A stretch of 64,000 bases of DNA, taken from the NCBI GenBank assembly GCA_039545335.1, contig BCIN01000003.1, positions 1,054,001 through 1,118,000 on the forward strand. Reading direction: 5' to 3'. Under the pieces are notes generated by a model that worked only from the letters and a program-made list of their open reading frames with translations, was not told where the DNA came from and did no database searches. The number at the start of each line of letters is the position of its first letter. Position 1 is the stretch's first letter. Source of the DNA: Kondoa subrosea (lineage: Eukaryota). The translations under genes and the position numbers were made by a program. Positions 1-64,000 of this stretch are shown here, piece after piece.

Positions 1-612
1 ATTTGCTGTCCACAAATCTGACTTCAACTGATTGTATTTGTAGCTCGCTACCAGATCCGTACAGCAGCGGCACGCAAAGCTGCTCTTGCCTTCAGCTTTA
101 CGGACATAATGACTGATGGTTGTGTTCTGCTTTACCCACCTTCTGCTACGATTTCCACCACAGATACTGCTATCTTTAATCAAGTTCGTTGCTCTTATCT
201 AGCTGGCTTTGTCGGTGTTAATCTGCTAAGGGATCTACAGGTCTTCAGCGAAGAGGAACTTCAACCTAGCTGGTATTGCATCATCATATCAATCCAGCCA
301 GAGGTGGTCGACGAAGAGCAAACGCATGTTCTGCTACAGGCCATGATCAACCAGGTATGTACAACTCTCTTCATTGCCGTGAAGGAGCTCATGTTCTTCA
401 GGCAAGAGAGTCGGGCACCGATATTTTGCTGCAGACCAACAATTGGGATGACGTCAGTCTTCCATGAAGCTTATCGAGCAGTATTAAAACCAGTATAGGT
501 GTCTTGGTGCAAGAAACGAGACTTCAAATTGCTTCGTACTGATGTAGTTCCTACATCAAAAGGCGACAGCTGGCTATATTCCATGCGCTGGCGAGGGCTT
601 CGGATATATTAA
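1..612 (+). CDS. 3' part of a spliced GNAT-fold (acetyltransferase-like) protein, truncated by the window start
   Basis: Splicing two canonical introns (gtatgt..ttcag; gtcagt..atag) gives WYCIIISIQPE...LLQAMINQARESGTDILLQTNNWDDVSWCKKRDF...WLYSMRWRGLRIY*, which follows the GNAT beta4-alpha3-beta5-alpha4 pattern. Confidence 0.45.
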
Positions 613-713
613 GTCACCACAGCGGATTGAATAGAGTTCTCATCACATAGAGAAGAAATTAGACCATATAATTACACATATTTCAAAACTACTAGAGTAC
701 TGTTCTGTTCCAT

Positions 714-2876
714 CTAAGCAGCAGAAGCTTCTTCCTTGTCAATCAATTCACCCGAATCGTGCGATCGATTGCCATCTTCCTCTTCTTTGCTGTTGTCCTT
801 GTTCAGATCAAGGGGTTCCATTACTTCATCCTGTTTTTCAGGGATAGCGGGTAAGACCAAAGGACTCATAGCTGTACTATCTCCCTGTTCATAATCCTGA
901 TAAGGTATTGTTTCCCGCGTTGAATGAAAAGAGAAACTTACTCCTGCTGGATGGACTAAAGGACTGACTATTGGAGTCATTTGCGGACTATCAGGATTTC
1001 CAGATTGGACTTGAACTTGCAGAGCTTCCATTTCTCTTCTTAGTGCAATGAGTTCTTTCTCAAATCGACGGCCAAAGACCTGTGATTCTTCGGTCAGCTC
1101 ACGATCAGATTGGATTAAGCTGAGGCGTACGGTCAGATAGAAAGATGCTCCGTTCCAGACGGACACAGTAAAGATTCTATTGAATATTAGTACATAAACG
1201 GTCTGACGGTGATTAGACGAACAGAATGAGATAAGCGCTACTCCAAGCGCAAGAAGTGTAGAACCAAATTACAGCAGGGAGCATAGTGATGACTGTGTAC
1301 CTGTATACCTCTCATCACTTCATATCTCCACTGAGATAGAGAGTGAAAAGACATACACGTATTGAGCACACATAAAAGAAACTTCTCTCTTAGCAGGAGG
1401 AATCTTTTGCAAAGTTTTCCCAATCCATCCTCTATCATGCTTCAATAGACTGTACGTCAAAGGTGCTCTGAAATCAGGTATACAAGCTGATAGAGGGCAT
1501 CGAGACGCACTAAGTGAAGGAAGTTACTCTGCCTTGTTTCTCAATCTTTTCCTTCCTCTTGACGATAACGAAATGATAGTAAGCAAATTGCCATGATAAA
1601 TCTATGTTATTTCTGTGTTAGCCTTCTCCTTCTAAGGTCAAACGAAAAAAGAGCCATACAAACGAAAGAAGAGCTCAAGATGGTCTGCCAGATATCTAAT
1701 TTGTCCAATTTCGCAATTGCAGGATAGTCAATCTTAGCGGTAGGATGGAAATGGACTATGCTGGTGAAGAGGAAAGCAGGATACATGTGAATGAAGAGAC
1801 TGTCCAATCATGGATGATCATTAGCTTATATAAGCAGAAGAAAACCCAATGACAGACCTGGTTACTTTATCCAAAGAATGAAAAACGAGTGAATTGCGCC
1901 ACTATTAACCGTATGAGCGACAGATATACTTCAAAGGGGAAAACGTACTGTCGCTACTGCCGAAGCTAACGGACCATGTGATAACGCATAGCAGGCAGAG
2001 AAGAGTAGCGTTGAATCAGGTGCGAACCATAAGAAGATGAGACAAAGGAAGTTGATCAGGTAGCAGCTGTCTAACAGAAAATAATGCTACGAATTGCAAT
2101 CAGCTAGGAAATAAGGTATAACATTCAAGTAGACTAACATAGTTCTTGCTTTTGTAGGTGAAGACACGAACGGGAAGTAGCCAGATCGATTGTAAGGTGT
2201 AAGCCAGAGGACTGAAAGAATCGCCTAAGATCAGAGACATCACGAAATAACGCAACTTACATCCATTGTGGTCGGAATCCGATCAAGAGAGTAGAGACAG
2301 CAACATTCTATTGACACTCCGTCTGATCAATTATTTGACCTAGGCGATCAATCGAACTGACCATAACACCAAACAAGAAGGACAACTTGTCTCTCAAAGA
2401 AACGACTTGCTGTTCATTCCACTTTTGCTGGATTTTGCTCAAACGCTGCAAAGTCTTCTCCCTAAACTTCTGAACCTCTCTTTCTACTTTCTCTGCAGTA
2501 GCTTCCGTTCGTCTACCCATTTCATTTGGCAAATCTTTGAAACTCAGACTTCGTTTAGTTAAAACTAGTTCAGCTCGAGTTTTCCATTCTTTTGATCTTT
2601 CTTTGACTTTCTCGCTGATGAGACCAGTGTAGTTGTCAATATGAGATTGAATGACGACCTGTGTTTATTGAGCCATTCAGGTTTTGACACATGAAGCAGC
2701 AGTAGTTGGCAAAGGAGGAGACATACGAGTAAATCTAAGAAGGTCAGATCAGAGAACAGGTCATCCTGATAATAGTCTTGAGCATCATTTGTGGATTGGC
2801 GGCTAAGCGAAGGTCGTTTCTGCGTTGCTGCTGATGAGCTGCCTTGCTTGGGCAGAGGCGCCTGTGCTTCTGCCAT
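714..2876 (-). CDS. GPC1: Glycerophosphocholine acyltransferase (Gpc1/DUF2838), multi-exon
   Basis: Motifs LRDKLSFLFGV, HYFLLD.CY.IN, GPLASAV..WRNSL.FHSLDK.TSLFIHMYP, SVWNGASFY..VFGRRFEKEL across exons; ATG at 2876. Confidence 0.85.
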
Positions 2877-2981
2877 AAGGCCCTTAAGTATACAAGTGGC
2901 AGTCACGAACCAAGAAATCTCACAGAAACACGTTTGGAAAGCAAGGGTTGCTCTCGAAACGTGATCTCGAGGTCAAAGACT

Positions 2982-4189
2982 ATGAAGAGCCTGAGCAAGA
3001 GACTGATAAGGACCTATGCTACAGCTGGACCAGCGGCAGCATCAACGAGTTCTATCGAGTCTTCGCGTATAATACCGCACTTGGCTTCTATGCCTTCATC
3101 TGCATCACTCAAAGGCAAGGAAAGGCAGCAAGAGGATACACCAGTACTGGAGCATCAAGCACAAGATTTGCCTCCTGTTCAAAGAATCATCTCACAGAGT
3201 GAATTGTCGCCTAAGCAGCCTGGTCCATCTGCATCTGACAACCTTCTACAACTCTCCTTACCTATCGCTTCTTCTTCCTCCTCTTCTTCCTCTTCTTCTT
3301 CTTCAACGACAACAGTCAATGGTTTACCTTTACCAAACGCCGAAACAGCAACTCTACCTCATTCAAATCATCCTTTCAACACGTATAAATTCGTTTCCTT
3401 ACTTTCTTCATCAGGGTTCAACAGAGGTTCAAGTGAAGCAATAATGAAAGGAACTAAATCACTTTTAATGATTGAAGAATCTAGAGTTGCAAACGAATTG
3501 GTTGCGAAAGCTGAAATGGAGAATGAAGCTTATTTGTTTCGAGCTGCTTTGGATGAATTGAGAACAGAAGTACAAGTTCAAGCTAGAAATGATGCAATGG
3601 CTTTAAGAAGTCAGACTGGAAGTTTGCAGAGGGATATAGATGCTTTCAATCAGAAATTGAGGGAAGACATGCAAACCGTTAGAAATACGTATGTTCTCTG
3701 TGGTCTTAGTGGTCATTTTGGTAGCTGATGAGAATAAGGGAAAATCAGGATACAAATCGATTTCAATTCACATAAAGAAGAATCACTCAACGACCAGAAA
3801 GATCTAGCGTTGAAGATTATCGATCTCGATAACAAGTACACTGTAGCTCTGGCAGATGTACGAGCTGATTTAGAAGCCCACAAATGGGAGCAAACAAGGA
3901 GGATATTGAGTAAGTTTCGATATTTGTCTTTACAAGATCTTTCTGATACTTTGATTAGTCATGATTGGCGGTCTACTCTTTGCCGTAGTTGTATCAAATT
4001 CATTGGATGCTGTGAGTCTAAGAGGCTGCCGTGAGTGTTCTCTAATTGGCATCCAATCTTGATTGACAGGCTTCGACACCTCCTCCTCAACCTCCTCCAG
4101 CGCCCCCAATTCCGTCAGCAGCGGATCTGGGCATCAGACCGAGTCCTTCGTATCTCAATGGAAAGCGTGTAGGGGAAGAAGATGAGTGA
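2982..4189 (+). CDS. Mitochondrial DUF1640/CCDC90 (MCUR1/Fmp32-like) coiled-coil protein
   Basis: Presequence MKSLSKRLIRTYATA, HPFNTYKFV..L...GF, YLFRAALDELRTE, coiled coil, E..KWEQTRR then a TM segment. Confidence 0.8.
3268..3304 (+). repeat. Imperfect (TCT/TCC)n microsatellite encoding poly-Ser
   Basis: cttcttcttcctcctcttcttcctcttcttcttcttc inside the DUF1640 CDS. Confidence 0.8.
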
Positions 4190-4405
4190 TGAACAACAAG
4201 AACTCTTGCATGATTGAGCATTTAGACTGCATTGTATTTATCGCGGTCCACTGCATCGGCGCAATTCTAATACAGCCATTTGATACATCTTTCACGCATC
4301 CTATGAATAGATTTTCGGCCTGCAACATGCTTGACCGTTATCATAATCCGGAAACAAGGCAATGATTTGCCAAAAGGCCGACTGCTTCGATTGCAATGAG
4401 TACAT

Positions 4406-6190
4406 TCAATCGCTCATCATTTGACCCGAAGGAGGTTGTTTCGGTACACTTTCTTCGCTTAAGACCGTCAGAGCGCTTTCAAAGATATCACAACCTCTTT
4501 CCATCTCTTCTTCTGTGATGGTCAGACTAGGAACAAATCGCATAGTTCCATTTCCACAAGTCAATAACAGCAGACCTCTTTCCCTGCAGAGTTTGGCGAT
4601 CTTGCCTGGATGATCATGGTTCTTGAAAGGAACACCAAGGATCATGCCTCGTCCTCGAACAGGACCAGCAATCAAATCTGGGAAATAGTTTTGAAGTTTG
4701 GATAGCCGAGAATGTAGGAGATCGCCAACTTGACTGACTTGATCTAAGAAAGAGAAATCTGCTATTCGACCAAAGACGTGATGGGCTACTCGAGTTTGAA
4801 GTGGTTGACCTCCAAAAGTCGTTCCATGGTCGCCTAGAACACATGTTCATGATATGTAACACAGGAGAAGTGGGAAAGCATACCTAGTTTAATGACATCT
4901 GCTATTGCGTCCCGCATGAGTATCGCACCAATGCACAATCCGTTCGCCAGAGGTTTAGCCATCGTTACTATATCGGGATGGCAATCTGTAGGGAAGAGAG
5001 AATGCGCCCAAAGTTTGCCTGTCCGACCGATGCCGCACTGAGATAATCGTCAGGCTAGTAGACTCAGTGAAACAGCTGCCGTACCTGTATTTCATCGTAT
5101 ATGAGAGCTGCTCCTACTTCTGTACACCGTTTCCGCAAAGCTCTTAAGAAAGGTTCATTCGCTTCCATGATTCCGCCTTCACCCTGTGCGCTCACCGGAT
5201 CATTCAGCACAACATAAGTGCACAGATCTTGAGAGCACACCTGTATCGGCTCAACAATAACACCACAGGTTTTCTCTGTTATCAGATCCTCAATCGATCC
5301 CAAATCATTCAGCTTTGCTGCCTTGAAACCCGGTATAAGCGGAGCGAAAGGTTCTTGATATTTCGGTTGACTGGTAGCACTGAGAGCGCCCATTGATCTT
5401 CCATGAAATCCATCAGTAAAACAAACGATTTCCGTCTTGTCTTTCTTATTGTTTGATTTCCCGAACTTTCGAACGAATTTCAATGCACCTTCGTTGGCTT
5501 CTGTACCTGAATTGGCGAAGAAGACTTTCAAACCACTTGAAGATTCGGTAGAATGAGTAGTTGCGGTTGAAGAACAGTTTGGATCTGGGAAACCTAAACC
5601 ACCATGTTGTTTCGTTCGAGTGACTATTAGGTCTGCTAATTCTCCTGACCATTCATTATGGAAGAGATTTGAGCAGTGTACTAATTTGAGAGCCTAACAG
5701 TACGCTTTCAGATCCACGAGCTTCCTTAGAGACAGAGGAAGAAGGAAACTGACCTGTTCGGACATGACAGCAGCTACTTGTTCATCCGCATGACCTAAAG
5801 CGTTGACTGCAATTCCAGCAGTCATATCCAAATATTCCCTCTGTTGAGTATCCCACACTTTACATCCTTTGCCCTTTTGTAGTATCATTGAAGGTCGGGC
5901 ATAAGTATTGAGCGTTACTCTAGCATGCCGAGCTAGTTTTTCTTGTACTTCTGAAGGAGCTGGTTCGTCCGGATGTGAAGCTGCTGTATAGCTTGAGTTT
6001 GGCTAATGCACGAGTCAGAACAGATCATCGAAACACAAGATGTACAGGACACGGACCTGGGTTGAAGCATGCCTTAACTGTCGAACAGGCTTTCGGCCAG
6101 CTCTCTGTCCCAGATCAACAGTAAGAAAAAGATAACAGCACAAATCTATGCATGACTCGCTTTGGAGGCAGATAACAGCGAGCGGTGCAT
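4406..6190 (-). CDS. ARG8: Acetylornithine aminotransferase, mitochondrial (class III PLP aminotransferase)
   Basis: YLDMTAGIAVNALGH, FFANSGTEANEGALK, FHGRSMGALS, IVEPIQGEGG, DEIQCGIGRTG, TMAKPLANG, HGTTFGG; first intron is GC-AG (6105-6160). Confidence 0.93.
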
Positions 6191-6371
6191 CTTGCAGCTG
6201 GTCTAGAAGGTCAATTTATGTCCAACACAGTAGAGTAGAGTAGATGAAGACTATCGGAGGCGAGAAGGGTGTGCTGGAGCAAGAACAACATGCTTGAGCA
6301 ATCTCAGCGAAATATCACGACTTGGATGATTCCCGCTGTGCCTGCTTGATCTTTATACCTCTGCGCTTGTG

Positions 6372-9300
6372 ATGACTGAAGCCATCAATACCCTAGGGGA
6401 TGAATTGCGGACTCGCACACAACCGCTTGAAAGTGATACCTTCGCTTCTGCCCTGTCCACGCTTCAGACTGGTCTCTCTTCCTCCAACAGTCACATCGTT
6501 ACTGCAAGCATTGGATGTCTCCTTCATTTCTGGCCTTTGATCGATTCCAACGCGTCCTTACTCAAAGCTATAAACTTGTTGATCAAGGGTTCACTCATGG
6601 ATAAATTGGGTGATTCAAACAAGAGAATCAGGGATCTTGCTGGCCGAGCATTGTTGGTAACGGGCAAGACTTGTCTGAATTTCCAAACAAGTGAAGATGC
6701 GTCATTGAAGACTTTGGAGAGCATAGTCAAAGATCAAGGTTTCTCTTCCAAACAAGCTAGAACAAGAGAATCATGCTTGGTGTACCTTCGCGAAATAAGG
6801 AAAGACAACCCTGACCTTCCACTGAAACAATGGGTTCCTTGTCTTTTAGCAACATTGGAAGATTCAGATTCTCAAGTTAGGGAAACAGCAAGGGACACTG
6901 TGGTAGTCATTTTTGCCGATCCTGCAGTTCCGGAAGCAGCAAGAGCTGATTTAAAGAAAGAATTGTCGAAACATAGTATCAGAGGAGCGGAAGAGTTGAT
7001 TGCTGGGCTATTAGCTGCACCGAAAGAATTAGGCTTAGGAGTACCTGAAGGGACTCCCAGCGCAAGCAACCGGACAGCAAGTACTACCAGTATAGTTTCC
7101 GCAGTTGGCACCCCACTCGATTCGGTACAAACAGTCTATGTGCGTGAAGTATCAAATTTGTGCAATTCAGCACTAGAATTTTGGTCTCATCACGTACAGA
7201 TTGCCTCACCTAAAGATATGGAGTCAGAATTTGCAGCAATGACTGAATCTTTTGCCGGCAAAGAAACAGAGCATAACTGGATTCCGCGCGACAAATACAT
7301 CAACCGGATAAGAGGTAAGCTTAACCCAGCATTAATTGCTCTCCGGCTGACATGTATCTCAGGCATGCTCAAAAGTGACGCTCATGTCACATATTTGGAC
7401 TCGTTTCTAGCTGGCCTTAAGCTAGTAATGGATGATATCCTTAAAATCGTTAGCTGAATTTCCCATCTTCTATACATTCGGCTCACTGCGTAAATAGTCA
7501 ACTTCTCTCCGTACAACGCTAGCTACAGCGACATGCAATCTCCTAGGCGAATTAGCTGAACATCTTAAAACCTCTCTCGACCCTTTCTACGAATCAGCAC
7601 TCAATGCTCTACTAAAGATCGCAGCTCAAACAAAGAAATTAGTCGTTCAAGCTTCAGAAGTCGCCATGGGCTTACTTATCGCTCATTGTTCCTATTCTTA
7701 CAAAGGCTTGAATCTTCTTTGGGAGGGTATGCAAGCCAAACCTATATCTATCCGTCAAGCTTCTGCTGTACATACCAAAACGATGCTCAGCACACATGGC
7801 GAATCAGCCAAGACAGCAATAGAAACTACAGGCGGTCTAGCTGTCTTCGTGAAGATCTTGCAGAAAGGTATAACGGATCCTACTGCAGGAGTAAGGGAAG
7901 CTTCAAGGGCAGCGTATTGGGTCTTCTCACCTCTTTGGCCAAAAGAAGCTCAGCAATTATTGGATGGCTTAGATCCAGCTGTTCGGTCTCAAGTACAAAA
8001 ATCAGTCAATGGATTAAATTCGAGCACTTCGAAACCTGATACATCTAAACGACCTTCCGTAAGAGCGATGATTGCAGCAAAGAAGTCAACCGCTCCGGCT
8101 ACGTCTTCACCACCTATCAAACCGAGAGCTAGTCCACCTTCGGCAGCATCGAGTACTTCTACATCTCCTCCATCACAAACAACTCACAGTCGTATTTCCT
8201 CTACCTCCACTATAAAAACAGCTAATGGATCACCTTCTTCTCGGCAATCAATATATTCTCGCGCAAGAACAAGTACAGCATCAACTATCGATGTCTCCTC
8301 TGCATCAGCCAGGGGAAGAGCAGAATCAGCAAGCTCTTCTCGTTCGGCTGCCTCAAGCAGGGAATCGCCCCCACAAGCTCGTCAAACAGTACCCAAATCC
8401 CGTCCCGCGTCTATTCAGCAAAGCCCGTCAATGAAGAAAGGCCCTATTACACCAACTGCTAAACGAGTGTCAGTGCAAAGACAACAATCAGACGATTTGG
8501 ATGCTGCTTCATTACCTTCTTCGCAGTCAGATCAAGATCAAATGGACGCTTCTTTCGATGGAGGAATGGTAGAAGCAGCAATGGCTTCACAAGCATCTCA
8601 AGCCGAACAAGCAGCTGAAAGATTGTTAGAATTAGTTGAAGAAGATCCTGTAACTCCGGTCAAGAAGAGTTTATTAGATCGCCTCAAAGGAATGCAGTTG
8701 AAAGATCAGGAGTTGAAAAATAGTCCTGCTGAGAAAGAAGAGAAACCCTGGAGCTACGAAGACGAGCTCGGTGTTCATTCTTGGTGGCTTGCTTCGACGG
8801 AACGTGAGTACTTAGCTCTACGTACCGAATTCCCTCGCTGATCTTTTCTGCTCTAGTGAAAGAGATGCCCGAGGCTCTGAACACTTCAACACCTGAAGAC
8901 TTGCAGATCATAGATAGCCTGATCGATGCTCTGGCGAAGGGAACACTTGAGCGAGAATCAATATTGCGATTGCGCCGTCTTTCAGCAGATCACGATGTTT
9001 CAGACGGAGCAGCGAAAGCAACGCCGGATTTAAATCAGCAATTTTGGACGAAGAACAAACTTTTCAATAGGCTGTTCATGGCCATACAGGAAATTCTGAA
9101 GTTACCAGTAAGCTTCCACCTATAGTGCATTCAATTAGACTCTGAGGGATTTCCAGAGCGACGATAACGTAGCTGGACCTACTATCGCACAACTTGAAGC
9201 TGCTTTGGCACTGCTGAAAGATCTAGTAGTACATGAAGCTACTCTGTTTTCGGGCCAAGAGATTGCAATGTTTTCTCTACTTTTGAATATTCCAGTCCAT

Positions 9301-9831
9301 CATCTATTCCGTGAGGTATGTACTCCAGCTCATTTTGAATTGCCTTCACTAAAATTTGAACCAGGCAATGATCGCCTCACGTACTATACTTGCAATCTAC
9401 CTCGACCACATCGATCCTCTATATGCACTCATGTGTCTCCGTGGAACTCTACTCGACTTTCTTTCAAATCACTCAGAGCTGTCCAACTCAGCTGCGATGT
9501 CTTTCGCTGGCGCAATGAAATCGCTTGGCAGTGTGTTACTGCGCTTACCTGCAGAAGTACTGGAGGACGAGATACCAGCCACAAAGGGTCTATTACTGAC
9601 CGTGAGTGCATGGTACTGACCATGCCTCGGGACTCACATCTGTTTTTGTTTTTAAAGGGCATGGCATCCTCAAATACTGAAGTCCGCCAAGCGACCGTTT
9701 CGGCCCTATGTGCTGCAGAAAGAGTACTGAAGGATGACACACGTCTGTTTGCAATGCTTGAAGGCTTGACTACTGGACAGATAGCTCTCCTGACATACTT
9801 CTTTGCTCGAAGTCATGACAATGATATATAA
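6372..9831 (+). CDS. STU1: CLASP-family microtubule-associated protein (Stu1), HEAT/TOG repeats
   Basis: TOG/HEAT repeats, CLASP_N motif KETEHNW..R, SLRTTL, QTKKLV, Ser/Pro-rich linker, C-terminal HEAT with Q..LLTYF. Confidence 0.85.
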
Positions 9832-9874
9832 TATGCTTGTATATACAATGGCTCCTCTTCATTGGTATTCCATA

Positions 9875-10672
9875 CTACGTCACCTCTTCGTACTGCGCTG
9901 GTAGATCTCTCCCTTCAATCCAAGCCAAGATTCCTTGCGCGAACAGAGCAGGTTCAGATTGATTCCAAGGATGTGGTTGATTTGGGACAATATACCCTCG
10001 GCTTTCGCTGTTCCCTTTCTTCAGCCAAGCCGTTTGGATGCACATTCTGTTCAACCTAAACTCGTTTCCTCCTGCTACTAGCAAAGTCCTTCCCTCCACC
10101 TTTTCCCATACTGATTGAGGGACTTCTGTTTCAATAGCAGTAGCAATTGCTCTTCCTCTTTGAAATACTCCGCCAGCCCTTGGATTCTCGTGAATCTGAC
10201 GGTACAACTCTTCCCCGTTAATCTGCTTGTCTACATGCTTGACCACAAAAAGGAAAGCCCATTTAGGTGCAACACTTTGAATGAAACCTTCTAGACCAAG
10301 CAGGATTCCTAGAGACGAAGCTCCTTGACCCGAGGATGTGTGGCTGCCGCTGACAAATACGGTTCTTATCAATGTAGGATGATGCGCTGCTAGATAGATT
10401 GCAAGATAGCCGCCTGCTGAGAAGCCGACTAGATCTACCTGGCCGTTGTGGGCTTGCGAAGTAATGATGGAAGCAAGCAAAGGAGCAAGAACAGCGAAAG
10501 ACCAAGTGTCGACTAATTCTGGAGTATGATGGAGGTCAGGAAGTAATAGATGATAGTCTTTCAGGTGTTCTGCGACTTGATCCCATTCTCCTGAGCTTGA
10601 ATTGCCTCCATGCAAGAGCAAAATAGTCTTCGAAGCTGATTCGTTGACTGATTTGTAAGGAAGGCTGACCAT
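9875..10672 (-). CDS. Alpha/beta-hydrolase, intronless
   Basis: LLLHGG oxyanion motif, HLLLPDL, nucleophile elbow GFSAGG, C-terminal HPWN; single ORF, ATG at 10672. Confidence 0.8.
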   Translation of the reverse strand: MVSLPYKSVNESASKTILLLHGGNSSSGEWDQVAEHLKDYHLLLPDLHHTPELVDTWSFAVLAPLLASIITSQAHNGQVDLVGFSAGGYLAIYLAAHHPTLIRTVFVSGSHTSSGQGASSLGILLGLEGFIQSVAPKWAFLFVVKHVDKQINGEELYRQIHENPRAGGVFQRGRAIATAIETEVPQSVWEKVEGRTLLVAGGNEFRLNRMCIQTAWLKKGNSESRGYIVPNQPHPWNQSEPALFAQGILAWIEGRDLPAQYEEVT

Positions 10673-10952
10673 ATGCAGACTTCCAATGAATGGTGAGCAA
10701 ATTTGATACGACACAGAATTGGGAGATGTACCAATCAGCAACAGATCGAGATGCGGATGGTCGCTAGGTAAGGACTCGAGTTTTTATTTTGCTCTGCGTA
10801 TGCTGCCAGCAGCTCTACATTGTTCCGACTACGTACAACCTGTTTCGCTTCACAGAAATGTTCCCGTCTACCAAACTTCCGAGTGATCGTTTCGGATCTT
10901 TCGGTGAGCGCGTCTCTACATAGTCTCGCGTCAGCGATATTTGGCTAAGCCG

Positions 10953-11622
10953 TCAATATGAGCTTACCTGCCTGGCTCGTTTCGCCGAACCAGCTGTCGG
11001 AGCAGGCTTTGGAACCGCAGCCGCAGCATATCCTGCCCTATAACCCTTTGCGTAGCTTGTCGATAGTGCGTTTTCATATCCTTGATCCTGAGAAGATCTG
11101 CTGTAACCTGCAGCAAAGCCCTCATTGTAAGAAGTGTTGCATGTTTGTGCTGTCTGCGAAGGAATGTCTTTTGTGTTCATGTATGTAGGTTTGTAAGGAG
11201 ATTCGCTCGGCTGGCCATTCTGTTGACTGTACGAATCTCCGTCAACTAGTGAACAGGTACATTGTAATTGTCGAAGCTGACCCAATGACTCCAGAACTAT
11301 TCTAGGAAATCAACATGCGAATAATCTGAGCAGACGCGATACTAACTTATATCCGTCGTTGTATTGATCATCTGCTTGTGAGCTGGAATAGGCATAGTTG
11401 TAGCCATCGTTGTAAGCTGTATTGTGTCCCTATGAATTTGATCAGTTTATTCGACGCGCGCAATTTTTGCAAAAGAATACGCACATCATTGAATCCAGTG
11501 TTGTAGTCGTCTGAAGTCCCCTCTCCACAGTTCACATCCGAGTTCCGGCCACGGATAACGAAAGTACTGCTTGCAGATACGAAAGCGACGAGAGAAAGAA
11601 GTGTAACGCGCGCGAGAAGCAT
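10953..11622 (-). CDS. Small secreted protein with repeated Y-N-x-G-F/Y motifs
   Basis: Signal peptide MLLARVTLLSLVAFVSA; spliced repeats YNTGFNDG, YNDGYNY, YNDGY, YNEGFAAGY, YAKGYRAGY. Confidence 0.65.
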
Positions 11623-12047
11623 TTTGTGCAGAAGATTTTCAAACGACAGTAGAATGAACGACGAGAAGAGAAAGAATGGTGCAAGAGCAAGACGCGAAGC
11701 ATTATCTCAAAAAAGGTAATCTAATTACGCGTGAAGAGAGTCGCGTTGATTTCTCAACGTTGTGCGGGCCGCTGCCTTGCCGTGATAGCGAGATTCCTAA
11801 ATGAACACTCGTCTTGAGCGATGCATGCATTTTTATACACATAGCTGCACGGACCGTGGTTTGGGATTCAGCTTAAAACCATACTTTTCGCAAATCGCAC
11901 ACGTGAGATTGTTATGAATCAAAGATAGCGCAACGAAACGACTATAGATACAGGCCTTTGTTGTAATAATGGAATTGGCATGTGGACTTGCTGACTTTGT
12001 ACATTTATCAACATTGAATACATTGAAACATTGACGCGACATTTTCT

Positions 12048-13313
12048 TCATACTTTATCTTGAGTAATGTAAGATGGTGCTCTGATATTCACAAACGAGT
12101 ATTCCTGCCGGCGAAAGTTCAGTAAGAAGTCGCAAGCAAATTAAAAGCATACTGACAATCACATCGGGAAGTTTTCTTGTCATTGCGGACTGGAAATTGA
12201 GTTCTGATCTGAAGGGACGTAGACCAGCTTTTTCTAGCATCTCCCACCATTCATAGTAGTCAGAGAAAGCGACTTCGCTCTCGTCGTACCATGCATGAAC
12301 TTCTAACTGTAGCTGAGCAAAAGGCAGAGGTCCTCCTTTGGCACCATCCACTATTTCTTTCAGTACAGCGAATTCTGAGCCTTCGATATCCACTTTGAGC
12401 AGATCCACAAACGAATGACCGTTCTCTTTCATACTGTAGGCTGATCTCGTTTTTGGTCTCTCGATAAATGAAAGGGCGCTCACATATAGGCTAAGGTATG
12501 TGTTTCTGGGTTGTCTTTTGTTTGGGCTAGATTTACATCATCGAAGCGGTATGGGGTGAATTTGACTCGTGAGTTCAGTTCAGCGTCATTTTTGATTTCT
12601 GGCCCAATCTGTAAATTCGTCGCTGAAACTGAGCTAATGAGGAAGGTTCAGATGTGCCAAGAACGCACAGATGTCACTGAGAAATCCTGACAAGAATTTC
12701 TTGTAAGCAAATGAAAGCCATTGAGGCAGACATGCTCACGTATGCCCAAATCTTGCAGTGCGGCGACCGCTTTAGTAGAGCAGCTTCGAAAGAAGATTGC
12801 TGTTCCACGCCGAAAGAATAGATGACACAGCTAAAGCTCTAATGAGATATCAACGAGAGCTGAAAGTAAGACCTGCTCTTACTCTGGCACTTTCACCAAC
12901 CTCTCGGCACCGCACACCCATTTCCCTCCATCGCCTATCACTCCTACCCTTTCAAGCTCCCAAGGACACGGCCAACTAGCGGGAAACCAATCCCAAAGCA
13001 TATACAGCCTATGCAGCGGATCTTGTCTTGTAGTAGGGAAAGAATGTATCTCTTTGATTGGACCCAATTTCTGCAGCAGTTTCTTCCTTCCATCCACTGA
13101 TACTTGATAGATCTCTTCCGCATGATTGATTCGATCAGTTGTAGAGGGAAGAACGAAACGAGCACCTCTTGCGCCTGTTCGACTGAGTGCTGAAGGCCAT
13201 TGCGTAGGTGCAGAGGATTGACCAAAGTATGATAAGGACAAGATTACACAAGCAAGAATTGCAGCGCCCGCAACTTTGTGAGACCGCGATGCATTCGTCA
13301 GGAAAGCGCTCAT
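12048..13313 (-). CDS. Membrane-anchored methyltransferase-domain protein (Methyltransf_22/METTL24-like)
   Basis: N-terminal TM; WDWFPASW.CP...ERVG..GDGGKWVCG, CVIYSFG..SSFE, DLLKVDIEGSEF, LPFAQLQLEVH, EYSFVNI. Confidence 0.85.
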
Positions 13314-13574
13314 TCAAGTGTAGGACAGATTAGGACTGCTAGAGAGCAAGAGATGGTGATATTAGAAGCACGAGACAGGTATACAGGGCCGCGAGGTAAT
13401 CGTAACAAGAGAACCCTTTTCAAGTCAAAATGCGGAAATGGCTTGGTCCATCACGCGGTGCTGCACAAAAGAAACGACAGTAGTCTCGACAGTTTAAGAG
13501 CAAGAGCAATGCAGACGATATTTTTATACAATGGCGAAATAGAAAATAACGATGACAAATCACAATCTAAATAT

Positions 13575-15517
13575 TCACTTCTTCTCTTCGATCTTCTTCT
13601 CCTTGTCATCCTCTGCATCCTCATCATTGTCCCCAGTTTGCATGACTTCACCCAATTGAGCAAACAAATCTTGATCTTTGCTAGCCATCAGACTTGAAGT
13701 CCTTTTCAAACTTCTTGCACTTCGTTCTTCTTCACTGACTGGTGTCAGTTGTCTGTTATGAGGAGTAGGTGGGAAGCGATCGATAGCTCCATTGAGGGAA
13801 GAAGAGGTTGATATTCTCGCTAATTGATTTCGATCCTCTTCTGCCGTTTGAGGCGCAAGGGAATATCGTTGAGGTTGAAGAGATTGAGTTGATTGGCGCT
13901 GAGTCGACATTGCGCTTGTGAAGGATTGCGACTCGCGACCTAAGTTGAGAGGAGGAAGAGTTGGTGCTCGAGTCAAGTTGGAGGCTTCTGATTGTAAAGG
14001 AACATCATCTTGATGAATAGTAGGCACAGATTTAGCGGCTAATTCCTCGACGCTGTGAATCCCGACACCTCTTTGAGCTAAGTCTTAGCAAGTGAGAAAT
14101 CGTCTCACCAATCCTTAGGGAAAACACCTCGAGTAGGAACACCATTCTGCATAGCGCTTAAGTTCTCTCCCAATACCCATCCATCATCACTACGCATAGC
14201 ATGTCAATTCATTAATCTGCCTGCAGACGAGAGACACTCACTAAGCCATCAAAATTTTTACTGTGTCGCCGGGGTAAATAACCAGTTCATCAGGCATAGA
14301 AGGTTCGAAAGTTCGATGAACAGTAAACAACTTGTTTGCCCATTGTGGATCTTCGAAAGGACTTTCTTCTTCCTGTTGCTGTTGTTGAGCTTGAGCGAAA
14401 GATTGCTGTTGGAATTTAGGTGAAACATGTCCTGCTGCAGCTATTGCTCCATATGGATTAGCGACTGAAGAGCGAGTTGAAGGAGTACCCATCATTGCTG
14501 CTTTAGGCGGGGCGAAGTTGCTTTGATTTGAACTTGAAGAAGGCAACAAACCACCGACTGGGATAGAAACAGAAGGAGGGATAAAAGGAGACGGTGTGTT
14601 GGTCGCTGAGAAAGTTGCCGGAGAAGGTAAAGGCATAGCTGCATAGTTGTTAGTTTGAGACCAGGAAGTTCTTTGCTGTTGACCTTGTTGCATTGGTTCT
14701 CTTTGAGCCATGTTTTGCATAGAATGAGCTTCAGGTAATCGGTTTTCACCATTGATTGGCTGTAAAGAAGATCGATCCGCAACACCTCCAGGGAAGATAT
14801 CGCTTCCATCCATACTCTTTTCTCTGTTGTAACCACTTGCTGGACTGTTCAAGAGTGTACCATTTTGACGAGATCTTCTTTTCCGCCAAAGCAAAAATCC
14901 AGCAACTAAGGCGACTAAAGCCACGACACCAACAATCACACCAGCTACGATCCCGACTGGAAATTTAGATTCGTTCTCATTTGTTGTAGCATTTTGCGCG
15001 GGTGCGTTTGAGGCGACTGGGTCGAGACTAGATGAAGAAGATGGAAGAGGAGTATTTCTCGCTTGAGTGATCGAACGGGAAGTGGTTGGTGCCGGTTGAA
15101 CAGGTGCAACAGGACCGACTGCTTCTGTAGTTTGTACGACTTGAGCTGGAGTCGTGCTAGTAGTGAGTAATCCAGGATCAACAGCTTGAGTAGTTCTAGG
15201 TAAAGCTGTGGTAGTTTGCACCGGAGTCGTTGTAGATGTAGTTTCTGCTACTATCGGGGTAGCAGTAGTACCTTATTAAAAGGAGAAATCTGAGCGACAT
15301 GGACATGCGAGATAAAGATTTCTATCGACTCACGAACACGCCTAGCTGTTGTTGTTGTCTCCTCTGCATCATCGCCCTCGTCATCACCACCAGCCGGGAC
15401 TGCTGTGGCTGCAGGTCGACCAGCCCTTGGACTGGTAGTCGTTGGATCTGCTTCTTGCGTAGCTGGCACTCTCTGCCTCTTTTGATGCCTCCTTCTCAAG
15501 TCTGTTATATGTGACAT
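13575..15517 (-). CDS. Single-pass membrane protein with Thr/Ser-rich ectodomain and cytoplasmic SH3 domain
   Basis: Thr-rich region, TM GIVAGVIVGVVALVALVAGFLLWRKRR, SH3 VHRTFEPSMPDELVIYPGD..YDDGW..GVFP. Confidence 0.8.
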
Positions 15518-16508
15518 GTCTATGCCGTGTTTGTGTTGTATCAGGGCCTGCCTGCTCTGATTGTAAAAGGAGTGTGGGTGTTTTGTTCGAACGAAAAAGA
15601 AAAGAGCGGAGGTCCGTGCGTTTTATTGCACGAGATGTCTTGTGACGAGTATTCCGAGTTGGGCGAAATGGTCGTCAAGGGTGTTTGTGCTGTTCAGTCA
15701 GGTGATGGTTTCGATGCAAGAGTTGCAGAAAAACAAAACAATCGCAAAGTCAAAAAAATCGTTGAGAGCAAACTAGACGCGTAAAGTGGTCCCGATCTCG
15801 TGATTACCTTGTATCAATGAGCGTACAGTCGCTCAGTAGTGTCGTTAGCTATTGAAGATCTGCAGACGTGGAAATTTTATACATATGTAACGCGACAAGA
15901 CAGTTCCGATGAAGATAGGCCTGTACCCCCTCTCAATCTGTCAATACCGGTAGTCTTGCGAGCTCGTTCTGACTTCTTGATGCTTGTCAGTGCAGAGTTC
16001 GTCCGAGATGTCTCAAAAGACGTCTGAAGAGGCTCCTGCCTGAAGCGTTGCGCATCAATTCTCAGAAGGTAGATCAGGACAAGAGAGGGAAAATTGTCCA
16101 GCATTGGAGTCTCTACTCTTGCACTAGCGCTCGCTTTCGAGAGCCTCGTTGTCCTCCCCGCAGGACAAAGCTTGAACGCGTCGATAAAAGAATGAAGAAC
16201 TGCCGATATCGCTGCTCAAAAGTGAGCAGGCAATAGATTGGCGGCTGATGCAAGAATAATCACAGGTAAGAAGAATGAATAGCAGCCTTAAGAGAAATTC
16301 TGCAAACAGATCACCAAAGCAAGAGCGGTCGAGGCATTGGCAATACTATGTTGACAATCCGGCAGAAAGAATAAGTTCACCACTCGACCAGGTTTGAAAC
16401 ACACACAGACGGCAGAAACAAAGCCCTTATCAGGCCATATGGAAGCAGAGACAAAAGATCTTAAGTACTGTAACAAAGCAGTTCAGCCACAAGCTGTTAT
16501 TGATGTGA

Positions 16509-16544
16509 CAGCATTGAGCAGCATTGAGCAGCATTGAGCAGCAT
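16509..16544. repeat. 10-bp tandem repeat (cagcattgag)x3.6 in the intergenic region upstream of ERG3
   Basis: cagcattgag cagcattgag cagcattgag cagcat read directly. Confidence 0.9.
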
Positions 16545-16912
16545 ATGACCCTGCGACGTTCGACTTATACTCCTGATGGCGCAGAGAGAGAGGCATTGTA
16601 CCAAGTTTAGAAAGCATTAGACTTCCGCGGCCACTTGAATTCGTGACAAAGGGCGTCCGGCAGCTGTGCTTCTTCATTGTTTCGCTGCAGTGCACTCTTG
16701 ACTTGCTATCTAGCATTACTGTACACTCATCCAGTGAGTAAGCACATTATCTCGGCCGCCTGCCGTCGAAACTCGTGCAAGACTTCTCGTTTCTAGACAT
16801 CCATTTGCGCGCCGTTCAGCGTTTCCTTCTCTTGTAACAAGCTACAGTAACACTCACACGCCCTGTCACGGCCTGCTATTGGATATACCCCTTGAAACCA
16901 GAATCAGAAAAA

Positions 16913-16922
16913 ATCACTCCAC
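16913..16922 (+). promoter_or_regulatory. Putative sterol regulatory element (SREBP/Sre1-type ATCACnCCAC)
   Basis: ATCACTCCAC about 95 bp upstream of the ERG3 ATG; a TATA-like tttata lies near 16975. Confidence 0.45.
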
Positions 16923-17017
16923 CTTGTGGAAAAACAGACGACGCACCACTTTTCTCAAAAGCGACTCGGCTGCCTTTATACACACACGAAAGGCGTGCCT
17001 CTCTGTAGCTTCAAGTC

Positions 17018-18623
17018 ATGGATATAGTGCTGGAATCAATAGATGACTACGTGCTGGACTCTGTTTGGGCTTGGCTCCTACCTTTGCGACTTCCTCTGAG
17101 CGATGCTCAACGAGTGGCCAGCAGTCAAGGAATCAAATCTTTGCCTTCTGCTTCAGCTGCAACCCTGCGTTTCCTCAAATCAGCTTTACCGACAGCTTCA
17201 AGCTCTCTAGCCGCTTTAAATACGCTCCTACCGAATCCGACAAATATCAGCCAATCAGAAGAATGGACCACAATATCTGCTTGGCCTAGAGATGATTGGA
17301 GGAGGCAAACATTATCTGTACGCTTTTCAGAATCATTCGCATAATGTGGCCATGCCATATTGAAACATTCTATTCATACACAGCTCACAGCAATCACTCT
17401 CGTTGGCATTCACATAATGTACTTTGTGATAGCTGGCGCTTCATACAAATGGCTATGTAGGCTTCTTTCTAGAATCGATAAGGTGTTAGAACTGAACAAT
17501 CGTCTCCTGTTCTGATAGTCGACCATCGAATGATGAAACACCCAAGATTCATCAAGGGCCAAATACGGATGGAGATTAAGATGTCGCTCATAGCATTTCG
17601 TTCGTTGTCGTTCTGATCCAATAGCTATCATTAGCTGAGTCATTTCTGTTGCGAACAGCAACATTAACAGTTCTTACTGTGCCGTGGTTTATTGGGGAAG
17701 TCAGGGGATGGAGTATGTGTTACGAGAAAGTTTCAGATGGGCCTTGGGGAGGAGGAGCTTGGGGTTATGCGTATTTATTAGCCAGGTTAGCTTTTTTTCC
17801 TTCTTTTGTCATCCATTCTTTCTTTTGGGCTGAGTCATGTGTGTACTTCGTATTAGTGCGGCATTCTTTCTTTGGTTCACAGATCTAGCAATCTACTTTG
17901 TACATCGATGGGAACATCATCCTTCGGTGTACAAGAGGATACATAAACCGCATCATCGGTGGGTTAGTAAGTGATTCGTCAATTGTTGCATATATGTGCA
18001 TTTTTTGACTGCTTCGCTTACAGTACCGACACCGTGGGCGTCACATGCTTTTCACCCTCTGGACGGCTATGCGCAATCGCTGCCGTACCATATGTTTATC
18101 TTCATGTTTCCACTACACAAATGGGTCTACCTTGGTCTTTTCCTCTTTGTGAATCTCTGGACTATCCTGGTGAGTAAGAGAATACTTCCATTTCAAATTT
18201 ATCTGATTGGTATGATTTTCTTCACAGATTCATGATTCCGACATGATTGTGGATCATCCTCTCGAAAACATAATCAATGGTCCAGCGCATCATACGCTGC
18301 ATCATCTCTACTTCACATGCAATTACGGGCAATACTTTACTGTTCGTCTTTTCATCTTGACCTGTATGATCATCATACTTAGATCGATTGAATGCGCACA
18401 GTGGGCAGACAAGTATTGGGACTCGTATCGACAACCAGCGAAAGGCGACGATCCGCTTTTAGCAGTTATTGCAAGATCAGAAAAGCATGAACGAGAAAGA
18501 GCAGAGCAAGTGAAACGGCAGGAAGCGGAACAACTTGCTGCGCTCAGTTTAGCGGAAGGAAGAGCTGCTGATCGATTAATGAAAGATATGGCTGTTGAAG
18601 AAGAAGAGAAGAAGTCCAGGTGA
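17018..18623 (+). CDS. ERG3: C-5 sterol desaturase
   Basis: MDIVLE..D.Y..D, SAWPRD..RQ, His boxes [37 protein letters not shown]. Confidence 0.93.
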
Positions 18624-18910
18624 CATAACCTTATCTTTCTTTTGGGTACTGGAGGAAAGCGAAATTATGACAGAAGATGGACTCTTTTTTTTGGAAAGAG
18701 TGTTTAAAGCAAAAGAGGCTGTCCTCATAAGTAATTTCCCGTTCTAGCTGTTGTTTGTTTTAGATGAGATGATGAAGGAAGAGAGGGGCTTATATTAGTA
18801 ACATAAAGCAAACAACCTTTCCCGAAGAAAAAATTGTACTGTATTGGGCTTTTTCTTTATTAATCTCTAATGCATTATTCAGGGTTTTCTAGTATCCTTA
18901 TTGAACAATT

Positions 18911-20119
18911 TTATTCTTCCATCGATACTGCTACTTGCGACGTTTGCGACAAAACCTCTCTCCCAATTTCTGCCATGTTGTACTTCTTACTCGATTCATA
19001 CAGCGCACCAGGAACTATTGCTAGACCGCAAGTGCTCTTGAATATCTGAACTAGAATAACTTGATCTGGATTAGTGAGATCTGCTTTGACTGCTCGTGCT
19101 GGAGTGTGAAGTGATGAAGTAGGAGGAGTTGAAGACAATCGCTTGATGATTTCCCCTATCGAAGTAATGATGCCGTCTCGTTTCAGAGTATTATGTGATC
19201 GAGTCGTTACTTCAATCTTGAACTGTAAGAGCAAAAGAACCGTAAGCTAATGAGATAGCATATCAGATGTCTCCTTACAGTCAAAGGTTTCGGCGAGGGC
19301 TCATCCTCCCTCAGACCAAAGATGGGTTGTAGTAGCTTTTCGGCCAGCGCTTCTACTGGCTCAATAGCTGCCGCAGAGCATGTAGCTGACACAGGACTCA
19401 TTCTCATGACCGTTCTTCACTAACAAGCTTTTGAGTATATAAAAAAATTCCTGGATAATCTTACTGACTGTGTAGTAGGTTGTCTGCTTTCTATCAATTG
19501 TCGTACAGCAGCTTCAACCAGTGAAACAGGATCCAAAGGTTCAGCGCAAGAGATAAAGATCATGCAGTCCGTATGGGTTTTCCTAGATTGGAATCGTTGA
19601 CCACCTTGAGCTCGAGTCTTCTTGTGTTCTGAGACTTCTTTAGCGATCATTGCTTCTATATCATCATCATCGGCTTCTTTTTCTTCGTCTAGAGACGCAG
19701 TCGGTAGAGATGGGTAGATGCGATCGGCTGTCTATTGTATCAATCAGCGAGAAATAAAGGCTAGCGAAGGAACACTTACTGAATTGAGCAAGTCGTACGC
19801 TTCAAAGACTGCTTTGTACTCCTTTCCTCGGACTGTGAATGCCCGCCAGTTTGATCGAAGATCCATTGATCGTCGTATCAAGATGGCTCACCTGCAGATA
19901 TAAAGATTCCAGGTCCTTGTATACTGTAGATGAGATGAGCATGTTCCTTTGCTGCTGTGCATCGAGACTCACGCCTGTTCATTCTCTCGACCAGCTTTAG
20001 CCAACTTTGTGAGCGAGCGATGATCAGCTTCTGCCCGCTTCTAGCAGATTCACAGCTAAACCGACATTCTTGTAGTATTGCGCTTTTCCCGATCGCCTAG
20101 CTGGATGAGTGGCAGACAT
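18911..20119 (-). CDS. TAN1: THUMP-domain tRNA acetylation adaptor (Tan1)
   Basis: Spliced GPGIFISAVRGKE..A..E, RFQS..T.TDC.IFI, FKIE..RSH..LKR, ADLTNPD..ILVQIFKSTCG, KKYNM. Confidence 0.85.
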
Positions 20120-20180
20120 GATTGAGTGCAGAAGACCTTGATGCAATAATATTCTTATCCTCGAACTGTGTTGAAGACCA

Positions 20181-21671
20181 ATGTCGCACTGCGCCTTGCC
20201 TAGTCTAGATGAGCTCAGCACGCGGTCACCTTCTTATGCGCAACCTCAGCATTTGACTACATTCAGTTATTCGTCCACGAGAAAGTTGCTCTTACCTTCC
20301 ACTGGACAGCAAGATTCTAGTCTACGCTTTTACAAGGAACCTCCGCGACAGGCAGATCTGAAACGAGGTTATGCAGACTGTGTTTGGCGAGATGAGACTG
20401 TTATTGAAGGATTGGATTCGCTACTAGCAACGTATGGCTCTGCAAACTCCTTAGCACAGCCAGGAGGAAGTAAAAAGTTCTTGTATCAGTCTCATGGATC
20501 GACCTACGAGTAACGCGATGGATCAATTGCTCAATGAAACCAAAGTCATCACTTGGAGAGGCATAATGACGAAACTATGTACTTGCGCGTACGAGGAACG
20601 AGATGGCTGGGAAATGGATGCTCAGCTGATCGATGGAACTCTTTACTTGGAAGATCACGTCACTGCTGCTTCTTTGGCTGAAAAGGCAAACATGAAACCG
20701 GATCATCGGTTGCAAAGCTACTTTGGGTAAGCTCTTCCGCTGGACTTTCTCTGTTATTACAAACTCTCACACACGCGATCTAGATACTCCTTCGAATCTT
20801 ATTGCATCAAAGATAGTCCATCTGCACCGAATCGAGATTGGGCTGGTATTCCAAACACAAACGAACAATGGTGCTCGATTGTCAAGACAGAGCTTGAAGA
20901 ATTACAGATTATTATGGGAGGAGAAGTGGACTGTATAGCTCCAGACGCGGATCTACAGAAACCCTCGACGGATTGCTTCATTGAACTCAAAACGACTAGA
21001 AATTTCGAAAATGACGGCGACATCTTGCGCTTTGAAAGGTATATGTCAATTTCTAGCATTCAATCTTGACGATCTGAAAGATGTGGTTCAGAAAGCTGCT
21101 CAAATTTTACATGCAAAGTTGTATGTCTCTATCCAGGAAAGGTCGAACAACAATTCTGAATTCTGGCTTAGTTCTTCTTGGAGTTCCACGCATTATTGTT
21201 GGCTTCAGAACAAGGGAAGGTATTCTTAATGGTCTCCAATCATTCGATACACTCAATATACCCAAGCTGTTCGTCCGGTATTTCTTCACTCCCTCAAGTA
21301 CTGTACCTCAATTCTCTTCTTACAGAATCAGTGAAAAGCCTCATGCATGGGATGCTTGCAAAGCCCTTCATTTGGGTTATATAATCCTTGCGCACATTCG
21401 ATCAACTTTAGAAGAGAGCAATTCTGTTCAACAAGCTCAACAGAAACTTAATCAACATGCTTCAACTCAAGAAGATTTCTTACCTTCTCAATGGACTTGG
21501 CCAGTATTTCGGATCAGGTTCACACCGAGTAAAGATCAGAAAGCTGCTGAATTGAGTGTGGTTGAAGTGAGTGCTGAAGAGCGGTTAGACAGACCGGGTA
21601 CAATGGGCGTTGTTACTACTGGTTGGTTTGAGAGCGTTATAGAGAGAAAGAGAAGAGGGTTTGCAAAGTGA
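20181..21671 (+). CDS. RAI1: RAI1/DXO decapping nuclease
   Basis: QP.HLTTFSY, VITWRGIMTK, GYSFES, EQWCSIVKT, GGEVDC, IELKT, KFYMQSFLLGVP.I.VGFR. Confidence 0.9.
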
Positions 21672-22631
21672 GTGCTGTGTCTTTTGCTAAAGGTAGCTGA
21701 AGATTGCTTGCATAGGTGATTTAATGCCAACGAATTCGTCTTTACTCTTTCCTTTCTATGTCTCATTCACTCCTCTGGTTTATGTTTGCCGGACATATCA
21801 TTTTCTCGCTCTGCTATTTCCTTCTACTTCCGGATGATCCCCTCAGTGATGCAGCTTTCTTCTTACTGCCGAGTGCTACTCCAAAGAAGAGAGATTTGAA
21901 GCATCCTCCAGCGCATCTTCACATGTCGCGAGGACATTAGCTGAACAGGGGTATATCACTGGATTTCTATTATCTGACTACTTAGCGCATCTCACTTCTC
22001 TTGACCTCTTCAGTCGCATTAGATTGGGAGAGGAGTGAGAGAGCTTGTCGAGTACTATCACGCTTTTGTGGCTCGTTCAAATTTCCTACATGCTGTCATC
22101 CCATTCTTGTCACTTGTGGAGATAAAAGGCCTACTGAGCTCGAGCTCGATCGGGCGGTCGATTGCATGCAGTGATAAAAGCGTAAGTGGGCAGTCTTTTG
22201 ATGTCAATAGATGTCAATAGGGTTCTCATCGTGAGATGAAAAGCATAATAATGCAAATCTTGCAAGTTTCTACAGCGCAATCAAACCTTCATGTTTCAGG
22301 CGATTCCTTTTTTCCCTATCTTCTTCTCCGTAGCAGTAGTCGCAATACCGCAGTCCGCTCGTATACGGTAGTACCGCTTTTTGTTCTGGCCGCCTTTACC
22401 GATGTCTATTCATAGAATTCGCGACAGGACAAGCGCAATCTCCAGGACGGAAGCGATCGCGAACCTCTTATGTCCTTAGTGGACGGTGCGGGAGTTCGCC
22501 TTTTTGCTTTATCCCATTTATTTATTGCCATTGTGCCTGGCTGCCTGGCGATCACTTACTGTTAGAATGCTTTTCTCCAGAGTGCCCCTTCTTCTGCTCC
22601 GTATACCTCTCTCTAACCTTATTTGTTCACA

Positions 22632-25050
22632 ATGCCTCTCTCAGGTGCTGCTTTGCAAATCAGTCAGTAGATAATCTCAGCTCTCATGATCGAGCTGAAG
22701 TGTTTGTGAAAACCAGTTGCGTGCATCGCTGTATCCGCTGGTTTCTTATGTTTCGGTTACGATCAATCAGTTGCCAACCCGTACGCGAGTCCATTGGTTT
22801 GACATTATTAAGGCTCACATTCATTCAGTGTTACTGCATCACCCGACTGGGCTAAGACGTTCCCAACAGTAGCCAAAGACCCGACGAAGCTCGGTGCTGT
22901 ACTAGGAGCTTTCGTTCTCGGGTAAGCCTCGCACTACAAAGCGCGCGTCAAGTTCCAGGACTGATCAACCTTTTCAGAGCTGGTGCAGGATGCTTGTTCC
23001 TTTCTCTCTTGTCTGGCGGATTGGGTCGCAAGCCTATCTTGCAGATTGGAGTGTATGTGCGCCTTGTATTTGGCAGACCTTGCAACTCATCTGGCACAAC
23101 AGATTGATCACTCTCGTCGGAACTGGTCTACAGGCCGGGTCTGTTAATTTGGGCATGTGGACAGCTGCAAGAGTCATCAACGGTTTCGGTGTAGGCATAG
23201 TTACCTGTCAGTATCGAATTTCGCGGTTTTTGTTTTCGATGCTAATATTTTGACCTCCATATAGCTGTGGCTCCGACTTTGATGGGTGAACTTGCGTCTC
23301 CACGATGGAGAGGAAGACTGATGGCGATGGAATTGGTGCGATAGCCTCTCTTGCACTGTTGTCAAGTTCTAATCATGAAATAGGTCATCGGTTCCATTGG
23401 TCTTATGCTTGGCTTTATCATGTCTTATGCGTACAGCGGTGTCACTGGCGCCAGAGGTTGGAGAGAGGCATGTCATGCAATATTTTTGCTTCAAATATGG
23501 TGATTTGACATTTTGACCTGCAGCCTCTTGCTTGGCAAGCACCACCGATTCTCATCACTCTCGTCTGCACTCTGTTCCTACCCGAATCGCCTCGTTATCT
23601 AGCAGAGAGTGGACAAATTCAAAAGGCTGAAGCTGTGCTCATTCGTCTTCGTGGACCAGAAGTCGCCGCTCAGGAATTGCTCGAGATCAGGGAAGCCATT
23701 GCTCTGGAACACGCTGTAACGACTGGATGGTCATCTATGCTCAAAAAAGACCCTCAATGTTTGAGATATCGCGTAAGTATAGATTCATCATTCCGCTCGA
23801 CCTTTTGGACTAATCATGATATGACCCTGTTAGGCTATGCTAAATTGGGGAGTCAACGTTCTACAACAGCTCACCGGTATTAACATGGCAACATACGTAT
23901 GTTGTTTGGCCATTATCACCAATATGTACTGATTATAGAATCGTATATAGTACGCAGGAAGGATTATCGGTACCTTTGGCTTCACTCCTTACAACGCAAG
24001 CATTCTGATCATCATGCTCGGTTTGGTGAGTGAAACTGTTTTGCGGGTTTATTAATTGCTGAACCTTTCCCTTACAGACTGGACATCTGGGAGCGCAATT
24101 CGGTTGCTTCATCCTGATTGATCGCATCGGTTAGTCTTTTTACAAACGCCAGCAGATTCGCAGCCTGACCAATTCTATCTAGGTCGTGTCAAATTGCTCA
24201 TGCTCGGATCTACTTTCCTTGCTCTCGGTCAAGCCTTCCTTGCTGGTGGTGTCGCACACATGTGAGTCAAAGCGCCTGAATTAGCAGTTCTCTTCTGATG
24301 CATTTTTCCTCAAATGCTGCAGCGATGGTACTACTGGAGCTGGATTGGCTGCTTTCGGTCTTTTCCTTTTCATCTTTGCATTCTCTGGCACTTGGCTCCC
24401 AGGAGGTTGGCTGTATGGACCTGAAATCACTCCTCTGTGTATTCGAGCAAAAGCTTCTGGGTATGTTTGATTCGATTGCCTTGTGGTGGATCTAGACTAA
24501 TACATATTATCTAGTGTTGGATACATGTGAGTTACTTACAGAACACCTTTGATAGTCACAATTCCTGACTCTTCTCAAGGTTGCAATTCTTGTTCAAGTG
24601 AGTTTCTGAATCTTTCTAATCGATTTCTCTAAGCATTCTTCGTAGTTTCTTCATTGTCGAGATCACTCCAATCGCTATCGAAGCTCTGACATACAAATTC
24701 TACAGTACGGCAATTCGCTTTTGTTGCCTGTTAATCTCGTCTGACATGTCTACAACAGTCATCTTTGCTATCGTGAACGCCTTGACAGTTCCTTTACTGT
24801 ACTTCTTCTTCCCTGAAACTGCCAACTTATCACTAGAAGAGGTGGGTCTCCTTTCTTCAGCTGAATTCGTTCTCTGACTTCTTTTGGGTAGATTGACTGT
24901 CTCTTTGTCGATGGCAAGGTCAATGTTCGTCACGACGCTCACGCACCAGTCTCTCGTGCCAACCTCGACAACGCTATCAAGGGCTCGTCGCATCCTTATG
25001 AAGAAGAAAAGGCTATGGGTGGTGAAGGGCACTATGTGGAACAAATTTAA
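22632..25050 (+). CDS. MFS sugar porter (Sugar_tr), highly fragmented by introns
   Basis: FGYDQ, RVINGFGVG, ELASPRWRG, PESPRYL, QQLTGIN, DRIGR, YGPEITPL..RAK, FFPETANLSLEEID; micro-exons near 24515 and 24580. Confidence 0.88.
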
Positions 25051-25355
25051 ATGGGTTGTAGGATTGTATTCATGGAGCTACAATGAATGTATCAGGTTTG
25101 CGTGCTATACTCTGATTCAACCTGATCTTCACATGGATTAGCAAATTCGCCACACCCCATGATAGGTGTCTCTGGACGCCTTGGAACTCCATCAAATGAC
25201 ACATCTCGACTCTTCTTCACAAACTATCATCTCTTCTCAAGAGCCTTTGAACTGATCAGGCCTAACGACAAAGAGACACACAAGACTTCTTAGAACTCAA
25301 AACTATTACACCCTCACTGCCTTCGCGACACAAAGCGAAAACTCAACCAAAAATC

Positions 25356-27629
25356 ATGCTTCGTCGCAACGCAAAAAAAGAAGTTCCTGTGGACAGCTTC
25401 CCAAGTGATGAAGAGACAGCCGTCGAAGCTGATGCTATCGATGACAATTATGTGTCAAAAGTGAGTGTCCCCAACACAAATGCGCATTTACCCGAGCGGG
25501 AGTCATTAAACTGACTGTCTTGTGTGCTGCTGTAGACTCTCGCAAGGGATAAGCCTCTGCCACCTATCACCATGAAAAACTGGTACAAGGAACTCAACAC
25601 AATTTCAACTTTGGCTTTGACCATCGTTCCAGCGCTTTCCATCTATGGCGCTTTCACTACTCGCCTATCACTGGCAACTTTCATTTGGAGCGTCGTCTAC
25701 TACTTCTTCACCGGTCTAGGCATTACGGCTGGTTACCATCGCTTCTACGCTCACAGAGCTTACAACGCTTCTTTACCTCTTCAATACTTTTTGGCTTTAG
25801 GCGGGTCCGGAGCTGTTGAAGGTTCCATCAAGTGGTGGGCAAGAGGTCATCGAGCTCATCATCGTTACACCGACACCGATTTGGATCCTTACAACGCTCA
25901 CAAAGGTTTCCTTTACTCTCATCTTGGTTGGATGATCTTCAAACCAAGAAGAGCAATTGGTGTAGCCGATATCTCAGACCTGCAAAAGAACCCAGTCGTT
26001 CAATGGCAACATCGATACTACGTACCACTTATTGTTGGCATGGGTTTCGTTTTCCCTACCGTTGTAGCTGGTTTAGGTTGGGGTGATTGGAGAGGTGGAT
26101 TCTTCTATGCTGGTGCTGCTCGCTTGCTTTTCGTTCATCACTCTACGTTCTGCGTCAACTCGCTCGCTCACTGGTTGGGTGATGCTCCTTTCGATGATAA
26201 GCACACTCCAAGGGATCACTTCATTACCGCGCTGGTTACTGTTGGTGAAGGTGCGTATGCTCTATTTGCTTTGGATATGAGGCTCATGTTCTTTCAGGTT
26301 ACCACAATTTCCACCATCAATTCCCAGCAGACTACAGGAATGCGATCAAATGGTACCAAGTTTGTCTTTGTTCCTTTATATCGTTCTTGTCTTACTCCCT
26401 CTTCTCTTCCAATAGTATGATCCTACTCGTCGCTTCATCGAAATCTGCTCCTTGTTCGGTCTCGCTAGCGAGTTGAAGACATTCCCAGACAATGAGGTCC
26501 GAAAGGGCCAATACAAGTGAGTTTTCATCATCTGGCAATGCCTGATTGATGCTGACATATCTACAGCATGAAAATGAAGGCTTTGAACAAAGAAAGGGCT
26601 GCCATCCGTTGGCCTCAAAGCTCAAATGATTTGCCAGTCGTATGTCAATGAATTCTTTCGTCAATAACCTTCTTGTTTGCTTATGTCTATGCCTATTGCA
26701 CAGCTGTCTTGGGACCAGTTCCAATCCGAGCACAAGAATTGTGCGTGCTTTCGGCAATCTGTGTCGGTTCTGTGTTCTAATCCGTCTCTTGTTCTTAGCT
26801 GGAAGACACTTGATCGCAATTGGCGGGTTTATCCATGTGCGTACTATTCTTTGCCATCGTTAGACTTGCGCTGATCTCATTTGCAGGACGTCACCGATTT
26901 CAGTAAGCTTCTCAGACCCGCTGGTTGTATTTTGGTTAATTTTTTTTCTTTCCTCTTTCCTCTTTAAGTTGAAGATCATCCAGGCGGTTGGGGCATCAGT
27001 GAGTATACATTGCTACTCACCTCGTTTTTCATGCTAATACATCGAATAGTCCGACACAGGCTTGGAAGAGATTCAACTGCGTAATTTTCCTCGATTCTTG
27101 TCTTTGCTCCAATTGCTTATGCCTTACATTTTTTACAGTGCATTCAATGGAGGAGTAAGCATGCGCGTGCATTCATTCAATTCTTATACTTATGTCCGCA
27201 TCTTCTGCTTGAACAGATATATGTAAGTTTCATTTCCCTCTTTCCACTTCTTGGCTAGTTGCTGACTTCGTCTACAGGATCACTCAAACGCCGCACACAA
27301 CCTGCTTTCTATGCTTCGTGTAGCAGTTCTCGATGGAGGTTTGGAAGTAGAAAGCTTGAAGCAGAATCCTGGAATCAAGTGTTACGACGTTTGTCCCTTC
27401 TTTGCCTGTTTCATTTTGTCAATGCTGATATACATCTCTCGTTCACAGGGTCCTTCGACCCTTCCTCTGCCGATCATCAAAGCCTCGGATTTGAACGGCA
27501 TGTCTGCTGCTCCTCGAAAAGGTTCGCTTCTTCTTTTGTCCTATATTTCTTGTCTTACTCGTCCTTTTTTCAGACTACGGTGCACCTGAAGACTCGGTTG
27601 CGCCTTGCGAACCTCAAGTAGCTGCCTAG
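25356..27629 (+). CDS. OLE1: Delta-9 acyl-CoA desaturase with fused cytochrome b5 domain
   Basis: [39 protein letters not shown], b5 motifs HPGG and [14 protein letters not shown]. Confidence 0.95.
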
Positions 27630-27994
27630 GTCAAGCTCTGCCTTCTCACTCTGTATTATACGAAACTTCAAAAACATCATGCATCAAGACTGAACATAGT
27701 CATCTACTCGCCTCTACCTTCTATGCTCGGAATAGTACTCCATAAGTAATATTAGACGCAATGAATTTATGTGGCTACCGTTTTCTTTGACTTCCTGACT
27801 TTCAATTTTCCCCTCTTTCCATTGACATCATCTCTTTCATTCATTTTCCATATCAAAGTTCAATGCATTGCTTATTCCGCTCTCATTAGCACCGCTGAGT
27901 GCTCATTAAGCACTGCATTTCTGTTTATGATGTCAAAACGATTGTGTCATTTCATTTCTCTTTGTTTGTGCTCAATTGCAATATTGGCCACTAT

Positions 27995-28026
27995 CTTAGC
28001 GCCTTAGCGCCTTAGCGCCTTAGTGC
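27995..28026. repeat. 8-bp tandem repeat (cttagcgc)x4, last copy imperfect
   Basis: cttagcgc cttagcgc cttagcgc cttagtgc. Confidence 0.9.
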
Positions 28027-28237
28027 GTCTGCTCGGCTGCTCGTTGGTCAGCACATGTCCGAGAAGCTGTGCGTTTGTGCGAGTACACCTTCGTTTCCCC
28101 ATTGTGTTCCTGGTTTACACATTCCAACTCGGAATTACTCGACCCACACTTCTCTTCCTTCCCCAGCTCACACTCTCGATCAATCGCGTGTACGTCTCTC
28201 TCTTCCTTTGCCCAAACTCTGCTCACTTCTTTCCAGC

Positions 28238-28924
28238 ATGTATTCACCAACAAGTCCTAACGCGTTCTTCGACTTCACATCATCTAAACATTCCTACAAC
28301 CCTTTCTCCACACTTCCAGCTATAGACGTACAAATACACGACTCTCCCTATTCTTACTGCACACCAGACTTTGACGCTTCGCAACATTCGTCTTCCCTCT
28401 ACGCTGATCCAGACCAACCATATTCTTTCGCTTCCGAGCACTATCTTCCAGCTCAACCTCCAGCCTATTCTGAAAAGGACTTCGCAATCACTACTGTTGA
28501 TCCAGCAGATCTTTACATGTCAAGTCGAATCGTTCCAGTTGAACATGAACTCCCTTTGTCAAGCGATGAGAAGGAATCTTCTTCTCCTTCTTCAAATTAC
28601 TTGCAAGAAGCTCAAGCTCGAAGACAAGCTGAGAAAGAAGAGGAGGAGAGTGATGCTTGGTCGCCAGAGTTGGATCCGGTTGAAGAGCTATCGGAAGGAA
28701 GTGATGATGAAGAAGAAGAATGGGCAGAAGGCTTCGTCCACTTCAAACCAAATGCCAATCTCTTGAGTTCTGGTCATCAAAGCTTTGGAGATAGGGATGT
28801 AGGATTGCGAGAAGTTGTCCTGGTCAAAGCGTTCTTGAAGGATTTGAATCGGATTCGACGACAACAACGAGCGGAAAGAAAAAAGCTGATGATGACTGGT
28901 ATGGAAGGAAACTTTGCGATGTGA
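28238..28924 (+). CDS. Hypothetical intronless acidic/Ser-rich protein with a short helical C-terminal motif
   Basis: Open frame from ATG 28238; low-complexity acidic body, C-terminal LREVVLVKAFLKDLNRIRRQ. Confidence 0.65.
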   Translation: MYSPTSPNAFFDFTSSKHSYNPFSTLPAIDVQIHDSPYSYCTPDFDASQHSSSLYADPDQPYSFASEHYLPAQPPAYSEKDFAITTVDPADLYMSSRIVPVEHELPLSSDEKESSSPSSNYLQEAQARRQAEKEEEESDAWSPELDPVEELSEGSDDEEEEWAEGFVHFKPNANLLSSGHQSFGDRDVGLREVVLVKAFLKDLNRIRRQQRAERKKLMMTGMEGNFAM

Positions 28925-29014
28925 AGGTCTGGAAAAGAATAGGTGTATAGCCAAGTACATAATCGTTTACGTCGCATGGTCTTCATATATTGTCAAATAG
29001 CATTCATCTTATTT

Positions 29015-30910
29015 TCATGCCACTGAAGAAGTCTTCTCTTTGAGTCTAGCAGTCCCGATCACATCAGTACAGACGCAGTTTGTCACTACTTGAACATACC
29101 TTTGATAGCCATTGTAGGCTCTCCTCCAATTCGCTTCATCGACTTGATCACCAACCGGAATTTCTCCTTTGACTAGATCTGCTTCTCCGCCAGCAGCAAA
29201 GCTCATAGCAGCTTGATATCTTTTGATCGCTTCCAAATCGCCCAAACACCAATCCGCCAGTTTGCTCTTTCTCCCTCCAATCTCATGAATCAAGCCAGAG
29301 AGATAGCTAGCGTTGGATCCAGCTATTCGAGCGTCTTTCTCTACTTCTTGCACCCTCTTTCTCAATCGCTCAGCTTCTTTATCTTGCTTTGATCCTAGTA
29401 GAGCTGTTCTGAGGAAACCAGGTATAGATCGAGGTGACAACAAGCCAGTATTGCTCGTTATGTGTGTGACGGATTGCGATTTGTCTATAGCAGTATTTAG
29501 CAGATCAAGAGATTGAGGTTCAGGCTGTTTGAGTGCTCGCTTGATTTCCGCTGAATAGGCTGAAATGGAAGCTAGACGTGCGTTGAGCCAAGCATTATGG
29601 AGCTGATTGACCAAACGCTCGGAAGAGGAAGAAGGAGGAAGAGGCGAAGAAAGTGCTTCGCGGGTAGCTTCTGAGATTGCGAGAGCGATAGGCAGATCTG
29701 CTTGAGCTGAATAAAGGGCAACGAGGGAAGTTAGAGAAGCATACAGATTCCGCTGCGCTTGTGCGTCCAATTGAGTTGGCACGGAAGAAAGTGAGGATAG
29801 TATATTAGCGATTTCTGGTCGATGCGATGTTGAAGATGATATCGCTTCGGTCGGCGGTTGGTTTTCTTTACCAGATTGATGATTGAAGTTCTCTCGTAAT
29901 CCTAGACTTTCCAGAGCAGCCCAGAGGAGAAAGCCTTCTGCTTTGGAGTATTCTGCCTTCTGTAGCTGGCCTCGCGAAATTGTTTCGTTTGCAATACGGA
30001 GGCTCACATCTCCAGCCTTACGCGAGGCTCTAATAGCTGCTTGACGAGACTGATGCGATGCGTTTGACAATAGAAGCGGATTCATAGCTGTCCAAATTCG
30101 CTCCCAGCTCCTTCTCGCTTCTGAAAGTCCGATGGATCCAGCCAGACGTTCTCTAACACCCGCCAATCGCTCTTCAAGCTCAATAATAGCTTTGTCAGGG
30201 AGTTGAATACCCTTGTTCTGGGCAGCAAGAATAGCATGAACGAGATATCGCTCTGTAGACATATAGCCAGCATCTGGAACTTGAATGGCTTCTCTTTGCG
30301 ATGCAATGAGCTGGCCACCTGCATGCTGACCCTGTCCAATAGGCGAAGGCATGGGTCCACCGCCATAATGCTGAGCGATGTATGCTGCACGTATAGCATT
30401 TCTGACGGTGAAGGGCAATCTCTTGTCCGTTCCTCCTCCTGAATGACCGCCCGACCAGCTAGCTTCTTCTTCATCCCAACCTAGGGCATTTGGTTGGAAG
30501 GGAAATGCTCTACCAAGCTCGATGAATTCGACCCAGACATGAGTGCCAGCCCAAAGAGAGATCGTAGTAGCTACAACAGCGACAGATCCATAGACAGCAT
30601 ATCGGAAGAGACCTTTTTGTCACCATGCGATTTCAGTTATGCATATTCCAATGACTGTTCAACCTGCAACGAGCTCACGACCAAAGACACCGAATGTATT
30701 GCTTGTAGCATTCGCGAAGAAGTCCCTTGTAGGTGAATCGTCATAGGCTTCTACTTTCTCTGCTGTGCCAAAGTCATTCAAAGATTTCGAGTTTTCTGTT
30801 GCGAATGATCGAGCCAACAAGCTACTGGCTGGTATTCTCCTCGCGCGATGTGCTATACTTGTGCTTTGTGGTATTCCTCTGAGGCTCTTCAGGCCTATGT
30901 GTCGTGACAT
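29015..30910 (-). CDS. Predicted mitochondrial inner-membrane helical-repeat protein (possibly Mgr3-like)
   Basis: Arg/Ser-rich presequence MSRHIGLKSLRG..., TM AVYGSVAVVATTISLWAG, GTDKRL...RNAIRAA, long helical C-terminus; family assignment tentative. Confidence 0.6.
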
Positions 30911-31062
30911 GGGATACAAACAAGAAGCGACGCTGCGACATCCGTCAATCTTTCGATTGTAATGCAGCCGAAGTCTCTTTTTGCTACTGCTAGGCTCTAG
31001 CGCACCCTCCTGGCGGCCTATGTCTTGAATAATGCTTCGGTCTCAGAAATCGATTCTCAAGC

Positions 31063-31555
31063 ATGTCTTTACAACTTGAGGATCAGCCTATCGAGCTGAT
31101 TGATCGAGTTATTGCCTTCGCTATGCAATTGGACCGTGAGACTACCTATTTTACCTTCCAATTGGGTTGCGATTTTGGAACGATTTGGTCCGCAGCTTCT
31201 CAGCCTCGGTATAACACCGCATGAGGTTCTTGGTTCTCCCTACGTCTGCATCCCCAAGCTCGAACAACTCACTGTCATCAGTGGATACGACGAATCAGCC
31301 TCATTTCTGTCGAATTTCGCCAATTCTCCCATTACGCGCCTAAATTTTGGTCCATCTGATATTGGACTCACTAATCTCCAAGACATACTCCTACGGTCCG
31401 ATAAGCCCTTTCCTAGATTGAAAGTTCTGGATCTCTTCGATTCAGTAATGGTAGAAGGCCGTACTTGGGAAGAAAAGATAGCACTGGAGGAAGCTTTTGC
31501 AAAACTTGGCTTGAACGTAGAAGTCATACCTCCCAGGGACACGAAAGATGTATGA
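31063..31555 (+). pseudogene. Probable F-box/LRR relic with internal deletion and frameshift
   Basis: ATG 31063 reads an F-box-like MSLQLEDQPIELIDRVIAFA and stops early; LRR-like C-terminus (PKLEQLTV, PRLKVLDL) lies in a different frame with no ATG. Confidence 0.5.
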
Positions 31556-31947
31556 CCGGCGTCGCATCGCAAATGGAAGACACAGCGTAGATCAACTTCG
31601 CTGCCGTTCACTGCAAGTCAACTTCACCTTCCGAATATACTTTTCAGACTGTACTGGCTATGCAGTCTGCTCTATACTACTATGATCTACCTACCTGGCA
31701 TGGATAGGAATGTTGCAATTGGAGTACATCAAACGTTGTGAGAAGCAAGACTGCAATTCTTGGTGGAGAAGCGGAAGCGTGCCAGTAGCAGAAAGGTTAC
31801 TATGCCGTTAGATAGCGTCAAAGTAACTGCGTTCCATGTGCTATAGGGTCTCGTTATCCGTCCTTAAGTCCGGGGACATAGATTTGCCTTGCGTTGCCTG
31901 AAAGCGAGACGGAAGCGACTCTCAACCAAACACCACATAAATCCAAT

Positions 31948-33608
31948 ATGAGCGGGGAAATCAACACAGATGTAAGCGCTATAGAGATCAGTAGCACCTC
32001 CGCAAGCTTACAAAGCGAGCCTTCTGGTAGATCATCACACTTACAACGTGAATTCCCGCGTTCTCCCATTTCATTGGCTTTGGTACTGACTCCTTGGGTC
32101 TAGCAACACTTTGAATGAGTCAGTAATACTCTATGTACTGTAGCAATCTCAACTGAGGACTTGCACAGCCAGGCGAAGCTCGGCGCTCAAGCTTCTGGTG
32201 ATTTGACAATCTTGTTGACTGCTATTCAAACGACTTGCAAGTTCTTGGCGACAAATGTTAGGAAAGCCAAGCTACTCAATCTGTCCGTACCCATCAGCGT
32301 TGGGATTGATCAGCTGAGGTTGAATGTCGAAACAGTGTGGGAGTTGCCGGTACAGCCAACGTGCAAGGAGAGGACCAGAAGAAGCTAGATATCCGTGCGT
32401 ACACCTCGTCTAAAGGTATAGAAGCTGAACTGACGAAGAACCTAAAGTGAGTAACGATATTATGGTCAACACCCTTATTGCTTGCGGGAGAACAGCTGTA
32501 CTAGTATCTGAGGTTCGTCAATTACACACAGTACGAGTATACTAGCTCATGAGTCAATGCAGGAAGTGGATGATGCTATTATCGTTGAAGGAGAAAAGAA
32601 AGGTCGATACTGTGTGGTTTTCGACCCTCTTGACGGAAGCAGCAACATTGATGCTGGTGTAAACATGTCCGTTCCATCTCCCATCCTGTAGCTCTAGCTG
32701 ATCTGCATACAGTGGAACCATTTTTGGCATTTACCGCTGTGTGAGCAATGGTTCCTGAAACATGTCTTGACCTGTTGGTTGAACGATTTGCTCACAGAAA
32801 GAGGGCTCGAAAGGAACAGTAGAAGATGTTCTTCGTCCAGGATCGGAAATGGTCGCTGCCGGTTATTGCATGTACGGATCTTCAGCCAATTTGGTCATTT
32901 CTACCGGAAATGGAGTGGATGGCTATACTCTTGATAGCGTAGGTGCTGTAAAGATCTAAAGACGATTATCGTCTCAATTGATTTGCATCGCCTACAGGGT
33001 ATGGGCGAATTTATTCTTACTCATCCTAACATCAGGATTCCGTCTCGAGGCAAGATCTACTCTTTCAACGAAGGCAACTCAATGTACTTCCATGAACCTA
33101 CATTGAAGTACTTGGAATCCATCAAATGTCAGTACCTGGTTCAGTGTTGGTCAGCCAAGATCTGACTGGCGTCCTCGATACTGACAGACCCAGCCAATGG
33201 CAAACCTTACTCAGCAAGATACATTGGTTCTATGGTAGCTGATGTTCACCGTACTTTACTCTACGGAGGAATTTTCGGTTACCCCGATGACAAGAAGACG
33301 AAATCTGGGAAACTTCGATTGTTGTACGAAGGAAACGTTATGGCTTTCTTGGTGGAACAAGCTGGTGGTGTCGCAACAACTGGGAAAGGAAGGATTTTGG
33401 ATATCCAACCCAAGCAAATTCATGAAAGGTGCGTTCGCACTTTGTCATTAGCAATTCAATTGCTTAATGTATGGTGTCGGCACGTACAGATGCCCTGTCT
33501 TCATGGGATCGAAAGAAGATGTGGAGGATTTGGTCAGTCGGTTTGCTCGAGTCTGCTATTATTTAGCTAACTGGGTGAACACGGTGACAGCTCAAATTCT
33601 ATCAATAA
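31948..33608 (+). CDS. FBP1: Fructose-1,6-bisphosphatase
   Basis: [64 protein letters not shown]. Confidence 0.95.
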
Positions 33609-33700
33609 ATCATATTCTGCTTATTCTTGTACTTCAAAGAAACAAAGCTGTGCATGCAATGCAAAAAGGTATCAACATGCGTCCTGCCTATGGTCGCCTT

Positions 33701-34551
33701 TCATATTTCCGAGTCTGACCATCCTGGGTAACTGTACTCAAGAAGATGAACGGTGACTGAAGGTCTTCTTATATAATACATCAATGCGCTCAATTCTGGT
33801 ACTAATATGAAGCTTTCCTCTTATCAAATGACCTTTGCTCTTTCATCTCCTCTTTCTTGCCTGGCCAATCTGGTGCTTTCTGAGCAATATGATCATTGAA
33901 ATCGGGAGGTATCTTGCCAGCCATGGCTAGAACATCACAAGGTGATCAGAATTAGGCAAAGGTAGCCCTAAAAGCAGAGAAATGGACTAACTGCCTTCTA
34001 CTGGCATATCTGATGCTTTCCCGCTTTTGACATCTTTCGCTACTGTAAATATTCATTAAATCATAGCCATATGAAGTTGAGAAAGACATACGGCCTCTGT
34101 GAGAAGGAGCTGTGCTAGTACTTGAAGGTGACCAATTCGAATTAGGTGCATCAGCGCTGTCCGTCCATGTTTACGCAATTAGCACAAAAGTATGCAGATT
34201 GGAAGACAAGGAAACGAACGAGACTGATTGATAACCTTCTTTGTAGCTCGATGGCTCAGGATTGCCCTTGACGTAAGTTTGAGTTGCTTTGGGATCACTC
34301 TTGGAAACAGTAACCTATTCATCCTCCCTTTCTAATTAGCTCCAACACACACTGGATGAGAGTGCAAGACGCACATTGGATACAGCGGGATCTTGATCGA
34401 ATGGCTGTCGTTCAGTGTTGAATTTACTTTGTTTCTTGAAAGCAGATGATTTGGTAGCTTTATCATTCTGATCTGTTGCAGTACGCAAGAAGGTGGCTGC
34501 GCTGAATTGTCTTCGGCCAGCCGCAGCCGATAAGCGAATGAGATTGGACAT
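33701..34551 (-). CDS. Hypothetical mitochondrial protein, multi-exon (3' end uncertain)
   Basis: Presequence MSNLIRLSAAAGRRQFSAATFLR followed by short exons with canonical splice sites. Confidence 0.6.
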
Positions 34552-34608
34552 AGTGCTGGGTTTGGAAGTTGGAGAGCAACCGTCGCAGACACAAATATAC
34601 ACGAAGAG

Positions 34609-35164
34609 ATGTCTAACACTGCTACTGGAGATGCTAACAACGCTGGAGCTAAAGCTGGAGGAGCTATAGGGTTAGCTGCAGTTCTCCAAGGTAAATCAAA
34701 GGGCGAACTGACGGATCTTGTGAAATCAACAGTGGGATCTTTCAAGCCGTTTCTGGAGCTGGTGATACTCTCAGAAGCACCATCAATGTATGAGCTCTGC
34801 ACTAATCCAGAGCTGACCGAAGCTGATTATTCAATAACTGAATAGCAAACACTCGATTCGGCAGGTGAAGGGCTTGTAGGAAGAGGTGATGCAGCGACTG
34901 GTCAACCTACTGCACAAAGGAGTACAGAGAACAATGCAGACGTATTAGAGAAGGGTGAGTTGTTCTTTTGCTTCGAGCTGAAACGATAGCTCATGCAATG
35001 GAGTGATCACAGGAAAGGCTGATTTAGCTGCTGGATTGGATAAGATGCAAGGGAATACTCAGTCTACAGCGGCTGATAGTACCAGTGCGTTCGATCTCGT
35101 GTCGAAGAAATGCTTACCTAATCTTATCGATGCAGCGCCTACTCGCGGCACAACAGGCTTGTAA
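34609..35164 (+). CDS. Small Gly/Ala-rich uncharacterised protein (paralog 1)
   Basis: Spliced MSNTATG...GIFQAVSGAGDTLRSTINQTLDSAGEG...NADVLEKGKADLAAGLDKMQG...TTGL*. Confidence 0.65.
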
Positions 35165-35330
35165 ACCTTCTCGAGCCTTGAAATACATGTCAAATACTAT
35201 CTGTATCCCTTCCGCCCATTCTCCTCTGCCCTGTTGTGTGTTCTGTTGAAGGCTTATTTATTACGTCATTTCCACTTTTTCCAAACACCAGAAGTCCAAT
35301 TCTGTTTCTCTCGTTTGTTCAATTACAACC

Positions 35331-36261
35331 ATGTCTAACCATCCTGGTTTGGGAGATAGGATCAAAGGCGCTGTTCGTGCAGTACACGCGACGGGCGAAA
35401 GTAAGTGATTTCAATCCGAAAGTTCAGCTTTGTTGATTACAAATTTGTTTAGTTACTAGAGGCATGATTAATGGCGTATTGGATGGATTAGGTGTATGTT
35501 GCCTTGTGCTTCAAGTTGAAATCAACTTGAGGTTGGTGCTAATACAGGACGGAGTAGCTCATAGAAACTCAAACGATGCAAGGCCAAGGAATAGTACAAA
35601 CGTATTGGAGAAAGGCAAAGAAGAATTAGCTAGAGGAATGCAAGAAATGAAGGGTCAGAAAGTAGCTGCTCCGTTCGTTTCGGATGAAAGAGAAAGAGAA
35701 AGAGCAAAGACTGGGCCGCCTCAGACTGCAGGAATATTTGGTCAAGGTCAGTAGGCGTGCAGATGATCAGTCTAGACCTGATGGCTTTTTGTACCTGCAC
35801 TGACAGTGGAAGATATGCGGTTGAAGTTCAATTCGACTCTCGATGCTTTTGGAGATCAGCTCATCGGCCGGAAAACAAGTACTACAGCGCCTATTCAAAG
35901 TACCTCCACGACCTCTTCTACATCTTCTACCTCAATTCCATCCAGTACACCTTCTTCTGCACCTCCTGCTTCAACTGTAGATACAGCTCATGCCGTCCCA
36001 TCTTTCCCTCAACAATACCAGCAACCAACAGGCTGGACAGCTCAACGTCCTTATCGTTCATCAAGGGAAGAAGAGAGAAAAGTTCATACTGTTCCACCTG
36101 TGTCTGCTATTCAAGAGGTAGAAACTGGTCAGATAAGATCTCCATCGACTTCAAGTGAACAACAACATTCAATGACTTCAATACCGCCTGCCGAGAGGTC
36201 GGCGCCTCTGAGAGATGAAGCCGGTTCTCCTGCGAGACCGAGCACGAGTGCTATTGTGTGA
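35331..36261 (+). CDS. Uncharacterised protein related to the upstream gene (paralog 2), with Ser/Thr-rich tail
   Basis: Spliced MSNHPG...AVHATGEITRGMINGVLDGLGDG...TNVLEKGKEELARGMQEMKG, second copy EDMRLKFNSTLDAFGD. Confidence 0.65.
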
Positions 36262-36912
36262 TAGTGATGCTGGAGTGATCGAGATGGGCAAGCATGAGAA
36301 GCAATTCCAGCTTTGTATAGGCACTAAAGTCTTGTAACAGATTAAGAAATCCGCAGTCTCTCAAGATCGCCAGACTGGATTGACTAGTCATGTTTGCTTT
36401 TTGAGAAATTGTCTACCCTTACTCTTGACCGCGTTCCAATCATCTCAAAGTTCGGCAGAATTCCATTCTTACGTGGCGACTCTGCGTACTGGTCCCTTTC
36501 TATAATTACTGGATGCCTAGTATCCCTGGCATTCCAACAATTGCCTTTGGCGCAAGGAAGCCAAAAACTTGAATTAGGCTGGGCGAAGTAGCTGGCAGGA
36601 CAAGCTAGCTAAGAATACAAGTTACCAAGCTGGTTGCGAGCTCTGACTAGGACGTATCGCACCTTGAGCCTATACAAGGCATCTATCTATCTATCTACCA
36701 CCTCGGGGTCTCTGGATCTTCAATCGAGCGATATCGTAAAGGGAGCATTTGGGTTGCAAAGGAATATAGTAGGGCCAAGGACCAGCTAAAGGGAAGCAGC
36801 TAGTGATAAGGGAATCGGAACATCGGCCTCAAGACAAGGAACTGCAATCTGACCTTGAAAGGACGAAAGAAGACTGCTTACCCGAGGAGAGCAGCATATC
36901 ATGCAACAGAAC

Positions 36913-38060
36913 ATGGCTACAATACACAGTCTCAGCAGCGAAACTCTAGAAGAGATTGTGTTCTGCTTGATCAATTATCGCAACCGGGATGTTTACAACT
37001 GTCTTTTCGTCTCGTACGCATTTAGCGCTGCCTCTGAACGAAGGGCTTTGTGGGAAGAGGTCCGCCTAAAAGATCCAGATCTCCTCTGCCAATTTCTTCA
37101 GCGTATACTTTTCAAGCCAATGCGTCAGCGGTATGTGAATGAACTACATCCCACATGGGTCACTGGCACAATTACAACTCCCTTGAACACGCGATCCGAG
37201 CAGCTGAGGCACTAAATACTCTCTTACCCCTTCTCAAAAATCTCCGGGCTTTATGCAATCTCGCCTTGCCAGCTCGCTTGTCGGAACAGCTGCCAACAAG
37301 TATTTTCGACCATTGCAAGCATCTGCAAATCCTGTTTCTTTCGAAACCCAAAGAATCGCCAATCTTCCGACAATTGGATTTTCATGATATTAAAGTACTA
37401 CTCAACATACCAACTTTAGATCATATTAATCTTTGCCTTGGTGATACTCGATTGGATGATGTCTTCAGACGCCTTCAACCAAACTCAATTTCAGCTCCGA
37501 TCAGGAAGTTGGGCCTCAATTATACCGAGCTAATGGACAATACGTTGGATATCATTCTCAAGGCATTCACATCGAAGATTCGACGTCTCGAGATCACCGA
37601 TTGCCCACAGGCCGATATCAATATTTTCGTCGATACCATCATTGCTTCAGGCAGCAAGATAGGCGGCTTACATCTAACGCGATCTTTCACTAGTGGTCGC
37701 AACACTCCAATGCAATACGACTACCTTAAGCATCTACCCAGCCTTGTCTGTGCTACCTTTTGCGGCTATTCATTGGCAAAAGATTCACTCCGCTATTTAC
37801 CAGCAGCTGTGAGCGAATTGCAATTGGGGAACTAAAAGCATTAGGATCGGGATGGTTAGGGATGACGATTGCCGATTGGGGCGATAGAGACTGTCGGATC
37901 AAGGTTGTTGACAAAACCTATGATCAGCGAGACAAGGACGCACTCTCGGTCGGTTACCATTCTTCCAGTCACACCTTATCTAGATTCGCTGACTTTATCT
38001 CGTCTGCAGGATCTCTGTGCAGGTCGAAGCACGAAAATCACTTTCCCAGCTCCCTCATGA
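36913..38060 (+). pseudogene. F-box-like/LRR family paralog A with two single-base frameshifts
   Basis: Aligns end-to-end with 38664 and 42429 genes only by switching frame near 37150 and near 37828. Confidence 0.7.
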
Positions 38061-38663
38061 GCTTTCTTCAGTTCACCTGTCTATGCATTTACAGATCCAT
38101 TTCAAGGCACTTCCACATTGGACTCAAGAGCACACGTCGCAGGATAATGAAGGTGAAGAAGAGTAGTAACAAGCCGAATTGATTCGAGGAATTGGTAGAC
38201 TCTTACTTTCGCGATAAGCTAAGCAGTAAGCAGAATCTGTACATAGGCTGCGGCACTATCTCCAGACAATCTCCAGACACCGGGAAGCCTGCCACTATTT
38301 ACCGTAGTAGTGCCAATTTCCTAACGTCTATGATCTGTTGCCCTGATTCAACCTTCGAGTGATCTGTTTTTGCTTTCTGCGTGAAGAGAGCTATACAAAG
38401 TGCCGCTCGTAGTCACCATCCAACCACCCGAGCTGCATCAAAGAGCTGATAAGACGGAAACCGTCTCAACAACCTGGCGCTTTCGGTACTTCAGCATTAT
38501 TAATCTTCTTCTTTGCTGCTCCTTTTCACTCTTTCAGCTTGCTCGTGATTACTCTATTGCGCGAAGCTGGATATCAGAGGCTTGAAGTGGGTAGCGAAAG
38601 ATTTTGGATTTGAGCTATATCGATTGAAGAGGCAAACGTAAGAAAGAGCAGGTTCACAGGAGC

Positions 38664-39820
38664 ATGATAGGAATCAACGCTCTTTCTTTGGAAGTTTTGG
38701 AGATTGTTCTTTGCCATTTGATCGATTATCAAGACTCATCGATATACAAGTGCCTTTTCGTAAATCAAGCCTTACACGCGGCTGCAAGAGGAAGAATTCT
38801 GCATGAAGAAGTCGACATTTTCAAGCCGCGTCAAGCGACTCTACTTTTCGATCGGTTATTAGCCTGTCCAGTCAAGCAACGCTGGATCTTCAAACTTCGT
38901 TTCACACTGTTGAATTGGCCGACAAGATGGCCAACTAGCTGTCTAATTGGCAGCACATCTATTGGTCATATGGTACCGCTTTTGCTCAATTTGCGAGATC
39001 TGGTAGGACTTAAGATACCTCGACATGACGGCGAATTAGTTCAACGCCTCATGAGTTTACGAAAGTTGGATTTCCTCGTGCTGGAGAACGTTTCCGATGG
39101 CGAATACAATCTTTGGCAAGCCATCACTTCCGAAAATCTACAGCAAATCGGCAATCTTCCCAGTCTTACAGAACTTAGTTTGGACGAGTACTCTCCATTT
39201 CGCTTGTCATCTATGCAACCACCTCTTGTCATTCACTGTCGCCTGACTTCACTGCAATTATGGAATTGCAAGATTTATACCGAAAGCTTGACCTATCTTT
39301 TGGCTGCCATGAAACCTAGGCTTAGCTATCTGCAAATCACAAATTGTCCAGACATGGACGTTGATACCATGGCCGAAGCAGTCACCGAACAGGCATCTCA
39401 AATCAAGACTCTAGGACTGAGTAACTCCTTTACCGTACTGAGTAACTCCTTCACCAACTCTGTACTGTCGGGTCCATCGGAGGCGGACTATTTGCGCAAA
39501 CTTACTTCTTTATCCCGCATCAGGCTGTGTGGAGCCGCTGCAGCTCGACACTCGCTATTGTCTTTGCCAATAAATGTAGTAGAGTTGGAATTAGAGGAAC
39601 TTACTTTTTTGGATGCTGGGTGGCTAGCTACAACGATTCTGCGTCGAAGAAGTTGGGAGTGTGAGATTACGGTTGTTGATAGTAAGTACGAGCGATCAGA
39701 TAAAGACCTCTTGCTAGTAAGCTCCCTTCTATCGTCTAATTTCATATCTAATGGCACATTCAGGCAATCTGCAAGAATCGCAAGACTTCAATCTGCTTCA
39801 AAGACTCTTTTGATGATTAG
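38664..39820 (+). CDS. F-box-like/LRR (RNI-like) protein, paralog B
   Basis: INALSLEVLEIVLCHL...CLFVN..LH N-terminus, LxxLxL repeats, single 3' intron then AICKNRKTSICFKDSFDD*. Confidence 0.75.
39416..39455 (+). repeat. In-frame 21-bp tandem duplication inside paralog B (LSNSFTV-LSNSFT)
   Basis: actgagtaactcctttaccgt actgagtaactccttcacc. Confidence 0.85.
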
Positions 39821-40011
39821 GTAACAGCAATTCAATCGTGTGGGATGAGTAATTTGGATTCAGGCAACAAAGAGGAAAGTGGTATCTAGTGACTCCAGTA
39901 ACCTAAAGAAGCGAAGACTATCTTAGGATGACCAGACATGACTATGTATATACAGCTAAGTTCCACATTGCAACATTGAAGTACAACGATTTTTTTGTTA
40001 GCGCGATAATG

Positions 40012-41763
40012 CTACTCCCCAACCGCAAACAATCGTCTTGCTGCGCTTGCTTTTGCCTCGAAGATGTCCAACGAGTTTGTTGAATTCGAATAATCGACTC
40101 GACATGTTACATCGAACGACTGGAACATAGCTTGACGTTCTTGGAACCATTTCACGAACGAGGATCGCGAGCATGATGTTCCAGGACCATCACTACAGCC
40201 AATCAAGCGCTGAGGTGTGTTGCTGACTAGAACTCGATAGTATTCTCCAGATTGATAGCCTTCAGAATCACAAGTCATCTTTTCCATCTGATTACAGATC
40301 GCATCAATCAGCCTATTGACAAGAGGCATACTATACATTCAGACTCACAGCCACGTTGACTAGGTATGTCAGAATATTGGAAGATCTCCATAGTCGACTT
40401 GGGTTGACAGCATCTTCGGGCATTGTAGCATTCGGGTTATTGCTTCCAGAGTAGATGGAGTTATTGAATAAGCCTAGACCAACATAAAGAGCAGGAGGTA
40501 ATCTATTCAGTCCGAGATCAGATGCATGTTTTCTGAATGGAAATCGAAGATGCTCACTCTCGATGTACGAAAGAGACGTAAATATCCTGTGTTGCATTAT
40601 CGGCCAGCAGTAATTCTATACTGGCATTCAGGTATGGAATGCCTTGAGCTCCAGCAATAGGTGATCCGTAACCAATGTTGTAGTGATAGCGAAGATCGTT
40701 TGAGTATTCGAAGCTTGACCATTCTCCAGCTGAAAACAATTTAGGTGAACAGAAGGGTGAAGAGCCTTTTATGGCTGCATCATAACCGCAAAGTAATTGC
40801 CTGTATTGAAGGTCAGATATTGCCATCCAGCGAAGCATGTCTTACATACATGGCGTAGACATCATCCGATGTGAAGTTGAAAGCAGTGCCATTAGTGAAA
40901 GTTGCGTTCGCATTCATAATTTGTGCATTGAAGCGGGCGACGATAGGAGGTAAGTAGACGTCGAAATAGGCCTAGGATCTAATCAGACGATATCGTTTGA
41001 TCGGGACAAGTCTCTCACATCCTGCTGACTAGATCCAGTTGAACCGCTGTATGCTGTACATGCGTCATGTGGAGCAAGAGAAGAAGCACCCTGAATGCGA
41101 AAAGCGTAACATGAGCAAATGAAGAAGATGTAGCTTCGAAGGCTCTCGACATACAGCTTCTTCTCCTTCCGGGACAACTATCTCCATTGACGAAGTATCA
41201 TTTCCTCCGGTATATCCTTGCAAGAAAGATCGACCAGTCTCTTGCGTTCTATTCGGCGAGGAAGCCCAAATTCGTTGAGGTTGGGTGAAGTTTGGATATT
41301 TCGAAGACACATTTCTGCCCAGCTGCATCGCCTGATCCATTCCCGATTGGGTCAACTCGGATCCATTCTCCTCAGTGATCCCACTCTTCCAAGTACTCAA
41401 GAAAGACAAAGTAGTCGTTTTGTTCCAATCTACAGAAGCATTTCCAAGTTTCTCGAGGAAAGGTTCAATATAAGATTCGTAGTCGAATGAATTGGCATGG
41501 ATTGCTGCATGACGAATTGCATAAGTTGCTCTAGTTACATTGCACCCTTGAGGAGGTGCAGGATTGAGAGGTTCTGGCCATTCTGATATATAATCTGCGA
41601 GACCAATGAGCGAATTCAAGCCACTGGAATACGACCTACAAGGACTATTGGCTGATTGATGCTGCAATACTTCGAAATCAAAGCGAGGGTTAAAATTATA
41701 GATTTGAGCAAGGACGCCAGGTAGCAGGAGGCTCAGTGTGAGTAGAGCTCGACTCTTGGCCAT
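40012..41763 (-). CDS. Secreted histidine acid phosphatase/phytase-like protein
   Basis: Signal peptide, PQGCNVTRA..IRHA.I (RHG variant), GSELT..G, R..ET, LCGYD, FEY.NDL.YHY..GYG, SFVHRE; many N-glycosylation sequons. Confidence 0.88.
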
Positions 41764-42428
41764 TCTAGGTGATGGTACGGAAGAAGAGAGAGAAAAAGGC
41801 AAAGGGACAGGAGATCTTTTTATATACGTCAGGTCCCGGTATCATTTAGCAAACTGGTAGCCGCATATTTACAGGCAGAGCGTCACCAACCAATAGTGCA
41901 GCAGAGAAGCAGCCTAGCAAGCTGCACGCGAGCAATGGAAATGCACAGGAAATGATTAATGAAGCCTAGATTTGACAGAGCTGCAATGGTGATACATTGC
42001 AAAAGGGAGGCAGGCGTAAGTCTTGACAGCGAGGCCGGCTGAGAATCCATGCTGCTAGCACCGCTGACGCAAGACAAGGTAAATGTCTTCCTTTCACCTG
42101 AACGAGCATTACGGAATATCGCAACATTGGTGGACTGGCTCATAAGACAAAGATTGGCTCGCAACAGCTCAAGCTCAAGCTCAATAGCAAGGACATCAAG
42201 CGGGACCAGAGCAGAGCGAGGAAGAAGTGAAAGTCGGACTTTGTAGAAGCTCTTCTGGGATACAGCAAGCTGGAATTGGTACAACTTCTCTGCTACAAGC
42301 AAGACTGGTGTTTCTGCTCAGAAATCACAATCCTCTCAGCAGCGGAAACATTTTCCTCCTCATAGTTCAACGTAAAAGTAGTCTTCGACGAAGCACTCCA
42401 GCTCCCCGCAAGCTTTCTTTGGTCCTGC

Positions 42429-43572
42429 ATGGCAACTATCCACTCTCTGTCAGCTGAACTGATCGAAAATATCCTTTCTCACAATATTGCATACGCTTCA
42501 AGCAATATTGCGCGCGCTGCAAGGCTCTGCAAGCTCTGGCACACCTGTTCTACGGGACAGATGCTGTACGAAGAAATTACACTCGCAAAGCCAATATCTG
42601 CGCATTATCTACTACAGCAGCTTCTACGCCGACCTGAACGGCAACGATGGGTCGAAATACTCAACTTGAGGCACTTTTCTAAGTGGCCCAAAAAATATCC
42701 AGAAGAAAGTCGTTTTCTACCTGCCACCCTTAACTACCTGATTCCCTTGCTAGTCAATCTTCAGGGTCTCTACAATCTAAGAGTTCCAATTCTTCTAGGT
42801 GAAGAGCTACTAGATGGCATTTGCAATCACACTCAGCTCAAAATCATCAGTCTTAGCACTTCCGGCGATTATTTTCCTCCATTGCGAGCTCTTGCTGTCT
42901 CAGAAGTATCTAGGCTCCTCAGTCTGCCGAATCTGCACACCGTTCACTTGAAGCATTGTTGCGACCGGCTCGCAAATTTGAGCCTAAATCAGGCCCGATC
43001 TTCACTCTTCCTCAAATGTTCCGCCGAGGAACTTTGTCTATATAATTGCGATGAGCGACTATCACAAGCTGGACTGAGCGCCCTCTTATTGCACTTCTCC
43101 AAACTCCGATTCCTTCTGATCACCCAATCTGATGGCACGTATTCTCACAACGCTTGCATCGACGGCATTATAGTATGCGGATCAACTCTCATACACCTGA
43201 TTATCGAAACATCATTCCTTAAAGAAAAAGAACCTCCCACACAACACGACTTTTTGAAGCACTTCACGGCACTTAGATCCGCTACATTCTGCGGCGCTTC
43301 ACTGGCACGAGATTCACTGCTTTACCTTGGATCCGATATGAGGAAGTTAATGCTGGTAAACACCGTATTCGTCGACGCCGGTTGGTTGGCAACTTCGATT
43401 GAATCATGGAAGCAAGATAAGATGAAATTGATAGTAAAGAACGAGTCATATGATCAGCGCGATAGAGATCATTTACAGGTCAATGACGCAATTAAGAGTT
43501 TTGGGTTTGAGCTGACGCTTTTGAACACAGGCGGTTTGTGATAGACGCGGATACTCCATCACTTTCACCTAA
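42429..43572 (+). CDS. F-box-like/LRR (RNI-like) protein, paralog C
   Basis: MATIHSLSAELIENILSH..ARLCKLWH, LRR repeats, same 3' intron position as paralogs A and B, ends AVCDRRGYSITFT*. Confidence 0.75.
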
Positions 43573-43777
43573 TCAAATTTTTGCATACATCACACAAACT
43601 TCGTCCAACCTCGTTAGCATGTCAAGGCAGATTAAGGGTGTTTGGTATTCGGTTTTCGCTTGATGAAAGGAAGCTTGCCATTCTGTTCTGCAACGTATAG
43701 GCACCAACAGGTTCAGGATCAGGTGGAGGGAATGAAACACGATCTGAAAGGGACTGCAACTCGCCAGCGGAAGCGTA

Positions 43778-43807
43778 CGGGATATGCTGTTGCGGGATAT
43801 GCTGTTG
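43778..43807. repeat. Perfect 15-bp tandem duplication upstream of CDT2
   Basis: cgggatatgctgttg x2. Confidence 0.9.
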
Positions 43808-44018
43808 TACGGAATCAAGGGATTCGCCTAGTAACCCTACTATACTAGGACTCAGCCATGCATGAATACAACTTAATTCCTAACCGTTTCGCCGGGCGAG
43901 GTTCAGCGGAAATTCTTGGGCAATTCTTAGACGCGCTTGAATTTCATAACAATGCTGCATTGTGCCCGAAATTTCGTTCTTCTTCCGTTGCACCCATCAC
44001 CTCTCTCCTCCCTCAAGC

Positions 44019-46024
44019 ATGGCCTCTATCCTCTCCTCTCCCAAACGCGAGCCCCTCTTGAGCCTATCAGGCGCGAATCGAACAGCAGCCAATCTTCGCC
44101 AAACCTCATTGCTCGATGTTTTTGCCAAACACGCGCTTCAGACTCAGCAACCGAGCTCTGAAGGTACATCTGGTGATAGCTTAGAGATCCAGCACAGCCA
44201 TTCCAGCGATGATGAGGAAGCAGAAGAACCGGAACCCATCAGCAGAAAACGAGCGCGTTTCTCAAACGACTGCAATCTTTCAAAGGAAGCCTCTACTTCT
44301 TCTTTATCATCCAGTAGTACTGGTAGAAGGCTAACAGATCACGCTGCAAGATCTGATGCGTTGATCTCTTCTTTTGGCTTGACGCGACGTTTGAGTCTCG
44401 CTCCTGCGCATAAATTAGGTCGAAGAGGTGTTCAGAATCAACGACGTTCGCTCTCTTACCTACTTTCCTTCTATTATGTGCTAATTACGAGGTCAATCTA
44501 GGCGATATGACGGAATACATGGAATCTTTTACTTCGAACAATGCGTCGGACGTGTATCGCTGCGACTCAATCAATGACTACAGACATTGGGCTCCTCCTT
44601 TTGCTTGTGCTTTTACGAATGGTAGGTCTTCTATTTGACCAATGAGCGCGTCACTAATACACTTGTTGATTGTTGCATTAGCGGCTAAACTTGGAGGTGG
44701 TAAACAATTGCTGGCGACGGCTACTGAAGAAGGCATGGTATCTTTTCTCGATACAGGCATCACAGCAGAAGAAGAGCGGAGTGAGTTCCTTGCGCGTTTG
44801 ACATGTTCGAGCTCAACCTGATTATGGAATAGCTAAAACCCGGACAACATTCCAAGCTCACAACAATGCAATCTTTGACCTTCGTTGGTCAGCAGACGAC
44901 AGATACATTGCGACAGCGTCGGGCGATCAAACTCTTTGCGTCTTCGATTCCGAAACTCAGCAACAAGTAGCGAAAGCTTGTGGTCATTTGTCTACTATTA
45001 AACAAGTTGTGTGGGATCCTCAACAAGGTGGTGGAAATTCTATTCTTGCTACTGGTTCAAGAGATGGATCTGTTAGAATTTGGGACACGAGAGCGAAAGA
45101 TGAAGATCAAGAGATGGATGGAAGTGCTACGAGACTGGATATCGATCAAATCAATCTTGTTCAGAACGCTCATGGTCTCCATGCAAAATCAGGAAAAGGC
45201 TTGAAAGCTTCTGTAAGTATTTCTCGAATTTGCAACATGTTATGCTGATAGCTGTTCTGTTTTAGCGCACTGCTGTTCGATCAGTCACTTCTATTGTCTA
45301 CTTGCAACAACGTGATCATCTCATCGCTTCATCTGGATCAGCCGATGGAGTAGTCAAAGTCTGGGATTTGCGAAAATCACATTCCAGGCGAATCAATCCT
45401 GTACCTCTCACACAATCGCCAGATTTCTCTTTCATTCAACCTCCCAACGGACCTTCAAGATCGCATGGTATTTCTACCCTGACCCTATCACCAGATGGAA
45501 CCTCACTCTACGCCTTGTCCACTTCGTCCTGCATTTATCAACTCGATGCTCTAAACTTATCCAACCCTAAACCGATCAAAACCTTTTCTGCTCCTTCTAC
45601 ACCACTTCTGCACGCCTCATTCCGTACTTCTTCCTTTTATGTCAAAATGGCCCTGTCTCCTTCTGGACATCCATACGGAGCTGGAAGATTCTTGGTTGCT
45701 GGTAGTATGGATGGAAGTTGTTGGATGTGGGACACGCAAGAAGCTACTGGAAAGAGACCGGTCGCTTTCAACGGTCATACCAAAGAAACGGAAGTGACTG
45801 CTTTAGATTGGGGATCAGAAGGATTCGCTACTTCTTCTGATGATGTAAGTCCTCCTTTCTATTATGTATAGGGGGGAGAACAGAGAGCTGATGATTTGTT
45901 GTATCAGTTGACTGTCAGACTTTGGAGAAGTAACATCCAGCTCAAGAGACAAACGGAAGAAGATACACCTGAAGCTAAACATCTCAAATGGCGCAACAGC
46001 GGCATTTGGCCCAGCTCGGACTAG
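44019..46024 (+). CDS. CDT2: WD40 substrate receptor of CRL4 (Cdt2/DTL)
   Basis: PPFACAF, LATATEEG, FQAHNNAIFDLRWS, ATASGDQT, TGSRDG..RIWDTR, DGVVKVWDLR, SFYVKMALSP. Confidence 0.85.
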
Positions 46025-46329
46025 ATAGAAAAGAAAGAACGGCGCACTTCCATACAATCATCAAACACTTCGTCATGCATACTTATATCATCCATTCGCA
46101 CTATGCAAGAGCCTCATTATCTCTCTCTAGCACACAAAATCATGCAACATAGTCTCTTTCTCTCTCATATAATCAGTAACAATGGTTTGTACAGTAACGA
46201 AAATTTGTGATTTGTTCACTTTGCAATGCAATACCCAACACGCACAAGAGTAACACTGCTCCTTTCATTTTTTGACTTTGTCTTTTGTTCCCTATATGTG
46301 AGACCGCTAATACTTTTGCTTGGTAGCCT

Positions 46330-47160
46330 TTAAACAGAGAAAGCGATAGCGGAATCATCAACTCCTGCAGGTCCAGCAGAAGTAATGAAGCGTCCTCTTT
46401 GTTGACCTTGTTGAGGGATAGGCAGAGGTAAACCATCTTCCGCAGCTACTCGGTTCATGATTTCGCTCAAGCCTTGAGAAGTGGTTTGACGAGCTTCTGT
46501 TGTCAGCAGGTGCGGGAGAGCAAGGAAGTGGGTGTCTGAGAAAGAAAGCAGCAGAAGGACAACGCACCGGTGTAGACTCTTTCCATGTCTTTCTTCAATT
46601 CTTGCGCTGCGGTCGGAAGGTGAGTACATTATCTGAGACATAGACTGCAGAACTAACCGTGTCCACCTCTGTCCTTGTTCAATCGACCAATAGCATCAGC
46701 AATAGCAGAATAGGTCTCCTAGCATGATCATCAGAAGGGAAACAAGAGAAATAAAGAAAGCAAACGAAGAACTCGCCCAAGCAGCTCAAAAGACCCATGT
46801 ACGCATGATTAACAGCTTGTCGATCTTGCTCGTAAGCTTCTATTCCGCGTTTCATGATAGCCAATCTGTTATTGACAACCAAATTGGACTTCTTCATGCA
46901 CGAGAGCTGGAGAGAAGAAGGGCTTACCGATTAGCATACATCTCTTCAATCGCAGCTTGTAAAGCGGCTGGATGTTCTTGAGCTACTTTGTTTGCGTGTG
47001 TAAGGATCTTCTTCTGCTTGGTCTTGCGTTGCTTGCTTTGCATCTGCTCATAGACTGTGGTAAGCAAATGTAAGACAGACAACGCGGGACTCTTTACTTG
47101 TTGGATCTGTCCCATAAGGGCTGCGAAGTCTGGAGCGGTCTCTTCATCTGATGAGGACAT
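46330..47160 (-). CDS. Hypothetical helical protein, multi-exon (3' end uncertain)
   Basis: ATG 47160 MSSSDEETAPDFAALMGQIQQ, followed by helical exons joined by short introns; no recognisable family. Confidence 0.55.
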
Positions 47161-47513
47161 GTTTGCAGATCTTGAAGTCGTGGTCGAGAGAGAAAGTCGG
47201 AAGTGTGTTACTCGCGAAATTGAGCGATACAGAGGCAACAAAAGCTTGAACACAAACCGTGACTGATTGCGCATCATCAAACGCTCTTGATAGTGTCTCG
47301 AGCGTTCATCTCGCGTGTGGCTTGTGCACAGACCCTCTGGCACTTGTGCGAGCGCTAAAATCTGCATAATGCTCTCTTTGCTCGAGCTACGTTTCTCGCT
47401 TGCTGCTGCTGCAGTGCTGCCTGCTACTCGAGGACCTCTCTATAACTAGACTTCACACACTGCCTCCGTTCATCACTTGATTTTCTGTGCAATCCAATCT
47501 CTTTTTCTGAAAT

Positions 47514-49486
47514 ATGGTCGCTTCTTCCGTTACCATACATTGCGGTCAAGCAGGTAATCAAGCTGCTCTGGAATACTGGCATCAAATACTGCAAGGCAAG
47601 GTTCTATATGCGCACAAAGCGAGTCACAGCTTATTTACCAAGTCACCTGACAGAGCATCAGATAGATAATCAAGGCTTTTACCATGGCTCAAGGGATTAC
47701 GAGCTCGAACGAATTGCAGTCAATTTCTCAGAAACAGAGAATAAGCGTTTCGTTCCTCGAGCACTCAATATAGATCTAGAACCTGGAACTATTGCTGCAA
47801 CCAAAGCTAGCGATTTGGGTTCACTCTTCAAGCCTGATTCCTATATATGGGGTCAGAGTTCAGCAGGCAACAATTTTGCGAAAGGTATGGCTTATTTGGG
47901 AACCGGTCGAATTATGCTGATCTGTATAATTAGGGTACTATACGGAAGGAGTCAGTCCGCATTATCTGGCACAATCTGCCACTGATTATGATACAGGCGG
48001 AACATGTCGAGCAAAGCCTGGAAGTAATCCGAAAAGAAGCAGAGGGCTGCGATTTGCTGCAAGGCTTTCAAATGATTCACAGCGTCGGAGGCAAGTGTAA
48101 TCCAATTGATCTGAGTGACTATACTTAGACTAGCTGCAGGCGGGACAGGAAGCGGTATGGGTACTTTGATTCTGGATAAGCTGCGAGAAGAATTTCCAGA
48201 TCGCATGCTTTGCACCTATGTTTGTCTTCTGTTGTTCTGGAGACGTCAATCTCTGATGCTTCTTTGAGCAGTCCATTCTTCCTTCGCCGAATATGGGCAG
48301 CGACACTGTAACGGAACCCTATAACACCATCTTAGCGCTACATCGCCTGATAGAGACATCAGACATGACTTGTCAGTCATTCTTCGTTATTCGCTGTGTC
48401 AAGAGCTGACGATAGAAAATGCACCATTGACAGTCGCCTTCGATAATGATGCGCTATATGAAATTCAGACAAATCAGCTCAAAAACAAGAGTCCCACTTT
48501 TGCGAATCTCAACAAGTTGATCGCTCAGGTAAAGCTAGATTTCACATTGTATCCTGTATGTTTGTCCTGAATTCGGCTTTACAGGCTATTTGCGGCGCTA
48601 CTGCTTCTCTACGCTTCCCAGGTCAACTCAATTCCGACCTGCGCAAAATGGCAGTCAACTTGGTTCCCTTTCCTCGATTGCATTTCTTCAGCACAGCTTT
48701 TGCTCCATTTTCATCCGAAGGAGGTAAAGCTCATAGCCTCACAAAAATCCCCGATCTTGCGCAACAGCTTTTCAACCCCACTAATCAGATGGTTGCTGTG
48801 AGTTTTGGGTACACTCTGCCATTAATTGCGCTGAAATGGACCTGCCACTCCCACAGTGTGATCCACGCTTGGGCAAATATCTCACTGCTTATGCCGCCTT
48901 TCGAGGGAATAATCTATCTCACTATGAATTGGAAGAAGCAAGTCAGTCGTGCTGAACGAAACTATTATATGGAATCTGACGAGATCCTACTAGTGACCGC
49001 GATTCAAGAACGCAATCATGATTACTTTGTCAACTTCTCGAGCGTTTCTCACAGTCAAAGTGATGTTGGCGCTCCAGGTCTCAAAGTAAGTCTGCAATCC
49101 CTTTCGCAAACACAGCTGATGACATTAGCACAGTTATCTGCTACGTTGATCGGTAACTCTACTTCGATGAAAGACGTTTTGGCTCGAACTGCAGACCAAT
49201 TTCAAGCTATGTTCAAACGAAGAGCTTTCGTTCATTGGTTCTCGGCTGAAGGAATGGATGATATGGAGATGCACGAAGCTAATGAGAATGTCTTGGATTT
49301 GATTCGGGAGTATCAAGCTTGTGAGTGTTTCTGTCATTCAGCTCAATGAGCTGTAGTGATACGAAGCCCACAGATGAAATCGATGGAGAAGAAGAAGAGG
49401 AAGAACTTGAGGAGGAATACCCAGCAAATGAAGGAGCAGATCAATCACAATCACCGATGACGCGAAGTAATATATCTATCATTTGA
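47514..49486 (+). CDS. Highly divergent beta-tubulin paralog
   Basis: [89 protein letters not shown], acidic tail. Confidence 0.92.
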
Positions 49487-49638
49487 TTGGCTCGTGCTAG
49501 ATCCATCTTCCTTACTAATACAAGTATAATATGCATATCTTCGCGATAGCTGTCTTTGCATCGGAAAGCCACGGATTCTCCGCCTTGATTGAATTTCAAC
49601 CGTTCTCGATGATTTGAGGGGTTTCACTATCAATAACG

Positions 49639-50830
49639 ATGTACAAGCAATCCACTCGTTCCTTAGCTCGCCTGCAATGCAGAACTGTTCCAGCTATCAA
49701 GCGATCAGTGCAAGCGCGTGCTCTTGCAATCCCAGCTGCTCAATCTTCGAAACATCAGCATTCGACTTTCCCTCGCTCAGCATTGCTAGGCGCCGTAGCT
49801 GCTACCGGTCTAGTCACTACATTGGCCCTGTACAATCAGGCTCAAGCGGAAGAGCGAGCTGGACCTATCTTCAGCGAGAAAGATGTTGAGGTCTTTGCTG
49901 TCATTGGTTTGTGCAATCGGCTCAGAGAGTGGTGGAAACTGTTGCTGACATTCTTGGATAGGTCCTCCTCTTTGTGGTCGAGCTACTATGTGTCAGCGTA
50001 TTGCTAGACGATTCGAGTGCGTACTCTACTATCTTCTTTTGTGATTGCTGCTCATAAGGGACTCGTGCATAGTATGATGAACTTAGGGTAAGCACGATAT
50101 GCTGTTGGTGGGCTTGGCGGCTAAGCTTCAAATAGTCCTGAGGATGACTTCTTCACCGAAAGTGAGCGCGAGATGTCTCGATGCTTTGCAGGCCTAAGTG
50201 TTGTGCAGTCTCTTCGCATATGGTCGCTGCACGCGGCCAAAAACTGAGAGTCGTGCTCAACGGGTTCCCAAAGTATGCTCATGTGTCACTTCCTCTCATC
50301 AATCACTGATTATCCTGTTCTTGAAGAACTCTGGACGAAGCCAAGTGGTTCGAGGAAGAAATATGCCCTATCTCAGCTATAGTCTTCATTGACTGCGTGA
50401 GTCTCGCTACTTGATTTATCTCACTTTGCTGAACATCGAGCATTGTGCTTAGCCACCAGAGGATGCCGTAAAAAGGACTCAAGTCAGTCAGAGATCTCTA
50501 TGATGTCAATTCTACTCACAGGGATTGTAGGAAAAAGCATACAAAGCAGTGAAAGGCGGTCATAAACTCTTTGCGAGGGAGACAGAGAGTCTAATTGCTA
50601 CTTTCCGCGAGAAGGGCAATTTCCTTGAAAGTGAGTTGAGACTTCTCAGCTGTCTCTCGGCCGGTTCTCATATAATTTTAGTCGACGGAAAATTACCACT
50701 TGAAGACGCTTGGAAGATGATTGACGCGAAGTAAGCATTGTCGATCATTGATGATATATATGCTAACAGAAACTGCAGAGTCGATTCTGCTCTTGAGCTG
50801 AGCAGACGAGGAGAGCTCATCATGAAGTAA
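49639..50830 (+). CDS. Adenylate/UMP-CMP kinase-fold protein with mitochondrial presequence and degenerate active site
   Basis: Presequence plus TM, VFAVIGPPLCGRATMC, VVLNGFPKTLDEA.WFEEEICP, VFIDCP, F..ET..LI..F..KG..LEIDG. Confidence 0.7.
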
Positions 50831-50893
50831 ACATTAAATGGGTCTTGAAGAACAATCTTGTACAGAACAGTGACATTGAAATACAAAATCGAT

Positions 50894-52252
50894 CTACTTG
50901 GTATAAGTAGCACTGAGACGTGCTTGAAGATGCTGCATGGAAGTGACGGTGCTCCCTAATTTGACGCCTTTGCGCTCTAACCTTTGCATATCGCCTGGAG
51001 TGCATTTGAATCATCACAATGCATTGCCTCGAGCGGAACTCACTCTGCGACACTTCTCCGGCAGGTATGACAGCGTTCAAGACTGCGTCGACCGAAGGCT
51101 GACAGAAGAAAGCCATACTATATCGATCGTGACCATGAACTCCTTCTTTATATGCTGGCGAAATGACTCGATGGAGCGTAGACTTGTATCGGCAAGATGT
51201 CCAGTACTCGAAAGCGTCTCCGATACTACTTGCTGTTAATTTGAATGGAAGCAACTGGAACAGACTTACTTCACCAAAACGGCATCTTTGATAACAGGCA
51301 CGTTGATCCATGCATCTTCCTTGTCGATTGATGCAGACGGTGGAAGGACTTGTAATCCCTCACCTCCATTGACAGCTTGCTGGAAAAGACTGGAGGAAAT
51401 GGTGAGCTACCAATATGCAATGGACCCAAGTAAGGACCTACAGGGTAAGCGAACCTGCCCGTAAGATGAGCGTTTGCTTTTGTATGCCAGAAATTAGCTA
51501 ACCATAGTCGGAATGAGCTCCTGCTCTGTGTGAGAAGGTAGTCGAAGGTGCGACAGCGGCCGGATATCTCAGCAGCCGCAAGGCAGAGACGTTTCTCTCG
51601 TCAAAGAAATGTTGCTCTACTGAGACAATCAGTAATCACGACACATCAGGGCACGGCAACTCGCTTGTAAAGTAATCGGAAGGCATATTGATCCCTATGG
51701 CGAAAGCTTCCAGCAGTCTGTCGCATAAAGCATGACATGCGACCTGAAACTCGAAGATCTTCTTTTCATGCTCTTCTAATAGAGAAGGTAGAGATTGCTG
51801 AGGAGTGCCTTCACTAGTGAAGAGACCTAGGTTGAAGACTTCCTGCGAGAGCTGTCAGCCGAGTAGTGCCTCGCGCTATGAAATTTTACCTTGTGATCGC
51901 CTGGCTTAGAGGGATCAAGACTGTAGAGATATCAGGTGAGACGATATATGCTGCTCCGGACACACCTTTCTTGCCCAACTCTTGCATATCCTTTGTTATC
52001 GGTTATTGGACAAGCCAACTTCTCCTCCATACTTTGCTGCAGGAAGAAGCGTTGACTGATGCTGAAGACTTCCGAGGAGAGATCATCCAAGCCAGTGTGC
52101 TTGAGATAGAGGAAACCAATGTCTGATGCAGCTTCACAAACGGCCTTCGACAGAGATTCAGATGTTGCATGCCGGGCCAGATCTAGTTCATGTGAGAAAC
52201 TGCGTGATGTTCTGCGCAAAAGCGGACCTATCAGAGGTATAGACTCGCTCAT
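50894..52252 (-). CDS. 2-oxoglutarate/Fe(II)-dependent dioxygenase (IPNS/DIOX-like)
   Basis: DIGFLYL, NKGY, D.KEVFNLG, LRLLRYP, RAGAHSDYGSLTLLFQ, GLQV, GDAFEYWT..YKSTLHRV, RYSMAFF. Confidence 0.9.
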
Positions 52253-52525
52253 CTCGTCTCAAAGTCGCGGTTTGCGATAAGAGAGATAAGCTTGTTGATG
52301 ATTGGATCCGTTCGTTACTCTGACGCATCGTAGCTTCTTCAAGGACAAGAACTCTCGAACGAGCTGGAATTGGACTGATGCAGAATATCAAGAATGCAGC
52401 TGTATTAGTAAGTAGAGACTAAGCAGAGATGGACAAAAAGTGGGGGATTTGTAAGCCGGCTATATAATTTCATTTTGCAGCGTCATGACATTTCTTTCTT
52501 GACAAGCAACTTCAACAATCATACA

Positions 52526-54284
52526 ATGGCAGAAGTAGTAGGACAGAGCATCACCTTCAGCAATGGAGTCACGGCAGTACGCTGCTAGAGCCTGTAATTG
52601 GAATGTCCGAGCTAATCAGCTCTTGAACAGCAAAACCGCTTTCTTAAGTCAGCTATGACCGAGCGTCTTTGTAGCTGGGGCGTGGACTTGACCGACAGGT
52701 ATGTCTTTCTTTGTGTTGATATTTCGGAACTGAGACAATTTGTGCGAGCAGGGGCGTCCCAAGCAAAGAATACTTACACTTATATGAAGAATGGGGCAAA
52801 GGCAAGACTGGAATCTTGGTCTTTGGAAACGTTCCTTGCGACGTCCGTTATCCTGAAGCTGCACGAAACGCTTGCATGGATAGGGATCAGTCACCCAAAG
52901 ATATTGGCGAGAAGTTCCGACCTGTCATTGCAGCAGCCAAAGCTCACGGATCATTGGCGATCATACAATTGACACATGCTGGAAGACAGACGCCTGAGTA
53001 AGCTCTTCTTCACATGAAGTAAAAAAAATCGCTCACATGCTTGCAGATTCGTCGCACCTTCACCAGTCAGCTCTTCCGAGACTCAATCACCGCCATTAGG
53101 TGGTATGACTTTCGGGAAAGCAAGAGCTTTGGAGACAGAGGAAGTTGAAGACGTAGTCCAGCGCTTCATTTGGGCAGCAAAGAAGTTCCATGAAATTGGA
53201 GCAGATGGTGTTCAAATGCATTGCGCCCATGGGTGAGTTAAAAACCAGAAAGCCGATATTGTCTGAAATGTTTGTAAATCAGCTATTTACTCTCACAATT
53301 CGTTTCACCCAAGATTAACAAGAGGACTGATAAGTATGGGACCGTTACAATTCTGCTCGATCGCTCTTACTCTTGCCTTTCTGATAGATACGGAGGCAAT
53401 CTAGAGAACAGAACTCGTATTCTGTTCGAGATCCTTGCAGGAATTAAAAAGGAGGTTCAAGACGATAAGTTCTTGCTCAGTATCAAGGTCTGCAATGGCC
53501 AGAAAGCTGCGGGCAATGTTCCAAAGCTTATCTTGTCTTGTCATTTTCAGATCAACTCGCAAGATTTCATCGATGGCGGTTTCAGCGAAGAAGAGTCTAG
53601 AGAAACATGCCACAAACTTGAAGCTGCCGGCATGCATCTGATTGTAAGTTTCCTCCGTTCCTTATAGTGCTCTTATCTGATCCATCTATTCTAGGAGCTA
53701 TCAGGCGGTACTTATGAGTCAATGGCTTTCACTCACAAGAAAGAAAGTACCAAGAAACGCGAAGCCTTCTTCATTGAATTCGCTGAACGCATGAGACCGA
53801 ATATAAAGACTGCTAAGTTGGCTGTTACTGGCGGTTTCCGATCAGCGGATGCAATGGCCAAAGCAATCAACGAGCAATCTTGCGATGTAAGTTGTTGATA
53901 CCTTCCATTATGGGTCTTCACGCTGACGCCTTGCATCAGATCATCGGTTTAGGTCGACCTCTTACTTTGGAGACTGATTTGAGCGACTTGCTTGCAACTG
54001 GAAAGAGCAAAGCAGCCAAGCCAAACCTTACAAATGAGGTTCGTCATCTTTTCTTATCTGCTGAACCTTGCAAATAATACTTGTGTCAGGCCACCCAAAC
54101 TGCCAGCTCGTACTATGCCCTCGGAGAAATCGGTTATGGTAAACCAGCGCCTGATTTCACCGACGAGAAAGTAGCCAAGGAAGTTGACGAAGCGATCCAA
54201 AAGGATACTGCTGGTAGTTTCAAATTCCGCCCGGTCTTAGGCAGCAAGACGAATGAGATCCAATTGGATTCAACTCCTTTGTAA
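52526..54284 (+). CDS. NADH:flavin oxidoreductase / old yellow enzyme family
   Basis: NRFLKSAMTE, QLTHAGRQ, DGVQMHCAHGYLLSQF, NKRTDKYGG.LENR.R, IKINS.DF..GG, IELSGG.YE, VTGGFR, GLGRP. Confidence 0.9.
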
Positions 54285-54360
54285 AGTCGTTCGAAAAATA
54301 GACGTGTTAAAAATATGAGTTGAAATGCGTTTCTCTTCCTGTCGTTCATTTCACTTTGCC

Positions 54361-55639
54361 TTACTTTTCTAATACGTAAGAATACAAATTTAAACCCAGA
54401 AGAGTTGGTTCTTCGATTGTGTTATGCCTGTAGCCGCAAACGGAGACGGCTGCGCGAAAACTTTCAGCTTTACGAGCAGTAGCAAGAGTTCAAACTTACA
54501 GCCAGCTACATGCGCAGGAATCTGATGAGCAAAAAACTTAGGATGTAATTGAGATATCATTGACGTACCATCGACCGATATCAGTTCTCCGGTAGTTAAA
54601 GGCAATCCCATCCATCGAGATAAGAAGCCTAGTAGACGTTAGCGATTGCTCATCACGCCCAGAAGGCATCCCACAGCGTGTATAATGACCATGTGAGAAA
54701 AGAAGGACATCGCAAGGTGCAGCCTCTTCTCCAGCTTGAATCTTCTTCCAATATTCTGCATGTTTTGCTTGGATCTTCTTGATTGTTTTGTCTACCCTAT
54801 CGCTCATTTGCTGGGCAGTCTCTCCATTTGGGAAACCATCAGTCCAGGCAGAGAATCCTGGCTTGAGTGATCTGGTGAAAAAGACGATCAGTATCGTATG
54901 AGTTTTTAGGTAGCAAAGACAAACTGGATTTCAGCGGGCTTCAATCCCTCAAAATCACCATAGCTGCAGTATCGTCAGATAGATATATGTAAGTCCTTAA
55001 GCCGGAGCTTACAGCCATTCTGCCACATCTTCAGTGAATTCAGGTTCGACACCAGCTTTATCGAATCCAGCTTCATCAGAAGCACGAAGCAATTTCCAAG
55101 TAGCTGTAGCTCGTTGACGAGGTGATACGTAAATATGGCCGATATTAGCCGCTTCAGAGGCATAAGCAACGCTTTGTAGATTCAAACATAAACATAAGCT
55201 GACGAACGATTCACAAGTTCTGCCAAATATTAATCAGAAAGGTTTGAACAGGTAGTGGCGAATGGCAAAACTTACTGCCTTCACCGACAAAGCGAGCTGC
55301 AGAGTTCTTCATCACTTGCACCCCATTTGAAGTCAGCGGGATATCAGAGATTCCAGTCTATACGAAAGGTTTAGTTGGCCGAAAAAGTAGCTAGCGAGAA
55401 TACCAACATGTCTGCCACTACAATCACAGCACTGAGAACATATCTGGACGGCAGCTTTGAACGACTCACTTCAATGACCATTCCTAAGTACCAAACTTAG
55501 AGAAAGGTATATTGAACGGAAGAAAGGAGAAAACGCGCTGTTTCACCGTGTCTAACACAGTACACTACGCGAAGAGACTGAATGGAGGCCTCTGTTACAG
55601 AAAAGAGAGCGCTTTACCTCGAGGGAGACGCGGAGACAT
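54361..55639 (-). CDS. Histidine-phosphatase (phosphoglycerate mutase-like, Shb17-type) protein
   Basis: Spliced [59 protein letters not shown]. Confidence 0.85.
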
Positions 55640-56073
55640 GTGAGCGGAAACAGGGTTACAGAAATAACAAAGGAATAGAAGACTTCGATAGCGAGTTTGA
55701 AGCACAAATGAAGCAAATGCGAGTCCTCGTACGTGAGGAAGAATTGATCAGCGAAATCCAGCAATTGCAATTGTCGGTAATCTTTCTTGGACAGCAGCAG
55801 CGACAGCATTCGTGCGGGCTGTGATCGCTCTTGTACACTTCACATCATCAATATATACCTGTTCTGACCAATCCGCACAAAAGGAGGCCCAAGCTTTAGT
55901 GCTTTGCTTTTCGGGCAGCAAACGAGGGGACTTGCTTCTCACCATGCTTGCCTAGTGGATTGTATTTGATACCACACCTATAGCACGCTCGTTCATATAC
56001 CCTTGCACTCAGTCCAGCGCAGCCAAAACTCTCAAGTCTTCTCATTATTTGGAAAGGCGATTCTTGTGCGAAT

Positions 56074-59000
56074 ATGCCACCCCTGCCTACTCTGTCTCGT
56101 CCTGCCTCGTCCAGTAGCCTACATATGAGTTCTTCTCCATCCAGTCAAAGCTTAACCGGAACTGCTAACGGTACAAGCGTTCAAGTTGGTATGTCCTAGC
56201 GTTACTCAACATGCACAGGCAGCAAGGCTGATGATACAATGCGATAGCGCTTCGTATACGACCTCCTTTAACTCCTGAGCAGTCTGCAAATGTACCAGCA
56301 CGCTTTCAACGCTCTGTTGTTTCTCAAGTACCAGGCTCCGAGACTTCTCTGGTTGTTGAATCCTCTTCAGCTGGCCCAAGAGAGTCTTCTGTTACATCAC
56401 CTACTAAAGCAGGCGGGAACAAGCAATACTTCAGCTTTGATCGAGTATTTGGCCCCGAATCTGGTCAAGCGGAATTATTCAGCATGGCAGAAGGAATGGT
56501 GCATCGTTTTGTGGAAGGCTACAATGTCACTATCCTAGCTTACGGTCAAACAAGCTCTGGCAAATCATATACTATGGGGACAGATCATGTTGATGCTGAA
56601 GAGCTGGAAGATGAGAACGATAGATTAGGCATTATTCCTCGTGCCGTTGGAATGGTCTTTGATAGATTGGCGAAACTTGCGAAAGAGAGCAAGGGAAGCT
56701 TTTCGTATCAAATCAAGAACAGCTATATCGAGTTATATAATGAAGAACTCATTGACTTGCTCGCTACTGATGTAGAAGATCGACCTCAAGTTACTATCCG
56801 CGAAGATAAAGGTCTTATTGTCTGGTCTGGACTACGTGAAGTCAAAGTCAACAGCGCAATGAATGTCATGAACAATCTCGAACAAGGTTCTTCAGTCCGT
56901 CAAACCAATGCAACAGATATGAACGCTCAATCTTCTCGCTCGCACGCTATCTTTTCTCTCACTCTCACTCAAAAGAAATATACCGGCTCTCAGCCACCGG
57001 CTTCGCCTGCTATGCCTAGTAGTCGACTAGCAACTCCCCGAACTTCCATTTCTGGTCTACCTCGAGTTTCTTCGCCAAGTCCTGGAACAAGACCATCTAC
57101 TCCTAGTTCAAGTGACAGACCTGCCAGCAGATTCGGATTGCGTCCTGCCAGCGCGATGGGAAACGGTCGAATCAGTCCTGGTCCGAATGCTCTGGAAGAG
57201 ATAGCTAGTACCAAAGAGACGAAAGAAGATGGTGGATGGGTAACGGTCACCAGCAAATGGCACTTTGTCGATCTTGCTGGCTCGGAAAGGGTGAGTGGTT
57301 TGACCAGCGATATGCGTTTCAAGCTCAGTTTGTTGTCACCTGGTTCACAGCTCAAACGCACTTCCGCTATGGGCGAACGAGTCAAAGAAGGCATCAGCAT
57401 CAACTCAGGTCTACATGCTTTAGGCAATGTTATTTCAGCTTTGGGAGATCCAGCTAGAGCAAGACAAACCACTCATATCCCTTATCGAGACTCTAAGCTT
57501 ACTCGCCTGCTGCAAGACTCGCTCGGAGGCAATGCTCATACGCTTATGATTGCTTGCGTCAGCCCAACAGAATTCAATGTGAATGAAACTATCAATACTC
57601 TCAAATACGCAAATCGAGCTCGAAATATCAAGAATTCTGCAAGTATCAATGAAATCGAAGTTGGCTGGCAGGTAAATAATTTCGGTTGACAACTCTGTGA
57701 CTAGGGTTGATCGGAAATTGTCTTAAAGGATCTGGATCACTTACAAGCATTAGTCATCAAACTTCGATCAGAGCTCGCTTCCATTCGCTCAGGAAGTATG
57801 GAAACGATTACTGAAGAACGTTCCAATGGCTTTGGTCTTCCGGCAACCATTTCCTCGAATGCTCAAGTACTTGAATTACAAGATCGCTTTGCTGAACTTT
57901 CGCAAAAGTATGCCAAACTAACAGCAGAAATGGCTAAGCAAAAGCTACCTCCTCGAAACTCCACTCCTACTCCTGGCGGACGAATACCGAGAGCGTCTTT
58001 GTCTCCTGAAGATTTCGCAATGGCTGTCGAGCCTGTAGTAGAAGAATACGAGAAATCGCTATCGGCAGTCGAAAGTCAACTTTCGCTCACTCGAGCTGCT
58101 TTGGCTCATACCGAAGATGCGCTCAAATCACAAGAAGATCTTATTAACGCTGCCAGGATCGAAAGTGAAGTCAATCAGCAAACTATCGAAGAGCTCAAGA
58201 ACAGAGTAGAGAAACTTGCGCAAAGAGAACATGTCGCTGAAACTTATGTTCGGTCTTTGGAAGACCGAATCACAGCTAGTGATGATGGAGGCGATACGCA
58301 TTTGAACACTATTGCCGAACTCAAGAAGGAGATCGCAAGGCTGAAAGAATCTGAAGCCAATGGCGACAAATACATCAAGGATCTGGAAACACGATTGGCA
58401 AACAATGACGATACTGTTGCCGGTCTCAAAGGCCAGATCGACTCCATGGAAAGGGACATTCATCGAAGGGAAGAAGCTTACAAAGAACTCGAGAACCGAC
58501 TTAGTCTACTTGATACTACTGTTGAGCACCGCACTCTTCTTCATGAGATGGATCACCGAGAGAAGAGATTGCTGCAGCTCGAGCGCGACATGGACGCTTT
58601 GAACCTTGAAAAAGAGGAAGTCGTACGCGATAATGAACGTCGCCAACAGCTGATCGAGCAAGAAAAGCAAGAGAAAGCTCTTCTGCAAATCAAAATAGAT
58701 CAGCTTGAGGAAGAGATCGCGACAGCTAGAACTACCGAACGGTCCCGCTCAATTTACCTGACCGCTGAAAGTCTAAAGAGCTCCACACCGCCGTCTCCGA
58801 CACATAGAAGCGCCCAAGATACAGCGGCAGCTGACGATCCAGCCGAAAAGTTGCGCTTGCTAGAGGGTCGATATCAAGCCACTGTCCAGGAACTTGAATC
58901 AGTCAAAGCGAAATATCGGGATTCAATCCTTGAGCTAGAAGAGCTGTCTCAAGAGTTGCAAGACAGCAAGCTTGCAAAAGAAGAAGAACGCGATATCATT

Positions 59001-62000
59001 TTAACGCCTAGAACTTCCATCGAGCACTTGTCGCCGGCGCGAGCGCGTCCTTCGGCGTCTCGTGAAGATCTCAGGGCGCTTTCTTCTACCACTATCCCTC
59101 TTTCGCCTTCTCGGAATCGTAGAAGCTTACCCATCGGCTCTCCGAACCGTTCAAATTCTTTTCGTGGGGGAGCTGTGCTACCTGCACAATCTTTATCGCA
59201 TTCGCGATCTATATCATTGTGAATGATGCTCTTTAATATGCAATTTTCCATTCTGACTTCTATTGCTTCATAGGTCGCAGGAGCTACAGGCAGCGCAGGG
59301 CTCGCTCCTTGGCTCACAGCTCTCCCCAAGCCCATCTCGACCTGTATCACCCAATCCTTCGAGAGAGTCGCTATCTTCTGGAGCGAATATGTTCCACAAA
59401 GAGCGGAGCTATGAAAGTCTCACACAAGAAGTTGCTCAACTCCAATCAGGTTAGCACTAAATCTGTATTCCGAGCTTCACTGAATTGGGATTGCCTAAGT
59501 TTTGACAAATCGCGAGTCTGAAATTGCAGAACTGGAAGAAGAACTTCGTACTCTGAAGTTAGGAGATGTTGTTCCGCTCGAGCATACGACGGTGCTGGCA
59601 CCCATTCGCACCAGTCGTCCCTCTTCGCCTGAGGGTGATACAATGCCTGGCATGCGATCATTGACTCCAGGGCAAGTCGCCGGTGATAAATTTATTTGTC
59701 TGTTGTCTGATATTCTGATTGTTAGGACTCTTGATGCCTTCAATACTCTTAGAAATCAGATCGCCGACGGAGAAGATCAGCTTCATGTTGATAGCGCTGC
59801 ACGGCTGGATGATCTGATGCGATCTATGGCCCAAAAAGAAGCTACGCACCGCGAACATATCGAGCGCTCTAGTGAGGCTCTGAGTGCTTTGACGAGAGAG
59901 CATGACGCTCTGCGGAAATTCTCCACAGATCAAGTATTTAATATGTCTCAAGAAATCGAACAATTGAAACTCCAGCTGGACACCAGTCTATCCTCTGCCA
60001 ACGAAACCGCTGATCGTCTTCAAACATTAGAGAAAGAGCTTGCCACCAAAGAAGCAGAATTGGCTTCTCTCGATTCTAGGAGCAAAGTTGCTCTCGCTGC
60101 AACCACAGAGCGCCTAGCTCTAGATCATGCTCAAGCAATTCAGAATCAGCGATCGGATTTTGACCGAGAACTCCAAACAATCCAGCAAGATCATGCTCTT
60201 GTTCTGTGCCGTATGATTGAAGAGCGTGAAGTATTGTTCGTGCAGAAGATGCGCGAACACGAAGATGCGATCCGTGCTATGGAATCTAAACAGACCGAGG
60301 AATTAGTTCAGAACATGAATGAGCAAGCCTTGCAACTGGCTGAGATAGAGGCAGCTCATGCTTCAAACGTCAATGCGCAAGCGGCAGACCTCAGGAACCT
60401 TCAAGCGCGGCTGGACCTGATGACACAAGATAAATCCGAGACGGCTTCGGCTAGCAAAGTCATTGCAGATCTCAACGCACAACATGATTCTCATCTTAAT
60501 TTGAAGGAAGAAGCCTTTGCTCGACAAATGGAGCAAGTGCTCAATCTTGAAAGAAGCTGCGCGCAAACTTCAGCTAACAGATATAAATCGGAAATCGCTC
60601 GATTACAAGAACTGCACAATATGGCTGCGTCCGAGGCCGCTCAAAAGCACGACGAAGAGCTGAAGATACTTCGCGACACTCATACTGATGAATTGAATAT
60701 TGTTAAGCAAGCTCATCAGCAGGAGCTCGACAAAGCATTAATTCTCCACTCACAAACGCTTTCCGAAAAGGAGTCTACCCTATTGGCAGAGCGCCATCTC
60801 CTCTCTTCTGAACTCGACTCCTTGCGCCGAGATTATAATGAACAGATCAGTAAAGCTGGAACAATAAGCGAAGGCGGTCACTCGTCGTTACAGTCTCGAG
60901 TGAACCAACTAGAATCAGAACTAGAGGCCCTGGAAGACAATGCAACTGCTACACAGACATCGGAAACGGAATGGCAGAAGAAGGTGACTTCTTTAGAAAA
61001 TGCTTTGAAAGAGAATGAAGCGATTTTGCAAGAAGCGATTGCCGAGATTGCCCAAGTCCGTTACTTTCTACTGATCTTACTGAGCTTGGAACTGAACTGA
61101 CCTGATGTATGTTCTATAGAGACACAAAGATGACCTGCAGGCTCGTCTGTCTGAGCAGACAGAACAGCATGACCACGCGCTCGCTTCTCTTGCGCAAGAG
61201 CATACTTTCAAACTTAATGAACTTCAGCAATCTCATAGTATCTCGCTCGAGCAGCAGAGGCAACAACATAGTCGAGCGCCGGAGTCCTTGCAGTCCTCCC
61301 ATACTAAAACTAACGGCTTGGACGCATCCATCACCACTCTGGCATCGGAACGAGATAATCTTGCTGCTAAGCTCCCAGAACACGAGGAGAAGGCGGTACA
61401 GCGAGAACATCTGCAAGTTGAAGCTGAATCGTTACGAAAAGCTCTGGCTAGCTCTCAAGCGGAATTGACGAGGATGAGTGAAGCTCGCAAAGTCTTGGAA
61501 GCCGAAAGCACTCGTCAGAAGAATACCATCTCCTCGCTGGAGGAACATCGCTCGTCCATGAACTTTGCAAGCTCTCCGAGAAGTGCTGGAGAAGAGACGC
61601 CTGATATGACTCGGTCCTCGTCTGAAGCTTCATCTGGCGAGCTCGACCAGCTCGAGCTGCAGAACAGACGAAGTCAGTTCGCAGTGACTCGCCTACGATC
61701 AAGCTCTTCTGTCAAAGGGCCCATTCCAGCCGGCCCGCCGCCCTCGAAGTGAGTACATCTTTTGGTGATTTGAGCAATTTTAATCTCATTGCGTAGTCCG
61801 CCTCCACCACCTCCTGCTCTTGCTGGACTTCCTCATCTATCCAACGGCCGTACAAGAACACCGGATGCCCGAGACTCTATTTCCAGTAGTGCTGGATCAA
61901 TCACACCCAACTCATCAACTGCGGATGCCCGTTCATCAATAAACAGCATCTCGACAACCGAACCTGCCAACTTTGATACTAAGACGCAGCGCAGAATGGA

Positions 62001-62538
62001 TGAACAGGATGCGCAAGTGAGCTGTCAGCCTGCAGAGATCACGCATATACTGATTGATTATCAAAACAGATCGCCAAGCTTACGAAACAGCTAGGTCGCT
62101 GCGAAGGAGATCTTAAAGCTAATGTTCAGCTTGTTGAGGTGATTTATGAACACTCTACTCAATAAATGCGAACTAACAATCTTTACGCAGTCTCTGGAAA
62201 CAGCACTGAACGACACCGAACGTATCCTGCGGAAAGCTAGAATGCAAATGAACGATCTTGTGCGAGAAAGAGATGCACACGAGCGAGAAAACTCAAGCTT
62301 GAAACAACAAACGCAAGATGCTCAGAAAGAGCTTGAAGCTCTTCGAGCGTCACTGTCTGCAGCTAGAAGGGACTCCGACAGTCGACTGGCTGCTGAACGG
62401 TCGCAGAGGGACGCCGCTAGAATAGAACTGGAACAGAGGTTGGAACAGGTTCGAGCGAAGAAGAGTAAATATGGAGTGAGCTGTCTCACTGCATTGTCTG
62501 GTATTCTCACTGACATGATGCTACTACAGTGCTTCTGA
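56074..62538 (+). CDS. Kinesin motor (kinesin-4/KIF21-like) with very long coiled-coil tail
   Basis: VQVALRIRP, AYGQTSSGKSYTMG, YIELYNEE, TDMNAQSSRSHAIF, HFVDLAGSER, INSGLHALGNVI, HIPYRDSKLTRLLQDSLGG; ends KKSKYGCF*. Confidence 0.92.
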
Positions 62539-62816
62539 TTTGGGGTTTTGATGTATCTGTGCCTTTGTTCTGTTCTATCGGTTTTAGATAGCTTTGTATA
62601 CCTTAATCATTGAGTTCTTTCGCATGGAATGTATATTTATTGCAACTGCTGCATCCAAGAATCGGTACGAGAGAGTGTTTTGTGTCACTAAACCAAAGTT
62701 TGTGCCTGTTCATTGGTGACTATAGATAACGAATGCAAGGAAACTCTATAGCTATGATGGGTAAATATATCTTGAGAACCGAGGCTGACGGCAGCCAAAG
62801 AAACGAATAGCAGCAA

Positions 62817-64000
62817 TCACTGTATATATATTAATCAGCCCTAGTCAAGTAGCAGTGGAAAGGCACTCACCTGCAACAACATGTCTCTGTAGTGCTTTTG
62901 CGCATTGCCACCAGTCCGCTTGATAGCTAATCTCATCATATCAGTAATGATCTGTTGACGAGAGCAACAGACAACACTGACCAATCTTTGTAAAAGTCCT
63001 TTGCTGTTCCCGCATTTCCTTGAGAGACTGATTTTCCCTCGCTTTTCTAGCTTCACCAGCATTAGCGACTTGCATTTCGCCGTACTTGGTCTGGATCAAG
63101 GCTTGCGAAGAAGAATTAGAAGGTTTCTGGTTATAGTCTGCCATTCTTGCTACGAGGTTCTTCTTTTCGTTATCTTCTCGCTCGAAAGCAGGTCTGATAT
63201 TCAATTCAATTCGATAATCAGCTACATGGAGCTGAAGAGGAAAGAGAAGACGTACATCAGATTCTGCTTGTAGATCGTTCGTAATGCCCGATGTCCAATT
63301 CGTTTCCCAGAAGGTAAAACCAATTCATAATCCGTATCACCATACCGCACACCACTCGATTTAGGTAGATCATCTTCTTCATCCGAGAATTCGGAAACGA
63401 CTTCTTCTTCCCCGTCTACTTCCATCCCATCTTCGTCCGCTTCTACATCTTCCCATTCTTGCGCTTTGCCTTTTCCTTTACCTGATGGTGTATCATCATC
63501 ATCGTATGATTTTGTGAAGTCGTAAAAGTCTGAGAATTCTAGTCGGTCATTTTCTGTGTCCCAAGGTAATTTGCAATGCATCTGTCATCAACCAACGGAT
63601 CAGCTTCTATCCCCCAGAAGGTATGACAAGAAGAGAACCAACCTTGTCGCACATATGTTTCCTAACAGCTTCCAAACCTCTTCTAGCACGTTTGGCTTCA
63701 ACTTCTTTATCCTCTTTTTTGCTCAATTCAACTCTTCCACCAAACCCTAAACCACAAACGATGCAAACATTCCAAGTAGCAATCACTTTACTCAAATATT
63801 CTACTAAACCTTTTTCATCTACCAAATATTCTCGATCAGGTACAAAGAAACCATGAGATTTATGCATATGAGACATTTTCGTTTCAAAGGCTGAGAAAGA
63901 ACGAGGACAGAAAAGACAAGTTAATTCTGGGATAGTTAATGCTGAAGAGAGTCTTCTTTGAACTGCTTGATCTACTAAATCCGCTTCTGCATCGCTAGAG
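62817..64000 (-). CDS. REI1: Pre-60S ribosome maturation C2H2 zinc-finger protein (Rei1/ZNF622), 5' end outside window
   Basis: CLFC..HM.KSHGFFVPD.EYL.D..GL..YL, CIVC..HM.DK.HCK, DFYDF, ELVLPSG.RIGHR, N.QKHYRD.LLQ*. Confidence 0.9.

Follow-up and report, generated by a model that had tools for sequence, protein, structure and literature searches.

A fast-evolving beta-tubulin gene of Kondoa subrosea, a probable extreme member of the basidiomycete beta2 class

Few eukaryotic proteins are as conserved as beta-tubulin. In the comparative analysis of Zhao et al. (2014), each basidiomycete examined has two or more beta-tubulin genes, a fast-evolving beta2 beside a conserved beta1 that is under strong purifying selection, and additional beta-tubulins carried by Yarrowia lipolytica and Galactomyces geotrichum cluster with beta2 (PMC5381371). 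A precedent for two fungal beta-tubulins that divide functions and partners in one cell is provided by Fusarium graminearum, whose Tub1 and Tub2 are functionally diverged and experimentally tested; both are of beta1 type according to the text on Fig. 3 of that paper (PMC5381371). A literature search for the beta2 class, judged by titles and abstracts, returned no experimental study of a basidiomycete beta2-tubulin, and Zhao et al. (2014) was the sole paper that deals with the class. To judge from the same titles and abstracts, the class is described only by comparative analysis.

Placement among fungal beta-tubulins

We identified a beta-tubulin gene in a 64-kb stretch of Kondoa subrosea DNA (the window, by which we mean the whole stretch analysed). 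The nearest beta2-like sequences retrieved are those of Rhodosporidiobolus azoricus (JCM11251_002408, P0115), R. ruineniae (JCM8097_004856, P0099) and Phenoliferia psychrophenolica (RQP46_001649, P0057), along with those of Tilletiopsis washingtonensis (P0083) and Thecaphora frezii (P0048); the label beta2-like was given to these reference rows from their positions in our own trees, not by matching them to the gene list of Zhao et al. (2014). Trees were calculated with IQ-TREE (LG+C20 PMSF) for two sets of 34 and 24 rows. The initial annotation had proposed a tubulin phylogeny with branch lengths, and both trees place the Kondoa protein inside a long-branch clade with the five beta2-like proteins (support 98/95 with 34 rows and 99/97 with 24 rows). 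Both canonical Wallemia copies cluster with the conserved tubulins and not with this clade. The Thecaphora, Tilletiopsis, Phenoliferia and Rhodosporidiobolus proteins are only 61-68% identical to a canonical ascomycete beta-tubulin. The sister relation of the Kondoa protein to the red-yeast rows (Phenoliferia, Rhodosporidiobolus) is weak (90/61 with 34 rows, 81/70 with 24 rows).

Long branches such as that of the Kondoa row can be misplaced in trees. Characters less exposed to long-branch attraction include Thr/Ser at position 6 and Ala at position 12, both common to the Kondoa protein and all five beta2-like rows, as well as a one-residue insertion after position 320 that it has in common with the three red-yeast rows and with the fragment P0014 described below. 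A substitution at position 198 is also held in common with the five, and Trp to Phe in the T3 loop is found in three of them. The long-branch clade fits the published beta2 class, an assignment made by tree position and not by the gene list of the paper (PMC5381371). That several basidiomycete lineages carry a second, faster-evolving beta-tubulin, as stated in the initial annotation, is correct, and it applies here because the Kondoa gene falls in the clade that matches this class. The basidiomycete beta2-like clade has as its sister a further pair of sequences, P0061 and P0095 (94/97 with 34 rows, 81/95 with 24 rows), a topology that resembles the placement of Yarrowia and Galactomyces described by Zhao et al. 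(2014; PMC5381371), but the Kondoa protein lies inside the basidiomycete group and not with the pair.

Within the clade the Kondoa protein stands apart. It is 54-55% identical to the five beta2-like proteins, whereas red-yeast and smut members are 61-66% identical to each other and members within these groups 68-89%; the path from the base of the clade is about 1.27 changes per site for Kondoa and 0.43-0.61 for the other members (24-row tree). The five keep a Met-Arg-Glu-Leu type start that the Kondoa protein lacks, and none of them has its T5 insertion, H10-S9 deletion, His at position 281 or changed H11-H12 region. With canonical beta1 (the yeast Tub2 and Aspergillus benA type) it has in common the fold family, the beta-type motifs and the acidic C-terminal tail, but identity is only about 52%, compared with about 80% among canonical proteins across kingdoms. 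The Fusarium rows are much less divergent, at 82-90% identity to the canonical P0073. Judged by its placement in the trees, the gene is an unusually fast-evolving, extreme member of the already described beta2 class and not a new kind of gene. The earlier reading of a specialised isotype thus stands as to a beta2 paralog class, represented by a supported clade; no support was found for a role in meiosis, at the spore stage or outside the lattice.

Gene model and beta-tubulin identity

By reading the DNA and joining the exons by coordinates we exactly reproduced the extent of the gene in the initial annotation (47514..49486) and its open spliced frame, and inspection of the alignment showed that all sequence features listed there are present in the spliced protein. 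The gene lies on the forward strand and comprises 12 exons with 1389 coding bases (462 codons) between the start ATG and a sole stop codon; its 11 introns have consensus splice sites and the frame is open throughout (Table 1). Its GC3 (0.41) is inside the range of the neighbouring ORFs (0.32-0.43).

Table 1. Exons and GC-AG introns of the predicted beta-tubulin gene (positions in the window)
Feature	Position	Strand	Content and basis
Exon 1	47514..47595	+	Begins with the ATG at 47514; codes for the T1 loop and for an N-terminus of non-MREI type, the latter common to ortholog fragment P0252
Intron 1	47596..47653	+	58 nt, GC-AG, donor GCAAGG; junction length and Glu-His pair match uninterrupted P0252
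Exon 2	47654..47884	+	H1-S2 region to T3 loop; PF00091 match; 76% identity to P0252
Exon 3	47934..47950	+	17-nt micro-exon; P0252 continues into an intron where the donor after exon 3 lies
Exon 4	47997..48090	+	H3 to first half of G-box; from the spliced model
Intron 4	48091..48139	+	49 nt, GC-AG, donor GCAAGT; only splice that restores the invariant tubulin G-box
Exon 5	48140..48219	+	Second half of G-box and H4; from the spliced model
Exon 6	48272..48371	+	T5 loop with 1-residue insertion, H5; insertion missing in 14 of 14 other aligned rows
Exon 7	48434..48528	+	T6 and start of H7; spanned by ortholog fragment P0014
Exon 8	48585..48797	+	H7, T7 loop with beta-type Lys, H8, M-loop; PF03953 match; 77% identity to P0014
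Exon 9	48857..48941	+	1-residue insertion after canonical position 320; P0014 runs into an intron at the position of the following donor
Exon 10	48994..49085	+	H10 and H10-S9 loop with 2-residue deletion; from the alignment
Exon 11	49134..49320	+	S10 to H12; H11-H12 altered at about 10 positions kept by nearly all full-length comparison rows
Exon 12	49374..49486	+	Acidic tail, non-acidic extension, stop TGA at 49484-49486

Two of the 11 introns require GC-AG donors (47596 and 48091). GT-AG alternatives exist for both and keep the frame open: 47601-47655 for intron 1, which adds one residue, and 48097-48139 (43 nt) for intron 4, which puts two residues into the G-box. These alternatives were rejected on conservation. 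The GC-AG splices are predicted and form the favoured model because the alternatives break a conserved Glu-His pair (intron 1) and the invariant G-box (intron 4).

The N-terminus differs from the MREI type and is one residue longer than the canonical one; an MREI-type start is typical of the beta-tubulin family, although it is not absolute. An upstream exon that supplies MREI is ruled out by an in-frame TGA at 47508-47510, directly upstream of the start ATG, by the lack of any AG dinucleotide between this TGA and 47548 (hence no acceptor before 47549), and by the same start in the ortholog fragment P0252. Thus, from the sequence of the locus and of this fragment, we conclude that the start at 47514 is not an artefact. 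The initial annotation had stated that an MREI autoregulation signal is lost. The absence of MREI is real, but its link to autoregulation was found only in a review of animal cells, in which the words "yeast" and "fungi" do not occur (PMC12868001).

The translated protein is recognizable as a beta-tubulin. Exon 2 alone matches the Pfam Tubulin domain (PF00091, 35.9 bits against a cutoff of 33) and exon 8 alone matches Tubulin_C (PF03953, 38.4 bits against a cutoff of 26.6). In searches of solved structures with exon 2 and with exon 8, beta chains make up 60 of the 60 best matches listed in each case, and the structure matches include the canonical fungal beta-tubulins 4ffb_B and 5w3f_B. The invariant G-box GGGTGSG is intact, given the GC donor at intron 4. 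In the other nucleotide-binding loops, Cys12 of T1 is replaced by Ala (as in all five beta2-like rows), Trp of T3 by Phe, and T7 is unchanged. The beta-type Lys is present in T7/H8 and the S8/H8 motif is kept; this Lys marks beta-tubulin, as alpha-tubulin has the catalytic Glu at the same place. The C-terminus consists of a Glu-rich acidic run and, beyond it, a non-acidic extension some 20 residues long. The open 12-exon frame, the Pfam matches and the listed structure matches, which are to beta chains only, bear out the earlier description of an intact beta-tubulin.

The neighbouring genes encode a WD40 protein, a 2OG oxygenase, an old-yellow-enzyme type reductase and histidine phosphatases. 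Genes for a kinesin and a CLASP are also present in the window, 7 and 39 kb away. A functional gene cluster was rejected, and the presence of kinesin and CLASP is read as coincidence. Four beta-tubulin queries matched this locus only, and a second tubulin was not found within the 64-kb window. Among 79 metagenome beta-tubulin loci that were compared, one (L003) shares 80-86% of bases with other ascomycete-type loci and 74-76% with the remaining ones; it also matches a conserved stretch of the Kondoa gene.

Divergence, orthologs and constraint

None of the near-full-length beta-tubulins retrieved exceeds 55% identity to the Kondoa protein, whereas mutual identity is about 80% among canonical beta-tubulins taken from a plant, a ciliate, Wallemia and ascomycetes. 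This agrees with the earlier claim of a divergence far greater than that of housekeeping beta-tubulins. Of 184 columns with at least 95% conservation across 57 canonical-like rows, the Kondoa protein departs at 43 and the five other beta2-like proteins at 18-25; 22 of the 43 departures fall where all five keep the residue. This departure from canonical beta-tubulin is far beyond chance.

Many of the substitutions are conservative (Asp/Glu, including Glu to Asp at position 205; Lys/Arg; Trp or Tyr to Phe, including the T3 change), and others alter loops and surfaces. The T5 insertion occurs in no other row of the alignment, and the insertion after position 320 recurs in P0057, P0099, P0115 and P0014. 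In the H10-S9 loop, two residues are deleted after canonical position 344, with loss of a Trp-Ile-Pro that is kept in nine of nine full-length comparison rows. The M-loop aromatic at position 281 (Phe/Tyr) is replaced by His, as in P0014. The roughly 10 changed positions of the H11-H12 stretch are ones that almost all comparison rows keep, other beta2-like rows included.

A word-based search with exon 2 gave 8 matches among 63 candidates, the best of them 51% identical, and therefore no close annotated ortholog. An exhaustive profile search had one ortholog fragment (P0252) among the 150 matches listed. We identified two ortholog fragments in all, P0252 and P0014, both unannotated, from other assemblies and each a single Logan contig (921 or 1163 bases). 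They are 76% (P0252, 108 columns) and 72% (P0014, 132 columns) identical to the Kondoa protein and form a clade with it (support 100/99 in the 24-row tree), in which the shared stem is 0.89 changes per site and the branch of Kondoa itself 0.24. The atypical N-terminus recurs at the start of P0252, where 13 of the first 16 residues match those of the Kondoa protein. Identity of the two fragments to canonical beta-tubulin is 49-52%, so they are as distant from it as the Kondoa protein.

The fragments and the Kondoa protein agree at 99 of 118 canonically conserved columns (84%) and at 78 of 122 variable ones (64%; Fisher p = 0.0007). At 32 conserved columns where the Kondoa protein departs, the fragment departs as well in 26, with the same residue in 21. 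When about 23% of residues were altered by random substitution, the frame stayed open in 0.4% of 20000 draws; with about 41% altered, it did so in none. The odd N-terminus and most departures are common to the orthologs, and the divergence is thus old and a matter of purifying selection rather than decay. On the evidence of the protein columns and the frame simulation, we conclude that the gene is under purifying selection despite its acceleration.

Predicted role and alternative explanations

We predict, with good though not full confidence, that the gene encodes a functional beta2-class basidiomycete beta-tubulin, a minor isotype beside beta1, from a sub-lineage that is evolving two to three times faster still. 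The protein would still bind GTP, because changes in T1, T3, T4, T6 and T7 are either absent or conservative, and would pair with alpha-tubulin as the non-catalytic beta partner. It would enter microtubules as a minor isotype with altered contacts and an altered partner surface (T5 loop with one added residue, H10-S9 loop with two removed, M-loop aromatic Phe/Tyr to His, and the H11-H12 surface), and the housekeeping work would fall to a canonical beta1 encoded elsewhere in the genome. We take the T5 and H10-S9 loops to form both longitudinal interfaces, and the M-loop and H11-H12 to be involved in polymer contacts and in motor and MAP binding. The indels in interface loops, the lost M-loop aromatic and the approximately 10 changes in H11-H12 argue that ordinary lattice incorporation is not guaranteed.

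The protein may instead have been neofunctionalised, being derived from beta2 but no longer an ordinary lattice subunit. Its role could then lie in a specialised polymer, in capping or seeding microtubules at the spindle pole body, or in regulating alpha-tubulin or motors as a soluble protein. We consider this unlikely. The lineage-specific changes do cluster in contact and partner surfaces (T5, H10-S9, His281 and H11-H12), about half of the conserved-column departures (22 of 43) are ones that the other beta2-like rows do not have, and the unusual features are kept in the orthologs where the fragments cover them; however, all nucleotide-binding elements, the beta-type T7 loop and H8 are kept, and many of the changes are conservative. 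Rather improbable, too, is that a whole beta2 sub-lineage has left the ordinary lattice role, which would make it a new functional class of eukaryotic tubulin maintained by selection, for instance a polymer specific to the spindle pole or to a stage, or a partner of alpha-tubulin that does not polymerise. This proposal is based on the re-tooling of both longitudinal contact loops, the loss of the M-loop aromatic, the rewritten H11-H12 motor/MAP surface and the loss of the conserved nascent-chain N-terminus. Members of the sub-lineage seen so far are limited to the gene in the unannotated Kondoa genome and to two short fragments of other assemblies.

It is very unlikely that this is the sole beta-tubulin, in a lineage that as a whole lost beta1 and runs its microtubules on the divergent protein. 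The initial annotation had noted that its isotype reading would fail if the gene were the only beta-tubulin and its orthologs were equally divergent. One half of this was found, as the ortholog fragments in other assemblies are equally divergent, and the window has no second tubulin. On the other side, Zhao et al. (2014) describe at least two beta-tubulin genes, with beta1 strongly constrained, in every basidiomycete they examined (PMC5381371), the Kondoa protein groups with the beta2-like clade and not with the conserved copies, and departures at 43 of 184 near-invariant columns would presumably be unprecedented for a single copy. Finally, a decaying duplicate (a young pseudogene still uninterrupted) might have the very long branch, the lost MREI N-terminus and the indels in conserved loops, but it is hardly credible given a frame open over 12 exons with 11 usable splice sites, divergence that lies mostly on the stem shared with orthologs (0.89, against 0.24 on the gene's own branch), the better retention of conserved than of variable columns (84% versus 64%, p = 0.0007), and the fact that neutral drift of such size almost never leaves a frame open.

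Paralogs of this kind confound beta-tubulin barcoding and differ at residues involved in benzimidazole binding. If the protein merely co-polymerises as a minor isotype, the result amounts to an annotation that is useful for an unannotated genome but not out of the ordinary. As an extreme member whose contact loops and motor surface carry conserved changes, the protein would be a sharp probe for the role of beta2-tubulin. A copy that has nearly half of its residues changed and is still under selection shows which positions a working beta-tubulin can give up.

The beta-tubulin gene and its surroundings

The genome of Kondoa subrosea encodes an extremely divergent but intact beta-tubulin, as stated in the initial annotation, and every feature named there is present in the spliced reading and the alignments. 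Read from the DNA with exons joined, the 12 exons give 1389 bases (462 codons) with a sole, terminal stop. Single exons pass the Pfam cutoffs for the tubulin GTPase and tubulin C-terminal domains, and comparison of exon 2 and exon 8 with solved structures returned beta chains for 60 of the 60 matches listed in each search. Over alignments of at least 416 residues, identity of the spliced protein to the 120 beta-tubulins of the first search does not exceed 54.9%; as a yardstick, a canonical ascomycete protein shares 78-82% of its residues with canonical beta-tubulins from a plant, Paramecium, Symbiodinium and the basidiomycete Wallemia. Among 71 near-full-length aligned rows, the 57 canonical-like ones define 184 columns that are at least 95% conserved, and the window protein departs at 43 of them. 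Under a looser gap rule it departs at 64 of 231 columns (N-terminal domain, 25/110; intermediate, 28/88; C-terminal, 11/33). Many of the departures are conservative replacements. Word searches with exon 8 or exon 2 found no 100% match to the gene product in the protein collection.

Intron length ranges over 46-62 nt, and nine of the 11 introns are GT-AG, the other two GC-AG. We enumerated all donor/acceptor pairs with an open frame and found GT-AG alternatives for both GC-AG introns. For intron 1, use of the alternative (47601-47655) would cost a conserved Glu and lengthen the protein by one residue; for intron 4, the alternative (48097-48139) is only 43 nt long and places two additional residues inside the G-box. 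The predicted GC-AG model was kept because P0252, an ortholog fragment that is uninterrupted at the intron 1 site, has exactly the length and Glu-His pair expected from the GC-AG splice, and because at intron 4 this splice alone restores the invariant G-box. Two of 11 is a high share of GC-AG introns for one gene, perhaps a sign that such introns are common throughout this genome. The sequences of P0252 and of a second ortholog fragment, P0014, run into introns at the positions of introns 3 and 9, and introns 1, 2, 7 and 8 are absent from these fragments. Therefore, either intron content differs between close relatives through gain or loss, or the two fragments derive from partly spliced RNA.

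An in-frame TGA lies 3 bases 5' of the start ATG, no AG acceptor occurs from this TGA to codon 12, and 13 of the first 16 residues are identical in P0252; the start codon is secure. The reported loss of the MREI start is real. PMC12868001, searched by term, describes the autoregulatory role of MREI for animal cells and contains neither 'yeast' nor 'fungi'.

Features of the window discussed in the text
Feature	Coordinates	Strand	Remark
Beta-tubulin gene	47514-49486	+	
GC-donor intron 1	47596-47653	+	donor GCAAGG, fits GC-AG consensus
GC-donor intron 4	48091-48139	+	donor GCAAGT, fits GC-AG consensus
Divergently oriented ORF	46924-47439	-	no Pfam match
Spacer shared by this ORF and the tubulin gene	47160-47513		~350 bp
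Large kinesin, four consecutive long ORFs	56235-61752	+	7 kb downstream of tubulin gene
Kinesin motor ORF	56235-57689	+	Pfam Kinesin, E = 4e-94
Two adjoining ORFs	6330-8841	+	CLASP N-terminal/TOG and HEAT matches

The locus is tightly packed, with the next plus-strand ORF only ~150 bp past the tubulin stop, and the functions of the neighboring genes are unrelated. No annotated protein exceeds 59% identity to the kinesin motor ORF, whose best matches are from Microbotryomycetes and Atractiella. This makes the source a basidiomycete, probably one of the Pucciniomycotina, that lacks close annotated relatives. The three remaining kinesin ORFs look like a coiled-coil tail, one of them with only weak, sub-threshold Pfam matches. 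The best kinesin matches are ~2000 residues long and are named kinesin family 4/7/21/27 or KIP1-related. The domain matches of the two adjoining ORFs point to a CLASP-type microtubule regulator. This places three microtubule genes (tubulin, kinesin and CLASP-type) within 64 kb, which we read as coincidence.

Placement in the beta2 class

Zhao et al. (2014) report at least two beta-tubulin genes in every basidiomycete examined (PMC5381371). These fall into two clades, beta1, which is conserved, and beta2, whose branches are 'remarkably long'. The beta2 clade, described as under divergent and positive selection, also takes in extra genes of Yarrowia and Galactomyces. The initial annotation had proposed a specialised isotype, and this interpretation is supported in part, namely for membership in a second, fast-evolving, beta2-like class. 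In a 34-row tree (IQ-TREE, LG+C20 PMSF), the window protein falls within a supported clade (98/95) with proteins of Thecaphora, Tilletiopsis, Phenoliferia and two Rhodosporidiobolus species, which we label beta2-like by tree position rather than by the gene list of Zhao et al. These five are only 61-68% identical to canonical ascomycete beta-tubulin.

The window protein has a long end branch (1.32) in this tree, and characters less prone to attraction were therefore examined. The window protein and the three red-yeast rows (Phenoliferia and Rhodosporidiobolus) have one extra residue after canonical position 320, and position 6 is Thr/Ser and position 12 Ala in the window protein and in all five beta2-like rows. 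At position 198, encoded in exon 6, the window protein and P0014 have Met, the five beta2-like rows Leu or Met (Leu also in one canonical Wallemia copy), and ascomycete and plant rows Glu. Changes at this position lower benzimidazole binding, so that tubulins of the beta2 type may by nature be less sensitive to these compounds.

Two further divergent beta-tubulins, P0061 and P0095 (85% identical mutually, ~65% to canonical), are sister to the beta2-like clade, a position resembling that of the Yarrowia and Galactomyces genes in PMC5381371, and may be their counterparts. Both Wallemia copies group with the conserved tubulins. The annotated Wallemia proteins P0006, P0007 and P0010 (900-905 residues) each join two complete canonical beta-tubulin units that are 78-82% identical to an ascomycete beta-tubulin; gene prediction has probably merged tandem genes in these cases.

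Kept and altered elements

The T2 loop, G-box, T7 loop (with the beta-type Lys) and H8 are kept, as are the T1 loop (where Cys is replaced by Ala, a change found in other beta2-like rows too) and the T3 loop (Phe for Trp, as in three of them). Altered in the window lineage only are the T5 loop of the plus-end longitudinal face (one residue gained), the H10-S9 loop of the minus-end, intradimer face (two residues and its Trp lost), position 281 of the M-loop, which makes lateral contacts (His replaces Phe/Tyr, in P0014 likewise), and H11-H12, the motor and MAP surface (~10 substitutions in a stretch that hardly varies among the full-length comparison rows). We consider it fairly likely that the protein would be a GTP-binding beta subunit, still paired with alpha-tubulin, that gives all or a subset of microtubules altered contacts and partner binding, with housekeeping left to a beta1 gene elsewhere. 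We lean slightly towards co-polymerisation as a minor isotype. The altered contact loops could also suit a neofunctionalised tubulin outside the lattice, which seems improbable for a protein with these nucleotide-binding loops kept. The 64-kb window holds no other tubulin gene, as might be expected of a sole beta-tubulin; that this gene is the organism's only one is very unlikely for a basidiomycete.

Orthologs and selection

We identified two orthologs, P0252 and P0014, each a fragment on one short contig of an unannotated assembly. P0252 is 76% identical to the window protein, with the other 149 of the 150 proteins listed at or below 54% (exhaustive HMMER with exon 2, 1.84 billion representatives), and a word search with exon 8 gave P0014 at 77%, followed by a protein at 66%. 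Judged from these matches, the divergent gene is not a one-off. With the fragments included, the three form a 100/99 clade inside a 99/97 beta2-like clade; the stem common to them measures 0.89 changes per site, which leaves 0.24 on the branch of the window protein alone. Summed over the branches since the origin of the beta2-like clade, the path to the window protein is ~1.27 changes per site, versus 0.43-0.61 for the five other members.

Evidence for purifying selection comes from three indirect tests. Window and fragments agree at 99 of 118 canonical-conserved columns and at 78 of 122 variable ones (Fisher p = 0.0007). Where the window protein departs at a conserved column, a fragment also departs in 26 of 32 cases, with the identical residue in 21. 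Under random substitution, the frame stays open in 0.4% of 20000 draws with ~23% of residues changed, and in none with ~41% changed. That so divergent a gene is a decaying duplicate is scarcely credible beside these tests. Third-position GC (0.41) resembles that of neighboring ORFs (0.32-0.43), and thus the gene looks native. An intact, selected gene of the beta2 clade is highly probable. It represents an extreme new basidiomycete beta2-tubulin, of a class already known rather than a new system, and what is noteworthy is the conserved re-tooling of its contact loops.
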